A stretch of DNA of 64,000 nt from IMG/VR virus record IMGVR_UViG_3300016486_001578; one strand, 5' to 3'. Position 1 is the stretch's first letter, and each line of letters begins with the position of its first letter. The position numbers were made by a program, and so were the translations under genes. The notes under the pieces are model-generated. The model saw only the letters and a program-made list of their open reading frames with translations. It did no database searches and was not told the DNA's origin. This DNA is from a virus (lineage: Duplodnaviria > Caudoviricetes). Shown here in pieces: positions 1-64,000 of this stretch.

Positions 1-2
1 TA

Positions 3-137
3 TCTATGTCATTTATAAAAACAGATACGCCAATAATTGATTGTTTAAATTTTGCTGGAATAGGCACAAGAGAGCTAAGTGAGCTTGGTATGGATGCTAT
101 AATAAACGTATATAAAAAGACCTTTAATATTTCATAA
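3..137 (+). CDS. 3' end of a hypothetical protein running in from the left edge
   Basis: Open frame ...PIIDCLNFAGIGTRELSELGMDAIINVYKKTFNIS* from the window edge to TAA at 135-137. Confidence 0.5.
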   Translation, partial: SMSFIKTDTPIIDCLNFAGIGTRELSELGMDAIINVYKKTFNIS

Positions 138-153
138 TATCGATATTATTTAG

Positions 154-161
154 TATATTTG
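154..161 (+). promoter_or_regulatory. Bacteroidota-type -7 promoter box TATATTTG (representative copy)
   Basis: TAnnTTTG just upstream of ATG 167. Also at 3901, 30352, 59150, 60051 (+) and 30807, 31666, 35310, 41169, 54218 (-), each upstream of a gene start or leader. Confidence 0.65.
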
Positions 162-166
162 TATTC

Positions 167-802
167 ATGAGATACAGAAATTATAAGTATATTTATCCAC
201 CACGTCCAAAGAATGCTATTAGTCCTGATGATTTAGACTTTTGGGATGATGGTTCATTGATTGCTCAGCCAAAATTAAATGGCTCAAATTCTCTAATATT
301 CACAAATGGTGTTGATGCTTATAAAATGGGCCGACATAAACAAATTTTATCTAATTTTAAACTAGATAGTAACGAAATTAAAGATATTTATAGAGGTGAT
401 GGTTCTTGGATGGTTATAAATGGTGAATATATGAATAAATCAAAAAGTGATGAAAACCTAGAGATTTTCAATCATAAATTGGTGGTATTTGATATCCTAG
501 TATATAACGGAAACTATATGGTTGGTTCTAAATTTTCAGATAGAGTTGACTTAATGGATGATTTGTATGGTCAAGTAAAATCAGAAAAAGAATATCTTTT
601 CGGAATGACTGAAAACATTTATAGAGTAAAAACATATAGAAAAAACTTTAAAGGACTATTTGATAATTTTATTAAAATAGATATGTTAGAGGGTCTTGTT
701 ATGAAAAGAGCTAATGCTAGATTGGAGAGAGGAAATAGTGAAAATAATAACCACAAAACACAAATAAAATGCCGCAAGAAAACCAAGCTTTATAAATATT
801 AG
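167..802 (+). CDS. ATP-dependent DNA/RNA ligase-like nucleotidyltransferase (adenylation domain only)
   Basis: Ligase motifs I QPKLNG, III INGEY, IIIa VFDIL, IV EGLVMK, V KCRK; no OB domain. Confidence 0.7.
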   Translation: MRYRNYKYIYPPRPKNAISPDDLDFWDDGSLIAQPKLNGSNSLIFTNGVDAYKMGRHKQILSNFKLDSNEIKDIYRGDGSWMVINGEYMNKSKSDENLEIFNHKLVVFDILVYNGNYMVGSKFSDRVDLMDDLYGQVKSEKEYLFGMTENIYRVKTYRKNFKGLFDNFIKIDMLEGLVMKRANARLERGNSENNNHKTQIKCRKKTKLYKY

Positions 803-824
803 AAAAAACAGGGTTTTTTGTTTT

Positions 825-833
825 TAATATATA
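825..833 (+). promoter_or_regulatory. Putative phage late promoter motif TAATATATA (representative copy)
   Basis: Same 9-mer shortly upstream of starts at 6072, 11466, 14600, 31718, 41241, 44430, 55222, 60103, 61361, 62191 (+) and 5214, 25205, 30304, 51688 (-). Confidence 0.65.
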
Positions 834-876
834 ATAAAAAAGATAAAAGTATACTTAATAAAAATAAATTTACAAA

Positions 877-1092
877 ATGAAAAACCTAATGAAATTTGAA
901 AACTTTGGTAATAAAAAGCCAGATATTAATACTTCTAAAAAAATAGAAATATCAGAAGAACAAGCTAATCTTTTTTCCAGTGATGTAGTTTTAAGAAAAT
1001 TAGTATCAGATGATAAAGTATCATTAATGGGCACCGAAGTTTATTATGATGAAGATTCTGTTAAAACTATATTAGACCAATATTTTAATTAA
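877..1092 (+). CDS. Small hypothetical protein with MKxxxKFExF N-terminal motif
   Basis: ORF; starts MKNLMKFENF; late motif upstream. Confidence 0.65.
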   Translation: MKNLMKFENFGNKKPDINTSKKIEISEEQANLFSSDVVLRKLVSDDKVSLMGTEVYYDEDSVKTILDQYFN

Positions 1093-2389
1093 GGTACCGT
1101 TTGAGCATTGATTTTATCTCAACATTTAATGCCTTCGAATCCACATTTCCATAATCTCTAAAATATGGACTAAGTGAAATTAGATCCATTTCTTCTAGAT
1201 GATAATTTCTAAATACACCATCTATATCATCAAAATCACATAAATCATCATAATCCCATTCTTTTATCCAAGAATTATCAAATCCTATTTTATAATAAGT
1301 TTCTACTACATCATATTTTGATGTATGTTTTTTACCATCTGATCTTGTATATGTGATTTCTTTTTCTATGGTCTCTTCAAATTTTGTAAATTCAAAAATT
1401 TTACCAATCTCATCTTCAAATTCGGAAATAAGAGTATCATAGTTATCATCAACATGAGCACTCATTTCCCATTCAGCTATTGTTTGCTTTATATCTGTTG
1501 AAATCTCAGATTCATTACACATCAATTCTAGGGTTCTGTGAAACCTTTCTTTTGATACCAATTCTATAAACTTATCTTCATCTACTTCATCATTATATCC
1601 AATTATATCATTGTCTATTACAATATCTTCGCCCTTTATAGATTCCCATCCTCCTGATTCCTTTATCATAGCTCTTATTAGGTATTCTAAATTTTCTTTA
1701 TCTAGGCTATATAACATAGATTGTATGTCTGTTGGTATATAATAATGTGATTCATAACTATCCCACATAATATCTCTATTAATTATCATTTCTCTATATT
1801 GATCACTCTGTAACACCTCATTAGCTAGGTCTTCTTTTGATATCTTTAAGTAGATATTCCCATAGTTATCGGACATACTATATGACCATCCATAGTATTC
1901 AGCAACTTCTTCTTCTGTGAATTCATATAATTCTTTTTCACTAGCTATTATTGATATATAATCTCTTATTTCAAATGATTCGTCTTTAACAAAGATTCCT
2001 CCTTTAAATAATAAATTTTCTTTGTCTATGCCGTTTGGCCCATCACCATCCGCTATTTGCATCTTCCCTTCTAACTTAGATTCTATCATGTCATATATAA
2101 ATAGGAAAGAATCGGTTACATCAGCCCCTTTTGTTTCATTGTCTTCTGACCAAAATGATGTTTCATAAGCTACTGGGGTTTCTACGTTTGGTAATACCTT
2201 TTCTGTGAATTCATCATCATCATCTAAGAATCCAAAATTTATGCTTGTTTTCCATCCTTCATCCTTCATATCATATAATAGCTCACTTATGTCAATATGT
2301 TCTAATTTCCATATTTGTCCTATATCCCTTATCTCCTTTTTTGATTGTGTGGACTCTCTTATGAATTCGAGGTATTTAATTATTCTCAT
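1085..2389 (-). CDS. Acidic hypothetical protein, putative head-internal protein
   Basis: 434-aa D/E-rich ORF starting MRIIKYLEFIRES. Confidence 0.7.
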   Translation of the reverse strand: MRIIKYLEFIRESTQSKKEIRDIGQIWKLEHIDISELLYDMKDEGWKTSINFGFLDDDDEFTEKVLPNVETPVAYETSFWSEDNETKGADVTDSFLFIYDMIESKLEGKMQIADGDGPNGIDKENLLFKGGIFVKDESFEIRDYISIIASEKELYEFTEEEVAEYYGWSYSMSDNYGNIYLKISKEDLANEVLQSDQYREMIINRDIMWDSYESHYYIPTDIQSMLYSLDKENLEYLIRAMIKESGGWESIKGEDIVIDNDIIGYNDEVDEDKFIELVSKERFHRTLELMCNESEISTDIKQTIAEWEMSAHVDDNYDTLISEFEDEIGKIFEFTKFEETIEKEITYTRSDGKKHTSKYDVVETYYKIGFDNSWIKEWDYDDLCDFDDIDGVFRNYHLEEMDLISLSPYFRDYGNVDSKALNVEIKSMLKRYLN

Positions 2390-2403
2390 ACTAGTATATA
2401 TAA

Positions 2404-2434
2404 AAAAAGGGGGCTGATAATTCAGCCCCTTTTT
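2404..2434. terminator. Intrinsic terminator (bidirectional-type)
   Basis: AAAAAGGGGGCTGA-TAAT-TCAGCCCCTTTTT hairpin with A/T tails, right after the stop of the minus-strand ORF 2436-3302. Confidence 0.8.
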
Positions 2435-2435
2435 A

Positions 2436-3302
2436 TTAAATCATATTGAGTAATTGTGTTTTCTTTTCAGTAAACTCATCCTCGGTTAATATACCGGAAT
2501 CATATAGCTTTGATAGGCCCTCTATTGTTGATATTATATCTTCGACATTTTTATTTGGTGTTTTAGATAATTTTTTTGTATCTACTGGCATACTACTCTC
2601 CGGTAATATTTTTATAGTAGTTTTGGAAATTCTAAAATTCTCAAAATCCATATCCATAGTTTCGAATTTCTGTGATGATTTTTGACCACCTTCGACTCTT
2701 CCTGTTTCTACTTTATCCATGGATAAAGTTTTCTTAGATCTGGTAGATTTTGATTTAGTTTTACTAAGTGGGTTTGATAAATCAACATCGGTGTTCATGA
2801 TATTAGATGAATACATCGCATTTGTTGAGGTGGTATTTACCATATTACTTATGTTAGTATTGGTCCCATTCGTTTGATTATAATAAACTCCTTGTTCCCA
2901 CCAACCATTGTGATACGTTGGATATGTTTTTAGATTTATCCAATTTGTCCAATTTTCTTTTTCTATTATTTCTTCTTTATAGAATTCAACTTCTAACAGA
3001 CCATTTTTTTCTGTGGCACTAATAGAATCTTTCTCATTATCTACTTCATAAGTATTGAAAACGAATTTTTTATTACTTTCTATAAAACAATCTAAGTAGA
3101 ATCTTTGTCCTGGTCTTAATATTAATCCTGATTTGGAAATTAGTGACCCATTTAATTTTATGTTTGCTAAAACACAAGTTTTTAGTGGGTTAAAGAGTTC
3201 TATTTCAAAATACTCTTTGTCTTTTAGGAAAACTTTTCCTGATTTGATTGATTTTCTCCCTCTATCTTTAGATGAGACAATCCATGCTTTTGGTTCTTTC
3301 AT
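2436..3302 (-). CDS. Hypothetical protein with C-terminal SHOCT-like domain
   Basis: C-terminus LSKLYDSGILTEDEFTEKKTQLL fits the SHOCT pattern. Confidence 0.7.
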   Translation of the reverse strand: MKEPKAWIVSSKDRGRKSIKSGKVFLKDKEYFEIELFNPLKTCVLANIKLNGSLISKSGLILRPGQRFYLDCFIESNKKFVFNTYEVDNEKDSISATEKNGLLEVEFYKEEIIEKENWTNWINLKTYPTYHNGWWEQGVYYNQTNGTNTNISNMVNTTSTNAMYSSNIMNTDVDLSNPLSKTKSKSTRSKKTLSMDKVETGRVEGGQKSSQKFETMDMDFENFRISKTTIKILPESSMPVDTKKLSKTPNKNVEDIISTIEGLSKLYDSGILTEDEFTEKKTQLLNMI

Positions 3303-3409
3303 TATTTATTCTTTATTTTTTTGACCCATATCTTAATTCTTTAAAAATTTCAAAGGCACACTATTGATACCCGACATGAGTTATGAACAAATTTATATAT
3401 CACTTTCTA

Positions 3410-3862
3410 TCACTCCCCTTTTAAATTCTCTCCACATTTTGGACAAAACTTAAAATTATTATTCATATAACCACATTCTGTGCAAAACTCAGATAGAGTC
3501 GTTTCTTCTTTTTGGAATAATATAACATTTTTATTCGTCTTTTCGTTACTTGATATGGTATATGACCAACCATCTGGAGTAAGCGATGAGAATATCCTTG
3601 TTCTTTTTGCTCCTTGTACATGAGCTAATAATTTTTTTATACTTTTGTATTCTGTGAAAATTCTACAAACCTCTCTTATTGTTCTTATTATAGAAATGGC
3701 CTCATTTTTATTTGCTGAACCATCAATATTGTGAAATAAAAATGCCCATATTTCGTCCTTATTATTTATCTTCGTAAATCTAACTAAATATCTAGTATTT
3801 GATTCATTCGTTCTGAAGGAAAAGGCTCCTTCTGCTTTATTTATTTCTCTAATATTATACAT
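3410..3862 (-). CDS. Hypothetical protein with C-terminal zinc ribbon
   Basis: CTECG...FCPKCG. Confidence 0.7.
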   Translation of the reverse strand: MYNIREINKAEGAFSFRTNESNTRYLVRFTKINNKDEIWAFLFHNIDGSANKNEAISIIRTIREVCRIFTEYKSIKKLLAHVQGAKRTRIFSSLTPDGWSYTISSNEKTNKNVILFQKEETTLSEFCTECGYMNNNFKFCPKCGENLKGE

Positions 3863-3923
3863 GTTTCTCCTATATCCTTTTTATATCTATTATTTTTCCG
3901 TATATTTGTATTAAATATTATAT

Positions 3924-5000
3924 ATGAGCGTAAAAGATTTTGTATTCGAGACCTTTATAAGGTTAACATCTAGAACTTGTCCACATGGATTTGAGGACCA
4001 GTTGATTGAGGATGTTATGTCTAATTTATTACCAAATAATATAGAAAAAGATCAGTTTGGTAATTATTTCTATAAAATAGGAGACTCAAATACCATATTC
4101 GCATCACACCTTGATACAGTTTCAAAAGAATATAAGAAAGTAAATCACTTATTGGATGATAATCTAATAAAAACCGATGGTAAAACAACATTAGGTGCCG
4201 ATGATAAAGCAGGAATGACCATTATGTTATGGATGATTAAAAATGAGGTTCCTGGATTATATTACTTCTTCGTAGGAGAAGAAGTTGGTTGTATAGGATC
4301 TGGTCTTGCTTCTAAATATCTAAATTTAGGTGATAACTATGATAAAATTATATCATTTGATAGAAGAGGAACCGGATCTGTAATAACACACCAATCATAT
4401 AGTAGATCATGTTCTGATGGATTTGCTAACGACCTTTGTTCTGAATTAAATAAAAATGGATTATCCTATACAAAAGATGATGGTGGTGTTTATACTGACT
4501 CAGCAGAGTTTATGGATAGTATTTCTGAATGCACGAATATCTCTGTTGGATATTACAAAGAACACACAAATGGTGAATACCAAGATATTGACCACTTAAC
4601 TAAGTTAGCTGATGCTTGTTTACTTGTTGATTGGGAAAACTTATCAGTTATTAGAGACTTTAAAATAAGAGAGTCTAAGCCTTATAGTTATGGTGGTTGG
4701 GGTGACTGGGATGATTTCTATAGAGATGATCCTAAGCCAAAGAAGCGTAGAAAAAGAAGAAAAAATAAAAATAATTCTAAGCCAAGAGCCTTTATTGATG
4801 ATGGATCGGGTGGTCTAGAAGAAATATTTGATGAATTATTACAAAAACAAGATGATTATATCTGGATAATAAATAAATTCGACGGTGATGTTATCACCTG
4901 GAGTGATTTAGAAGTAATAAAAGATTGCTATTTACAGATGGATGATGAGGGTGATGTTATTTTTTATGAATTCTTAAAAAGTCAATTAGTAGACGTTTAA
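3924..5000 (+). CDS. M28/M20-family metallopeptidase
   Basis: SHLDTV, LGADDKAG, GEEVG and C-terminal EH metal ligands. Confidence 0.85.
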   Translation: MSVKDFVFETFIRLTSRTCPHGFEDQLIEDVMSNLLPNNIEKDQFGNYFYKIGDSNTIFASHLDTVSKEYKKVNHLLDDNLIKTDGKTTLGADDKAGMTIMLWMIKNEVPGLYYFFVGEEVGCIGSGLASKYLNLGDNYDKIISFDRRGTGSVITHQSYSRSCSDGFANDLCSELNKNGLSYTKDDGGVYTDSAEFMDSISECTNISVGYYKEHTNGEYQDIDHLTKLADACLLVDWENLSVIRDFKIRESKPYSYGGWGDWDDFYRDDPKPKKRRKRRKNKNNSKPRAFIDDGSGGLEEIFDELLQKQDDYIWIINKFDGDVITWSDLEVIKDCYLQMDDEGDVIFYEFLKSQLVDV

Positions 5001-5209
5001 CGGTAATTGTCTATTATTTTTGATGTTGTTATAACTTCCTCTGGAGCATTTTGTATTTCGGACTCTTCTATATCATGTGATATCCTCATAGACCTTTTTG
5101 ATATCTTTTCAACTATTTTAACTGGTGTTATCATAGAGTTGTACCAATACTCTATTAATACAATTTGCCCTTCTTCATAAAATGATTTATACTCTAGTAG
5201 AAATTTCAT
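4997..5209 (-). CDS. Small hypothetical protein
   Basis: ORF MKFLLEYKSF...; late motif at 5214-5222. Confidence 0.65.
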   Translation of the reverse strand: MKFLLEYKSFYEEGQIVLIEYWYNSMITPVKIVEKISKRSMRISHDIEESEIQNAPEEVITTSKIIDNYR

Positions 5210-5327
5210 AAGTTATATATTATAATAACAAAGTTATAAATATAAATTGTGGAATTTTTGATTTTTTAGAGCATCGGTAATATGGGTATGTTGTAAAAAA
5301 TAATATATTATAATAAAAAACGTTCAT

Positions 5328-6074
5328 ATGCGGAAAAAAAATAATTCAACCAAAAAAGAAGATTTCAAAGAAGATTTTAAACTAGTGCCGGAATTTAGCA
5401 TAAATTGTAAATTTAGAAATAAAAAACAAAAAGAATTATATAATACAATAATAGATAATCGAATAACATTTATAAGAGGAGCCGCAGGTACTGGTAAAAC
5501 ACTAGTCTCTTTGTTGACTGCATTAGGATGTTTGAAAAATAAAAGCATAAATATAGACCAGATAGTTTTAACTAAGCCCATTGTTGAAATAACATCTAGT
5601 CGAAATGGACTAGGTGCTCTACCTGGTGATGTTAATGAAAAAACACTGAGTTATTATACACACTTCTATGATAATCTAATAAAATTAATAGGCAATGAAA
5701 CAACAAAACATCTAAAAAGTAATGGATTTATTAAAGAAACGCTTTTAAATTACTTAAGAGGATCTACATTTGGTAAATGGGATTCCAATGGGAACCCAAT
5801 TGGCTCTTTCTGTATCTTTGATGAGGCACAAAATTGTTCAAGTGTTGAAATGAAAACATTTATATCCAGAATGGGTGAGGAATCTAAATTAGTTATAATG
5901 GGTGATTCTGACCAAATCGATTTAAAACTTGGTCGTAATGAGAAATGTGGATTAGATGATGCTTGGGATAGATTATCTGGAATAGATGGAATAGGTTTTT
6001 TTGAATTTACAGAAGATGATATAGTAAGAGACCCCTTCTTAATAGAAATAATGAAGAGATACAAAGAACAATAA
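5328..6074 (+). CDS. phoH: PhoH-family ATPase
   Basis: GAAGTGKT, LGALPG, YLRGSTF, DEAQN, GDSDQID, DIVR. Confidence 0.93.
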   Translation: MRKKNNSTKKEDFKEDFKLVPEFSINCKFRNKKQKELYNTIIDNRITFIRGAAGTGKTLVSLLTALGCLKNKSINIDQIVLTKPIVEITSSRNGLGALPGDVNEKTLSYYTHFYDNLIKLIGNETTKHLKSNGFIKETLLNYLRGSTFGKWDSNGNPIGSFCIFDEAQNCSSVEMKTFISRMGEESKLVIMGDSDQIDLKLGRNEKCGLDDAWDRLSGIDGIGFFEFTEDDIVRDPFLIEIMKRYKEQ

Positions 6075-6082
6075 TATATAGA

Positions 6083-6337
6083 TTGAAAATTATATTAAAT
6101 ATTTTGGAAAATCAAAAAATATCTGATAAAAAAAATAAATTGTTATATAAATTGATTTTCGCAGAGAGTGATGAATTTAATATAGATATTGCTGATTATG
6201 TGTCGGATATTTATGATTATGATGATTTTGTGTCGGATATCAAATCTATATTGAAAAAATCTAAGGTTGTTGTTATTAGTAGTGATGTTAAGCTTGATAG
6301 CAAAACAGCAATTTGGTATTTAAAAGTTAGGAAGTAA
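6083..6337 (+). CDS. Hypothetical protein
   Basis: 84-aa ORF (TTG start) after late motif. Confidence 0.6.
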   Translation: MKIILNILENQKISDKKNKLLYKLIFAESDEFNIDIADYVSDIYDYDDFVSDIKSILKKSKVVVISSDVKLDSKTAIWYLKVRK

Positions 6338-6341
6338 AATT

Positions 6342-9300
6342 ATGTGGGCATATAGTAGTGATTATAATAGGTGGGAGAAAAAAACTAATAATTTAAATTT
6401 AGATGAATTTCAATACTTTAAGCAAGAAATGGACTCATTTAGATTTTATTCTAAATGTTTAAGTGGTTCTTCTTATATACCAATTAATGATACTTCGGAT
6501 ATTTATGATATACTTACCGATCAAAAGCCAAAAAATTGGTATATTGGTAATACGTCCTCGCAATATTCTAGTTCTCAGATACCAAATGAGTATGCTGAAA
6601 ATATAATAGGAACATCATCTGAGTATTATAAAAAATACCTACCAGAATATGGATTAACTTTAAAGAATTTATTTACTCCTGAGAGAATAATAAAAGATTC
6701 TATAGATAATTTCATCTATGTTGACTTAGCTACAAATGAACAATTATCTGACTTATATGATGAGGTAATAAATAGAAAAATAGATGGTGTTAGGCTATTT
6801 GAGGGTAGCAGAGTACTTATTAAGAACCAAAAATCAAATGTTGTTATATCTAGTTCGGTTGATCCAGATGATTATTTTATTTCTGAATATACGGAAATAA
6901 ATACAGTTGGAACAAACACCGAATACGAGTACTACAATGAAGATAATGGAATATACATTTACTCTGATAATATATTAGTCAGAGAGAGTGACTTGGATAT
7001 TTATGAAAATTGTGTTAGGTTTAGTGTTTGTGTTAAGATGGGAACTAATAATGCAGGTAAACAATTCCATTTATCTAGATTATTAAATGGTTATTATCCA
7101 AATACATTAGAAAACAATCCTATTTTATTTAAGGAGAAAAAAAATTGGGTAATAAGAAATAAAGTTGATTATAATAATCTATTCGATATAAATTACTATG
7201 GTACACTAAAACACGGAACTCAATCTTATGAGTTGGGTGGTATAACCTACTCAATTCCAGAAAGGACAATTTCAATTGGTGAGTTTGGTGTAATTATAAA
7301 TAACCAATCATCATATTCTAATATTATTAGAAATAAGTATAAGGTTAATCTTAGAAGTATAGGCCAAACAGATGCTTATTATTGGATAGTTGGTGATGAT
7401 GGTACACTACTAAGGGTAAGAAAACATGATTTTAATATAGAAAATATAGAAGTTGATTGTAAGTGTCCTAGAAAAAATGTAACCACAAATTTAAGATCTG
7501 TTTCTTTTTTCAATAATCTAAATGGAGTAGTTGTTGGTGATCTAAATACTATATTAATAACAAATGATGGTGGTATAAAATGGGAAAGGCACTTAATAAG
7601 CGCCTTTGACGCTTTCTATTATAATAAAGTTTATTTTAATGATATTAATAATTTCTATATTGGTGGAAACAATGGCGTTTTTATACATTTTAAAAAAGAT
7701 ATAAATAATTGGACAGCATATAAAAGAAGAATATCTAAATTTATTGATGATGAGGATGAGTTTTTGTTGGTTGATAATATAAATGATATATTAAAAACTG
7801 ATGTTGATACTTGGTCACCCTATTATCAATTTTTTACACAATCTACATCGACTAACAAAGAGTTGTTATTTTTGGTAACTGATAATAATAATATCATTTT
7901 ACATGATATAGATAACTCAATTCCATTTCATACTGATTTTATGTATTTAGAAATGGATGATATAGATTATGGTGATATAAAGACAATCGAAAAAAGGTTT
8001 GGTGAAGATAAATTCTACTTTACTGGTTATGATAAGATCAATGAGGAATCTGGTATATTTTCTTTCCAGTTGTCTAATTTCGATAGTATAGGATTTGGTA
8101 ATTCATTTTCGAATAGGATATACTCGACATTCAGTGCTTATTTTGAGTCCGATAGTTATCCAAATGATATTTTTGATTATAAAGGTGATGAGCTAATTTT
8201 ATCTGGTAATAACTCAATGTTATTATCATCGACCTATAGTGCTACATTTAGCTTTTCTAATATAGATGATGAATTAGAATCTAGGTTAAGGTCAAAATTA
8301 TTATTTTTGGATTATGATGTAGCATCTAAATTAAACTTTTTTACAGATGAAGGAGAATATAGGCTACCAAGTTCTGTTGAATTTGGATTCACACAATCTA
8401 TAAATAATTACTTTGGTTTCGCCCCGATAGTACATCCGAGTGAATCTCCTAGTTTTTTGACACAATCGGAAATAAATTGGTGGGAATATTGGAGAGATTC
8501 TGAATCCACTTTTGAGTATTATTCTTATCCTCAACAAATGACAGATGCTACAAAGGTTTTAATATCTAGTTATTTTTCAACAACAGATTCTGATATTGAT
8601 GAGATGGTAATAAATACTATTTCAAAAAATTCATCTGATATATTAAATCTAGCACCGACTATATTGGATGCTGGACATAGTAGATTTAATGGATTACTTT
8701 CCTCCCCTATATCTTCTCCCATAATTGATTATGATATGTATTTATATGATTATTTGATGGTCATAAGAACCAATGCTACGAATAACTTAGTAGCTGAGGT
8801 TGGTGATATGATTAGATTAGAAAGTGATGAAGTTATGGATAACTTTTTAGTAAATAAAAAAATAACATTGGGTGCCAATTCATACATATATCTATTCTCT
8901 GAATTTAGCGATGGAGTAATTAATTCTTTGGTGAATTCTAGTAATATTGTAGTTAAGAATCTTAATAAATTCTCTGATATGATTGAACTAGAATATAGAT
9001 TTAATTTACACCCTATATCAAATGGTTATGATCTATATGTAGATGATCAAGATTTTGTTGAAATATCTGCAAAGTTTAATAATTTAACATCTTATTATAA
9101 CCTAGGAACACAAATATATGGCAACTTAGGAACACAATCAATGGTATATAAAGATAGATTTTTGAAATTCGGATATAAACCAACTTACAATTTATTGGAT
9201 TACCTAGAAGGAATAAATGATAGTTTAATAAATGCTAAATTCTCAAAAAATAAAGAATTTTTATCTATGCCTATTTATAATAATATTCCTGTTGGGTCTA

Positions 9301-11450
9301 ATCCGGGATATTGTTATATTGATTATAATTTAGATAATAATAATAAATTAATATTTGGCTCAGACTTAGAGTTTGAATGGAAGAGTATTTTTATAAACAC
9401 ATTTATTGATATTAAGATATATGATGGTATTGATATAATCGAAACGAATAAGCTATTGGTTATTAATAAATATTATGATGATGTTAATGATTTATTTGTT
9501 GTGGAGTTCCATAGGGAAATTAATTATACAAAAGGAGTTGTAATTAATTCAATTGATATAATATCAAGGAGAACATTATTGGAGATAAGTGATGATTTAA
9601 AATATTTAAATAATATACAAAGACCTTATTCACAAAATGAATATGTTGGCGGAACAACACAATCCGGTCAAATTTGGAATGTTTCATATTCTACTTTAGA
9701 GAAGGAATTGAATTTCAAAGTAAACACTGATTCTTACTCTAAGGTATTACTATCTGATAATGATATAGTTAGTTCTATAAGTGGTTTAATATATACAGAT
9801 TTCAGGGGAGACCTTTCGTTAAATATAACACAATTGGAGTCTGAAGTAAACATCGATATATCTAATACTAGTGATTATTTAGGAAAAGTATTGATATCTT
9901 GTTCTGAGGAACATAAATTAACAACCGGAGATGGTGTTGTTTTATCTTTTATTGGTGGAACTGGTTCTTCTGAAGAACTAAACAATCAATATTTTGGTTA
10001 CCAAATTGTAAATTATATAGACCCATATAGTTTTTATATTGATGTTCAATACGGATCCAATATATTTGTTGGTAATGATTATGGTTCAGTTACTTATATA
10101 AATAGGGATCCATTTTTAAACTATCAGCCAGTTGATATAATTGATGTTGGTGTTGATAAAAGAGGAAAAATATCTGTTGAGTTATCTCCAAAAAATACCA
10201 AATTATATGGTGATTTGTATAAGTTGATAGATGTTGATTATGAAAAATATAGATTTAGGCTAGTAGGGAATTTAGATATAGAGACATTGGCTAAAAATTA
10301 TCAATGGATATATGAAGCTGAGATATCAGAAGCTGTTATTGGCACTGATGAAAATGGTTTAATTTGGTATAAAGGAATATGGTCTTGTGGTAGATGGTTT
10401 GGTGGAACTTGGGTATCTGGTAGTTGGCTATCTGGTGATTGGTATGGTGGAACTTGGGATTCTAAGATGATAAAGGATAATTATATATCCGTTGAAGTAG
10501 ATGATAGATATTCAGATAATAAACAATCTATATGGTTTGATGGTAGATGGTTTGATGGTGATTGGAAAAATGGAACTTGGGTATCCGGTAGGTGGTATGA
10601 TGGAAATTGGTATGATGGTATATGGAATGATGGTATATGGAATGATGGTACTTGGAACAATGGTAACTTTACTGGTGGTATATGGGTAGATGGTGATTGG
10701 AAATCAGGTATATTTAGTGCCTTAAATGCTCCTGCTTATTGGTTGGATGGCAATTGGGAATCCGGTGATTTCGAAAATGGTATGTGGTTTAATGGTAATT
10801 TTGGATCCAAAGATAAAGAGTCTAAATTTGGAACAAAATCATATAATAGTAGGGCCGCTATATGGAAATCAGGTAAATGGATCAATGGATCTTTCCATTC
10901 TAGGTTAAATTTAACTGAAGATGGGGATTATGATGTTTCTAATATACATAAGTATTCGATTTGGTATAGTGGTGAGTGGTTTAATGGTGATTTTTATGGC
11001 GGTGTTGCTTATAATATGGACTTTAAATCAGGAACTTGGCATGGTGGTATTTTGGAAGAACTTAATATAATTGGAATGACTGGATCTTTGACGACTAGTG
11101 ATAATTATTTTGTTATAGATAAGATAGCCGAATTTAATACCGGTTATGATATATCTATTATAGATAATCAAATAGGTGGTACTTATTCATCTATGGGTAA
11201 TAATACAACACCTGGTGAGTACAAGGTTTTATATTCAACCGAGGATTTATCAACTAACACTACAAAAATATATGTTGATGAGATAATACCATTTGATGTG
11301 GTGACAGGTTCTTCTACTGGCCTTAAGCTGGTAAGTAAATTTCGAAATTGTAATTGGAAATCCGGTATATGGACTAATGGTATTTACTCCAAAGGAAAGT
11401 GGGAAGGTGGTATATGGTATAATGGGATATTTTCCGGTACTTGGATGTAA
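6342..11450 (+). CDS. Large putative virion (tail/baseplate) protein with BNR/beta-propeller-like segment and C-terminal G-x-W-x-x pentapeptide repeats
   Basis: 1702 aa; ITNDGGIKW Asp-box-like motif; long (W-x-x-G-x)n array from about 10360 to the end. Confidence 0.65.
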   Translation: MWAYSSDYNRWEKKTNNLNLDEFQYFKQEMDSFRFYSKCLSGSSYIPINDTSDIYDILTDQKPKNWYIGNTSSQYSSSQIPNEYAENIIGTSSEYYKKYLPEYGLTLKNLFTPERIIKDSIDNFIYVDLATNEQLSDLYDEVINRKIDGVRLFEGSRVLIKNQKSNVVISSSVDPDDYFISEYTEINTVGTNTEYEYYNEDNGIYIYSDNILVRESDLDIYENCVRFSVCVKMGTNNAGKQFHLSRLLNGYYPNTLENNPILFKEKKNWVIRNKVDYNNLFDINYYGTLKHGTQSYELGGITYSIPERTISIGEFGVIINNQSSYSNIIRNKYKVNLRSIGQTDAYYWIVGDDGTLLRVRKHDFNIENIEVDCKCPRKNVTTNLRSVSFFNNLNGVVVGDLNTILITNDGGIKWERHLISAFDAFYYNKVYFNDINNFYIGGNNGVFIHFKKDINNWTAYKRRISKFIDDEDEFLLVDNINDILKTDVDTWSPYYQFFTQSTSTNKELLFLVTDNNNIILHDIDNSIPFHTDFMYLEMDDIDYGDIKTIEKRFGEDKFYFTGYDKINEESGIFSFQLSNFDSIGFGNSFSNRIYSTFSAYFESDSYPNDIFDYKGDELILSGNNSMLLSSTYSATFSFSNIDDELESRLRSKLLFLDYDVASKLNFFTDEGEYRLPSSVEFGFTQSINNYFGFAPIVHPSESPSFLTQSEINWWEYWRDSESTFEYYSYPQQMTDATKVLISSYFSTTDSDIDEMVINTISKNSSDILNLAPTILDAGHSRFNGLLSSPISSPIIDYDMYLYDYLMVIRTNATNNLVAEVGDMIRLESDEVMDNFLVNKKITLGANSYIYLFSEFSDGVINSLVNSSNIVVKNLNKFSDMIELEYRFNLHPISNGYDLYVDDQDFVEISAKFNNLTSYYNLGTQIYGNLGTQSMVYKDRFLKFGYKPTYNLLDYLEGINDSLINAKFSKNKEFLSMPIYNNIPVGSNPGYCYIDYNLDNNNKLIFGSDLEFEWKSIFINTFIDIKIYDGIDIIETNKLLVINKYYDDVNDLFVVEFHREINYTKGVVINSIDIISRRTLLEISDDLKYLNNIQRPYSQNEYVGGTTQSGQIWNVSYSTLEKELNFKVNTDSYSKVLLSDNDIVSSISGLIYTDFRGDLSLNITQLESEVNIDISNTSDYLGKVLISCSEEHKLTTGDGVVLSFIGGTGSSEELNNQYFGYQIVNYIDPYSFYIDVQYGSNIFVGNDYGSVTYINRDPFLNYQPVDIIDVGVDKRGKISVELSPKNTKLYGDLYKLIDVDYEKYRFRLVGNLDIETLAKNYQWIYEAEISEAVIGTDENGLIWYKGIWSCGRWFGGTWVSGSWLSGDWYGGTWDSKMIKDNYISVEVDDRYSDNKQSIWFDGRWFDGDWKNGTWVSGRWYDGNWYDGIWNDGIWNDGTWNNGNFTGGIWVDGDWKSGIFSALNAPAYWLDGNWESGDFENGMWFNGNFGSKDKESKFGTKSYNSRAAIWKSGKWINGSFHSRLNLTEDGDYDVSNIHKYSIWYSGEWFNGDFYGGVAYNMDFKSGTWHGGILEELNIIGMTGSLTTSDNYFVIDKIAEFNTGYDISIIDNQIGGTYSSMGNNTTPGEYKVLYSTEDLSTNTTKIYVDEIIPFDVVTGSSTGLKLVSKFRNCNWKSGIWTNGIYSKGKWEGGIWYNGIFSGTWM

Positions 11451-11478
11451 TCCATTTCTATAAAATAATATATATTAT

Positions 11479-11838
11479 ATGATTAAGAAATTTAAGACAT
11501 TTAATGAATCAACAGACATAGTTACTGATAGTAAATATGAGCGGTTATCTAGTGATATAAAAGAAATGATAGAATCTACAATAGAGAATGTTGGGGGTGA
11601 TTATAAAACATTTTTAGATTCTTTCAAGAAGGATCCAGAGGATTATAAAATAGAAGGACTTATAAATGATTCTGATATTTATGATTTCTATCTAAAAAAT
11701 AGAAATGATATTGATGAGATTTTAAATGATATTAAATTTTTTGATGAGATACCAACCGAAAATAATTCATTTGGTTTATATGAATACGTCATAAAGGGAA
11801 CCGAGAGAGCCATACTAGAATTAGTAAATAATCTTTAA
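11479..11838 (+). CDS. Small acidic protein, MIKKFKTFNES N-terminal motif
   Basis: ORF, late motif upstream. Confidence 0.7.
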   Translation: MIKKFKTFNESTDIVTDSKYERLSSDIKEMIESTIENVGGDYKTFLDSFKKDPEDYKIEGLINDSDIYDFYLKNRNDIDEILNDIKFFDEIPTENNSFGLYEYVIKGTERAILELVNNL

Positions 11839-11901
11839 TTCTTATTATTTAGTGAGGTGTGTTTAATAAATATATATAGTATATCAAAATAAATAAACCA
11901 A

Positions 11902-14589
11902 ATGGCAAATACACCACTTTATAAATCTTTAAAAACAAACGGAACAACATTTTACGCTTTTCCTGGCGCGGCAGAGGATATAAGTGCGGCTTACCAAAAT
12001 GAAAACTATAAAATGTACTTTTCTAAGTATGTTTTATTAGATTTACCAACACAAAATACATCAACTGATCCTAAATATTTTGATTTCGATGAATCTTTTA
12101 ATAAATCTTCCAATGCTACTCCGGCTAGTAACTTTAATGAGTCATTAGTAGAATCACTTAGAAATTATATAGCAAACCAAGAGGTCGTTATAAGAGAGTC
12201 TAGATTAAATAATACAGAGTATTATTATAATACAAATGCTCTAGAAACAACAACTGAAAAAATATTTTGGAAATGGTGTAAAAAGCTTAATATAATAGAT
12301 TTCGAACCAGCTATTCCAAGTGATGAATATTTTGATAATTTAGTTGAGTTTGAATCAAAGGATATAAATGATGATGAGTATTTCCCGGAATATTTATGGA
12401 AAGAAAGAGAGGTGGTTGATTGGGCAACATCTTATTATTATCAATCCGGAGAATCTGGATTTTTAACTAATCTAGAGATAGAACTTAGTCAAAACTCAAA
12501 TTATAAAATAGGAGATGTTATTAATATTTATAATGTTGAGAACTCAACAATAATTGATAATGATAGTGGTGATGATATATCCGATATATCATCAGAAGAA
12601 GGAATACAAACAACTATTTTAAAGATAATTGAACAATCAGGCACACAGAACCAGAGAATAGTTGTTGATTTAGAGAGTTATTTAGGTAGAGAATTAGAGA
12701 CAACTGGTCAATCTAGATTAGTTTATAATAGATTAGTTAGATATATCGGTGAGGTAACTGGTATCTCAAATGTACAAGAGGCCAATAGATCATATACCGA
12801 GGTACATGCTCATATACCAGATCATACAGGAGAAACACCGGATATTTTATTTAGAACAATGACTGATGTTAACTATAAACCGAATCTAACATTTCCTATA
12901 ATACCCAGTCAATACCAACCAGAAATTCTTGGTGCTGAATTTTTTAATTCACCAATAGTTAATACACCACAAAATTACCCAGGTTCTTATTTTGGTCAAT
13001 TTGATACTTTAGATTTTACATATAAAACCTCAACCGGTGATCAATTAAGAAGAAGTGGAGATTATTACGGAATAAAGGGCGATACGAATAATATAGAAAT
13101 AGATGGTTCGACTTTAGATGGACTAGGTCTTAATTTTAATACAAGTCATTATGTTAAGATGAATATACCAAATAGGGTTGTTACAAATTTTGACCAATTT
13201 AATGCACTTGAAGTAAATAATGAACCACCAAAAGATTTTGAATTTAATGCAATATTGTGGTACTATACGGTAGAAGATAATAATGGAAATTCTACTAGTA
13301 ACTTATATGGAATATCATTTATCGATAATCCTAATAATAATCCAGTTGATGAAGAAATTGGACTTAGGTTTCCGCTTATTAAGAAATTAGTAACAAATGG
13401 TGAGCAAGATGGTACATCATATGCTTTTAATTTGAGTTTGAACTTTAATATAATAAATGAGAACCCAAATGAATCTTATAACCCAGAAGCTATAAATTCA
13501 CTATTCAGTATGAATTTATTTAATAAAGCTATGTCTAGTTTATCATCAACGAATGATAGTTTCTTAAATACCTTGGCCGAACAATCAACAATAAAAGAAG
13601 AAATAACCAACTTAAAGGGTCTTCTTTATTCACAAACAGACCTAAGTGTTATAAATGCTAAGATTATAAATTTAGAAAGGTTACTGAGGCTATATTCTAC
13701 TAATCAATTAATTGATAGTGGATCAATAAGGGTAAATCAAATAGCCGGTAATCCACCATCTATCTCACTTACTAGTATAGATACTGATTATTTTAGAGTA
13801 GATAACTTAAAAACTAGTGATTTGTATAATTCACAAGGAATAATTCCATTAAATTTAACGGTGCCTACTAATAAAAGTTTTTTAATAAATATATCAAACG
13901 ATGATAATATAGATTTAGAATTACAAGATGGAGATAAATTAACTATAATACTTGATAATGATTTGAGTATAAACCAATCAATGGATATAAACATAACGGG
14001 TAGTGTTGATTCTTCTGAAAATAAAAGATTAGATATATATATGGTTAGCGATGCAGGATCTTTGGATGAGACACAATCAGAGGTCTTATTACTGGGTAAT
14101 ATTGATCTTCCTGTTTTTTATAATACAAATACGCAATTACCAAATCCAGCATATCTATGGAAAGATTTCAAATTTGAAATAGATTTTGATGAGCAGATAT
14201 ATTTGGATTCATCTAATAAATTAAAAATACCACTTAGTGGAAATACTTATTTATTGAATAACTCATTAAATGATGGTGATGTCCTTTATTTGAATAACCT
14301 ATTCCTTGGTACATCATCTGTTTATGACTTTTCTGGACAATATACCATAGACTCTATTGAGGGTCTTACAAGCTCTTATATAACTCTTGATATATCAAAT
14401 AATTTAGATTTTGTTACTACATATGAAAATGAGACCTTTCCTTATGTTATACACGAATCATCATATACTATATTATCAAATAAACCATACTTTTCTTTAA
14501 ATAAAGGATTGAATGTGAAAGTTACAAGAGTATCGAATTCCGCTGAGCTAAAAGATAGATATAAACTAGATACGAATGAAATAACCTAA
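11902..14589 (+). CDS. Putative virion structural protein
   Basis: 895-aa N/S/T-rich ORF with central coiled coil, in the late-motif cluster; function inferred. Confidence 0.55.
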   Translation: MANTPLYKSLKTNGTTFYAFPGAAEDISAAYQNENYKMYFSKYVLLDLPTQNTSTDPKYFDFDESFNKSSNATPASNFNESLVESLRNYIANQEVVIRESRLNNTEYYYNTNALETTTEKIFWKWCKKLNIIDFEPAIPSDEYFDNLVEFESKDINDDEYFPEYLWKEREVVDWATSYYYQSGESGFLTNLEIELSQNSNYKIGDVINIYNVENSTIIDNDSGDDISDISSEEGIQTTILKIIEQSGTQNQRIVVDLESYLGRELETTGQSRLVYNRLVRYIGEVTGISNVQEANRSYTEVHAHIPDHTGETPDILFRTMTDVNYKPNLTFPIIPSQYQPEILGAEFFNSPIVNTPQNYPGSYFGQFDTLDFTYKTSTGDQLRRSGDYYGIKGDTNNIEIDGSTLDGLGLNFNTSHYVKMNIPNRVVTNFDQFNALEVNNEPPKDFEFNAILWYYTVEDNNGNSTSNLYGISFIDNPNNNPVDEEIGLRFPLIKKLVTNGEQDGTSYAFNLSLNFNIINENPNESYNPEAINSLFSMNLFNKAMSSLSSTNDSFLNTLAEQSTIKEEITNLKGLLYSQTDLSVINAKIINLERLLRLYSTNQLIDSGSIRVNQIAGNPPSISLTSIDTDYFRVDNLKTSDLYNSQGIIPLNLTVPTNKSFLINISNDDNIDLELQDGDKLTIILDNDLSINQSMDINITGSVDSSENKRLDIYMVSDAGSLDETQSEVLLLGNIDLPVFYNTNTQLPNPAYLWKDFKFEIDFDEQIYLDSSNKLKIPLSGNTYLLNNSLNDGDVLYLNNLFLGTSSVYDFSGQYTIDSIEGLTSSYITLDISNNLDFVTTYENETFPYVIHESSYTILSNKPYFSLNKGLNVKVTRVSNSAELKDRYKLDTNEIT

Positions 14590-14628
14590 TTTTATATTTT
14601 AATATATAATATAAATTAATCAGAATTT

Positions 14629-15456
14629 ATGGCTTGTGGAAATTCACTCTTTGGTGGTAATAATAATTATATAAAAGTTGGAAATGGTCAACTTATTGCT
14701 GTTGAGGGCGCTAATACAGCCGAAAAACTAATACTTTCGGATCTAAGAATACCATATACTCAGTTATTGAAAGGTAGGGTAATTTTAAAAGCTGGTCAAG
14801 AAGATTATTTAATGAATCACTTAGGTTTAGGTGATAATGTTACTTTTATAACAATAAAAGCTACATATAATGAGAAATCATTAGAGACTGATAATTATAT
14901 AATTTGGAAAAGATATGATGATTTATTTCACCCATCACAAATGGGTAAATTAATGATACTTACTGGTAATTCAACAAACAGAATACCACAACTTTATCTT
15001 ACCAACCCAAATCCTAACTATGATGTTAAGCTAGATATTATGGTCGCTATAATTGATGATGTGGAATCATTTTTTAATTATGATCCGGTTGTTTATTTTA
15101 CAGAATATGTAACACTTGAAAACACAGAATATAACGAACCATTTAATACTACTTTGGGTGATTCGTTTGGTGCTACTATTTCTTATGGTGCTCAACCAAT
15201 ATACAAGGACGAATTAACCTATTTATTTATAGATGAGGTTAGAGATTTAAATGGTATTACTATATCAACGACCAGTTCTAATTTTATTTTAAAGGATTAT
15301 TTTGGTTATGTAACACCGTCTGTTACTGGGGTAGGAACATATTCCTTAACATTTGATATAACTGATGATTATGGTAATTCTGTTCCTGATAATAAATCTT
15401 TGTATATCATAGTTAGTATAGGAAACACAGGTGGTACTGGTGGAACAGGATCATAA
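14629..15456 (+). CDS. Putative virion protein with Ig-like C-terminal domain
   Basis: GTYSLTFDITDDYGNS is Ig/HYR-like; late motif upstream. Confidence 0.55.
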   Translation: MACGNSLFGGNNNYIKVGNGQLIAVEGANTAEKLILSDLRIPYTQLLKGRVILKAGQEDYLMNHLGLGDNVTFITIKATYNEKSLETDNYIIWKRYDDLFHPSQMGKLMILTGNSTNRIPQLYLTNPNPNYDVKLDIMVAIIDDVESFFNYDPVVYFTEYVTLENTEYNEPFNTTLGDSFGATISYGAQPIYKDELTYLFIDEVRDLNGITISTTSSNFILKDYFGYVTPSVTGVGTYSLTFDITDDYGNSVPDNKSLYIIVSIGNTGGTGGTGS

Positions 15457-15471
15457 TAGATAAAGATAAAT

Positions 15472-16428
15472 ATGATAAAGAAGTATAAAGAATTTATAAA
15501 TGAAAATTTTAACTCTTTTGGAGAAGAAGTAGAATCAAAATATCAAGATGATTATATTAAAAATATAGTAAATAGATATATATCTACTGTTGATCCTGAT
15601 ATTAGGATATCTAATGCTATAAACTCTCTGGACGAAAAAACAATAAGGGAAATAAAATCACAAGTTGATAATTATTTAACCAATGGAATAGAAGAAAAAG
15701 AAGTTGAAGTAAATACATCTGTTGAATTAACCGAATCGGTTGATGTTTTGGAAAATGAAGTAGAGACCTCATATTCCGGTAAAGGAGTTTTTAAATCTTT
15801 TCTAAAATCTTTAACTGCTTTTGGTAAAAATGAAAATCAGATTAGACATGATATATGTCCTGATGATTTTTTGATTTATTACCAGTTGGATAATAACAAC
15901 AAATCCGATGTTGCTTCTGTTTTTTCTAGATTTAGGTCACTTAATTTAGATTTTGAATCTGTTGGTGATAATGTTATATTGTATTTTGGGATAAGAATGG
16001 ATTCGTATTTCGAATATGGTATGTCCGATGGTTCTAATAAAAAAATAATAGGTAAATTTAAAATAAACAAATCAACTATAAATTGGATATCAGGATTGAA
16101 TTTAAAGTCCGCTAAATCATTAAAATCAATTCTATCTAACTTGGATTATAAAAATATTAAAACATTATATAAAATAAAAAGTGATATAAAAAAATATGAA
16201 CCCGGTAAATATGAAAATAAATCACCCATTTATATAAATGATAGAGTTATTACATTTGGTTATTATGGTATTGGAAAATGGATAGATGGTAAAATGGATA
16301 ATGATGATTACCTTAATATGAAGAATAATATTAGCGAGTGGATAAATACAAAATCCTGGGGTGATAAGGTCACTTTTGGTGTTGTTGCTAAATCATTTTG
16401 GTTAAAAATTTACATTAAACTAAAGTAG
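15472..16428 (+). CDS. Hypothetical protein, MIKKYKEFINE N-terminal motif
   Basis: 318-aa ORF. Confidence 0.7.
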   Translation: MIKKYKEFINENFNSFGEEVESKYQDDYIKNIVNRYISTVDPDIRISNAINSLDEKTIREIKSQVDNYLTNGIEEKEVEVNTSVELTESVDVLENEVETSYSGKGVFKSFLKSLTAFGKNENQIRHDICPDDFLIYYQLDNNNKSDVASVFSRFRSLNLDFESVGDNVILYFGIRMDSYFEYGMSDGSNKKIIGKFKINKSTINWISGLNLKSAKSLKSILSNLDYKNIKTLYKIKSDIKKYEPGKYENKSPIYINDRVITFGYYGIGKWIDGKMDNDDYLNMKNNISEWINTKSWGDKVTFGVVAKSFWLKIYIKLK

Positions 16429-16463
16429 TAAAAACACATATAATAAATAAAATAAAATAAATT

Positions 16464-16727
16464 ATGTCAATTAAAGAATCATCAATAAGAGATTACATAT
16501 CAAATATTGATTTCCGAAACGAATGGAGTATGAAATCTATAAGAGAAGATATGAGAAAATTCCTCGGTGAAGAACCGGGAATAGATGTGCATTACAAAAA
16601 AGATGTAATGGTAAATGAGTTCAGTGGATCATCAGAAGAAATTTCAGGAGTTGATAAAATAGAAATAGTATTCTTTGATTTAGATGATAAGTTTAAGAAA
16701 TTAGAATTTTTAGTAGGTGGAGTCTAA
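16464..16727 (+). CDS. Hypothetical protein
   Basis: 87-aa ORF. Confidence 0.65.
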   Translation: MSIKESSIRDYISNIDFRNEWSMKSIREDMRKFLGEEPGIDVHYKKDVMVNEFSGSSEEISGVDKIEIVFFDLDDKFKKLEFLVGGV

Positions 16728-17040
16728 GGAAAATAAAATATCAGTTGATGTTTTGGATTATTTAGGAAAACATGAAGATGGTATTATATCTCTAATATCA
16801 CTTGGTTATCTTGATAGTTTCTATGAAGCTACTTTTTTCTATACAAACGATTTAATAGCATTGACACCGGATGATAAATTAGAAGATTTACTCGGTTGTA
16901 AGATTGAAGATTGGGTTGGTTATCAGGAATTAGTTTTTGATATTCTCAAAAGAGTTGTTCCATTTGATCAAATGATCAATATGGTTGATGATTTTTCTCC
17001 CGAAAAATATGGAATATTCTTAACACAATCTAATATTTAA
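16717..17040 (+). CDS. Hypothetical protein
   Basis: 107-aa ORF overlapping the previous stop. Confidence 0.6.
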   Translation: MESKENKISVDVLDYLGKHEDGIISLISLGYLDSFYEATFFYTNDLIALTPDDKLEDLLGCKIEDWVGYQELVFDILKRVVPFDQMINMVDDFSPEKYGIFLTQSNI

Positions 17041-17093
17041 AAAACCAAACATTTCTCATTTAATATTATATAATTAAAAAATAATATCAATGA

Positions 17094-17387
17094 ATGATTA
17101 TAAAAGAAATAGGAATAAGGGGATTTAAATCTTATGGTAATAATGAACAAAAAATAAAATTAAATATAAACAGTGGTGAATTAATACTACTTTCTGGAGC
17201 AAATGGTTCTGGTAAGTGTGTTGATGAGTCAACACTAATAGATGTACAAATAATTGATTTTGAGCCTAATTTAGAAAATTTAGAATTTTTAGACAAAACG
17301 GATGAGGGAAAGAGGATTTTTCTATATATAAAGAAATCTAATAAATCCTTGTATGAAAAAATTGAAAAATTTAGAAAAGGTCAATAA
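17094..17387 (+). CDS. SbcC/Rad50 (gp46-like) N-extein (41 aa) fused to split-intein N-fragment
   Basis: IRGFKSYGN and Walker A GANGSGK directly followed by intein block A CVDESTLI (Cys codon 17217), then a stop. Confidence 0.9.
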   Translation: MIIKEIGIRGFKSYGNNEQKIKLNINSGELILLSGANGSGKCVDESTLIDVQIIDFEPNLENLEFLDKTDEGKRIFLYIKKSNKSLYEKIEKFRKGQ

Positions 17388-18633
17388 AAAATCACTTAAT
17401 GATTATTTATTGGACTTCGAACCATCTATAATCGATGGTTACAAAAATATGTTCACAGATTCAGATTTTAAAAAGGGTAAAACCTCTTTTCTTTTGTATT
17501 TGAAGTCTAAGATAGGAATGCCTAAGATAGGCAGGAATAGCCTAAATTATTGGCTATCAAGGGGTTGGTCCATTGAAAGAGCAAAAGAATTTAGAGTTAG
17601 GATTAAGGGCGATCCAGAAAAATCACCAATGAATATAAATTTTTGGATAAAAAAGGGATATACCGAAGAAGAATCAAGATTTAAGATAAGATCCCAAAGA
17701 AAAATGAATATAGAGTATTGGTTATCAAGAGGATTTAATGAGAATGATTCTAAATTAAAGGTTAAATTGTTTCAATCAGAACAAAGTAAAAAAATAAATA
17801 AAAAGAGGTTACTTAATCCAGAAAAATATGATGATATAAGTAATAACCAAGTTAAATATTGGCAAAAAAAAGGTTATTCCGAAGAAGAATCAATTAAAAT
17901 GGTTAGTAAAAGACAATCTACCTTCTCTAAGAAAATATGTATAGAAAAATATGGAGAAAAGAAGGGAATAAAAATTTGGTCAAATCGACAAAAAAATTGG
18001 ATGAAGTCGATGAAAAGTTCAAAATATAATGGAGTTGATGGTAAATCAATCACAATAAACGAAAAGATAAAAAAATATGATATAGATAGATTGGTAGATA
18101 GTTTATCAATAAAAGATAGAGAATATTTTAAGAAAATATTTATAAAATCAAAAACCATAGAAGATTTTATATACAACTATAGTTCAAAATTTATCACAGA
18201 TGAAATATCACTATATAGAATACTATTACCCATTAAGCGAATGAAACTATTACAAGTGTATTATAATACAGATGAGAGTTATATAATGTCATTAATAATT
18301 CCAAAAATTGCTAGAGTTAAATCTAAGTATTCTTATATATCTTGGATAAATAATCATGTTTGTCGAAGTGATGGTGAATATATATTAGCCAGCTTCCTAA
18401 TAAAAAATAATTTAGAATATACATATGAAAAAACATATGAAGATAGTAAATATAGGTGTGATTTCTACTTAGAGGATTTTGGAATATATGTTGAATACTT
18501 AGGTATGAAACATGACACTTATAGTAGAAAAATTAATTTTTTAAATAAAAGAAAAATCAAACATATAGCCTCTAGTGATATAGAATATATTAAATCAAAG
18601 ATAAAAGAATATGTTAACATTAAAGATAGGTGA
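17353..18633 (+). mobile_element. Free-standing putative homing endonuclease between the split-intein halves
   Basis: Four [YF]W-x-x-[RK]G[WYF] repeats; C-terminal PD-(D/E)xK-like RSDGE...YEK...CDFYL...YVEYLG; overlaps both flanking ORFs. Confidence 0.75.
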
Positions 18634-20554
18634 TTTATATGAATTATCAAAAAATATAAATATTTTAGAATCAGACATCCGTGTATCTACCCCAGGTGGA
18701 TTGAAAAAGGTTTTTGCTGTTGATATAACAGCAAAAAATAGCGATGTGTTTTCTATAAAAGTTAATAAACATGAACTACTTTGCTCACCAGATCATCTAA
18801 TAAGATCAGAAGATATGTGGGTTAAATCTAAAGATTTAAAAATAAATTCCGTAATAGATACAAAATATGGCAAACTTACTGTTAAGGAGATATCAATTTT
18901 GGATATAAAGAGTGATTTGATGGATTTACATGTGGATGGTAGTGAATATTACACTAATGATATAATTAGTCACAACTCATCACTATTAGATTCTTTTGAC
19001 TTTACTCTATTTGGTAAAGTCAGGGGCAAAAAGAAAAAGTGGAGCACACTATCAACACTCGTTAATAGAATTAATGGAGAATTACTTAATTGTATAAGTT
19101 TCAACTCAAATGGAGTTGATGTTGAGGTAAAAAGAGGAATATCACCAAATAAACTGGAGCTTTGGGAAAATAATGTTCTAAATGAGAGAGCGGGCAAATC
19201 AAATATTGATGAAAAAATAGAAAAATATGTTGGTATGGATATTGAGACATTCAAATCATTCATTTCTATGTCTATAAATGATTTTAAGAACTTTATATCA
19301 TTAACAAACGAAGAGAAGAAAATATTACTCGATAAGTTATTTAACTTAGAGGTTATAAATATACTTAATAATATTCTGAAAGAAATAAACAAGGATAATA
19401 AAACAAGGATGGCTATACTAGACTCTGAGATTCGAACATTGGAAGAATCTATATCTTCTATGCAAATTTCTATAAAGAAATCTATTGAAAAGGAGAAACT
19501 AAATACAGAACAAGAGTTGGGAGAATTAGTTTCTTTGGTTGAGTCCAAGAAATCTGATTATATAACTATAAAAGAAAAGGTTGAAAAAGTAAAAGACAAA
19601 GAACAGATACTAAAAAAAGAAATTGATATAGAAAATAGGCAACTAATTAATATACAAAATGATGTTAAGAACTCAAATAGAGAAATATCATTATATGACT
19701 CTGGTAAATGCCCTACTTGTTCTACCGATTTTAATACAGACCATTTTCTAAACCTCAGAAGTTTGTTGGTCGAAAAAAGAGATGGTCATAATCTTCTTTT
19801 AGAAGAAGTTAAAACAAATATATCTAATATAAAGGCTAAGCAAGTTAAATTAAGGTCTATTGGTGATAAGATAAATTCATCATTTAGTGATATTAATTAT
19901 CTATTAAGAAGTTATAAATCAAAAATAGATGAATTAAAATCTAAAAGTAAAGATAAAAAAGATTCTGTTAATGTAGAAGAGTTTGAGAAGACAATTTCAG
20001 AAATGGATGAAAAAAAGAATAATTCACATACAAAAATTTCTGATTGTAAAGAAAAAGAATTATATTATAAAGAATTGAATAGAATTCTTAGTGAAGGCGG
20101 GGTTAAAAAATCCATAATATCTGGAATAATAAAGCCAATAAATCACTTTATTGATGAGAATGTTAAAAAAATGAGATTACCTTTTGTTGTTAAATTAAAT
20201 GAGACATTCACTGCTGAGATAAAATCATTAGGTTCTAAAATAGAACATGATACATTATCAACTGGTGAGACAAAAAAGATAAATATTGCTATTTTAATAG
20301 CTTATCTTAAGTTAATAAGAACTAAGAAACACATAAATATATTGTTTCTAGACGAGGTTTTCTCTTCAATTGACTTGGAGGGTATTGACTCTATACTAAC
20401 GCTCTTAAAATCGTTTGCAAACGACTACAACATAAATATATTCGTAGTACATCATGCCATTTTAAGCCAAGAAATGTTTGATAGAATAATAAGTATAAAT
20501 AAAGATGTTTTCTCTTCAATTGAAGAAATAAATTTAGATGAAAATTATGGATAA
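18611..20554 (+). CDS. sbcC: Split-intein C-fragment (122 aa) fused to SbcC/Rad50 C-extein
   Basis: Intein block B CSPDHLI, block F DLHV, block G ISHN/S (Asn ends at 18976); then SSLLDS, coiled coil, zinc hook CPTC, signature LSTGE, Walker B ILFLDE, VVHH. Confidence 0.92.
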   Translation: MLTLKIGDLYELSKNINILESDIRVSTPGGLKKVFAVDITAKNSDVFSIKVNKHELLCSPDHLIRSEDMWVKSKDLKINSVIDTKYGKLTVKEISILDIKSDLMDLHVDGSEYYTNDIISHNSSLLDSFDFTLFGKVRGKKKKWSTLSTLVNRINGELLNCISFNSNGVDVEVKRGISPNKLELWENNVLNERAGKSNIDEKIEKYVGMDIETFKSFISMSINDFKNFISLTNEEKKILLDKLFNLEVINILNNILKEINKDNKTRMAILDSEIRTLEESISSMQISIKKSIEKEKLNTEQELGELVSLVESKKSDYITIKEKVEKVKDKEQILKKEIDIENRQLINIQNDVKNSNREISLYDSGKCPTCSTDFNTDHFLNLRSLLVEKRDGHNLLLEEVKTNISNIKAKQVKLRSIGDKINSSFSDINYLLRSYKSKIDELKSKSKDKKDSVNVEEFEKTISEMDEKKNNSHTKISDCKEKELYYKELNRILSEGGVKKSIISGIIKPINHFIDENVKKMRLPFVVKLNETFTAEIKSLGSKIEHDTLSTGETKKINIAILIAYLKLIRTKKHINILFLDEVFSSIDLEGIDSILTLLKSFANDYNINIFVVHHAILSQEMFDRIISINKDVFSSIEEINLDENYG

Positions 20555-20921
20555 TATAAATGAACTTATAAGAGAGGTTTTTAGTATAGATTTTTATAAA
20601 AAATTGTATATGAAAGCAATGCCAAGACAAAAAAATATTGCTGCGGTTTTACAGAGATATGAAGATGCGGCTAGGTTTAGAGATAGAGAAAAAAATGCAG
20701 ATTCAGTGAATTCTGTTTTATATGACTTTGAAATACATAAAATGGATGTTAATAAAACAAATTATTACTTATCAACCCCAGATACAACAAATAAATATCT
20801 ATATTTAGAGAAGCTATTTATGGAAAAATTTACTATACAAATTAGAGGAATGTCTGAGCAATCTTTGATTAAAAAACTAAGAGGATATAATATATCAAGG
20901 ATATTTGATGAAAAAGAATAA
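20538..20921 (+). CDS. UVR (UvrB/C-motif) domain protein
   Basis: AAVLQRYEDAARFRDRE. Confidence 0.6.
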   Translation: MKIMDNINELIREVFSIDFYKKLYMKAMPRQKNIAAVLQRYEDAARFRDREKNADSVNSVLYDFEIHKMDVNKTNYYLSTPDTTNKYLYLEKLFMEKFTIQIRGMSEQSLIKKLRGYNISRIFDEKE

Positions 20922-21234
20922 TATGGAAAAAGGAATAGATATTATGATAATTGATAGGTTAGAAGCAACTAAGAATAAGAAAATAGCAGTTGATATTCAA
21001 AGATATGAAGATGCTACTAATCAAAGAGATAAGGAAAGATCAATCGACTTGGAGATATACTCAATCCTTAGTGGTGAAGTCGGTGAAGACAATGTAATTA
21101 ATCCCATTGATGTCATAGAATATATAAACGAATATTTATTAGAGAAGTATGGTTTAACTATGGCGAATAGTAGTGAATTATTACTTACACTGATTAGACA
21201 AATTAAGTTAGGAAAAATATTAGAAAATGAATAA
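20905..21234 (+). CDS. UVR-domain protein, paralog of the previous ORF
   Basis: AVDIQRYEDATNQRDKE. Confidence 0.6.
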   Translation: MMKKNNMEKGIDIMIIDRLEATKNKKIAVDIQRYEDATNQRDKERSIDLEIYSILSGEVGEDNVINPIDVIEYINEYLLEKYGLTMANSSELLLTLIRQIKLGKILENE

Positions 21235-21262
21235 ATAAATATATAAAATAAAAAAGAAATAA

Positions 21263-21451
21263 ATGTTAAAGATAATAGTAGGAAAAAACGAATCAATAGA
21301 TAAGGCAGTAAAAAGATATAAGAGAAAATATGATAGCACTAAGATGTCTAGAGAAATAAGAGACAGAAGGGAATTTAAAAAGAAATCTGTTAAGAAAAGA
21401 GAAGAAAAACAAAAAGCGATCTTCATAAGAAAGAAGTATGGTGAAGACTAA
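21263..21451 (+). CDS. rpsU: Ribosomal protein bS21
   Basis: IIVGKNESIDKAVKRYKRK...EIRDRREFKKKSVKKREE, Bacteroidota-like bS21. Confidence 0.9.
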   Translation: MLKIIVGKNESIDKAVKRYKRKYDSTKMSREIRDRREFKKKSVKKREEKQKAIFIRKKYGED

Positions 21452-22164
21452 TGGATAGAAATAAAGATTATTATAAAATATTAGATATCCCAAGAGATTC
21501 TGATAGTAATAAAATAAAAAAAACTTATTATAAGCTATCCTTCAAACACCACCCGGATCAAAATAAAGATGTTGATGTTGATCTATTTAATAAAATAACA
21601 GAGGCGTATAAAGTTTTATCTGACGAATCCAAAAGGGATGAGTATGATAAGAAATCTAAATGGGGCCAATATTATAATGAGTATTATGAGCTATTTGATA
21701 TTGATATCGAACTAGACCATGACTATAATAAACAAAAAGTAGAAGATTTTAGAAAAAACCAAGTCTATAATATTCAAATAGAAGTTGATCCTGATACTTT
21801 TGATGGTAACTTGGAATATGAAAGGTGGGTTAAGTGTAAGTCTTGTGACGGAGCTGGCAAAGACCTCTCCTCAAAGATTGTCATAAGAGATAATGATGGT
21901 AATGTAGTTAAAGTTTTTGATGGCGAGGATGGTTGTGATTTCTGTGATGGTACTGGAAAAGACTATAGGGATGAAGATTGTAATTTTTGTTTTGGTAAGG
22001 GAAAAGTTGGCTTAAATAATTGCAAAAGTTGTGATGGTGAAAAAAGAATACTTGGTAATCAAAAATTAAACAATATAAAACTAACCAGCGATAAAACGAG
22101 AATAGAGTCCATGGGTCATTTTTCGAGAGACGGTAAGGTTGGTTACTTATTAATCACCTATTAG
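21451..22164 (+). CDS. dnaJ: DnaJ-like co-chaperone
   Basis: DYYKIL, HPD motif, four CxxCxGx[GK] zinc-finger repeats; C-terminal domain truncated. Confidence 0.88.
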   Translation: MDRNKDYYKILDIPRDSDSNKIKKTYYKLSFKHHPDQNKDVDVDLFNKITEAYKVLSDESKRDEYDKKSKWGQYYNEYYELFDIDIELDHDYNKQKVEDFRKNQVYNIQIEVDPDTFDGNLEYERWVKCKSCDGAGKDLSSKIVIRDNDGNVVKVFDGEDGCDFCDGTGKDYRDEDCNFCFGKGKVGLNNCKSCDGEKRILGNQKLNNIKLTSDKTRIESMGHFSRDGKVGYLLITY

Positions 22165-25100
22165 ATTTTTACCCACCTCATTTAATACTTCATTTGTTAC
22201 TACTATATTAATAGAATCAAAGCCGATATTTGATTTATCAACAAAGATATAATCATTTTTTACAAAATTTATATATGGTGATGTTCCTTGTAGTGGGACT
22301 TGAACACTTGTATTTATATTTGTGCCATTGAAGTATTTAAAGAATGGTATCATGTCTACCTCATATAATTTTAAGTTATTTATTACAAAACTTGATTGAT
22401 TCTCTCCATAATAACCATTTCCTCTGAATACCATAGATAAATTTCTCTTATTAAAAAAATACTCTACCTTTTTGGTTTTTGGAGTTAATACATGGTGTAT
22501 ATTTTGATACACTGGTAGATGTGTTGATATAACATCATATAAACCTGTGCTAAATGTACCAATATCCGCAAATTCTCTTTTAGTATAATTTAAATTATTG
22601 AAATGTATTAATGGTTCGTTTCTTAGGTAATATTTATTTGTTTTTACATATACAAATGGATCAAATGGTGGGAATGCCGTCTCTTCTATATAACCAAACC
22701 CAGGTGATATTACTATATCACTGAAATAACTATCGATAATATCACTTTTAACTAAATCAAATTCAATAATACTATACCTACTTTTTGAAATATTGTCTAA
22801 ATTTCTATTTACTTCTATTGTTGGGTCTGATATATCTAGAACACCACCTCCAAGTTCGGCCTCTACTCTAAGCTCCTGTCCTAATATTGGATATTGTCCA
22901 TAGTTATTTGTTCTTGAGAATGTTATTGAGAATGCGCTTGATTTAGAATATGTCCACCCAAGATCTAAGAAGTCACTACTATTAACTCCAAAGTATTCCG
23001 TAAAATTAGAAGAATCTCCAATATAATCACTAAATATCTCATACTTGTTTCCTAAATTATATATTCTATTATTTAGTGAATATGAATCTCTAAATTTTGA
23101 CTTACTAGATAATACATCATTTGTTGGATATCCATATAAATTGTTTTCTGAATAAGTTCTCTTTGATACTCCATCGAGTATATTTTGTGGTTTTCCTATA
23201 TTAACAGCACTATCATCATCATATATAGTATCTATCCAAGAATTATATATAAAAACATCCGATGAAATTGTCGAATCTACTGATGTTATTGGTGATATAT
23301 TTTTGCTATCAAATGACATATTTTGTATTATACCATTTCTTATTTCTGTAAAAACACTACCATCTTCATTTGATTGAGGAGATCCGTATTGTTTTTCTAC
23401 CACTATTCGATGTTCATCTATTATTTTTATTACACTAGTTTCTCCATCATAACTAGAATTTACTGATATATTTGATTTTGATATATCAACAGAATCTCCT
23501 ACTTGTAGATTATGTTTTGATGAGAAAGATAACCCTAATTTACTTGGTAATATATCATCATATCTAAATGTTTGACTAAACGATCCAGATATATGTTTTT
23601 CCGAGTTAAAATGACCTCCATCAAATCTACCATCTATCCAATTTGTATTATACATCTCTGTTATTAGTGGATAACCTTTAAATAATCCATTATTCCAAAC
23701 ACCACTAAAATAACCATTTAAGAAAGCGCCAGACAACCAAATATTCTTTGTTACTCTTATCCTATGTAGATTTGAGTCTTTTTCTATTCTTCTCACCGGA
23801 AATTGAGTTTCTATCTCTACTTCTATAAATGATAGATTATCGTCAATTGTTCCTATATTTATTATTCTATATGAGTCTTTCAATAGCCTCCTTTTATTAT
23901 TTATATCTATTGATATTATATTACCAATAGATACGGAATCTCCTATATTAAACTCATCTACTAATTCCTTTCTACCACTTATATTGATCCTCCATCTTAT
24001 ATCAGAAAATACCTTTATGGATTTTATTATTTCATTAAATTCTTTTACTGATTCGTCTTCTCTCCAACCACTATTCCAAACTCCATTTTCCCATATTCCT
24101 GCTTCAAATCTACCATTTCCTATTTTACTTGTTACCTCAGAGGTTATAACATTACCATCATCTGAATTACCACTACCATATGATATAATAAATGAAGCAT
24201 CATTTAGTACCACATCATTAAATGATATATTTATTGGGGAAGCAGAGAATATTTGATTATTTGCTTCGTGATAACCACCTTCTATCTTTAGGTCGGATAT
24301 CTTTATATGTGTTAATAAAGGTGAATCCGGTGTATCAGCAACAATATATAAGTATTTGTTTCCTTTTAGACCATATGATAAGAAAGTCTCATTTTGTGTT
24401 ACGCTTTTTAAAAGAAAGCAATTATTTATAAAATTTTGGAATTCAACTATTGTATTTCCTATAAAAATAACATCCGATATATAGAAATTTACTCCAGCAT
24501 TTATATCATTATTGGGTAGTGCGAATTTAGTAAAAGTGAATTCGATATTAAATATTTGAAAATCTATAAATTTATATAAATAATTTAGATCATTATCAGA
24601 TGTTAGTTTACCATTAAATATGGATTGTGTTAGATTAAATGCTGGTGCTTTATCATCATACCAATAATATGAGTTATCACTTCCTCCATAAAACCAACCA
24701 CTGGATCTATTTGGTTTTTGTGTTGAAGATTGGTTTTGTACAGCATCGCCTATCCAAGAATATCCATTTACGCCCCAATCTATCTGGAATATATCTGATC
24801 TTAATATGTTATACCCACTTGGGTCTATGAATGATGATGTTGCTGTGTGTCTGCAATAATCTGTTGTTGATATATCTGATGGTGGTTTACTATATAAATA
24901 TAAATAACCGTCTGGGTTTGTAGCAAGTGGCCATAGACCTGCGTATTCACTTATATCAAAGCCATCATCAACACTAAAAAACATAGAATCACCCCAATCA
25001 GTAGAAGTTGATATATACTCAGTGGCTGCTCCAAAATTAGCAAGTCCATCTACTTTTAGCCTAAATACATAGTCCTTATCTGATCTGAATATTAATTCGG

Positions 25101-25200
25101 GACCAGAACTAAGTAAACTATTTTCATCCAATAGGTCATCTCTATATATTTCACTAGATGGTGCATCAATGTACCATCCTGATTCGTTAATCCAAGGCAT
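22150..25200 (-). CDS. Putative virion protein with G-x-W/F pentapeptide repeats
   Basis: 1016 aa; GIWENGVWNSGW, WLSGAFLNGYFSGVWNNGLF. Confidence 0.6.
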   Translation of the reverse strand: MPWINESGWYIDAPSSEIYRDDLLDENSLLSSGPELIFRSDKDYVFRLKVDGLANFGAATEYISTSTDWGDSMFFSVDDGFDISEYAGLWPLATNPDGYLYLYSKPPSDISTTDYCRHTATSSFIDPSGYNILRSDIFQIDWGVNGYSWIGDAVQNQSSTQKPNRSSGWFYGGSDNSYYWYDDKAPAFNLTQSIFNGKLTSDNDLNYLYKFIDFQIFNIEFTFTKFALPNNDINAGVNFYISDVIFIGNTIVEFQNFINNCFLLKSVTQNETFLSYGLKGNKYLYIVADTPDSPLLTHIKISDLKIEGGYHEANNQIFSASPINISFNDVVLNDASFIISYGSGNSDDGNVITSEVTSKIGNGRFEAGIWENGVWNSGWREDESVKEFNEIIKSIKVFSDIRWRINISGRKELVDEFNIGDSVSIGNIISIDINNKRRLLKDSYRIINIGTIDDNLSFIEVEIETQFPVRRIEKDSNLHRIRVTKNIWLSGAFLNGYFSGVWNNGLFKGYPLITEMYNTNWIDGRFDGGHFNSEKHISGSFSQTFRYDDILPSKLGLSFSSKHNLQVGDSVDISKSNISVNSSYDGETSVIKIIDEHRIVVEKQYGSPQSNEDGSVFTEIRNGIIQNMSFDSKNISPITSVDSTISSDVFIYNSWIDTIYDDDSAVNIGKPQNILDGVSKRTYSENNLYGYPTNDVLSSKSKFRDSYSLNNRIYNLGNKYEIFSDYIGDSSNFTEYFGVNSSDFLDLGWTYSKSSAFSITFSRTNNYGQYPILGQELRVEAELGGGVLDISDPTIEVNRNLDNISKSRYSIIEFDLVKSDIIDSYFSDIVISPGFGYIEETAFPPFDPFVYVKTNKYYLRNEPLIHFNNLNYTKREFADIGTFSTGLYDVISTHLPVYQNIHHVLTPKTKKVEYFFNKRNLSMVFRGNGYYGENQSSFVINNLKLYEVDMIPFFKYFNGTNINTSVQVPLQGTSPYINFVKNDYIFVDKSNIGFDSINIVVTNEVLNEVGKNLIGD

Positions 25201-25232
25201 AAACTATATATTAATTTATCATTTCTTAGTTA

Positions 25233-28200
25233 TCACGCACTCAATCCGGTTGAATTACCGCCAAAATAACTATATTGTGTTCCTGATTCCTGGAAAATAT
25301 TCCAAAGATGACAATTTGAATTTTCCGACCAAGACATTCCTCTAAAAATTAACTCCCTTTGGAAATCATCATCGACCATTCCATCATAACTAACATAAGA
25401 TCCATTCCAATTTCCATTTTTCCATATACCATTTTTCCAAAAAATATTAAAAGCATTCATATATTCGCATATACCGTTTTCCCATATCATCCCATATGAA
25501 CTACCTATGTCAAATACCCCGTTTCTCCAATGTGATATATAAAAATCGCTATTATTTAATTTTCCATTTTCCCAATAACAAGTTGAATCATCTAAATTAA
25601 AACTTGGGCTAAATGATCCATTTCTTAGAACATATGGATTAAAAGAACTTTCTATAAAATTACCTCTTTTAAATATACCATCTAACCAAACAGAGTTTCT
25701 GAAATAAGAGTTATCATGCTTAAAGTCGCCTGATAACCAAAGTGCATTTTCAAATATAGCTTCTTTTTTAGTTCTTTTTATTTTGTTTGACTTATCATCT
25801 ACATCACTTACTGATCCATCCCTCCATAAACCATAATATGATTGTGTGAATGAGTTAACAAATATCGATGCATTATCACTTGGTGATGAGCCTCCGTGTG
25901 CTGATGTTGTACCAGATCCATTAAAATATCCATATTTAAATTCTCCTCTATTCCATACTCTTCCTACAAATTTTCCTCCATTGAATGTTCCTTCGAACCA
26001 GGTAGAATTTGTTCCGGTTGACTCATTTCCAAATATACCATCATTGAATGTTCCATTTCTCCAAGAATAACTAGCTCCATCTGATATAGAATTACTATTT
26101 GTCCATCCATATCCTGATGTAAATTTACCACCATTGAATGTACCGTTTTCCCATTTTGCCATAGATATGAACTCACCACCATTAAAGGACCCATTATTCC
26201 ATGTTGCTTCATTTCCTGATTTTTTCTTTTTAAACTGAACATAACTTGATTGTTCATAAACTCCGCTATCATCTGCTATTGTAAAATTAGTCCCATCTAA
26301 AAAAATAGCTTGATTAATTGATATTGAACCACTTCCTCCATCAACTATGCTCCAAAAGTTTGCATTTCTTTTGAAATTACCAAACTTAATTGGCAAAGCA
26401 ATTGAATTATTAACAGTTGCACTTGTTGAAGTGTTATTGTTTAAATAAACATTTAAAGTATCTTTGTATGTATTTACAACATTAAAGGGGAATGTATTTA
26501 TTAAACTTCCATTTTCATATACTAAAAATTCTAAATCACCGCAAATAAATGGTAATGTAAGGTTTAATGTGGTCCCATTAATTTCACTTTCTATAAACCC
26601 ATAGGAGTTAATTATAGCATCTATTAACTCATTAACATTAGTCATTGGAGTATCAAGTTCAAATATATCTGTATATATTTTTAAGTAATACGATATGTTC
26701 CCTGTATTGTTAAATGTTCCAAAATTGAAATTTAAAGAATATTCATTTAATTTATCTAAGTTATTTGTATCATCTGAATACCAATTTATAAAATAAACAC
26801 CATAATTTGTACCAAAAACACCATCATTAAAAACACCATCATTCCAGAAAATTGTTGAACCAGATAATCCATATTCGCTCACATCTGATGCTAATATATT
26901 TGCATTTTCTACTGTTGTGTATTCTATATAAGCATTATAAATACTTGTATCTATTGATCTTATATTCTTATCACCTATTATACCACCATGTATTTCTCCA
27001 TTATAGAACTTAGAATAAGCAAATTTTCCTCCAACAAATGTCCCGTTTTCCCAATCTGATTTTAACATATTACCACCATTGAACCATCCATTTCTCCAAG
27101 AATATCTATTATTTGCTGATGTTGTTTCTCCACTTTTATAATAACTCTTTATTCTATCCATGTCATAATAACCATATTTGGTGTTTGGTAGACCATTGAA
27201 GCTTCTATTATCATAGAATATACCATCATCGAAGGTTCCATTAAACCAAGTGGATTCTCTGAATATACCATTTGAGAATGTTAGTCCTTTCCAAATGCTT
27301 CTGAATACCACTCCATTTTTAAACTCATCACTTCCGTTATTGAATGATGAGTGCAAATAGGTAGATTTTGACAAAATATTACCCGTGTCCTTAAATAATG
27401 AATCGGAAACTACCAATGATTTTATTGAATCAGAATTCATAGGTAGTGCTCTTGTTGTTATGAAATCATCATTCTCTATTAGAGAGTTTGTTATATAAGA
27501 TCTTCTGAATATACCTGATTTTATTTTAGATGAGTCTATTTTTGTACTATGAACATATCCATATCTAATATTCGTATCAGGTGAGCTGAATGTTCCTGAT
27601 GTATCTAGTAGTGTTGATATTATATTAGTTTTAATTTCTTTTATTGATAAAATCCCGGTTATTTTAAAATCATCATTATTTATCTTATATGTATCTCCTA
27701 ATTTGGTCATGTTTCCGGTATTATCTTCATAATATACATTATTTAGATATACTATATTTCCTTTTTTTAGAGAATCTGTTGTTGATTCAAAATTACCAGA
27801 AGAAAATCCAGAATTTGTTGTTATTTCTAATATCGAACTAGATGTTATTGGGGTTATGTTGTATTCACCATTTTGTGATAAACCATCCCACATAACTACA
27901 TCATTATTAAACTCTATATGATCACCACTTATCCAATCACTTGTTTCTATTTTACCACTTTCAAAATCCGCATTCACTATTGATGCATTTGAAATATCAA
28001 CTATGTTCCTTATTTTATTTGTTAGTGTATTACTAGATGTTGCTGAGAGGCTTATATCGTTATTTAATTCTAATCCATAATTTGATATTTCACTAGATGG
28101 TGAGTTTACACCCCCTGATATTGGATTGGAATCTATATCAACAATAGATACAAATATATCTATTGAATATTTTTTTTCTAAATTTTCCTCTATTACCTTT

Positions 28201-30284
28201 GTATAATATGTTGCTGTTGTATTATATGACCAATCATTGTCTAATGGTGTTGATACAAAAGCAGACATTTCAATTCCTCTTTTATAGAAACTATTTCCTA
28301 TTGACACATCTCCTTCATAAAAATCAACATACTCTGTCCAAGTTGATAATTTAAACCTTTTATTGAAAAAGTTAAGCGGGAATCTAGACTCATCATTTAG
28401 TTTTAATTTAAGATAAAAGTTATCACCGATTTTTAATTTATTATAGCTATCTTCAGATATATAAAATTTATATATTTTATGTGTTACTTTTGGTATTCCT
28501 GATATTAAATTTGCTGCTAATTCATCATATCCTAATATTTCTATATTCTCATCACTTAAATATTTAGAATCTTTTATTAATGACTCTCTATAGTTTGAAT
28601 TTATAGATTTTATATTATCAAATTTTGAATTATCTGATCTAGAATTTATTACATCAGTGTTTTTTATATAACCAGTTTCTAACAAACTATTTATTATAAC
28701 ACCACCATTTATATTAAATGTGTAATTGCTTTGTGTTCCTAATTCATGATTTTCTAATATAGAATATGTTACCCCGTTTCCTAATATAGAATTATATATC
28801 GTTCCATTATTAAATATTATATCATTTATATCAGAATCTATAACATAATTATAACCCCACCCATTATTGTTTGGTGCTCTTAATTTTTGATATGGTAAAT
28901 CATCTTTAAACTCTGATACATGACTATCAGGTAGAGTATAAATAGAATCCATGGTCCCGGATTCCCAATTCGCATTCATTAATGTTCCTAAGTTCCAGGT
29001 GGCTGGGTATCCTTCCCATTTTATTCTTTTGTCTTGTGTTCCAAAAATACCAGAGTTCCAATCTCCTTTGAAATTACCTTCTCTAAAGTTACTTTTAGAT
29101 ATAAAGGCCTCATCATATTCTTTGTTTATCACCCATTTTGATGATAATTCGTCATATTTATATACTTTTCCTTCTTTGAATTCAACTACCTCACCACTCA
29201 TTGAGTATGTTAAATTTCCGTTGTTTATTCTAAGGTTGCCATTTGTGATGTATGATGTGTTTAGAGCATCTGAATAAGATCCCACTATTAAGTCTGATGT
29301 TATATCCATCCAAACTTGCTCATCATCTTTTACAAAAAAACCATCAGATGGTATTCCACCATTTGCTCCCCATCCACCAATTGGGGCATAACTTGTGTTT
29401 GAATAAACTATATTATTGTGATTTTTATTAAATTTATAACTAAATGAAGCACCCCTTGTTGTTATTTGTTGGTTAAAATATTTATAATCATCTTCATTAT
29501 CAATTATATATAAGTTTATGAAATTATCGACCTCATCATACTTAAATGGTGACTCTCCGGTATAGTCTATATCTAGTGCTATTTTACACTTATCTATGAA
29601 TAAAACTTTGTAACCATCTCTTTTTGCTCTGTATTTATTCTCTTCAATTAAAGAACCACTATCATAATTTCCATTTAATATAAATACTCTATCACCTTCT
29701 TTTAATCCGGTATTAACTTCTGTGTAAAATAATGTCTTATCAAATCCTTTATATTTATAAGGCTCTACCCAATTTAATAATCTAGGACTACTTGATTTAT
29801 CATTTTCTATTTTTAGACCATCAAATGGGTCATTTATATTCTCTATTGTTTTATTTGGTGAAATGTCTTTTACACCAACTAAATTTATGTTATTTCCAAA
29901 TTTAAACATATCCAATGCACTTAATAGGCTTGGTTTCTTTAAAATTATTTCCCTTAGTGTCGGTTTTTTAAATGGTATATATGTTATGTTATTTATCTTG
30001 GTTTTACCTATGATTATACTTAGTGCGTCATCTTGGTATTTTAGGTTTTTCAAATCTAATCTAGTCTTGTCTAACCTATTTTTATCATCATTATAATTAA
30101 CCAGTTCATTTAGTGATAAGTTAAATATTTTTGATATCCTTCTTAGTAAGAAATTATTAGGTAATATTATACCCTTTTCTATTCTAACGTATCTTTTTTT
30201 GAACATTTTGAGACTATTGGACATCTCTTTTATAGAAATATTCTTACTCTCTCTTATTTTCTTAATATTTGAACCGATTGACAT
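25233..30284 (-). CDS. Large pentapeptide-repeat putative virion protein with N-terminal XRE-like HTH
   Basis: N-terminus IGSNIKKIRESKNISIKEMS...RIEKG...ISKIFNLSLNEL; many W-x-x-G-x-F repeats. Confidence 0.65.
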   Translation of the reverse strand: MSIGSNIKKIRESKNISIKEMSNSLKMFKKRYVRIEKGIILPNNFLLRRISKIFNLSLNELVNYNDDKNRLDKTRLDLKNLKYQDDALSIIIGKTKINNITYIPFKKPTLREIILKKPSLLSALDMFKFGNNINLVGVKDISPNKTIENINDPFDGLKIENDKSSSPRLLNWVEPYKYKGFDKTLFYTEVNTGLKEGDRVFILNGNYDSGSLIEENKYRAKRDGYKVLFIDKCKIALDIDYTGESPFKYDEVDNFINLYIIDNEDDYKYFNQQITTRGASFSYKFNKNHNNIVYSNTSYAPIGGWGANGGIPSDGFFVKDDEQVWMDITSDLIVGSYSDALNTSYITNGNLRINNGNLTYSMSGEVVEFKEGKVYKYDELSSKWVINKEYDEAFISKSNFREGNFKGDWNSGIFGTQDKRIKWEGYPATWNLGTLMNANWESGTMDSIYTLPDSHVSEFKDDLPYQKLRAPNNNGWGYNYVIDSDINDIIFNNGTIYNSILGNGVTYSILENHELGTQSNYTFNINGGVIINSLLETGYIKNTDVINSRSDNSKFDNIKSINSNYRESLIKDSKYLSDENIEILGYDELAANLISGIPKVTHKIYKFYISEDSYNKLKIGDNFYLKLKLNDESRFPLNFFNKRFKLSTWTEYVDFYEGDVSIGNSFYKRGIEMSAFVSTPLDNDWSYNTTATYYTKVIEENLEKKYSIDIFVSIVDIDSNPISGGVNSPSSEISNYGLELNNDISLSATSSNTLTNKIRNIVDISNASIVNADFESGKIETSDWISGDHIEFNNDVVMWDGLSQNGEYNITPITSSSILEITTNSGFSSGNFESTTDSLKKGNIVYLNNVYYEDNTGNMTKLGDTYKINNDDFKITGILSIKEIKTNIISTLLDTSGTFSSPDTNIRYGYVHSTKIDSSKIKSGIFRRSYITNSLIENDDFITTRALPMNSDSIKSLVVSDSLFKDTGNILSKSTYLHSSFNNGSDEFKNGVVFRSIWKGLTFSNGIFRESTWFNGTFDDGIFYDNRSFNGLPNTKYGYYDMDRIKSYYKSGETTSANNRYSWRNGWFNGGNMLKSDWENGTFVGGKFAYSKFYNGEIHGGIIGDKNIRSIDTSIYNAYIEYTTVENANILASDVSEYGLSGSTIFWNDGVFNDGVFGTNYGVYFINWYSDDTNNLDKLNEYSLNFNFGTFNNTGNISYYLKIYTDIFELDTPMTNVNELIDAIINSYGFIESEINGTTLNLTLPFICGDLEFLVYENGSLINTFPFNVVNTYKDTLNVYLNNNTSTSATVNNSIALPIKFGNFKRNANFWSIVDGGSGSISINQAIFLDGTNFTIADDSGVYEQSSYVQFKKKKSGNEATWNNGSFNGGEFISMAKWENGTFNGGKFTSGYGWTNSNSISDGASYSWRNGTFNDGIFGNESTGTNSTWFEGTFNGGKFVGRVWNRGEFKYGYFNGSGTTSAHGGSSPSDNASIFVNSFTQSYYGLWRDGSVSDVDDKSNKIKRTKKEAIFENALWLSGDFKHDNSYFRNSVWLDGIFKRGNFIESSFNPYVLRNGSFSPSFNLDDSTCYWENGKLNNSDFYISHWRNGVFDIGSSYGMIWENGICEYMNAFNIFWKNGIWKNGNWNGSYVSYDGMVDDDFQRELIFRGMSWSENSNCHLWNIFQESGTQYSYFGGNSTGLSA

Positions 30285-30369
30285 TTATGAAGGAACTTTT
30301 TGTTATATATTATATTTCAATTAGTTTCTATGAAACATAAACAATTTGTAGTATATTTGTATAAAAATT

Positions 30370-30501
30370 ATGGACTTTAAAAAATTATTAAATAAGTGGA
30401 ATATAAATTGTGATATCAATTTAATCCTATCTATGTGGAATGAGCCAAATAGACACTATCATAATTTAACACACCTCTATGAGTGCATCATTATAAATTG
30501 A
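30370..30501 (+). pseudogene. 5' fragment of an HD-domain phosphohydrolase, broken at an inversion breakpoint
   Basis: MDFKKLLNKW...MWNEPNRHYHNLTH with its own TATATTTG box; continues in frame into 58484-57912 (-) if the intervening segment is inverted. Confidence 0.85.
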
Positions 30502-30792
30502 TTTTTCATCTTTTATAATATCATCATATAATTTTTTTGCTGATTTTAAAACCTCCTCTCCTCTTTTGTAGGGATCTGGTCCAAGATCAAATTTGAATTT
30601 TTCTTGGACTTCAGACCACTTAGTTCGTTTATTGGTGTTATTATCAATAAAGTCATACATATCGACACAATGTATGTCAACCTTGAGTCCTTTTGTGCTT
30701 GTGACGTAGTTATCTTCATCATCTAGATATGAGTATGCTCCATCATAATATCCTGGCTTAGGCTCTACCGAAATAGGTATTCCACCGTGCAT
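30466..30792 (-). pseudogene. 5' part of a hypothetical gene, broken at the inversion breakpoint
   Basis: ...KSIYNDALIE joins in frame to MLKKVELGW... at 58485 (+) after inversion. Confidence 0.7.
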
Positions 30793-30851
30793 TCTTTATT
30801 AGAATACAAATATATATATATTTATATTGAGTATTCCTAATTTTGTTCAAT

Positions 30852-31256
30852 TTATTTTAATAATTCTGAAACTAATCTATTAACAAGTCCTCTATCCGCA
30901 GGTAAATTTGCAAATTCTTTCATGAATTGACCCATATTTTTAGCACCAGATTCGTGTAATGAGTTAACTTTTTCACGAATTTCATCTTCTGTCATTTGTT
31001 TTGGTAAATAACTTTCGATTATACTAAGCTCTAAAATTGACTTTTCATCATTAGAAATGGAAATGGTTTCTTTTAGAGATTTTCCCAATTTATTTAAAAT
31101 TTTAGTAACTTCTCTATCAGATAGTCCCTCAGATCTCTTATTTTTCTCAATAGTTTGTATTTCTGCTTTAACAACAGAAAGTAAACTCTTCTTAACCATT
31201 TCTCTGCTCTTAAAAGCAACTATGAAATCTTTGTTAATTTTTTCTTTTAAAGTCAT
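30852..31256 (-). CDS. GatB/YqeY domain protein
   Basis: LKEKINKDFIVAFKSRE...IIESYLPKQMTEDEI...MGQFMK. Confidence 0.88.
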   Translation of the reverse strand: MTLKEKINKDFIVAFKSREMVKKSLLSVVKAEIQTIEKNKRSEGLSDREVTKILNKLGKSLKETISISNDEKSILELSIIESYLPKQMTEDEIREKVNSLHESGAKNMGQFMKEFANLPADRGLVNRLVSELLK

Positions 31257-31731
31257 TTTATTTTATTTTATTTGTTTATTAATTAAAAAATATAAAAGTT
31301 TGGAACTTCTAATAAGGTTGGTCGGAATCCTAGAACCTTCTAATTAATGTATAATTAGAATTTAATCCTTATTTTTTAGTGAACTAATCACTTGGAATTA
31401 CCTTTTAATGGCTTTCGCCTTCTTTAAGTAGTGTTACCATTCTACTAATCTTTAACTTTTATACGTTGGAATTATTTCTATATTATATCATTATTATACT
31501 CAAACACCAACATATCTGAGCACCACACCTTTCTATCTTATCTTTCCACGGGAAATGGCACTCCTGAATGTAGGAATCCAAAAACCCGCCAAGGTAGTTC
31601 ATTGTTTTTTATTAAAGTGTGTTAATTTATTTACCAACTACTTACTACCATTTCGTATTCTTATACAAAGATACACCAAAAGTTTCTAATAAAAAATAAA
31701 AAAGGATTTATTTTTCTTAATATATAATAAT

Positions 31732-33330
31732 ATGAAATTTTTATCAGTATATGAGGCATTTAAATCGAATACGCTATCTAAAGTACAGAAATTTATTAAA
31801 AAAAATCTAGACAAAAGAGCTGGTGATTTGTTCCTTGATCAAATAAAATCAATGGGACATAAACTAGATTTACCAATTAGTGAGATTGAAGAAAATGATA
31901 TAACTTATTTAAATTCTAGCTTAGCAAAAAAGGTAAAAATACCCGAGGGGTGGGTTGGCTCGGGTGATGATGCTATCTATGCTATTAAATTTTGGTTTTC
32001 CTTAAAGGATGGATACTTAGGAAAAACAGGAATAGGAAATAAAAAAATTAGATTCGAAAGAGGAAATCCTTCAGAAAAATTCACAGAAATAGATTTTGAT
32101 TACATAAAAAGAACATTGGGAATAAAAACTGGAAAATTAGTTCCTGTTAATAATAACACATTTCATGATTTAGAAACAGGAGACAAAATAATTGCCTTTT
32201 ATGGTGATGGAAGATCACATAGAAGATTGGGTCCTGGAGTTATATTTATTGACACAAGCAGTGGACAAAAGCATGTGTATGCAATACAGGAGTTATCAGG
32301 AGGTGGGGAGCCAAGTATATCAGGCTGGAAACAATTTGGTGAAATGAGTTGGAATATAGGAAATTACAATGGAAAAAGTTCTGACAACGCATGTCTCCAT
32401 AGGTATATAGAGAATGATGATCCGATAGAAAACTCATATAATGAAGAAAAAAATGAGAATATTCTAGATTTTAATCTACCAATCAGAAGCCATAGCCGTT
32501 GGGATAATCATCGGTGGGAATTATATAATTGGCATAATTTACACGAAGGAGGTCACAAAATAATAAAAAATTCAGATTATTGCGTAATTCTAAATTTAGA
32601 TAATATATTAGAAAGGACAGAAAAGGTATCAGAAATAGGTAAAAAAAGAAATGATTCCAGAAAAGGAGCCACATTTTTGATGAGTGATGAAGAATTGAAA
32701 AATATCAACATAGTTAAATTTTTAACAAAAATACTTAACTCAATGGGTATAAATAAAGATTTAGATAAAAGTAATAATTTAAAAAATCTTAAAAAGATAA
32801 TAAAAAGGTCTGTGTGTGTTGAATTTCCAGTAATATCAATAATAACAAGAGCAGATGATGTAATTTCTACATTTATATCAAGACTTCGTGAATTATTGAG
32901 AACAGAAACCAAAGAAATAAAGAAGCAACATTTAAATAGGATGATGTCTGATTATAGAGAACAATCAATAATAGTTACAAAAATGTCTACTCAATATAAG
33001 TTGGTATATGATGCTCTATCAAAAAATGAAAACGAAAATATAAAAACTTTTATTGGTATAATAAAGGATATAGATGAATTGATAATAAATTACTTAGAAA
33101 AATCCGATGTTAATACCATAATGGAATTTAAATCTATTCAATATAAATTCAATTATATTAAAAGTTTTTTAAATGATGGTTATTTTGATTTAAAAATAGT
33201 AAATATACTATCTAAAATAACCAGTAGCAATGGCTCAGCAGTAATAGGTTATATAAACGACCATGGAGTATCCGATGAGGAGATAGAAAAATTAGAAAAA
33301 ATAAAATTACACATAAAATCAATATTATAA
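31732..33330 (+). CDS. Hypothetical protein (tandem paralog A)
   Basis: 532 aa; shares YEAFKS, YAIKFWFSL-x-DGYLGKT, LGIKTG, KGA-x-x-x-MSD-x-E with the next ORF. Confidence 0.8.
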   Translation: MKFLSVYEAFKSNTLSKVQKFIKKNLDKRAGDLFLDQIKSMGHKLDLPISEIEENDITYLNSSLAKKVKIPEGWVGSGDDAIYAIKFWFSLKDGYLGKTGIGNKKIRFERGNPSEKFTEIDFDYIKRTLGIKTGKLVPVNNNTFHDLETGDKIIAFYGDGRSHRRLGPGVIFIDTSSGQKHVYAIQELSGGGEPSISGWKQFGEMSWNIGNYNGKSSDNACLHRYIENDDPIENSYNEEKNENILDFNLPIRSHSRWDNHRWELYNWHNLHEGGHKIIKNSDYCVILNLDNILERTEKVSEIGKKRNDSRKGATFLMSDEELKNINIVKFLTKILNSMGINKDLDKSNNLKNLKKIIKRSVCVEFPVISIITRADDVISTFISRLRELLRTETKEIKKQHLNRMMSDYREQSIIVTKMSTQYKLVYDALSKNENENIKTFIGIIKDIDELIINYLEKSDVNTIMEFKSIQYKFNYIKSFLNDGYFDLKIVNILSKITSSNGSAVIGYINDHGVSDEEIEKLEKIKLHIKSIL

Positions 33331-33334
33331 TATA

Positions 33335-34870
33335 ATGAGACACTTACTTATATACGAAGCATTTAAATCAAAGACCATATCAGCTATTACTAAATTTCTT
33401 AGTAAGAATATGAAGAAGGATGATATTGATTCTTTTTTATCAGAAATGGTAAAGATAGGTAACTCATATGATTTAACAATAAGTGAAGTTTCGGACGAAG
33501 ATATATCATATCTAAATTATAAAAAAGCAATAGAAATAAAAAAACCAGAAGATTGGAAAGGGACCGAAGGAGAAGTATATGCTATAAAATTTTGGTTCTC
33601 ATTAGAAGATGGGTATTTAGGAAAAACAGCGATTGGTAATCCAACTTCTATAAGATCATCAAGAAATCAATATGGGGAAAATGAAATTTTTACACAAGAA
33701 GAAATAGGCCACATAAAGGAAGGACTTGGTATTAAAACCGGTAGTATATCACTAGTAACTGATTATGAATCATTAAGAACTGGTGATGTTGTTTTAGTTA
33801 GCTTAACAGATAGTCACCGTGGGCAATCCATAATGGAAAACATAACAAAAGGCACTATTTTTTTATATAGTGGGGTAATTTATATAATACAAAATAGCCA
33901 TGATGGTAATAGACCAGGAGGCGATTGGCAACAATATGGATATGGACATCAAGCTTGGAAAGTCGGTAGTGATCATAGAAAATTACACTATTATAGAGAA
34001 AGTACTAGTGAATTAGGATATGATGAAGGTGATGATCCAAAAAATTGGAATTTACCAATGTCTGGTTCATCAATAAAAGGTGGATATCCGAGTGATAGTA
34101 TGTTAAATAAATCCAATTTTTGTGTTGTTTTTAATTTATATGAATTCATGAACAAGCCAAACAAAAAAAGATATGAAATAAAAAATAAAAGAAAGGAAGA
34201 GAAAAGGGGCGCTTCTATATTTATGAGTGATGATGAAATAAAAGACATAAGGGTAAATGATTACTTAACAAAGATATTAAATAATATGGGAATAACTATT
34301 GATCCCAGTGTTAGTGAAATGAAAAACCTAAATAGCGTTATAAAAAAAGCCATATGTTTTAAATATCCAACATACTCTATAATATCTGGTAGATATTCGT
34401 TTAGCTCAGTAACCTTCTTGAAAGAGTTTTCGGAATATCTATCACATTTTTTAAAAAATAAAGATGATGATAGATTTTTTAAGGATTTTATTTCTAAATA
34501 TAAAGAATTATCATTATCATCCATACAATTCTCCAAAAATATTAAAGGTCTTAATGAAAAAGTTTCAAAATTAGAAAAAGGTAGTTATGCATATAAGGCT
34601 TTCCAAATAATTGGTGAGATTGATGAAATGATAATTAAATATCTAGAAACCGAAATAAATACCATAAATGATTTTAAATCGGTGTATCATAAATTTATAT
34701 ACATAAAATCTATATTCAGTGATGAAGATATAAGGCCAGACTTTTATTATATAATTAATGACATAAGATCATCAGGATCATTTAACCCAATAGATAACCA
34801 CCCATTTAGCCAAAATGATGTAGATAAAATGGAAAAGATTAAAAAATATATAGAATCAGTTATCTATTAG
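33335..34870 (+). CDS. Hypothetical protein (tandem paralog B)
   Basis: 511 aa; same conserved blocks. Confidence 0.8.
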   Translation: MRHLLIYEAFKSKTISAITKFLSKNMKKDDIDSFLSEMVKIGNSYDLTISEVSDEDISYLNYKKAIEIKKPEDWKGTEGEVYAIKFWFSLEDGYLGKTAIGNPTSIRSSRNQYGENEIFTQEEIGHIKEGLGIKTGSISLVTDYESLRTGDVVLVSLTDSHRGQSIMENITKGTIFLYSGVIYIIQNSHDGNRPGGDWQQYGYGHQAWKVGSDHRKLHYYRESTSELGYDEGDDPKNWNLPMSGSSIKGGYPSDSMLNKSNFCVVFNLYEFMNKPNKKRYEIKNKRKEEKRGASIFMSDDEIKDIRVNDYLTKILNNMGITIDPSVSEMKNLNSVIKKAICFKYPTYSIISGRYSFSSVTFLKEFSEYLSHFLKNKDDDRFFKDFISKYKELSLSSIQFSKNIKGLNEKVSKLEKGSYAYKAFQIIGEIDEMIIKYLETEINTINDFKSVYHKFIYIKSIFSDEDIRPDFYYIINDIRSSGSFNPIDNHPFSQNDVDKMEKIKKYIESVIY

Positions 34871-35305
34871 ATAGCTCTCTATTCATTTCCCTTTTAATAT
34901 CTTTCTCTTTTATTGTATTTTTCTTATCCCAAAGTTTTTACCCTTAACTATTGCAATTTTTACTTTTATTCTATTTCTAGAAGTGAATAAACTAACAGGA
35001 ACACAAGTTATGCCCTTTGTTATAAGTGACTTATGAATCTTTGAGATTTGTTTCTTTGTAAGTAATAGTTTTTTATCTCTATTTTCTTCATGTTTTTCGC
35101 TAGCATGTGAGTGTTTATATCTAGTTATTTTCATATTCTTTATCCAAGCTGAGTTTCCATCAATGTGAACAAATGAATCTATAATAGAAACGTCTCCTTT
35201 TCTAATACTTTTAACCTCAGCACCAGTTAATACAATACCCGCATCATATTCATCTAAGATGAAATATTCATATCTAACTTTTCTATTTAATGATATATTA
35301 CCCAT
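34860..35305 (-). CDS. smpB: SsrA-binding protein SmpB (one-base frameshift near 34937)
   Basis: NRKVRYEY, AGIVLTGAEVKSIR, RDKKLLL; adding one A restores the canonical tail KGKKLWDKKNTIKEKDIKREMNR. Confidence 0.9.
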
Positions 35306-35347
35306 TCTTCAAATTTAACAATAAATTAGTAATTTACCAAAATATTA

Positions 35348-35584
35348 CTAGAATAAATTAGTAATTGATGATAATATTCTATCTTTTAAAGATTTTTTTG
35401 GAGTCTCAATATAACTTGGTGGTGTATATGATCTCTTTGTAGTGCCATCTATTATCATAATACCACTATCATTGATATATGATAATTCATACCCAAAGTG
35501 TTTTATTATTTCAGTAACTTTCCTTTTGGTTATTAACTTATTTTTCCATAAGTACCAAACATTTTGTAGTATTGCGCTTGCCAT
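35348..35584 (-). CDS. Hypothetical protein
   Basis: 78-aa ORF in the trx-smpB gene run. Confidence 0.55.
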   Translation of the reverse strand: MASAILQNVWYLWKNKLITKRKVTEIIKHFGYELSYINDSGIMIIDGTTKRSYTPPSYIETPKKSLKDRILSSITNLF

Positions 35585-35587
35585 TTT

Positions 35588-35908
35588 TTATAAATTTTTA
35601 TCGATTAATTCTGCTATTTTTTGCTTAGTTGTTGATCCTACTATTCTATCAATTAACTCACCATCTTTATAAATTAATAAAGTTGGTATACTTCTAATTC
35701 CTAAGTCTGTTGTTGTTCCTCCATTATTATCTGCGTTTAATTTACCCACAGAAACTTGTCCTTTATATTCTACTGACAATTCATCAACAAAGGGACCAAT
35801 TACTTTACAAGGCCCACACCAAGGTGCGAATATATCAATCAAAACTACACCTTCTTTGGTGAATTCGGTAAAATTATCATCAGTTAATTCTGTTATATAT
35901 GCTATCAT
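35588..35908 (-). CDS. trxA: Thioredoxin
   Basis: WCGPC, IRSIPTL. Confidence 0.95.
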   Translation of the reverse strand: MIAYITELTDDNFTEFTKEGVVLIDIFAPWCGPCKVIGPFVDELSVEYKGQVSVGKLNADNNGGTTTDLGIRSIPTLLIYKDGELIDRIVGSTTKQKIAELIDKNL

Positions 35909-35950
35909 ATTGTATATTTTCTTTTTTATATTAATTTTTGAATAAGAAGT

Positions 35951-37225
35951 TTAGAACATAGTATAATTATGTCTAGTTCGGTTTCTTTTCTGACTAGTTG
36001 GATATAGTATATTCGAAGCCTTACTTTCGTTTCTTGGGTGTGTGCTTTCTACCCTAACTGCTAATTCCATTAATAATTTATCTGTTTCGCCTATCTCTGA
36101 GTCTTTATCTAATTTTAGTTTCTCTAAAATAGAAATTGCTATTTTTGGATCTTCATATAAAGATAATACTTTCCTAACCAACCTAACTTGTTCCTTAAAA
36201 TTATACCCCTTTAAATTTCTTATAGAAGCAGGAGCATATTCTATTAACCTACTCATTAGTCCTATATCCTCTTTATTACCCATCATATCATCAGACATAT
36301 AATCTGATTCACTAAATATAGGTCCAAGTGATTTATATACTTCTGATAATTCCTTATTACCATAAATATTCCTCATAAAAAATAGAAATTGTCTACTATC
36401 ACTCATACGATTAAATACAGATGCACCTAGTAATTCTTCCAGGACATCTTCGGTTTTATCTGAATATAATTCATATATGGTATCAGGACAATTGTATAAA
36501 TTCCTCGCCATATTGGTCTTATCTTTGTTTTCTCTTATTAAAAAGTGTTGACCAAGTATATTATGATATTTTATAAATAAATCTTTATACTTATCCTTAA
36601 AACCATGTCTAACTGTATCCTTGAACTTAACACTTAATGCCTTAGAACACATCATTAACTCAAATTTTTCTAAATTAGTATTTAATTCTTTAGACTTTTT
36701 AGCAATTCGTATTGCTGTATGAGCGGGAGTAGTCATTGTAGAAACTTTTAAGTTACCAGAATTTAAAAAATCTTCGAAATCTTTCTCCCAATAAATTTTA
36801 TCTTCATCAATAGAATAACCAACCCTTGTCGCATTTATATCAAATGCTTTAATAACAACACCTGGGTCTTTGGTATTTGACTCATAGCTTATGTTATTAA
36901 ACACACCATCATTTTCTGCTTCTAATATTCTATAATATTCTTTAGTTTCATATATAGTATGAATACCACTATATTCATTATACTCATAATCAACATTGGT
37001 ATCAATATATTCGAAGATTTTTTTATCTATTGTCTCCTTTTCAAATTCTTTAATTTCTGTTAAATTAAAAATATCAATGTCATTTACAACGGCTTTGTTT
37101 CCACTGACAAGTTCCCAAATAATGTTAGCTAATGAGCCACCAGCTAGTAATCCACTATCTGGTAGTCCATATTTTTCTTTTATTATAGAAACTGCTTCTC
37201 TTCCTAATTTTTCTACATCTATCAC
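35951..37225 (-). CDS. Nucleotidyltransferase-superfamily protein (poly(A) polymerase/CCA-like head)
   Basis: LLAGGSLAN...NDIDIF and FDINATRVG motifs. Confidence 0.55.
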   Translation of the reverse strand: MIDVEKLGREAVSIIKEKYGLPDSGLLAGGSLANIIWELVSGNKAVVNDIDIFNLTEIKEFEKETIDKKIFEYIDTNVDYEYNEYSGIHTIYETKEYYRILEAENDGVFNNISYESNTKDPGVVIKAFDINATRVGYSIDEDKIYWEKDFEDFLNSGNLKVSTMTTPAHTAIRIAKKSKELNTNLEKFELMMCSKALSVKFKDTVRHGFKDKYKDLFIKYHNILGQHFLIRENKDKTNMARNLYNCPDTIYELYSDKTEDVLEELLGASVFNRMSDSRQFLFFMRNIYGNKELSEVYKSLGPIFSESDYMSDDMMGNKEDIGLMSRLIEYAPASIRNLKGYNFKEQVRLVRKVLSLYEDPKIAISILEKLKLDKDSEIGETDKLLMELAVRVESTHPRNESKASNILYPTSQKRNRTRHNYTMF

Positions 37226-37828
37226 TTATAGATACATTTCGTCTAGTTTATTAAATTCTTTTTCGGTCTTAGCCATCAAGATATGTCTACCATTTCTTAT
37301 TTGACTTTTTATTGTTGATAAGTTCTTACCCAATTGTTCGGCTATATCTTTATATGCCATTTTTTGGATTTCTCTCATTTCTATAACAGTTCTATATGGT
37401 TCTTTTAAATCTTCCATATACTTTTTCATTATATTGGCTTTTCTAAGTGTTACATCATGTTCTATCTCTAGATCATCTTCACCATCTGTTATAAAGTCCT
37501 TCATTGTGGTTCCCTCATTGTCGTATTCAACATCCAGAGATATGGACCTTTTGCTTATTTTTAATTCTTGTAGGGATAAATTCTTAGCGATAGTGAATAA
37601 CCATGTTGAAAATTGTGCCTTTTCTCGGTTATATTTTTCTATTTTTTCTAATGCTATTATGAATGCTTCTGCTGAAATATCCTCTGCTTTTTGTGTATCA
37701 TTTAAGATTCTTGACGTAAAATATACCAACTTTGGGTAGTATTTGTCGTATTGTGAGGTAAAAGTTTTACCTGTTTGTTCTATGAACATTTTTTCCTTTT
37801 CGGAAAACATTTGTACGTTTGATTCCAT
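37226..37828 (-). CDS. ECF-type sigma-70 factor
   Basis: Region 2 AEDISAEAF...FSTWLFTIAKN; region 4 YKDIAEQLGKNLSTIKSQIRNGR. Confidence 0.92.
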   Translation of the reverse strand: MESNVQMFSEKEKMFIEQTGKTFTSQYDKYYPKLVYFTSRILNDTQKAEDISAEAFIIALEKIEKYNREKAQFSTWLFTIAKNLSLQELKISKRSISLDVEYDNEGTTMKDFITDGEDDLEIEHDVTLRKANIMKKYMEDLKEPYRTVIEMREIQKMAYKDIAEQLGKNLSTIKSQIRNGRHILMAKTEKEFNKLDEMYL

Positions 37829-37872
37829 TTATTGCCTTTAATTTTTATTTATTGCCTTTAATTTTTATTTAT
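37828..37872. repeat. 20-bp tandem duplication directly upstream of the sigma start codon
   Basis: TTTATTGCCTTTAATTTTTA x2 plus a partial third copy. Confidence 0.85.
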
Positions 37873-37995
37873 AAATAGATTCATTATCTATTTATTTTGT
37901 TTTAATTTACTTTATATTGCCGTCTAATTTATAGTAATATATATTAAAAAGTTTGCTTTTCTTAGGCTATATTTTTTGTAAATTTTATGAAATAA

Positions 37996-38408
37996 TTAAG
38001 TTAGAATTGAATCTATTTTGTCATTCCTTTTTGCTCTAGTTGTAACCAACCAAGATATTTCATCTGAATTTATCCAAGAGTTATTTATCATATCATGAAA
38101 TTTTAATTTATATCCTGGTGTGTTGTAGGCCCACTTATACATGATATGATCTCAATCTTTGACATATCATCAGTGGATTCTAATTCACCAATTTCATATT
38201 GAACTTTAACTGATTCGGGTCTACCGCCAACCTTAGAACTAGCTATCGAAAAATCTCTATTCAATAAACCCCTTCTAGTATATCTATCTCGGATAGACAA
38301 TTCCTCTTTTTCTTTCTTTTCTTGTTTTTTATACCCAATAAAAGAAATTAGAAATGGGATAAATCCTATTACAAATCCAGCAATTAACCCAATTATAAAT
38401 TGTATCAT
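37996..38408 (-). CDS. Membrane-anchored hypothetical protein (probable one-base frameshift near 38128)
   Basis: N-terminal TM helix; alternative frame continues PGYKLKFHDMINNSW...RNDKIDSILT*. Confidence 0.6.
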
Positions 38409-38413
38409 GTTTT

Positions 38414-39306
38414 TTATTTTAATTTTAGTATTTTTTCTAATTTTTTATACATAATATCTACCTCATTATATTTAATTCTTATCAAATTTATAGAATTTTC
38501 TTGGCAGAATTTATTCTTTATATTATCTTTCTTTATAGTATCATTTAATTTATCTATGCCAAATTCTATTTCTTCAAAATGGTGTATTCCATCAAATTCT
38601 ATACAAATATTATAATTCGGTAAATAAAAATCAAATTTTAATTTTCTTTTATCTAAACATCCATCAAATGTTTTTTGTGTCTCAAAATGAATATCTTTTT
38701 ATCCAAAAACCACGATATAAGGCTTTCTCCTTTTGAATTTCTACACTTAGGACATCCATGATTTCTCAAATGTGTATCTACGACTTGTTTAAATATACCA
38801 TGTGATTTACAAATAATTTTAACTTTTTCCCTACTCCCATTAACTTTAACTAATGAATAATCATATCTTTTTTTATGTATTTCATTGGCTCTTTTAATAA
38901 AATCTTTGTTTGTTATTTTTTTATTACCCACACAAACAGGGCACCTTTGTCCTACTAAGTGATTTCTTGGTTCTTGATAAAAGATTCCATGTTTTTTACA
39001 TAATATTTTAACCTTTTTCTTACTGTTTAAATAACAAACTAATGAGTAATCATATTTATTTCCGTGTATTTTTATACATTTTTTTATAAATTCACCCGAA
39101 TTAGAATTCAAAGAATCAAAGTAACACTTTTGACAACCTCTTGAGAAGTGACCATTTGGTGTTTGGCTAAACATACCATGATTTGGACAAATAATTTTCA
39201 CTTTTGTTGAAGTATTAATATAATCAACAAATGAATAATCATATTTATTGTTATGTTTTTCATTAAATCTTTTTATTACCTCACTTTGTATTAATTTCCT
39301 TCCCAT
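38414..39306 (-). mobile_element. Putative homing endonuclease (zinc-binding repeats plus PD-(D/E)xK/Vsr-like domain), frameshifted near 38698
   Basis: Three H-x-x-[KR]YDYS...IIC-x-x-HG-x-F-x-Q...H...[GR]C-x-x-C repeats; shifted frame gives QKTFDGC...FDFYLP...IEFDGIHH...IRIKY; sits directly after the ligase. Confidence 0.8.
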
Positions 39307-41143
39307 TAGTAAACTTTTTTGATTTATATATTAAATCAATCAAGTCTTCCATTTCTAATAATTCAATTCCTAATTCAATGGCTCTAACTGCTTTACTAGA
39401 TGTTGATGATTTATCCTTCAATATAAGGTGTGTGACTTTATTTGATACGGATGATTTTATAACACCTCCTAATTTTTTTATCTCAACTTCTATTTCCTTA
39501 TCTCTTATTCCACTAAAAACAAATGTCTTGTCTTCCAACTCATTAGAAGTTCTAACTTCAGCATCCTTTTTTATAGTTATTGGTAGATCCTTAATAAAAT
39601 CAAAGAATTCATCATAAGAGTCAACATAAGATTTAGCCGATATTTCAGCAAATCCTTCTATCTTCTGAATCTCCCCAATAGTCGGTTTTTCATCAAAGTG
39701 ATCTAATAATTTTAATTTCTTTGAACCAAGTCCTTTAAATAAACCGGTTGCGTGTTGTAATTTACTCAAACTAACATCAGTTATTGATTTATTGATTGAA
39801 TTGAATACAATCTCAGCTTTTCTTTTACCAAATCTATCAATTGATTCTAAATCTGATTTCGTTAGACTCAAAATATCTTTTATTGTTTTGTATCCAGCAT
39901 CCCATAATTGTGTTATAACTCCCTCAGAAACATTATCCGCTTCGAGTATTTCAAAAAATGCGATGTTCTTCTTTAATTTTTGATCATCTGTTTCGTTTAG
40001 CGTAACAAGTTCTACACCATTTTCGTTCCATTCAATATCAGGAACATTAGGCATAACAAAATCAACAGTTTCAATAACATCAGCAATTATTGGAATAACC
40101 ATACCACTTCTTTTTACTAAAACTTTTGCTCCTACTCCTATACCCATATCCTTAACGAACCTAGCATTATTACCAGTAACATTTGATATAGTAACACCAT
40201 CCAATCTAACCGGATCGATGTGTAAAATTGGCTTAAGATATCCTTGCTTACTTATATTCCAAGATATACCAATTATTTTGGTCTCTGCTGATTGTTCGAA
40301 TGATGAATGTTTGAATGCTCTCGCCCAGACTGGGTTATTCGAAGAGGTTTCTCTTCCTAATTCATCTTGTTTAGATAAATCGTTTATTTCTATTATAAGT
40401 CCATCAATTTCATAATCAACCGAGTATTCATGAAATAACGATATAAGCAATTCCTCAGTTAACTCGGATATTTTACAAATGTGATATGGTACTTTAATTT
40501 TTTGACCGATGTTTAGTTCATCTATAACATCTTTTTTATATTTAAATTCACCATCTACAAATACTGCTCCATATTTGATATAATCACAGTCGGATAATGG
40601 TGATTTTATTGTTTTTGAATTTAAAAGACCACCAACAAAATTACGTGGATTGGCATAATCCATTGAATATTTATCTAGAAAGGTCTTTTTGTGCATCATA
40701 ACTTCACCATAAGTATATGTAAATTTTTTACAAGCTGGACTAAGATGGTTATTAATCAATTCGTAGTGTTTATCTGATTCTTGACCAAATTCACCATCAC
40801 CTCTTGTCCATGATTTATCTACTTCTTCTTCTACACACAATGAAAGACCATCATACTTTGGTGTAGTTATAACAATCTCTGATTTTTTTATAGATCTTAA
40901 TCTACACCAATCATCAATTTCTTCCATTGTTTTCATTTTGTTCATAGAAGCCATTTCAATAGGTAATTTTGATTTTCTATCGCCAGTAATTTCATGACCT
41001 ACCGTACTCAGTAGATCATCATCAGGAGACATCAAGGATAATTCCTCGATTAATCTATCATATTCAACATCAGACATTATAGGGTTTCCTAGTCTATATG
41101 CCTCATTTGCCTCTATTATTTTTTCTCTTAATTGTTCTATCAT
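39281..41143 (-). CDS. ligA: NAD-dependent DNA ligase
   Basis: ANEAY, SDVEYD, KYDG, GEV, NPRN, DGLI, SGMVIP, HhH and BRCT; likely start MIEQLREK at 41143 after a TATATTTG box. Confidence 0.93.
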   Translation of the reverse strand: MIEQLREKIIEANEAYRLGNPIMSDVEYDRLIEELSLMSPDDDLLSTVGHEITGDRKSKLPIEMASMNKMKTMEEIDDWCRLRSIKKSEIVITTPKYDGLSLCVEEEVDKSWTRGDGEFGQESDKHYELINNHLSPACKKFTYTYGEVMMHKKTFLDKYSMDYANPRNFVGGLLNSKTIKSPLSDCDYIKYGAVFVDGEFKYKKDVIDELNIGQKIKVPYHICKISELTEELLISLFHEYSVDYEIDGLIIEINDLSKQDELGRETSSNNPVWARAFKHSSFEQSAETKIIGISWNISKQGYLKPILHIDPVRLDGVTISNVTGNNARFVKDMGIGVGAKVLVKRSGMVIPIIADVIETVDFVMPNVPDIEWNENGVELVTLNETDDQKLKKNIAFFEILEADNVSEGVITQLWDAGYKTIKDILSLTKSDLESIDRFGKRKAEIVFNSINKSITDVSLSKLQHATGLFKGLGSKKLKLLDHFDEKPTIGEIQKIEGFAEISAKSYVDSYDEFFDFIKDLPITIKKDAEVRTSNELEDKTFVFSGIRDKEIEVEIKKLGGVIKSSVSNKVTHLILKDKSSTSSKAVRAIELGIELLEMEDLIDLIYKSKKFTNGKEINTK

Positions 41144-41272
41144 GTATTTTTTTCTATTTTTAGTGATACAAATATACGAATTATATATGTAATAATATAA
41201 TATCCTTCTATTTAATTCCATCAAGTAAAGAAATGATATTTAATATATAAAAACAAATATAATAAAATCAAT

Positions 41273-44200
41273 ATGCCTATAAATAGTTCATTTCCAAAAG
41301 TTGCGGATCAAGTTATATCATTTAATAAAAATTTAGTAGATATTTTATCTAAATTGAATAATCTAACAACAACGACTGATTCGACAGTTAATGTACAAAT
41401 ATACGATGAAGAAGGCATATTAAGAAATTTTTCACTACCTTCTTTCTCTTCATTAAAGTCAGAAATAGATAGACTCAATAATAATATTAACTCTTTATAC
41501 TCAATAGATGCAACAGGATCGCTAATACAAACATCAAGTACTAATAAATTTAAGAAGATAATAACAGTTGATTTAAACAGAGATCCTAATCCAGTATCGA
41601 CACTCGGTAATATAGATTCATTTAAATCAAAGACAAATTGGTTCTTTGATTCAATGATAGATCCTATGTTACAAGTTGATATAGACTTATCCGGTAAGAT
41701 AGAAAACAATGTTAGTAAATGTTTAGTTAGGAGGTATATAGTTAATTTTGAACAAGATGAGAATGGATTAACAAATAATGGACAATCTGCTATAAACGCC
41801 TTTAATGGGTTATTTAGAGGAAACTCAAATATAGTGTTTTCTGAATTTGAAGAGTGGCACAAAAAAACACCTGGTGTTCTAAACCCACAAAATCCAAGGT
41901 ACGATGAAGATAATTATAACTTAGAACCAAATAGCACATTATATGATGGTGAATTTAGTGTTTTGAGAATACAAGAAGATAGACTAAACAGAAAATTGTG
42001 GTATGTTTTAAATACTCTCGATTATGTTATATCAGGAACATCAGAATCAAAACAACTATCAATTGGTGATGAGGTTATAGTAAATAGCCCAAAAACATCA
42101 ACAAGATATAAGATAATTGAAATATCAACAGTAGAATCTAGCCCAAGAGTTAGGGTAGAGATAATAGAAGGAATAGAGCCTATATCAGTTGGAATAGGAA
42201 CACTTAAAATATACTCACCTATTGTTTATAGTAAGAATATAAGAATAAACATTGGTTATTCTGAAAGGAATATAATTTTCCTAAAACCAATAAACACAGA
42301 AAATAATTTAGTTGCAAAAAAATGGAGCTTAGGATCTGGTTTCTACACAAATGACCTTAGATTAGAATCATCAACAGAAGATAATGGATTAACAATGGAA
42401 CAATTTTATACAGAATATGTATATGATTATGGTTCTGTGTTGAAAGATTTGGTTTCCAAAAATATACCATCTAGGTTATCAGGTGTACCTGATGCGCCAT
42501 CATTAGATATCAGTAATTTTAAAGTTGTGCAAATAAATAAACATTTAACAGACACACCAAATAGCGCCTTGATAAAACAAAAACACAATTATCAAAATAG
42601 TCTAAAGTCAGAAATAAATCAAATACAAGAATCTATATTAGATAGAAACAAAAAACTTAAAGTAACCAGATTCAAATCAGAGTCTTCAAAGAAACAATCT
42701 TTTCTGGAAGTTAAAGAATTGACCTCAAAGAAAGAAAGTAGAAACAAGTTATTAAGTACGGTAACAAGAGAAATAATTGATATCTCTAAAAATCCGATAA
42801 CAAAAGCCGAACCTAAATATAGACTTAGGGGATTTTGGGAATTCCCAGAAGCGGTAGTATCGAAAGGAACTCTACCACAAGAGATAATACAATTTAGAGT
42901 AGAATATAGATATGTTGGAGTAGATGGGACAGAAACATCAATTGATCAATATAAAGTTAATGATTCCGAAAAAGCTAGTTTTTCTAACTGGAAATCATAT
43001 AAGTCTGATATAAGAAAAAGAATATATGATTCAGAGTCTGATGAGTATTATTGGGAAATAGAAGACTTAGAAGATCCTGATATACCCAATATAAATCAAT
43101 TGGATTTAGGAATACAAGCAGGAGAGAGAATTGAATTTAGAGTAAAGTCTATATCCGAAGTTGGGTGGCCAGATTCGCCAATAGAATCAGATTGGTCTAG
43201 TATAATGTCAATTGATTTTCCGGACGATTTGAATAATATCTTAAATGAAAATGAGTTCATATTACAAGAAGCCAATAAAGAAGATATTAGATTAACATTA
43301 AATAATGAATTAGATTCCAAGGGACTCGATGAGCACCTTTCTGATACCATAGTTGATAATGGAAAAGTTATACATCATGATGCCTCTAAGATATTATCCG
43401 GCTTTAAAGATGAAAATGGATCCTCATTGGATTTGTTTGAATATTTAAAAAAATTAGAATCTAAAATAAAAACATTAGAGGAGAAAATAAGTAGATCTAG
43501 AGGAATACTAGAAATAACAATGCTTAGAAATAATGAAGAATTTAAAATAAGCAATGGGTCAGAAACATCATTCAAAATAGAATGTGAGGATTATTTAGAT
43601 GATGCAACAGGTTCTAATATACCAACTGGTAGAGTATATGAAAATAACGTATATGTAATAAGAGATTTTGTGCTTAGGGTTAGAAACTCAGCAACAGAAT
43701 CCCCACTTGGTTTATTATCTGATAAGAATTATCTACAAAATTCAAACATATTTAACGATGATGCACCACAGACTTTCTGGGTAAATGAACAAGACGAATT
43801 ACTTAGATCAGACTTAACATCACAAACAAGAACACAATTAAATAATCAATTTATTTGGATGGTAAATTATGATGGAGTTTCCGACACTAGTATAAAGAGC
43901 CTTTCAAGAGACATAGGAAATTCATTTGTATCTAAAAACGAAATAACAAATGTATTATCATCATCTGAATATAATGTAGGATATGGTGAGAATTCAATAT
44001 TATCATTTGTTGGAAATAACAATTCATTAACCGATTTAGATAAATGGGTAGAAGATTCAGCAACAGATACTTTTAAATTATTAACATCAGTACATCCAGT
44101 TGTAAAAGATTTGGAATCTATTGTAGAAAACAACTCAAGTAGAGTAAAAAGTATAGAGTCAGGAGATAATAATGATATAATTATACCGATAAATATATAT

Positions 44201-44416
44201 TTCAAAATGAATTCACTTGATCCAAATCAAGCTGGTGGTGGTTATGAGTATATAAATATGAATAGATTCAAGAATACAAAAAATCATATAAAGAAATTGA
44301 AATTTTTATTAGAAGATGAAGCGGAGAATAGACCATTCACATTTTCTTTAAAATTCACAATAAATAGTGGTAAAAATAATAATGCTAGAACAAGAATTGG
44401 CAAAGTATTTAATTAA
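41273..44416 (+). CDS. Large putative virion structural protein
   Basis: 1047 aa; coiled coils and FN3-like RVKSISEVGWP...SDWS; late motif upstream. Confidence 0.6.
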   Translation: MPINSSFPKVADQVISFNKNLVDILSKLNNLTTTTDSTVNVQIYDEEGILRNFSLPSFSSLKSEIDRLNNNINSLYSIDATGSLIQTSSTNKFKKIITVDLNRDPNPVSTLGNIDSFKSKTNWFFDSMIDPMLQVDIDLSGKIENNVSKCLVRRYIVNFEQDENGLTNNGQSAINAFNGLFRGNSNIVFSEFEEWHKKTPGVLNPQNPRYDEDNYNLEPNSTLYDGEFSVLRIQEDRLNRKLWYVLNTLDYVISGTSESKQLSIGDEVIVNSPKTSTRYKIIEISTVESSPRVRVEIIEGIEPISVGIGTLKIYSPIVYSKNIRINIGYSERNIIFLKPINTENNLVAKKWSLGSGFYTNDLRLESSTEDNGLTMEQFYTEYVYDYGSVLKDLVSKNIPSRLSGVPDAPSLDISNFKVVQINKHLTDTPNSALIKQKHNYQNSLKSEINQIQESILDRNKKLKVTRFKSESSKKQSFLEVKELTSKKESRNKLLSTVTREIIDISKNPITKAEPKYRLRGFWEFPEAVVSKGTLPQEIIQFRVEYRYVGVDGTETSIDQYKVNDSEKASFSNWKSYKSDIRKRIYDSESDEYYWEIEDLEDPDIPNINQLDLGIQAGERIEFRVKSISEVGWPDSPIESDWSSIMSIDFPDDLNNILNENEFILQEANKEDIRLTLNNELDSKGLDEHLSDTIVDNGKVIHHDASKILSGFKDENGSSLDLFEYLKKLESKIKTLEEKISRSRGILEITMLRNNEEFKISNGSETSFKIECEDYLDDATGSNIPTGRVYENNVYVIRDFVLRVRNSATESPLGLLSDKNYLQNSNIFNDDAPQTFWVNEQDELLRSDLTSQTRTQLNNQFIWMVNYDGVSDTSIKSLSRDIGNSFVSKNEITNVLSSSEYNVGYGENSILSFVGNNNSLTDLDKWVEDSATDTFKLLTSVHPVVKDLESIVENNSSRVKSIESGDNNDIIIPINIYFKMNSLDPNQAGGGYEYINMNRFKNTKNHIKKLKFLLEDEAENRPFTFSLKFTINSGKNNNARTRIGKVFN

Positions 44417-44443
44417 GAATTGACTTAATTAATATATAAGTTT

Positions 44444-47400
44444 ATGAAAAGTTTTTCTATATTAAGAACCAATGTTGGTTTAACCACAAATGTAAAAATA
44501 ATGATAGAATCGGATTATAATCTAAGCCTGGATAGCATAGATTCTAATTATATATTATCATCTGATAGATTTAAGAAATTTAAATTTAACAAAAGTCAGT
44601 ATTATGATGAAATTTTACCAAAATTCTATAAAGATTTACCAACAGAAAATTCATATCAAATAAAATATAGTAATGATGTTGATAGCATGAGTGATGATTT
44701 TGCTTACCAGTATGACGAGATATATAATTACGGAGCTAGAAATATAATAAACAATAAGAATTATAAAGAGGAGTATGAATATTTCGCACCTCTTTATATA
44801 AACCCAAATTCATTACCATCAAATTTTGTAATTTTTAGAGTGGATGATCCCGGAATAGAGACATTAACTAAGGAGAATTTTAAATCATCTATATTAAATA
44901 GGTTCAAAACCGTTAAGTTATTTGATATGGGAATAGAAAATAATATAGGTGAGTGGTTAGATATTAATTTTGTATCTAATGACTATTTTCCACCAACTCC
45001 ATTAGAAATTGATTTTAGGACAATAGAATTTAGTAAGTGGAATGGAATAGACTATGAAAATGGTGGATATGTTTCAAAATCTTCATTTATGGAAGAAATA
45101 TTTGAGAATGAAAGAGAAATATTCGAGCTAGAAAAATTAATATTCAATAATTATAGAAACAATAAAGTTATATTCCCTAACATATTGAACTTTTCATTTC
45201 TTTTTGATGATAGCCCATCCACCCCAGACATAAAAAGGAAATGGTCGCTGAATAGGTATTTTGGCTTCTATCTAGACTCTATGGATTTATCAACAACGAT
45301 ATCACCATATAAAACAATTGAGTTGAGAGAGGATGTGGTAATAGAAAGTGGTAATATATTATCATCACCATCAAGTATAAACCCATTCAAAGAAGAGTGG
45401 ACAGAAGATAAACCATTTTATGTTGAGTATTTAGGTGATTATTTCTTAGTAAGCAGATATTCAGAAAATCGTGGAGAAGGAATAGGGCAATCACAAGGAG
45501 ATGGATATATTTTAGAAGAATATAAAAATATAACATTTTTTAATTATAAGATAATATCCGAAATAGACCTAGAAGGAAAGCAATCATATTTGAATTTAAA
45601 TTATGGATTTATAGATGATAATAATATTCTAAAATCGAGTAATGATGCTTATTTTGATATAAGTGATTTTGATAGCGCAGATGTTTGGTTAATAAAAATA
45701 GATGAAATATACCACAATATAATAAAAGTAGATGATGGTTATTTAAAAATTAATTCTGATTACTCATTTGAATTTAAATTAAACCACTTTGAGTATAAAG
45801 TCGCTTCAGTGATAACAAAGGTAAGTTTCTTGGTTGATTATGATAATCCCCCAAAAAGGTTTGAAATATTTAAATTGAAATTTACAGAAATAAAAGATTT
45901 TGATAATAATATAATAGATACAAAGTACTCTAGATATGAATATGAGAAATCAGATGAGACAACAGATACAGATGAACCAAAGATTTATATGGAAAACACA
46001 TTGAGTGAATCTAGTCCAAAAGAATTAGATGAATTTATATATAATGATGAGTTAATAAATATACCCGTATCATCTGAGTATACCGCTAATTATGAAACAT
46101 TTAAAATAGATAATGGAGACTTGTCTGATATTTGGAGGATAAATCCAGTATATTGTAGGTGGGGGTATCAAAAATCGATATCATTTCAAGATCACCCATA
46201 TTTATTAAACAACTCTTTACTTTTTGAAAAATACAACAAGTCATCAAACACAAGTATAGAATCCGTTAATAGGAGTGAGCGAAACTTAGATTATTTTTAT
46301 ACAATAAACTCAGATTCTAGCTCTTATATAAACCACTCACTGCATATTGAGAAGATAAACTCAAATAGCGATTCGATAGATTCATCGTTGAAATTTGATT
46401 TGAACAAATATTTCAATGCTACTTATTCAAATGATTATTTTTCTTATTTTTTCGAAGATGGTGCTTACTTTGATAATTTAAATATAAAGAGAAATGTTAA
46501 AAAATACTCATACTTTAATAAAGGAGATTCTTCTATACCTAATATATCATCATTTAAAGGATTGGAATTTAAAGTTTATAATGTTAATAGCATCTCAATG
46601 GATTCAGATAATATAGATAAAATAAATGTAAATGTTAAAAACGAATTTGATGATTATAAATTTTCTATATTACTAACCGAGGATGATAGTGAAATGGTAT
46701 GGAATATATCAAAAGATTATGAAATAGGAAAAGAATATAATATTGGTGATTTAGTATCACTAGATGATATTCTATACATAGCTGATTCTGATAACACACC
46801 TAACTCACCAACAACGACAGTGGGTAGTTGGGGAAATTTAAGATCAACTCCATATAACAACCCAGCATGGAGTGTTTATTCTGGAGGAAGTTATTCTATA
46901 TTATGGAATCCAGAAACAACAACTTATATAGACAATCTAAGTAATATGGGTCCAAGTTTAGTTTACAATAGTAAAAATTATTATTATTGCTATGATGAGA
47001 ACTCTGTCAGAGATTTTTGGAACCCAATAAAATCAACCACCGCTCCCTATATAATAGATGATATTGTTTTATATAATAATCAGTATTATATCTCTATGAT
47101 AGATGATAATTTTTATTGCCCAAATAAAAATAATTATGATAAATTCAAACCAATAGATTCATTATACAAATATTGGAAACCAATCGAAGAACCAACTACC
47201 ACAAAGTGGAAGAAAATAGAAATTTGGAATCCAAGTAATCAATATATTGGTGGATTATCAAGTAATGATAAATCAATAGTTGTTCATAACGATATAGTTT
47301 ATACATCAAGTGATTCTATTGATTATATATCAATAGAAGAGGAACCGGGTGTTTCTAATGTCTGGACAAGGTTATATAGCCTTTATCCGGATACTGATAT

Positions 47401-48397
47401 AGTTTATGGCCCTGAAAACCCATTACTTTTTATGAACAATAGATATTATTTATTAGAAAGTAATGCTGGTGATGAAACACTAGAAAATGGTATAACCATT
47501 TATATAAACAAAAAATGGAAAAATATACTAGTAAACATCTATATAAATGATAATACACTACCAGATATATCCGGAAAAAATAGAGATGATATATATACGG
47601 ATTTACATAGTAATTTAACAGCTTTTAATTTCATAACATCCATAAATGATTTATCTAATAAGTATGGATTTTCGGATTATATAAAATATACAATAATAGA
47701 TGAAGATTATAACAGACAAACATATAGTTATGATGATGGACTAGGGAACTTACCCTATATAATATCCTGTGAACCAGCAGGTGGTCTATTGGTAAAAAAA
47801 GACTCACTAATAATTAAGCCAATGGATGATAGAGTGTCAGTTAAGGTAAAATTATCAAATAATAAAATAGATGATATATCAAAAATAGATTGGTACAATG
47901 GATCACCAATTTCATATAATATAATAGAGAATATAGAAAGGCCTAAAATTTTTAAAAATTATAGCTCCAATAAAAATATAGAATATATACAAATACAAAG
48001 ACTTGGTGGTTATTATATGCCAATATTTGAAGAGGTGCCTATATTTAATAAAAATTCATATGAAAAAGATTCAGGTAATTATCTATTTGATACAGAATTG
48101 AGTGACTTTGGAATAATAAAGGAAAGAAAGATAAGAAAGGTAAATAGAAGTGGTTCTATACTAAAAAATAGAGACTCAAAAAATGATAAATCTATATATC
48201 CAATGGTTGGTGAATTTGGATACTCATATACTGATTTTATGATATTTAAATCAACATGGGATAAAGAATACCACATAGAAGATGTTCTAATTAAGAATAA
48301 GAGAATAAGAGAAGACATAAACAAAATACAAATACCAAAAACAATAGGACAACCAGCTCAAATTAAGGTTGATAATAATAAAAAATATATATTATAA
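44444..48397 (+). CDS. Large putative virion protein with short carbohydrate-binding-like repeats
   Basis: 1317 aa; repeated W-x-P-x-x-x-Y...D-x-V-x-Y motifs; late motif upstream. Confidence 0.55.
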   Translation: MKSFSILRTNVGLTTNVKIMIESDYNLSLDSIDSNYILSSDRFKKFKFNKSQYYDEILPKFYKDLPTENSYQIKYSNDVDSMSDDFAYQYDEIYNYGARNIINNKNYKEEYEYFAPLYINPNSLPSNFVIFRVDDPGIETLTKENFKSSILNRFKTVKLFDMGIENNIGEWLDINFVSNDYFPPTPLEIDFRTIEFSKWNGIDYENGGYVSKSSFMEEIFENEREIFELEKLIFNNYRNNKVIFPNILNFSFLFDDSPSTPDIKRKWSLNRYFGFYLDSMDLSTTISPYKTIELREDVVIESGNILSSPSSINPFKEEWTEDKPFYVEYLGDYFLVSRYSENRGEGIGQSQGDGYILEEYKNITFFNYKIISEIDLEGKQSYLNLNYGFIDDNNILKSSNDAYFDISDFDSADVWLIKIDEIYHNIIKVDDGYLKINSDYSFEFKLNHFEYKVASVITKVSFLVDYDNPPKRFEIFKLKFTEIKDFDNNIIDTKYSRYEYEKSDETTDTDEPKIYMENTLSESSPKELDEFIYNDELINIPVSSEYTANYETFKIDNGDLSDIWRINPVYCRWGYQKSISFQDHPYLLNNSLLFEKYNKSSNTSIESVNRSERNLDYFYTINSDSSSYINHSLHIEKINSNSDSIDSSLKFDLNKYFNATYSNDYFSYFFEDGAYFDNLNIKRNVKKYSYFNKGDSSIPNISSFKGLEFKVYNVNSISMDSDNIDKINVNVKNEFDDYKFSILLTEDDSEMVWNISKDYEIGKEYNIGDLVSLDDILYIADSDNTPNSPTTTVGSWGNLRSTPYNNPAWSVYSGGSYSILWNPETTTYIDNLSNMGPSLVYNSKNYYYCYDENSVRDFWNPIKSTTAPYIIDDIVLYNNQYYISMIDDNFYCPNKNNYDKFKPIDSLYKYWKPIEEPTTTKWKKIEIWNPSNQYIGGLSSNDKSIVVHNDIVYTSSDSIDYISIEEEPGVSNVWTRLYSLYPDTDIVYGPENPLLFMNNRYYLLESNAGDETLENGITIYINKKWKNILVNIYINDNTLPDISGKNRDDIYTDLHSNLTAFNFITSINDLSNKYGFSDYIKYTIIDEDYNRQTYSYDDGLGNLPYIISCEPAGGLLVKKDSLIIKPMDDRVSVKVKLSNNKIDDISKIDWYNGSPISYNIIENIERPKIFKNYSSNKNIEYIQIQRLGGYYMPIFEEVPIFNKNSYEKDSGNYLFDTELSDFGIIKERKIRKVNRSGSILKNRDSKNDKSIYPMVGEFGYSYTDFMIFKSTWDKEYHIEDVLIKNKRIREDINKIQIPKTIGQPAQIKVDNNKKYIL

Positions 48398-49071
48398 TGA
48401 GGAGGACTTATATATCACCAGAGTTTAGTAAAAACATAATAAACGGAACCTTTAATATATTAGAAGAGAGTAATTTTTTTTCATCAAAGATGTTGGAATT
48501 AGAAGATTCAATATTAATTGATAACATAGATATACTATGGTACCAAACACTAACTGGTGAGCAACTGGATATATCGATTGAAACCACGTCAAATCCACTA
48601 TCTTATTCACCATCAGCAGATAAACTAAAAAATTCCTCACTAAGAATAGATCAAACAAAAAAGAGTGATATAGATACAAAATGGATATTGAATATAAAAT
48701 TAAAAGATATACTATCAAACTATTTATTCTCAACACTAAAAAGATATAGAACTTTTGAGGGAGTAAAAAGTAAATATACTCTATATGGAGATGTTAATGT
48801 ATCAATAAATAATTATATAACAAGTAACATATTAAATAGATATAAATTTGATAAAGTATATCTCTATATGCAAGAAAGGGACATAAACGAAGAAGGACAA
48901 ATAAAATATAAAAATAATTGGAATTTAAATCTAAAAGAGGAAACTATATTTACTAAATATAATAGAGTATTAAATAGTGATGAGTCCGAGATAAATTTAT
49001 CATTCACACAAAGAAGTAGTGATAAATATATTTTTGATTATTATTACAACATTCAATTCACAAGGATATAA
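48397..49071 (+). CDS. Hypothetical protein
   Basis: 224-aa ORF coupled to the previous stop. Confidence 0.7.
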   Translation: MRRTYISPEFSKNIINGTFNILEESNFFSSKMLELEDSILIDNIDILWYQTLTGEQLDISIETTSNPLSYSPSADKLKNSSLRIDQTKKSDIDTKWILNIKLKDILSNYLFSTLKRYRTFEGVKSKYTLYGDVNVSINNYITSNILNRYKFDKVYLYMQERDINEEGQIKYKNNWNLNLKEETIFTKYNRVLNSDESEINLSFTQRSSDKYIFDYYYNIQFTRI

Positions 49072-49078
49072 AACAAAC

Positions 49079-49453
49079 ATGGATAAAAATAGTGAAATTT
49101 ATAAAAAACTAATAACACTACTAAAACTATTTAAGAATAGACCACACCACTTGGCAAAATATTTAATAGATAATGATGCCTTGAATAGTGAATTTACAAA
49201 TAGCCTAATAAACTCAAACAAAATAAGTAAGATATCAAAAGATAAGATTGATAAATATAATAATTTTTCAGATATATCACAAATGGAAGATTTTTATGAA
49301 TCTCTATTAAATAATATAGATGATAAGTCAGAAAAAGAAATAATCATAGAAATTAATAAAAAATTAGATGATTTAATAAAATCAGAAAATTATGAGGAAG
49401 CAACAAAGGTTCGTGATTATATGAAAAGAAAAGGAATTAAAAGGATTAATTAA
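49079..49453 (+). CDS. Hypothetical protein with C-terminal UVR motif
   Basis: Likely start MDKNSE at 49079; LIKSENYEEATKVRD. Confidence 0.65.
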   Translation: MDKNSEIYKKLITLLKLFKNRPHHLAKYLIDNDALNSEFTNSLINSNKISKISKDKIDKYNNFSDISQMEDFYESLLNNIDDKSEKEIIIEINKKLDDLIKSENYEEATKVRDYMKRKGIKRIN

Positions 49454-49497
49454 TTTAAACTTTTCAAAACAAAAAATATAAAACAGATATAATTTAA

Positions 49498-50610
49498 ATG
49501 AATATGATACAAGAAGAAATAACAAAAGAAGAAGAAGATTTTATCTTCGAGTCCCAAGAAATAAATAGGGGCGAAGATTACGAAGCGCTATTAGCGCTTT
49601 ATGAGGAATATCCTATTATAATTCCTGAAGAAGGAGATGTGTTGACCGCAATATACCAAGGTATATCATCAGATCAATTTATATTCTCAGTAATAGGCCT
49701 AAAAGATGATATTAGAGTGGAGACTAAATCATCAGAATCTAAATATATCTCTAATTTAGAAATAGGTGATGGGATTGATGTTTTAATAACAAACATAAAC
49801 GAAGATGTTTATTTAATAAACGGTAGTATATGTGATCTATATGAATCAAGAGCACACGAATCATTGAGATCAATGGATAAAGATGAGGCGGTGATGGCGA
49901 CTGTTAAATCTATTAATCCAGCAGGATATGAAGTTGAGGTCTTCTATAATGGTGTTGTTTTAGCTGGGTTTATGCCTAATACATTAGCCGGAATAAACAA
50001 GCTACATGATGCAGAATCTATAATAGATGAAACATTTGATGTGATGATTGAATCATTCTCACAGAGAGAAGGAACTTATATCGTTAGTAGAAAGAGATAT
50101 CTACAAACATTAATACCGGAACAAGTAGAATTATTAGAATATAATGAAGTTTATTCTGGTTATGTTACTGGTACTACAAAATTTGGAGTATTTGTAGAGT
50201 TTAGTGCAACACAAGATGTTCCTAATTGCTTAACTGGTATGGTACATAAAGCGAACCTTAACACAGATTGGAAAGACAGGATGGATGAAATCCAACCAGG
50301 ATTTGAAATAGATTTTTATATAAAGGAAGTTATTAAAAATAATAATTATAATAATTATAAAATTATATTAACACAGATCCTAAGAGAAACTCTTTGGGAC
50401 ACTATAAAAGGTGGCCAAGTTATGAGTGGTAAGATAAGAGATATTAAAAAGTTTGGAGCATTAGTTAATCTAGATGAAGAAACAGTTGGACTTGTTCACA
50501 TTTCTGAAATAGAAAAATCTGGAAAATCATTTGAACCAGGTGATGATATTGATGTAAAAGTTATATCCACTGATAGGAGCACTCGAAAGATATTCCTAGC
50601 CGTGGCTTAG
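49498..50610 (+). CDS. Ribosomal protein S1-like multi-S1-domain protein
   Basis: S1 repeats GFMP, TKFGVFVEF...GMVH, KKFGALVNL...GLVHISEI...VKVIS-x-D...KIFL. Confidence 0.85.
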   Translation: MNMIQEEITKEEEDFIFESQEINRGEDYEALLALYEEYPIIIPEEGDVLTAIYQGISSDQFIFSVIGLKDDIRVETKSSESKYISNLEIGDGIDVLITNINEDVYLINGSICDLYESRAHESLRSMDKDEAVMATVKSINPAGYEVEVFYNGVVLAGFMPNTLAGINKLHDAESIIDETFDVMIESFSQREGTYIVSRKRYLQTLIPEQVELLEYNEVYSGYVTGTTKFGVFVEFSATQDVPNCLTGMVHKANLNTDWKDRMDEIQPGFEIDFYIKEVIKNNNYNNYKIILTQILRETLWDTIKGGQVMSGKIRDIKKFGALVNLDEETVGLVHISEIEKSGKSFEPGDDIDVKVISTDRSTRKIFLAVA

Positions 50611-50618
50611 TTAGACGT

Positions 50619-50652
50619 AAAAAAACCTTGATATTTAAATCAAGGTTTTTTT
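50619..50652 (+). terminator. Intrinsic terminator
   Basis: AAAAAAACCTTGAT...ATCAAGGTTTTTTT. Confidence 0.8.
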
Positions 50653-50672
50653 ATGCTCTTAAATAAAAATAT

Positions 50673-51266
50673 ATGAAGAAATTAAATGTATCAATTTTTG
50701 TATCCGGAAGAGGAACTAATGCTTTGTCTATAATAGATAATCAAGACAAAATGCAATATTTAGTTAAATTGGTTATTGTATCAAACAATAAATCACCAAT
50801 CATTGATATTTGTAAAAGTAGAAATATACCATTTATTATACTCGATAAAAAGGAATTTAATAACACCAATAATATAATAGGTGATTTAGATAAATATAAA
50901 ATAGATATTATTTGTTTAGCTGGGTTTATGTGGAAAGTACCAGATTATTTGATAAACAGATTTGATAATAAAATATTAAATATACACCCTTCTTTGTTAC
51001 CAAAATATGGAGGCAAAGTTATGTATGGTATGAATATACACAAGTCAGTTATTGAAAATAATGAAAAAGAAAGTGGTTTAACAATCCATTTAGTGAATGA
51101 TAAATATGATGAAGGTGATATTATTTTTCAAAAAAAGATAAAGATAAGTGGTGATTCATCACAAGAATTGAGTGATAGAATTATAAAACTTGAGCATAAA
51201 TATTACCCAATAACCCTAAATATGTTTTGTCTAAATCTTATTACGATCAAAGACAACGCCTCTTGA
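50673..51266 (+). CDS. purN: Phosphoribosylglycinamide formyltransferase
   Basis: SGRGTN, LAGFM, NIHPSLLPKYGG, SGLTIHLV...YDEG, EH. Confidence 0.92.
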   Translation: MKKLNVSIFVSGRGTNALSIIDNQDKMQYLVKLVIVSNNKSPIIDICKSRNIPFIILDKKEFNNTNNIIGDLDKYKIDIICLAGFMWKVPDYLINRFDNKILNIHPSLLPKYGGKVMYGMNIHKSVIENNEKESGLTIHLVNDKYDEGDIIFQKKIKISGDSSQELSDRIIKLEHKYYPITLNMFCLNLITIKDNAS

Positions 51267-51683
51267 ATTTAGGTCGAAGGTGTCAATATCTTTATTCCAC
51301 ATTTTAAAATAACTACTAGGTCTACCATTTAGTATAGAATATCCATAATACTCTTTCAATAGACCGTATCTAATACTATCTCTATAATCAACATATTCAG
51401 GAGCCCTTTCTATATCAATAATTTTAATACTAATATCGTATTTAATAATTCCATAATAAGCTGGATATTTTATTCCTTTTGTTGTTCTTGTGGTCTCACC
51501 TAGTCTATAAATTTTAACAATATCAATAACCTCAATAACATCATTATCAATCAAATCCGAAAACATATGTATTATATCAATTTTATCTAATGGTCTAGCC
51601 GATATATCTAACATTCTCTTAACCTCATTCCAATTTTCTGTAAGCTCTATTCGGCCACTATTATATTGATCATATATTTTCAT
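51231..51683 (-). CDS. Hypothetical protein
   Basis: 150-aa ORF, late motif upstream. Confidence 0.6.
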   Translation of the reverse strand: MKIYDQYNSGRIELTENWNEVKRMLDISARPLDKIDIIHMFSDLIDNDVIEVIDIVKIYRLGETTRTTKGIKYPAYYGIIKYDISIKIIDIERAPEYVDYRDSIRYGLLKEYYGYSILNGRPSSYFKMWNKDIDTFDLNSRGVVFDRNKI

Positions 51684-51693
51684 TGGTTATATA

Positions 51694-52458
51694 TTAAACT
51701 ATTTTAAGTAGCACTTTATCAACAAAATTCTTCATATCAACAATATCAATATTATCTATTGTATCTTCTTTACCATGACATCTATATAATATTTTATAGT
51801 CTAAAAATTCCCCCCTATAAGATATATTTGACTTACCCTCTAAAACAGGAGGCAATGGGTTTATTACAACAGAGTCTATTCCATTTTTTCTAAAAGTAAC
51901 AGAATCATTATATGGTGTAGAAGAAACCGGACAATCAAAAATAGATAATATATGTTCTGATAATTTACCAGGGTAATCACCTATGAAAAAATACTCTCCA
52001 CCCTTTCCTGATAATTCTAGGTTCAGTACCCAATCTATATCGCCAAAATAACCATCATTTATTTGATCCGAGACCCTTTGTGAGCCTAGTCCACCAACTT
52101 CTTCGCCGTCTAATATAACCACGTTTATATCTGGTCTAATCATCTTCAGTGATATAGCATTTATAACAGATGCTGAGTTATCATTGGCATTATCTATATT
52201 TGGATTTACTATATCATGATGAGCAACGACCATCTTATCGGAGTCACCTTTCATTATTATATTATAGCAATTATTTTCTCCACCAAGAAAAGATTTTCCC
52301 GAAAAAACATCCAACTCATAATTAATTCCATTTTTATCCAATAAATCGGTTATAAAGTTTACCCTTGGTGTTGGTACATCACCATTCATAAAAACATTAC
52401 CGATGTTTCTAACTTTGCAAAAATTATATATTTCTGAATAAATATTATACAATGTCAA
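51694..52458 (-). CDS. M28-family metallopeptidase
   Basis: AHHD, ANDNSAS, DGEEVG, LNLE, CH...D. Confidence 0.85.
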   Translation of the reverse strand: MTLYNIYSEIYNFCKVRNIGNVFMNGDVPTPRVNFITDLLDKNGINYELDVFSGKSFLGGENNCYNIIMKGDSDKMVVAHHDIVNPNIDNANDNSASVINAISLKMIRPDINVVILDGEEVGGLGSQRVSDQINDGYFGDIDWVLNLELSGKGGEYFFIGDYPGKLSEHILSIFDCPVSSTPYNDSVTFRKNGIDSVVINPLPPVLEGKSNISYRGEFLDYKILYRCHGKEDTIDNIDIVDMKNFVDKVLLKIV

Positions 52459-53179
52459 TTAATTTTAATATATCTTTTAATTTCATATCCAACAATGGCT
52501 CAAAATCTTCTTTTTTAGTCCTTAGTTTATCACCATGCATTCTAATACCCCAATCTAAAATGGAGATGGCGTGTCTGTGTCTATCTAATATCGATTTAGA
52601 TAAAACTACCATTAGTTCTCTTTCTTTATTTTCTACTAGATCTATTTTTCTTATTTTCGAAGTTTTTATAAACTCTGGATCTTTATTCTCTAAAATACCA
52701 GCTAGTTGAATTTCTCTTGACTCTTCTTGATTTAACTTACGAAATCTCCAACCACCATAATATCTATATTTTCTAGGTATACCAACAAATCTTATATAAT
52801 TTTCCCTACGGACATAACCACTAGATGATGTTGTTTCTTTTAACATTACCTCCTCGATAACATATCTACCGTTTTTTGCTAATGTTTTAAATGTGTCTGC
52901 TTGACAAACAATAATATCTCCTTCTTTTACTGAAACATATTCAGTACCATACCTTCGACCAGGTGGTTGAGTATTACCAAGAATATTAGTTTTTGGTAAT
53001 TCCTTACCAAAATAGTCAACAAAATTTATGGCCTTAAAACTACCATAAGACTCACTAATCTCTAAAGTTCCCTCTACTATTTTATTATTAGTGCCATCAT
53101 TTCTTAGTTTTGTCAAATTATAAGCGACACCATTTAATAATTTTTTACTATTATTTTTTCTGTAAAATACTTTCATCAA
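52445..53179 (-). CDS. Hypothetical protein
   Basis: 244-aa ORF. Confidence 0.7.
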   Translation of the reverse strand: MMKVFYRKNNSKKLLNGVAYNLTKLRNDGTNNKIVEGTLEISESYGSFKAINFVDYFGKELPKTNILGNTQPPGRRYGTEYVSVKEGDIIVCQADTFKTLAKNGRYVIEEVMLKETTSSSGYVRRENYIRFVGIPRKYRYYGGWRFRKLNQEESREIQLAGILENKDPEFIKTSKIRKIDLVENKERELMVVLSKSILDRHRHAISILDWGIRMHGDKLRTKKEDFEPLLDMKLKDILKLIDIV

Positions 53180-53606
53180 AATTTTTTATTAATTCAATTA
53201 ATTCTTCTTTATCTAATTTATTTAATATGTCCTCTAAAACAACCTTTAATTTAAAGTTTATTATTTTATTTGACATATAATCTACATATTCTTCTGTTTC
53301 GCCTAATCCTAATCTAAGTAAATTAACATCACGGGTATTTAAATCCAATATACAAACATTTCCCTCATATGCTTCTTTTCCAAATTCATTAATTAGGTAT
53401 GATACCCCATCCATTTCTATTTTTAAATTACCACTATCTCCAATAAATGACAAAACATCAATATCCATTGGTGTTCCAATGGTAACTGATAGGTGGTCTA
53501 TTATATCCTTGGCGGCTTTCAAACCCAAACCAGTAGCTATCTTTATTGCTTTTACTGCTAATAATTTACTTGATAATTTTTTTCTAAGAAATATTCTAGC
53601 TTTCAT
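53151..53606 (-). CDS. Protein with ribosomal bL12 C-terminal-like domain
   Basis: KLLAVKAIKIATGLGLKAAKDIID matches the bL12 CTD motif. Confidence 0.75.
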   Translation of the reverse strand: MKARIFLRKKLSSKLLAVKAIKIATGLGLKAAKDIIDHLSVTIGTPMDIDVLSFIGDSGNLKIEMDGVSYLINEFGKEAYEGNVCILDLNTRDVNLLRLGLGETEEYVDYMSNKIINFKLKVVLEDILNKLDKEELIELIKNFDESILQKK

Positions 53607-53609
53607 TTT

Positions 53610-54218
53610 TTATATTAAAATTTCATTAATTATACCAACTTGTCTAATTAGACCATGGTCTTTGTAATTGTGTATCACATTATCAGCAAGTGAATTTTTA
53701 TCAAGTTCACTCATTTCTTTTCCTAATATATGATTTGCGGTTGTTCTATTAAAATTCTCATTTTTAGATTTTTTAGATCTTTCTACCCTGTCTATAAATG
53801 GCGCATAAACGCTTATGTTTCTGTCCATTCTTTTGTGCCAACCGGCCTCAAATAAAATACTAGAATTAAAAATAGTGTACCTAGCGCCTTTTTGTTTTTT
53901 TATAAATCTATTATATGCTTTGAATAAATCTTTTTCAACTATTTTAAGCAAATCTAAGAATTTTTTATCCTCATTTACTTTATTTAGCTTTATCATAGAA
54001 TAATCATCAGATATATAATCTACTCCAATTCTTTCTAAAATAGTAGAATTCATCGATAAGTCAGATAAAGCCGCATGATTTAAAATAAACTTTAATACAA
54101 TATCAGCATCAAAAATAGGAATATCAAAGCTATCAAAGAATACTTTAGCAACTTTATTTTTTCCTGAAAACCTATTTCCCGATAAACCAACTCTAATCAT
54201 AATATATAATTTATACAC
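53610..54218 (-). CDS. coaE: Dephospho-CoA kinase-like protein
   Basis: VGLSGNRFSGK, FDAD, ILFEAGW, ADNVIHN. Confidence 0.8.
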   Translation of the reverse strand: MYKLYIMIRVGLSGNRFSGKNKVAKVFFDSFDIPIFDADIVLKFILNHAALSDLSMNSTILERIGVDYISDDYSMIKLNKVNEDKKFLDLLKIVEKDLFKAYNRFIKKQKGARYTIFNSSILFEAGWHKRMDRNISVYAPFIDRVERSKKSKNENFNRTTANHILGKEMSELDKNSLADNVIHNYKDHGLIRQVGIINEILI

Positions 54219-54243
54219 AAATATAAGAAAAAAGAATTAAATA

Positions 54244-55218
54244 ATGGAATTAACTAAGAAAGAACTTGGATTTATATTATACAATAATAGATCAACTGAT
54301 GTTGTGAAGAATTTTTTACCAATTGATATAAACCCAATAAGGTTAATTAATATAGAGAATAAATTTGAAAAATCAAAATTAAAATATAGAAATATTAATA
54401 AAAATGTAGAAGTTAACTTAAAGGAAATAAACTTAGAAGCCGGAGATATAATAGTAGATAGAGATTTACTATTAAGCACCAATAATACCTTTGTAGATAA
54501 TATAGGAAAGTTCAGTGACCGGGAATTATCATTTATGAAAAATAGAAAGATACCAGATTCGGTAATAAAAAAATGGAAATTATTGGGTCTTTCTAATTTT
54601 AGCTCCGAAGAACTTGATATAATAGGAGCAACAGTTCATCCAACAATGTCAAGAGTGTTATCTAGCGAAATAGATGGGGGTGGTATAGTTTTCCCACTTT
54701 ATGATAATGGTGAATTGAAAAATTGTGCTATTAGGAGAATATCCATTGAAAATAACGAAAAGTCTTCTTTAAAGTACTCATTGGCTTGTCCTGATGTATC
54801 CATATGGAAATCAAAAGATATACAACCAGGTGATGAGATATGGTTAACTGAGGGCCTTTTTGATATGTTTGCACTAGATGAGTTGGGATATAAATCAGTT
54901 TCTTGTTCGAGTGCTATGTGGAGCGGAATACAACTATATGAGTTGGTTCTATTAAGACCGTCAGTTATTAACATATTCTCAGATAATGATGAAGTTGGAC
55001 TTAGAGTATCAGCCATATTATTTGATTTTTTTACCAATTATGGGGTAAATTCTAATATTTACAAAAGTAATAATTATAAAGATGCTTCTGAACATTTTTT
55101 TGAAAATGAACAAAAAATAGAATCATTAGAAGTTATAAAGGACATAGAAAAATTATTATTAAATACAAATGATGAATCTTTTGACTTTATAAATTACATT
55201 AAAAATAGAAAATTTTAA
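54244..55218 (+). CDS. Toprim-domain (primase-like) protein
   Basis: IVFPLY, LTEGLFD, FSDNDEVG, KDASE. Confidence 0.75.
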   Translation: MELTKKELGFILYNNRSTDVVKNFLPIDINPIRLINIENKFEKSKLKYRNINKNVEVNLKEINLEAGDIIVDRDLLLSTNNTFVDNIGKFSDRELSFMKNRKIPDSVIKKWKLLGLSNFSSEELDIIGATVHPTMSRVLSSEIDGGGIVFPLYDNGELKNCAIRRISIENNEKSSLKYSLACPDVSIWKSKDIQPGDEIWLTEGLFDMFALDELGYKSVSCSSAMWSGIQLYELVLLRPSVINIFSDNDEVGLRVSAILFDFFTNYGVNSNIYKSNNYKDASEHFFENEQKIESLEVIKDIEKLLLNTNDESFDFINYIKNRKF

Positions 55219-55250
55219 TTTTAATATATATAAAAAATACAGGCAATTAG

Positions 55251-56078
55251 ATGATAAAAAAATATACACAATTTATAAAGGAGGGGTTTAGCCCAATTAT
55301 GATACCAACATTGGAGGAAGAAATAGATGAATATGGTTCAGATAATGGAGTTAGCTTTTCGACTTTATACCGAAGAGATGTAGATAGCTATCTAGATGAT
55401 ATGCATAAATACCTCGAAGATAAAGGTTGGTCATTAGAATCTATTAGAAAAAATCACACCAATGATGAATTGGTAGGAATGTATGATAGAATAGATTATA
55501 AAAATGGACTGATTGATGTATATTTTTATGATTTATTTAAAAAATTAGAAATAAAAAAAGAGGTATTTCTAGGAGGAGAAGGTTGGTGTGATTATCATGT
55601 AAATGAGGATGAAGCTTTCATAAGATATCAATATGGAATGCACGAAACAAAATATGGGAAAATATGTATCGAACAAGGAGGCGATTTGGAAGATTTTGTA
55701 ACAACATCAAGGGGTTATTTCAGAGAACACATAGACTCCGACTTAATGGGTAATATAACAACAATATATTATAACCAAGCGAATAGTACTTGGTTTAGAA
55801 AGCTAATAAAAGATGATGAGAAAATAAAGAAAATGAGTGAATTCTCTGTAGTAGAAGAAGATAGATATATAATATTCACAAGTGAGATAGCTAAATATTT
55901 AAATAACTTGGAGCTAGAAAATGGTGGGTTATTATCTAGTATATTAGAGGTAAATGAGGAAATGATATCATCAAAAATATCAAATTTCTTAGAGGGGTTA
56001 AAATTAGAGGTAGGTTTCACAGGAAACGAATATATAATTTATAGCAATGATATGTTTGGTGATGACTTCTTAAAATAA
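55251..56078 (+). CDS. Acidic hypothetical protein, MIKKYTQFIKE N-terminal motif
   Basis: ORF with late motif upstream. Confidence 0.7.
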   Translation: MIKKYTQFIKEGFSPIMIPTLEEEIDEYGSDNGVSFSTLYRRDVDSYLDDMHKYLEDKGWSLESIRKNHTNDELVGMYDRIDYKNGLIDVYFYDLFKKLEIKKEVFLGGEGWCDYHVNEDEAFIRYQYGMHETKYGKICIEQGGDLEDFVTTSRGYFREHIDSDLMGNITTIYYNQANSTWFRKLIKDDEKIKKMSEFSVVEEDRYIIFTSEIAKYLNNLELENGGLLSSILEVNEEMISSKISNFLEGLKLEVGFTGNEYIIYSNDMFGDDFLK

Positions 56079-56086
56079 TAAAAAAT

Positions 56087-57193
56087 ATGATAATAAATTT
56101 AGAATCAAAAACAGGACTTGCTGGTTTTTATGTGGTCTACGAAGGATCCACCAACTTAGAAAAGCCAGGATGGTATGGAATATCACACCTAATGGAGCAC
56201 CTTATGTGTAAAAATTTTGATCACCTACAAGAAGACTTCGATAAAGATGGAATAGACTGGAATGCTTATACCTCATCAAATGAGATAGTTTTCTATATAA
56301 CTGGATTAGAAGAAAAGGTAGAAAAATGGAAATATGAATTTATTAAATTATTGAGTGGGTTTGATGTAACCAAAGAAGAATTCGAAAATGAAAGAAAAAT
56401 TGTTTTAGAAGAATACATGGACGCCTTTAATGACCAAACACCAACACACGAAATGAATTTATTAAGAAGTAAATTTAATGATTTTAGTCCAATTGGGTCA
56501 AAAAAAGACTTAAAAAATTTAAAATTTATGGATTGTTTGAACTTTTTTGAACTTCAATATAGCCAACCAACTAAAATTATAAATGTTTCTAACAAAAAAT
56601 ATAAAAACAATATAATAAACTTCAACACAAATGAAGTTACTAAAAAGATTGAATTTGGAGAATATGATAATGAGCTAGAGCTTGGTAATAAATTTGATGA
56701 CAAATCATCACTTATTATGATATCACCTGTGATTGATGAAGATTTTGGTTATATTCATTTTATAAATTCAATGTTAGCACTTGGGCTAAAATCACCATTA
56801 TATCAAGAAGTAAGAGAAAAGCGTGGATTAGTTTATTACATACATTGTTATTTATCTAGAATGAATAAAGAGGGTATAATACAATTAGCTACACAAACAT
56901 CTAATAAAAATATTGACGAGGTCATAAGTTCAATTGAGTTAGTTCTAAGAAACCCGGATAAATATTTAACAAAAAGTAGATTCGATATAGTAAAGGAATA
57001 CTATAGTGTTAGATTAAAAAAGAGTGATATATTAAGACACAATAGTGTGGGGAGATGGATAAATCCGGATGGGTTCTCTGTTTATGATATATTAGAAGAT
57101 GTTACCATGGAAAAGATAAGAGAAGTATATGACAAATACTATAACTTTGATAGCTTCTATTTATCCAATGATAAAACAGAGTTTACAAAATGA
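56087..57193 (+). CDS. M16 (insulinase) family peptidase
   Basis: GISHLMEHL, NAYTS, ERKIVLEE, LYQEVREKRGLVY. Confidence 0.92.
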   Translation: MIINLESKTGLAGFYVVYEGSTNLEKPGWYGISHLMEHLMCKNFDHLQEDFDKDGIDWNAYTSSNEIVFYITGLEEKVEKWKYEFIKLLSGFDVTKEEFENERKIVLEEYMDAFNDQTPTHEMNLLRSKFNDFSPIGSKKDLKNLKFMDCLNFFELQYSQPTKIINVSNKKYKNNIINFNTNEVTKKIEFGEYDNELELGNKFDDKSSLIMISPVIDEDFGYIHFINSMLALGLKSPLYQEVREKRGLVYYIHCYLSRMNKEGIIQLATQTSNKNIDEVISSIELVLRNPDKYLTKSRFDIVKEYYSVRLKKSDILRHNSVGRWINPDGFSVYDILEDVTMEKIREVYDKYYNFDSFYLSNDKTEFTK

Positions 57194-57915
57194 TATTACC
57201 TTATTTAGGTGAGAAGTCCAAATTTTCAAATTTTATAATACCACACATACCAAGTGATATGAAGACTTATGTAGAACCATTTGGTGGACTTATGGGTATT
57301 TTCTTATCAATGGACTTAGATGATTTTTCATTTGATAAATTTATTTATAATGATATTAATTTTTTAAACTACAATTTATTCAATCACTTAAAAAAACAAG
57401 AATTCATAAAAAGGTTATCAAAAATAGATTTAGATGAGGAAATATATCGAGTGTGTGTTGATAGTATATTGGATAATAAAATGACTAATTTAGAAATGGC
57501 AATAAATTGGGTAATTGTGTTAAGTTGCTCAGATCCAACAAGAGTAGGAGAATACTCTTGGAGAGGCCCAAGTGAATTTCAGATATTTAGATTAAAGTAT
57601 TTAGATTATAAGCCAAATTTAGATTCCTTATCAGAAGTAAAAAATTTAGATTATAAAGATATAATAGAATTATATGATTCAAAAGAAACTTTCTTTTATC
57701 TAGACCCACCATATAAAGGAAAAGAAGACTATTATATAAATCATGATTTCAAAGGAAATAAGCACAAAGAATTATCAGGTATATTAGAAAATATAGATGG
57801 TAAATTTCTATTGAGTTATTATAACTTTGAGGGAATAAAAGAAATGTATAGTAATTGTAGGTTTGAATCTAAATCAACAATAATGGGAACTGAGTTATTA
57901 ATAATGAATTATTAA
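57190..57915 (+). CDS. Dam-like DNA adenine methyltransferase
   Basis: YVEPFGG, YNDIN, YLDPPY. Confidence 0.85.
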   Translation: MILPYLGEKSKFSNFIIPHIPSDMKTYVEPFGGLMGIFLSMDLDDFSFDKFIYNDINFLNYNLFNHLKKQEFIKRLSKIDLDEEIYRVCVDSILDNKMTNLEMAINWVIVLSCSDPTRVGEYSWRGPSEFQIFRLKYLDYKPNLDSLSEVKNLDYKDIIELYDSKETFFYLDPPYKGKEDYYINHDFKGNKHKELSGILENIDGKFLLSYYNFEGIKEMYSNCRFESKSTIMGTELLIMNY

Positions 57916-58484
57916 TCTTTCTTATTCTTAAGGTCTTTCTGCATTGACCTAGCACGATCGATTTGTTCTTTTGATAAGTTTTTCATCCTTTCTAATCGAC
58001 CTTCCATTAAAGCAGGATCTGTTTCGGAATTATAATTTTCTTTGGCACACTCTATCAATTTTGATAAATTTTCAAAATTTTCAGGATATATATCCAAAAG
58101 CGATTCTAAAAATTTAAGCCTATGTTCTTTGTAAATTTCGTTACCAAATATTTGGAACTCTCCATAAATTCCATTTTCCCACTCCAATAAAGCACTAAAA
58201 TCTCTTTCCACGATATTCATATCATAATTAATGAAGTCATTTGATAGGCTATTATTGGATTTATGTGATTTTGTATCTAATATCATTTTATACACATCAA
58301 TTATATTAACATCATCTTTATTTAGGCAACAATTTAAGAAAAATTCTGCTGATTTTTCTTCATTATCCCGATTAGTAACATCATATATACAATCATGAAA
58401 CAAGGCTGTTAGTATTAATTTTTCATAATCTATTTGTGAATAGTCATTCTTATTACTATCAATTTGTTTTATAACATCATCTAT
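57912..58484 (-). pseudogene. 3' part of the HD-domain phosphohydrolase (no own start)
   Basis: IDDVIKQI...LILTALFHDCIYD...NEEKSA; no ATG between the upstream TAG and the HD motif. Confidence 0.85.
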
Positions 58485-58703
58485 ATGCTTAAAAAAGTAG
58501 AACTAGGTTGGCGATGGTTTCAGAATATGGAAGTAGACAAAAAAACCGAAGGATTTAATGAACATAAATTTTACTCTTGGAAAGTAATCAACAAAGATGG
58601 TAAAAATATGGGAAGTAGCATACATAACACTGAATCAATACAAGATTCTGGATTATGGGAAAAAAATCAGATGAAATGCCTGGATATTACGAATGGAAAA
58701 TAA
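58485..58703 (+). pseudogene. 3' part of the hypothetical gene begun at 30792 (-)
   Basis: MLKKVELGWRWFQN...; in-frame junction after inversion; probable homopolymer frameshift near 58663. Confidence 0.65.
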
Positions 58704-59106
58704 AAAAAATAAAATAAAGATGGAAAACAAAGAAAAAATTAAAAGCGAAGTATTAAATTACTTAAATAGATCAACTAATCATTTATATAAAATTGACGAC
58801 AAAGAAAATAAGATTCTAGTAAGTGGTGATTTTATAATAAGAATAACCGGTAATAACATAAGTATAATTGATATAGATCAAATGATAACTTATTATGGTA
58901 ATAATTCAAGATGTGTTATTAAACATATGTTATTCTTGAATCCTAGATTCAATTATGATGATTTTGATAAAATAGAAGGCATCCCATATTATAAAGATGC
59001 TCGCAAGAAATATAATAAGATTTTAAATGAAATATCTGGTCTTAAAAATAAAGAAGAGATAAAAACAAAGATTAAAGAAATGTCTAGATTCTATTCTGTT
59101 GCATAA
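58693..59106 (+). CDS. Hypothetical protein
   Basis: ORF; start may be the second Met at 58720. Confidence 0.6.
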   Translation: MENKKNKIKMENKEKIKSEVLNYLNRSTNHLYKIDDKENKILVSGDFIIRITGNNISIIDIDQMITYYGNNSRCVIKHMLFLNPRFNYDDFDKIEGIPYYKDARKKYNKILNEISGLKNKEEIKTKIKEMSRFYSVA

Positions 59107-59109
59107 AAA

Positions 59110-59137
59110 ATAAAGGGGTAATTAATCCCCTTTTTTT
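59110..59137 (+). terminator. Intrinsic terminator
   Basis: AAAGGGG...CCCCTTTTTTT. Confidence 0.6.
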
Positions 59138-59161
59138 ATAAAAAAGTAGTATATTTGTGAT

Positions 59162-59611
59162 ATGGAAAAATTACAAATGATAATAATCAGCGCACTTGTT
59201 GTTAGTGCAATAAGTTTTAATGTTTCAATGAGTTGGATCTTTCTTAATTTCAGAGAATGGATATCAAGTAAGAGTAAATTTTTGGAGAAACTGATACATT
59301 GTCCTTGGTGTTTTGCACACTATGTTACTTTTGTGATGTTGTTGGTTATACCAAGTCTTATCATTGATGTAGTTCCTAAACAATCAATTAGTGATATAAT
59401 CTTTCACTTCTCTTTATTAAAAGATATTACGCAAGTTTTTATTAACTTTTTAGTATTATCAATTAATTTCTTATTTACATCATTTTCAATAGTTGGCTTA
59501 ACTGGATTAATCCATTATATTCTTCTTATAGCATATGACCCAGCTAAAAAGGCTGAAAAGTTAAGAGAAATAGAAAAAAGAAAATTATCGAAAAAAGAAG
59601 AAAATAAATAA
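59162..59611 (+). CDS. Membrane protein with CPWC motif (DUF1360-like)
   Basis: Hydrophobic helices, LIHCPWCFAHY. Confidence 0.65.
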   Translation: MEKLQMIIISALVVSAISFNVSMSWIFLNFREWISSKSKFLEKLIHCPWCFAHYVTFVMLLVIPSLIIDVVPKQSISDIIFHFSLLKDITQVFINFLVLSINFLFTSFSIVGLTGLIHYILLIAYDPAKKAEKLREIEKRKLSKKEENK

Positions 59612-59683
59612 TTACCCTTCTTTTTATATATAGTATGGTAGAACTTTTTTTAAATATATATTAAAAAATTAAAAGAATATAAT

Positions 59684-59893
59684 ATGAAACTTAGAAATAA
59701 CGGAATAATAGAAAAAAGAGAATATGTTGGAAAAACATTAGAAAAAGCCAATGAATATGCTGAGGCTGGTGGATTTATTACTAGAATTGTTGAGAAAGAT
59801 GGTAATGCATTTGTTCTAACAATGGATGTTAAAACAAATAGACTCAATTTTAGAATAAAAAACGATAAAGTTATTGATGTATTTGGTGGTTAA
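59684..59893 (+). CDS. Potato-I/I78-like protease inhibitor fold protein
   Basis: YVGKT...LTMDVKTNRLNFRIKNDKVIDVFGG. Confidence 0.6.
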   Translation: MKLRNNGIIEKREYVGKTLEKANEYAEAGGFITRIVEKDGNAFVLTMDVKTNRLNFRIKNDKVIDVFGG

Positions 59894-59919
59894 TAAAAAC
59901 TTCCTTATATTTACATTAC

Positions 59920-60005
59920 AATAGTAGGTAAGTCCTGTTAAAGTGTGGTTGTGAGACATCTACCATAAATATATTTTGAATATATCACTCATAGGATCTA
60001 CTATT
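59920..60005 (+). ncRNA. Candidate structured small RNA
   Basis: AATAGTAGGT/ATCTACTATT, CCTGT/ATAGG and AGTG/CACT nested stems enclosing two hairpins. Confidence 0.4.
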
Positions 60006-60118
60006 TTTAAAATAAATTGAATTAAATTTTGATAATACAAAAACTTATATTACATTTGTAGTATAATAATAACAAAAAAGACAAAAAGAAAGAATTAACT
60101 TTTAATATATAAGAAACA

Positions 60119-60232
60119 ATGAGAGCAATTAACAAACATAAGCATTTTAGTAAGAAGTCATTTTTCTGGTTTAGAAACCAGGGTTCGGCAACAGATGCGT
60201 ATTGCTCTAATTTAAGTAAAACAGGAATGTAA
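60119..60232 (+). CDS. Leader peptide 1 (K/H/F/W-rich), MRAINKHKHFSKKSFFWFRNQGSATDAYCSNLSKTGM
   Basis: 37-aa ORF between promoter motifs and terminator; 11 of codons 6-18 are K/H/F/W. Confidence 0.85.
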   Translation: MRAINKHKHFSKKSFFWFRNQGSATDAYCSNLSKTGM

Positions 60233-60256
60233 ATATTTAAAATAGATATACAAATT

Positions 60257-60294
60257 AAACCCGGACAAATAAAATTGTCCGGGTTTTTTATTTT
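60257..60294 (+). terminator. Attenuator terminator before tRNA array 1
   Basis: AAACCCGGACAA-ATAAAA-TTGTCCGGGTTT plus T-tract. Confidence 0.9.
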
Positions 60295-60299
60295 AACTT

Positions 60300-60372
60300 A
60301 GACCCGTAGCTCAATCGGCAGAGCACCTGACTTTTAATCAGGGGGTAGTGGGATCGTAACCCACCGGGTCTA
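60300..60372 (+). tRNA. tRNA-Lys(TTT)
   Basis: Full cloverleaf; anticodon arm CCTGA-CTTTTAA-TCAGG; T-loop ATCGTAA. Confidence 0.92.
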
Positions 60373-60388
60373 CAAAAAAAAACACAAT

Positions 60389-60507
60389 GGTTGTGTAGCT
60401 CAGTTGGTAAATTGGCTTATCTTTCTTTTTAAAACCCTTTTATCATGAAGAGAGCGGGGGTGTGAAGTACCCTGACATTTGCTCCGGTTCGATTCCGGAC
60501 ATGACCA
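60389..60507 (+). tRNA. Atypical tRNA-Phe(GAA)-like gene with 42-nt insertion in the D-loop
   Basis: Acceptor GGTTGTG/CATGACC, D-stem GCTC/GAGC, anticodon arm GGGGT-GTGAAGT-ACCCT, T-arm TCCGG-TTCGATT-CCGGA. Confidence 0.65.
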
Positions 60508-60518
60508 CAAAAATATAC

Positions 60519-60591
60519 ACGGGCGTAGCTCAGCTGGTAGAGCAGTGGTCTCCAAAACCAAAGGTCGTAGGTTCGATCCCTACCGTTCGTG
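60519..60591 (+). tRNA. tRNA-Trp(CCA)
   Basis: Cloverleaf, loop CTCCAAA. Confidence 0.9.
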
Positions 60592-60601
60592 CAAAATATA
60601 T

Positions 60602-60675
60602 GGTGATTGTAGCTCAATTGGTAGAGCGCTCGATTGTGATTCGAGAGGCAGCGGGATCGTAACCCGTCTTTCACC
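60602..60675 (+). tRNA. tRNA-His(GTG)
   Basis: G-1, C discriminator, loop TTGTGAT; two T-T mismatches in the acceptor stem. Confidence 0.85.
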
Positions 60676-60682
60676 CAAATAT

Positions 60683-60755
60683 GGAACCTTGGCAGATTAG
60701 GTAATTGCGCCGGATTGAAGATCCGGATGACTCGGATCGTTACCGGGAGGTTCCA
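60683..60755 (+). tRNA. tRNA-Phe(GAA)
   Basis: Cloverleaf, CCGGA-TTGAAGA-TCCGG. Confidence 0.9.
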
Positions 60756-60765
60756 CAAAAAAAAT

Positions 60766-60837
60766 ACGTCTGTGGTGTAGTTGGTAACATTTTAGTCTCC
60801 AAAACTAAAGTCTTCGGTTCGAGCCCGAACAGGCGTG
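60766..60837 (+). tRNA. tRNA-Trp(CCA)
   Basis: Cloverleaf, TTAGT-CTCCAAA-ACTAA. Confidence 0.9.
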
Positions 60838-60859
60838 CTATTTAATAATAATAAAAAAT

Positions 60860-60905
60860 ACGTGAGTGAGCGTAGGTTAAGTCGGCAGGATTCCAACCCC
60901 TCGCC
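60860..60905 (+). pseudogene. Possible 5' fragment of a tRNA (Trp-like, loop TTCCAAC)
   Basis: Starts ACGTG like the neighbouring Trp tRNAs; no T-arm or 3' acceptor strand. Confidence 0.3.
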
Positions 60906-60910
60906 GTTAG

Positions 60911-61108
60911 AGTTTTGAAAATAATAAACACTCTATTGATACCAAAAATAAAATGAGCGAAAAGGCCAAATTAAGAATTGGTGAAAAAAATTCATCATTT
61001 GGAACTTGTTGGATAACTAAAAATGGTGTTAATAAGAAAATAAAAAAAGAATTAATTCAAACATACAAAAAGGATGGTTGGATAAAAGGTAGAATAATAA
61101 ATAAATAA
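60911..61108 (+). pseudogene. Remnant of a Seg-like homing endonuclease (NUMOD3 plus C-terminal DNA-binding part)
   Basis: KHSIDTKNKMSEK...GEKNSSFGTCWIT...GWIKGR*; no catalytic N-terminus. Confidence 0.7.
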
Positions 61109-61114
61109 ATAATT

Positions 61115-61188
61115 GCGCTTGTAACTCAGTTGGTAGAGTACCTGGCTTTTAACCAGGGAGTCGTCGGGTTCGAGTCCCACCGGGCGCA
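61115..61188 (+). tRNA. tRNA-Lys(TTT)
   Basis: Cloverleaf CCTGG-CTTTTAA-CCAGG; one bulged C in the T-stem. Confidence 0.88.
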
Positions 61189-61261
61189 CAAAAATTATGT
61201 GTTTGAACTTACAGTTTGAGATTTACACAGTACCTAAAATCTAAGTAAACTGGAGAAATAT

Positions 61262-61340
61262 ACGGGTATCGTCTAAGCAAAGACACTTCGTACAAGCGAA
61301 GAAATAGGATGCATTTTAGGTTCAAGTCCCCTCGCCCGTG
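61262..61340 (+). other. Degenerate tRNA-like element
   Basis: ACGGGT/GCCCGT ends, GTCT/AGAC stem, CTTCG/CGAAG stem with 6-nt loop, GGTTCAAGTCC. Confidence 0.4.
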
Positions 61341-61373
61341 CTAAAAACAAAATTAACTTTTAATATATAGTAT

Positions 61374-61628
61374 ATGAAACATTTAGAAAAATTTAAAATG
61401 ATAAAGGAAAGTAAGCTATCGGTGTATAAAGATGTTTGGGCTATTATAAAATATGATGATTTTGAAATACATGAAGTATATCTTAAAAAAGAAGAAGCAG
61501 AACTCGATTGTATAAAAAAGAATGAAGAACTAGAAAAACTTAGTCATATTAAACATAGATATGAAGTTAAGTCATTAGATGATGCAATAGATATCATAAA
61601 AGATAGTGTCAGGGGTGATGTTTATTAA
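61374..61628 (+). CDS. Small protein, MKHLEKF...ES N-terminal motif
   Basis: ORF after late motif. Confidence 0.7.
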   Translation: MKHLEKFKMIKESKLSVYKDVWAIIKYDDFEIHEVYLKKEEAELDCIKKNEELEKLSHIKHRYEVKSLDDAIDIIKDSVRGDVY

Positions 61629-61641
61629 AAAATAAAATTAT

Positions 61642-61836
61642 ATGAAACATATAGAAAAATTTAATGAGAATTCCTCTATGAAAACTGAGGAAGAAATAAG
61701 AGAAGAAATAGCCAATTCTATTGGATATGACCTTAAATATTGGTTGGAAAATTGCACAGCACTTGGTAGAGACGCCTATGGCGCATATATCGATAAGGCA
61801 ATTAAATCTATTCAGAATAAAATAATAAAAGGATAA
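61642..61836 (+). CDS. Small protein, MKHIEKFNEN N-terminal motif
   Basis: ORF. Confidence 0.65.
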   Translation: MKHIEKFNENSSMKTEEEIREEIANSIGYDLKYWLENCTALGRDAYGAYIDKAIKSIQNKIIKG

Positions 61837-61839
61837 AAT

Positions 61840-62151
61840 TTGAAACATCTAAAACCATTCAATGAATCAAAATATAATGATATCGTAGATGATATTTTTT
61901 AGAATTAAAAGACTCTGGTTTTGAAATATGGCACTTAGATGATAAGCATGGACATGAAGTAGTAATAAGAAGAAATTAAAATTATATCTAGTGATGGTGA
62001 AGTGATGATTGATTTGTTTGATTATTTAAGAAACAAAGATTTTGAAAAAATAAAAGTTCTTACTACTACACACCTACATACAAAGAAAGAAGGAAAAAGA
62101 GGAATTATTGATTTGGAAAATTTAAAATATGTAATTATTCAATTTAAATAG
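61840..62151 (+). pseudogene. Small protein (MKHLKPFNES, TTG start) with two apparent frameshifts
   Basis: Continuous protein-like reading is restored by shifts near 61897 and 61968. Confidence 0.5.
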
Positions 62152-62223
62152 AAAAAAATTAGGAAATAACAAAAACAAGTATTACATTTATAATATATAT
62201 AGTAACAATAAGAAAATAAAACA

Positions 62224-62301
62224 ATGAATAACATAAACAACATATCGAATAGTTCTAGTCGTAGTTCGCTAAAAATTAGTGAGGGTTGTTCGTATTTGTA
62301 A
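62224..62301 (+). CDS. Leader peptide 2 (Ser/Arg), MNNINNISNSSSRSSLKISEGCSYL
   Basis: 25-aa ORF; control stretch TCG AAT AGT TCT AGT CGT AGT TCG. Confidence 0.85.
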   Translation: MNNINNISNSSSRSSLKISEGCSYL

Positions 62302-62325
62302 TATTCGTATAAAAAAGATATTTAT

Positions 62326-62357
62326 AAAGACCCTCTAATTTATTAGAGGGTTTTTTT
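62326..62357 (+). terminator. Attenuator terminator before tRNA array 2
   Basis: AAAGACCCTCTAA-TTTA-TTAGAGGGTTTTTTT. Confidence 0.9.
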
Positions 62358-62365
62358 GTTTTTAT

Positions 62366-62442
62366 GCCTTAGTATCAGCACCGAATACGAATCGGTAGTC
62401 TTGTAATGGATGAAAATGTGGGTTCGACTCCTACCTAAGGTT
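62366..62442 (+). tRNA. D-armless tRNA-Arg(ACG)-like RNA
   Basis: Acceptor GCCTTAG/CTAAGGT, 7-nt linker in place of the D-arm, ACCGA-ATACGAA-TCGGT, 21-nt variable region, T-arm GTGGG-TTCGACT-CCTAC. Confidence 0.65.
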
Positions 62443-62449
62443 CAAGTTA

Positions 62450-62641
62450 GTTAAACGTAAGGATAACTCTAAAATATGTAACGATTGTAGGTCGATTAAT
62501 AATAGGAAAGTTAAAAGACCATCATATGAAGAATTAAAAGAAGAAATTAAAATATCAAATTATACAAAGATGGGTAAAAAATATGGAGTTAGTGATGTCT
62601 CTATAAAAAAATGGATTAAAAATTATGAAAAAATGAAATAA
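62450..62641 (+). pseudogene. Remnant of an HNH-type homing endonuclease C-terminus (CxxC plus HTH)
   Basis: CNDC...RKVKRPSYEEL...GKKYGVSDVSIKKW; no start codon. Confidence 0.6.
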
Positions 62642-62660
62642 AATTAGTCACAAAAAAATT

Positions 62661-62748
62661 GGAAATGAAAGCAGTGCCATGGAGGTGCGACTAGTCTTGA
62701 AAACTAGGTCTCGTTAAATCGGGTGGGGGTCGGTTCCTCTCATTTCCG
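62661..62748 (+). tRNA. tRNA-Ser(TGA), 8/4 type
   Basis: GGAAATGA/TCATTTCC, CTAGT-CTTGAAA-ACTAG, long variable arm. Confidence 0.8.
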
Positions 62749-62759
62749 CAAATAAATAA

Positions 62760-62843
62760 GGAAGAGTAATTAAACAGGTGTTTGACCTCGTTTTGAAAAC
62801 GAGTGGTACTTTACGGTATGGGGATCGGGACCTCACTCTTCCG
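62760..62843 (+). tRNA. tRNA-Ser(TGA), 8/4-compatible
   Basis: GGAAGAGT/ACTCTTCC, D-arm TTAAAC-AGGT-GTTTGA, CTCGT-TTTGAAA-ACGAG. Confidence 0.82.
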
Positions 62844-62848
62844 CACAT

Positions 62849-62932
62849 AGAGAGTAATCTAGTCTGGTGACTAGGGCCGCCTGCTAAGCGTGTCGCACCT
62901 TCGGGTGTGGGGTTCAATTCCTCTACTCTCTG
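62849..62932 (+). tRNA. tRNA-Ser(GCT), 8/4 type
   Basis: AGAGAGTA/TACTCTCT, D-arm CTAGTC-TGGT-GACTAG, loop CTGCTAA, TTCG-capped variable arm. Confidence 0.82.
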
Positions 62933-62936
62933 CTAT

Positions 62937-63027
62937 GGAAGTTATGGTGTATTAGGTAATACTTCTTGTTTGGAAAACAAGAACCCGTGTAATGGCGGGC
63001 CCGTTTCGACTACGGTGACTTCCTCCA
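62937..63027 (+). tRNA. tRNA-Ser(GGA), 8/4 type, CCA encoded
   Basis: GGAAGTTA/TGACTTCC, T-stem CCGT/ACGG, CTTGT-TTGGAAA-ACAAG. Confidence 0.82.
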
Positions 63028-63109
63028 AATTAGAGGCTCATGAGGGCTTGTTTTCATTTCTATTTATGGGACAATATCAGATATAAAAAGAAAAAGAAAA
63101 TAAATACAT

Positions 63110-63199
63110 AGAAGTGTACTCAAATTGGTAAAGAGGGCAGTTTGCTAAACTGTTAGGCCGGTTAATAACTGGTGCGGGGTTCGAACCCCTCCATTTCTG
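63110..63199 (+). tRNA. tRNA-Ser(GCT), canonical type
   Basis: AGAAGTG/CATTTCT, GCAGT-TTGCTAA-ACTGT, long variable arm. Confidence 0.88.
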
Positions 63200-63234
63200 C
63201 TTATTTTTAAATATTTTTCCTTATCTTTAATGAT

Positions 63235-63462
63235 ATGAAGAGAGTTAAATGTATAAAGAACTTTTATAAAAGTACTTACGGAGATAAAATATTATTTGAA
63301 GATGGTAAAGAATATTACCAATTAACTGATTTTGTATCAGATGGATTAAAGTTTGTTTGTATAAAATCACCTCATATGTTGGGTAAGGGCATTGTTGAAT
63401 TTGCTTTGGTTGAAAAAACTGATACATATTTATTATTTAAAGATTACTTTGTAAGTATCTAA
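63235..63462 (+). CDS. Hypothetical protein
   Basis: 75-aa ORF. Confidence 0.6.
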   Translation: MKRVKCIKNFYKSTYGDKILFEDGKEYYQLTDFVSDGLKFVCIKSPHMLGKGIVEFALVEKTDTYLLFKDYFVSI

Positions 63463-63848
63463 TTAAGTGACTCATATATTATACTATCATCATAATCAAC
63501 AGAATAATCATCGAACCAAGATACATATTCACTTAGTGTTCCTTTTGAAAATTCAAGAATTTCACCATTTAATGTTACCCAATGATGTGTGAATTCCTTA
63601 CCATCATATTCTTCATCTTTACCACAATTTTGTTCAATTCTTATATTTCCGAATTGTTTTTTAATACCCTTTATTCCCAATCTCATAATAGATGATACTA
63701 TTGATTGACAATCACCAATTTCTTGGTTATCTATTAATCTATCCCAACCACAATCAGCATCATTCATAAGATGAATTTTTATTTCATTTATTATGAATTT
63801 TTTGTAAATATCATCACCATGATTCTCAAATAATTTAATATATTTCAT
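63459..63848 (-). CDS. Hypothetical protein, MKYIKLFEN motif; possible Cys-His (transglutaminase-like) fold
   Basis: GDCQ...HHWV...ILEF pattern. Confidence 0.6.
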   Translation of the reverse strand: MKYIKLFENHGDDIYKKFIINEIKIHLMNDADCGWDRLIDNQEIGDCQSIVSSIMRLGIKGIKKQFGNIRIEQNCGKDEEYDGKEFTHHWVTLNGEILEFSKGTLSEYVSWFDDYSVDYDDSIIYESLN

Positions 63849-63851
63849 TTC

Positions 63852-64000
63852 TTAATACATTTCATTTGCTGATATAGTGCTTATAAAATCACTTATTTGT
63901 TCGGGTTGAAAGCCGTAATCACTTGGTCCTAATTCAGAGCCAAATCCAATATTCATCATATCATAAAAACTATCATATCCCCAGGCCGGGTAATTTAAAT
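63852..64000 (-). CDS. 3' end of a gene running in from the right edge
   Basis: Open frame ...YPAWGYDSFYDMMNIGFGSELG...NEMY*. Confidence 0.6.
   Translation of the reverse strand, partial: LNYPAWGYDSFYDMMNIGFGSELGPSDYGFQPEQISDFISTISANEMY

Follow-up and report, generated by a model that had tools for sequence, protein, structure and literature searches.

Four tandem serine tRNA genes of a salt-lake megaphage belong to the (8/4) class, common in phage contigs and rare in annotation

Four consecutive genes in the window (the whole stretch of viral DNA analysed, 64,000 nucleotides long) are new members of the published (8/4) tRNA-Ser/allo-tRNA class, and every testable defining feature of that class is present in them. 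All lie on the plus strand: t1, tRNA-Ser(UGA), at 62661–62748; t2, tRNA-Ser(UGA), at 62760–62843; t3, tRNA-Ser(GCU), at 62849–62932; and t4, tRNA-Ser(GGA), at 62937–63024. Each of these coordinates includes the discriminator, and t4 is followed by an encoded CCA that ends at 63027. The span flagged in the first-pass annotation, 62661–63027, runs exactly from the first base of t1 to this CCA, with spacers of 11, 5 and 4 nt between t1 and t2, t2 and t3, and t3 and t4, respectively. The fold, the conservation and the anticodon set of t1–t4 are direct observations on these genes and their relatives; taking charging and decoding by analogy with published allo-tRNAs, we put the probability that t1–t4 give rise to functional (8/4) serine tRNAs at roughly 0.8.

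In each of the four genes, nucleotides 1–8 pair with the eight nucleotides preceding the discriminator, a 4-bp T stem closes a 7-nt loop, and the variable arm forms a hairpin of 4–5 bp. The 8-bp acceptor and 4-bp T stems that the first-pass annotation had read in four consecutive serine tRNAs are therefore present in all of them. Equally as claimed, the standard 7/5 fold would cost a mismatch in three genes (U·U in t1 and t3, C·U in t4); t2 is the sole member of the set that can also form the 7/5 arrangement, through U49–A65. Three Sec-like D arms had been described, and these are found in t2 (2-nt connector, 6-bp stem, AGGU loop), t3 (2-nt connector, 6-bp stem, UGGU loop) and t4 (connector of 3–4 nt, 5-bp stem, AGGU loop). 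The gene t1 is an irregular 8/4 subtype, in which a 5-nt connector (AAGCA) leads into a 5-bp D stem with two G·U pairs and a 5-nt D loop, and the T loop reads GUCGGUU. The T loop of t2 is AUCGGGA, and both t1 and t2 carry G58 where A is usual. The anticodon stem comprises 6 bp in t4 and also in t3, where it contains one bulged U; pair 1:72 of t3 is A–U. The discriminator is G73 in t1, t2 and t3 and U73 in t4, and t4 has the U53–A61 pair that had been noted for Ser(GGA).

A covariance model built from other viral contigs only, without any window sequence (R2), scores t1 at 46.2 bits, t2 at 71.7 bits, t3 at 80.6 bits and t4 at 51.7 bits. When the 64 kb were scanned with R2, the sole match beyond these four genes was the neighbouring gene t5, at only 21.9 bits. 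This comparison gene, tRNA-Ser(GCU) at 63110–63199 on the plus strand, is of the ordinary type (41.7 bits with the Rfam tRNA model), with a 7-bp acceptor stem and a normal D arm; its T stem has 4 bp and a C49·C65 mismatch, which leaves an effective 7/4 layout. The canonical class II tRNA-Ser (7/5) was also considered as an assignment for t1–t4 and rejected: position 49:65 is U·U in t1 and t3 and C·U in t4, and the D arms are long-stemmed with tetraloops.

The window has a GC content of about 28%, and its long ORFs, read under the standard code, mostly lack a Pfam family match. At the DNA level it is closest to two uncultured megaphages, LR745206 (634 kb) and LR756502 (642 kb), which were recovered in a Japanese subsurface sample and a lake in France (PMC9723777). 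An M16-peptidase-like protein encoded at 56087–57193 is about 70% identical in LR745206, LR756502 and several large IMG/VR contigs, and the window DNA is also present in several salt-lake metagenomes; among the runs listed as containing the tRNA locus, none is an RNA run. Compared by megablast with the phage collection, 20 kb of the window returned no match.

The layout of t1–t4 recurs in other viral contigs. In LR745206 and LR756502 the syntenic arrays encode the same three types (UGA, GCU and GGA), and RNAfold alone folds their copies as 8/4 with 6-bp D stems. A second covariance model, R1, was built from 14 genes of this kind and seeded from the window; of 12 additional large viral contigs related to these phages, 8 yielded strong copies with it. 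Scanning IMG/VR with two narrow anticodon-arm motifs yielded 132 loci, and R1 matches of at least 47 bits numbered 125 in the first motif set and about 32 in the second (about 150 strong matches overall). The covariation counts use 92 distinct sequences of the first motif set, all from other viral contigs; gathered as they were by two motifs and a window-seeded model, these relatives are biased towards GCU anticodons and the 8/4 fold.

Among these 92 relatives, the eighth acceptor pair is standard in 91 (A–U 66, U–A 16, G–C 7, C–G 1, G–U 1), with one non-pair. The 49:65 pair of the 7/5 alternative forms in 17 of the 92 in the model alignment, where it never covaries, and is pairable in 23 of the 92 in an end-anchored, alignment-free count. 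This second count is independent of the model alignment, and the two agree on the eighth pair. A covariation check of the kind that the first-pass annotation had proposed, made by counting pairs on the model alignment, supports the same structure: 97.2% of 8/4 positions are paired compared with 72.7% in shuffles, none of 500 shuffles reaches 97.2%, pairing falls to 33–55% when partners are slid by 1–3 columns, changes occur on both sides in 25 of 28 pairs, and the eighth pair appears with all four Watson–Crick types. Covariation is also found in the D stem, where five pairs are solid and covarying and the sixth is formed in 52 of 89 relatives, in the 6-bp anticodon stem with its one-base bulge, and in the variable arm, which abuts the T stem without an unpaired base (closing G·U in 88/92). 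The innermost T-stem pair is U–A in 49 of the 92 relatives and A–U in 4. U53–A61, A54 or G54, and the bulged 6-bp anticodon stem recur across the relatives and are features of the class, not defects of the window genes.

Individual genes vary in a manner that keeps their pairing. Between t3 and its LR745206 copy there are seven differences, all pairing-preserving (three double changes and one G–C to G·U change). Mycobacterium phage JoeDirt and Leptolyngbya phage Lbo-JY46 each carry a gene of the t1 subtype, about 77% identical, whose D stem has changed in a compensatory way (GUGCC/GGUGC versus GCUAC/GUGGC). Contigs from four other salt-lake metagenome runs, compared over 62150–63260, show no changed letter in the tRNA genes where these are covered, and thus yield no covariation at the population level. 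Judged from sequence, this conservation and the compensatory changes point to function, as had been suggested for the four tRNAs.

The (8/4) and (9/3) tRNAs were described by Mukai et al. 2017 (Nucleic Acids Res 45:2776, PMC5389517), who met them as false tRNA-Sec matches. Allo-tRNAs of both forms were found to fold, to be charged with serine and to be used by E. coli ribosomes, and (8/4) tRNA-Ser was already reported in bacteriophages, within tRNA clusters (PMC5389517). The window genes resemble this published (8/4) tRNA-Ser in the 12-bp acceptor branch split 8+4 (t1–t4), in the Sec-like D arm with a long stem and a pyrimidine-ended tetraloop (t2–t4, with t1 departing from it), and in the combination of a long variable arm, G73 or U73 and serine anticodons. 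They differ in forming a set of four in a salt-lake megaphage, downstream of a leader-peptide attenuator, and in the irregular connector and T loop of t1. Allo-tRNAs with non-serine anticodons share the same body plan and a presumed serine identity but decode Leu, Ile, Arg, Asp or stop codons, with many of them being toxic or without activity (Mukai et al. 2017); the 8/4 genes of the window read serine codons only, so no recoding is implied. With bacterial tRNA-Sec (RF01852) the window genes have in common an 8-bp acceptor stem, a 6-bp D stem with a 4-nt loop, a long variable arm, a 6-bp anticodon stem and, by analogy with allo-tRNAs, probable serylation by SerRS. tRNA-Sec differs in its UCA anticodon, its 13-bp branch (8/5) and its partners SelA and SelB, and only t3 reaches the family threshold.

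Bacterial SerRS recognizes an identity set composed of G73, the first acceptor pairs and the long variable arm, and does not read the anticodon; it also accepts tRNA-Sec. In the 92 relatives, pairs 1:72 and 2:71 are invariant G–C and pair 3:70 is A–U in 91, in agreement with what we take to be these SerRS identity elements. The exception within the window is t3, with A1–U72 where all 92 relatives have G1–C72. Among the relatives, 78 have G as discriminator, 8 have U and 6 have A, and the anticodon is a serine anticodon in 91 of 92. In the remaining gene of this 8/4 family, a single row in the 92-row alignment (A3), the anticodon is GUA (Tyr). A search of five related megaphage genomes for the SerRS N-terminal domain was negative, and charging would therefore fall to the host enzyme.

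The anticodons of t1–t4 (UGA, UGA, GCU and GGA) cover both serine codon boxes, as the first-pass annotation had stated, and the anticodon set of the window reads all six serine codons. Serine accounts for 9.6% of the 14,111 codons in long ORFs, and TCA, TCT and AGT make up 37%, 27% and 20% of serine codons, a usage that fits two UGA genes, one GGA gene and two GCU genes. At the same array slot, the GGA gene is 8/4 in LR745206, LR756502 and contig G001 and 7/5 in contigs G003 and G008; this swapping of 8/4 and 7/5 serine tRNAs among related megaphages argues for equivalent, ordinary decoding.

We propose that t1–t4 would be transcribed as a single, tightly spaced precursor, which host RNase P and 3' processing enzymes would trim, and that CCA would be added post-transcriptionally to t1–t3. 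Host SerRS would then charge the four tRNAs by way of the long variable arm, the discriminator and the first acceptor pairs, independently of the anticodon and of the 7/5 boundary. EF-Tu and the ribosome could in turn use them for all six serine codons of this AT-rich, serine-rich phage genome. The charging and decoding steps of this scheme are modelled on the published activity of allo-tRNAs in E. coli.

Several alternative readings bear on this proposal. The genes could be ordinary 7/5 class II serine tRNAs in which a mismatched outer T-stem pair is simply tolerated, as is common in loosely built phage tRNAs: U49–A65 is possible in t2 and in the UGA subtype, the neighbouring t5 is of the 7/5 type and has C·C at 49:65, and forced 8/4 and 7/5 folds differ by just 0–3 kcal/mol, a small gap that carries little information under a constraint that imposes non-standard pairs. 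We consider this very unlikely, because the 49:65 pair, rarely formed and without covariation, stands against an 8:65 pair kept in nearly all relatives with four Watson–Crick types, because a 2-nt connector and a 5–6-bp D stem with a tetraloop are non-canonical, and because most 8/4 genes escape both ARAGORN and the general Rfam tRNA model. That the genes are selenocysteine tRNAs, or else decaying pseudogenes, is hardly credible. The former idea can appeal to the Rfam tRNA-Sec score of t3, which lies above the gathering score (48.8 versus 47 bits), and the latter to the irregularity of t1, the greatest among the four; none of the genes, however, has a UCA anticodon, the acceptor branch has 12 bp (8+4) and not 13, differences from relatives are compensatory, and the t1 subtype is kept, with its compensated D stem, in both a mycobacteriophage and a cyanophage.

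Other alternatives concern what the genes are for. Their main role might be to sequester host defence enzymes directed at tRNAs, in the manner of decoys or sponges, or to regulate as tRNA-like RNAs, a reading to which the duplicated anticodons of the array (two UGA and two GCU), the unusual T loops of t1 and t2, and the finding that some allo-tRNAs are inactive in translation and lie near toxin–antitoxin loci (PMC5389517) would lend themselves. We regard it as unlikely, since all anticodons are serine anticodons that together cover every serine codon, gene copy number tracks codon usage, 8/4 and 7/5 genes exchange at the same slot, and the first three acceptor pairs are invariant and presumably serve as SerRS identity elements. 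A related proposal accepts that SerRS still charges the tRNAs and interprets the 8/4 layout as a counter-defence adaptation, through which they would escape host toxins that recognize tRNA-Ser by the position of the variable arm, such as MenT/AbiEii-type nucleotidyltransferases, with the attenuator switching the set on when host serine tRNAs are disabled. Phage tRNAs that escape tRNA-targeting defences have been described (van den Berg et al. 2023, PMC10264068), with T5 tRNA-Lys acting against PARIS (PMC11464382) and tRNA-Tyr against retron effectors (PMC11555353), and the substrate preference of MenT/AbiEii-type nucleotidyltransferases depends on how long the variable arm is and how it is oriented (PMC11541572). 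Like the defence-escaping tRNAs, the window genes are phage-borne tRNA copies that differ from the host version; in those cases the changes lie in the anticodon loop and were shown by experiment, whereas in the window it is the helix layout that differs. Relative to the 7/5 geometry, the 8/4 geometry places the variable arm one pair further from the 3' end along the acceptor/T stack and leaves no unpaired bases separating that arm from the T stem. We know of no defence that targets the 8/4 versus 7/5 helix layout, and we hold the counter-defence proposal, and with it the nuclease resistance suggested in the first-pass annotation, to be reasonable as an idea but unlikely.

Returning to the reading of t1–t4 as working (8/4) serine tRNAs, one practical consequence is that standard tools overlook such genes. 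ARAGORN calls only t4 among t1–t4 and misses 82 of the 92 distinct 8/4 relatives. In Rfam searches at E<10, t1 and t3 match the tRNA-Sec model only, t1 at 31.6 bits and t3 above the gathering score, and across all families no match was returned for t2 or t4 at this cutoff. The tRNA-Sec interpretation of the Rfam match was rejected on the basis of the anticodons (UGA/GCU/GGA) and the 8+4 branch of 12 bp. Routine annotation is thus blind to a whole lineage of phage serine tRNAs, and because it misses 8/4 genes, phage tRNA censuses and codon-compensation analyses undercount serine. Some 'selenocysteine tRNA' calls in phages probably belong to the 8/4 serine class.

The first-pass annotation had called 8/4 tRNAs a known but rare class. 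Known they are, from the 2017 study; their rarity is confined to annotation, and in phage contigs the 8/4 serine class is common. Among viral contigs, the 17-nt motif CCGCCTGCTAAGCGNGT marks 70 genes that are 8/4-only and 4 that are 7/5-only, whereas in species-representative bacterial genomes, among the 120 matches listed, it marks no 8/4-only gene and 102 7/5-only Ser(GCU) genes. The narrower W version of the motif retrieved four 8/4 genes from bacterial assemblies, every one on a MAG contig. Their sources are a Bacteroidetes MAG, where the contig is small, and MAGs of Romboutsia, Faecalimonas and Oscillospiraceae. These four may represent prophage or binned phage DNA. Copies also occur in cultured phages, all unannotated in GenBank: three in Phaeobacter phage MD18 (CGA, UGA and GCU) and one each in Cellulophaga phage phi10:1, Leptolyngbya phage Lbo-JY46 and Mycobacterium phage JoeDirt (L360:1441–1529, 1540–1623 and 2152–2235; L362:1474–1558; L361:1503–1591; L359:1501–1590). 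One of the MD18 copies overlaps the end of a CDS annotated as a hypothetical protein.

The matched 8/4 loci range from 26% to 60% GC and come from phages of different hosts. This recurrence in diverse phages, together with the almost exclusive presence of 7/5 genes among the motif matches in bacterial genomes, suggests that 8/4 serine tRNAs are a phage-maintained lineage. The 8/4 shape (2017) and its presence in phages were already known; the present analysis adds the abundance of the class in phage DNA, its omission by ARAGORN, the unannotated copies in cultured phages, the recurrent class features and a serine set that reads six codons. Its main value lies in exposing an annotation blind spot and in pointing to cultured phages in which the 8/4 class can be studied.

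Turning to the genomic setting, the window contains two tRNA arrays, at 60300–61189 and 62366–63200. The parts of the serine attenuator that the first-pass annotation had placed upstream of the four genes are present, as a serine-rich leader ORF and terminator at 62224–62355. A promoter-like site (62166–62194, +) is followed by the leader ORF (62224–62301, +), whose 25 codons include eight for Ser and one for Arg and which precedes Arg-like and Ser tRNAs, and then by an intrinsic terminator with a 13-bp stem and a T run (62326–62355, +). As read from the sequence, positions 62277–62288, inside the end of the ORF, are a near-duplicate of the 3' arm of the terminator, and by pairing with the terminator 5' arm this segment could form an antiterminator. 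The first array is organized likewise: a leader ORF (60119–60232, +), within a unit that includes a strong terminator (60119–60286), has many Lys, His, Phe and Trp codons and lies ahead of tRNAs for Lys, Trp, His and Phe. No plus-strand terminator-like site was found between 62355 and 63034, so t1–t4 could belong to the transcription unit of the leader. Directly 3' of t4 lies a weak terminator-like hairpin (63034–63049, +), identified as a consensus match only, which is a possible end of the t1–t4 transcription unit.

Between the terminator and t1 lies an Arg-type tRNA-like gene with an ACG anticodon (62366–62442, +). It has no D arm in the usual place: a 7-bp acceptor stem is followed by UA and a 5-nt linker, the anticodon arm, a stretch of 21 nt bearing a GUAAYGG motif, and a normal T arm. 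ARAGORN makes no call here, and the Rfam tRNA model gives 24.4 bits, below threshold. A model built from five such Arg-like genes identified 13 distinct copies, spread over at least 9 other viral contigs, including L017:1680–1760, L102:1823–1897, L153:4212–4290 and L104:2998–3078. The anticodons of all D-arm-less copies are those of Arg (ACG, UCG, UCU) or Ile (UAU, GAU), and linker nucleotides 4–6 are complementary, in a fixed register, to the three nucleotides before GUAA in 6–7 of the 13. The syntenic counterpart in LR756502 is a normal tRNA-Arg(UCG).

From the end of this odd tRNA a frame stays open through 62444–62641 (+), with no start codon until near its end. It terminates with a C-x2-C motif and a helix-turn-helix-like tail (…GKKYGVSDVSIKKWIKNY…), and its sequence suggests what is left of the C-terminal part of a homing endonuclease, lying within the tRNA array. 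Two 39-nt cores of this segment recur in other, deeper contigs of the same metagenomes.

In the first array, a 119-nt tRNA with a GAA (Phe) anticodon (60389–60507, +) carries a 43-nt insertion in its D loop; it scores 37.2 bits with the Rfam tRNA model and receives no ARAGORN call. LR745206 and LR756502 encode tRNAs of 82–89 nt with the Lys anticodons UUU and CUU (L001:2449–2714; L002:953–1222). The three Lys-UUU genes that were folded from these two genomes have a variable-arm hairpin, so that an anticodon of class I sits in a body of class II; the Lys tRNAs of the window are ordinary, at 74–75 nt.
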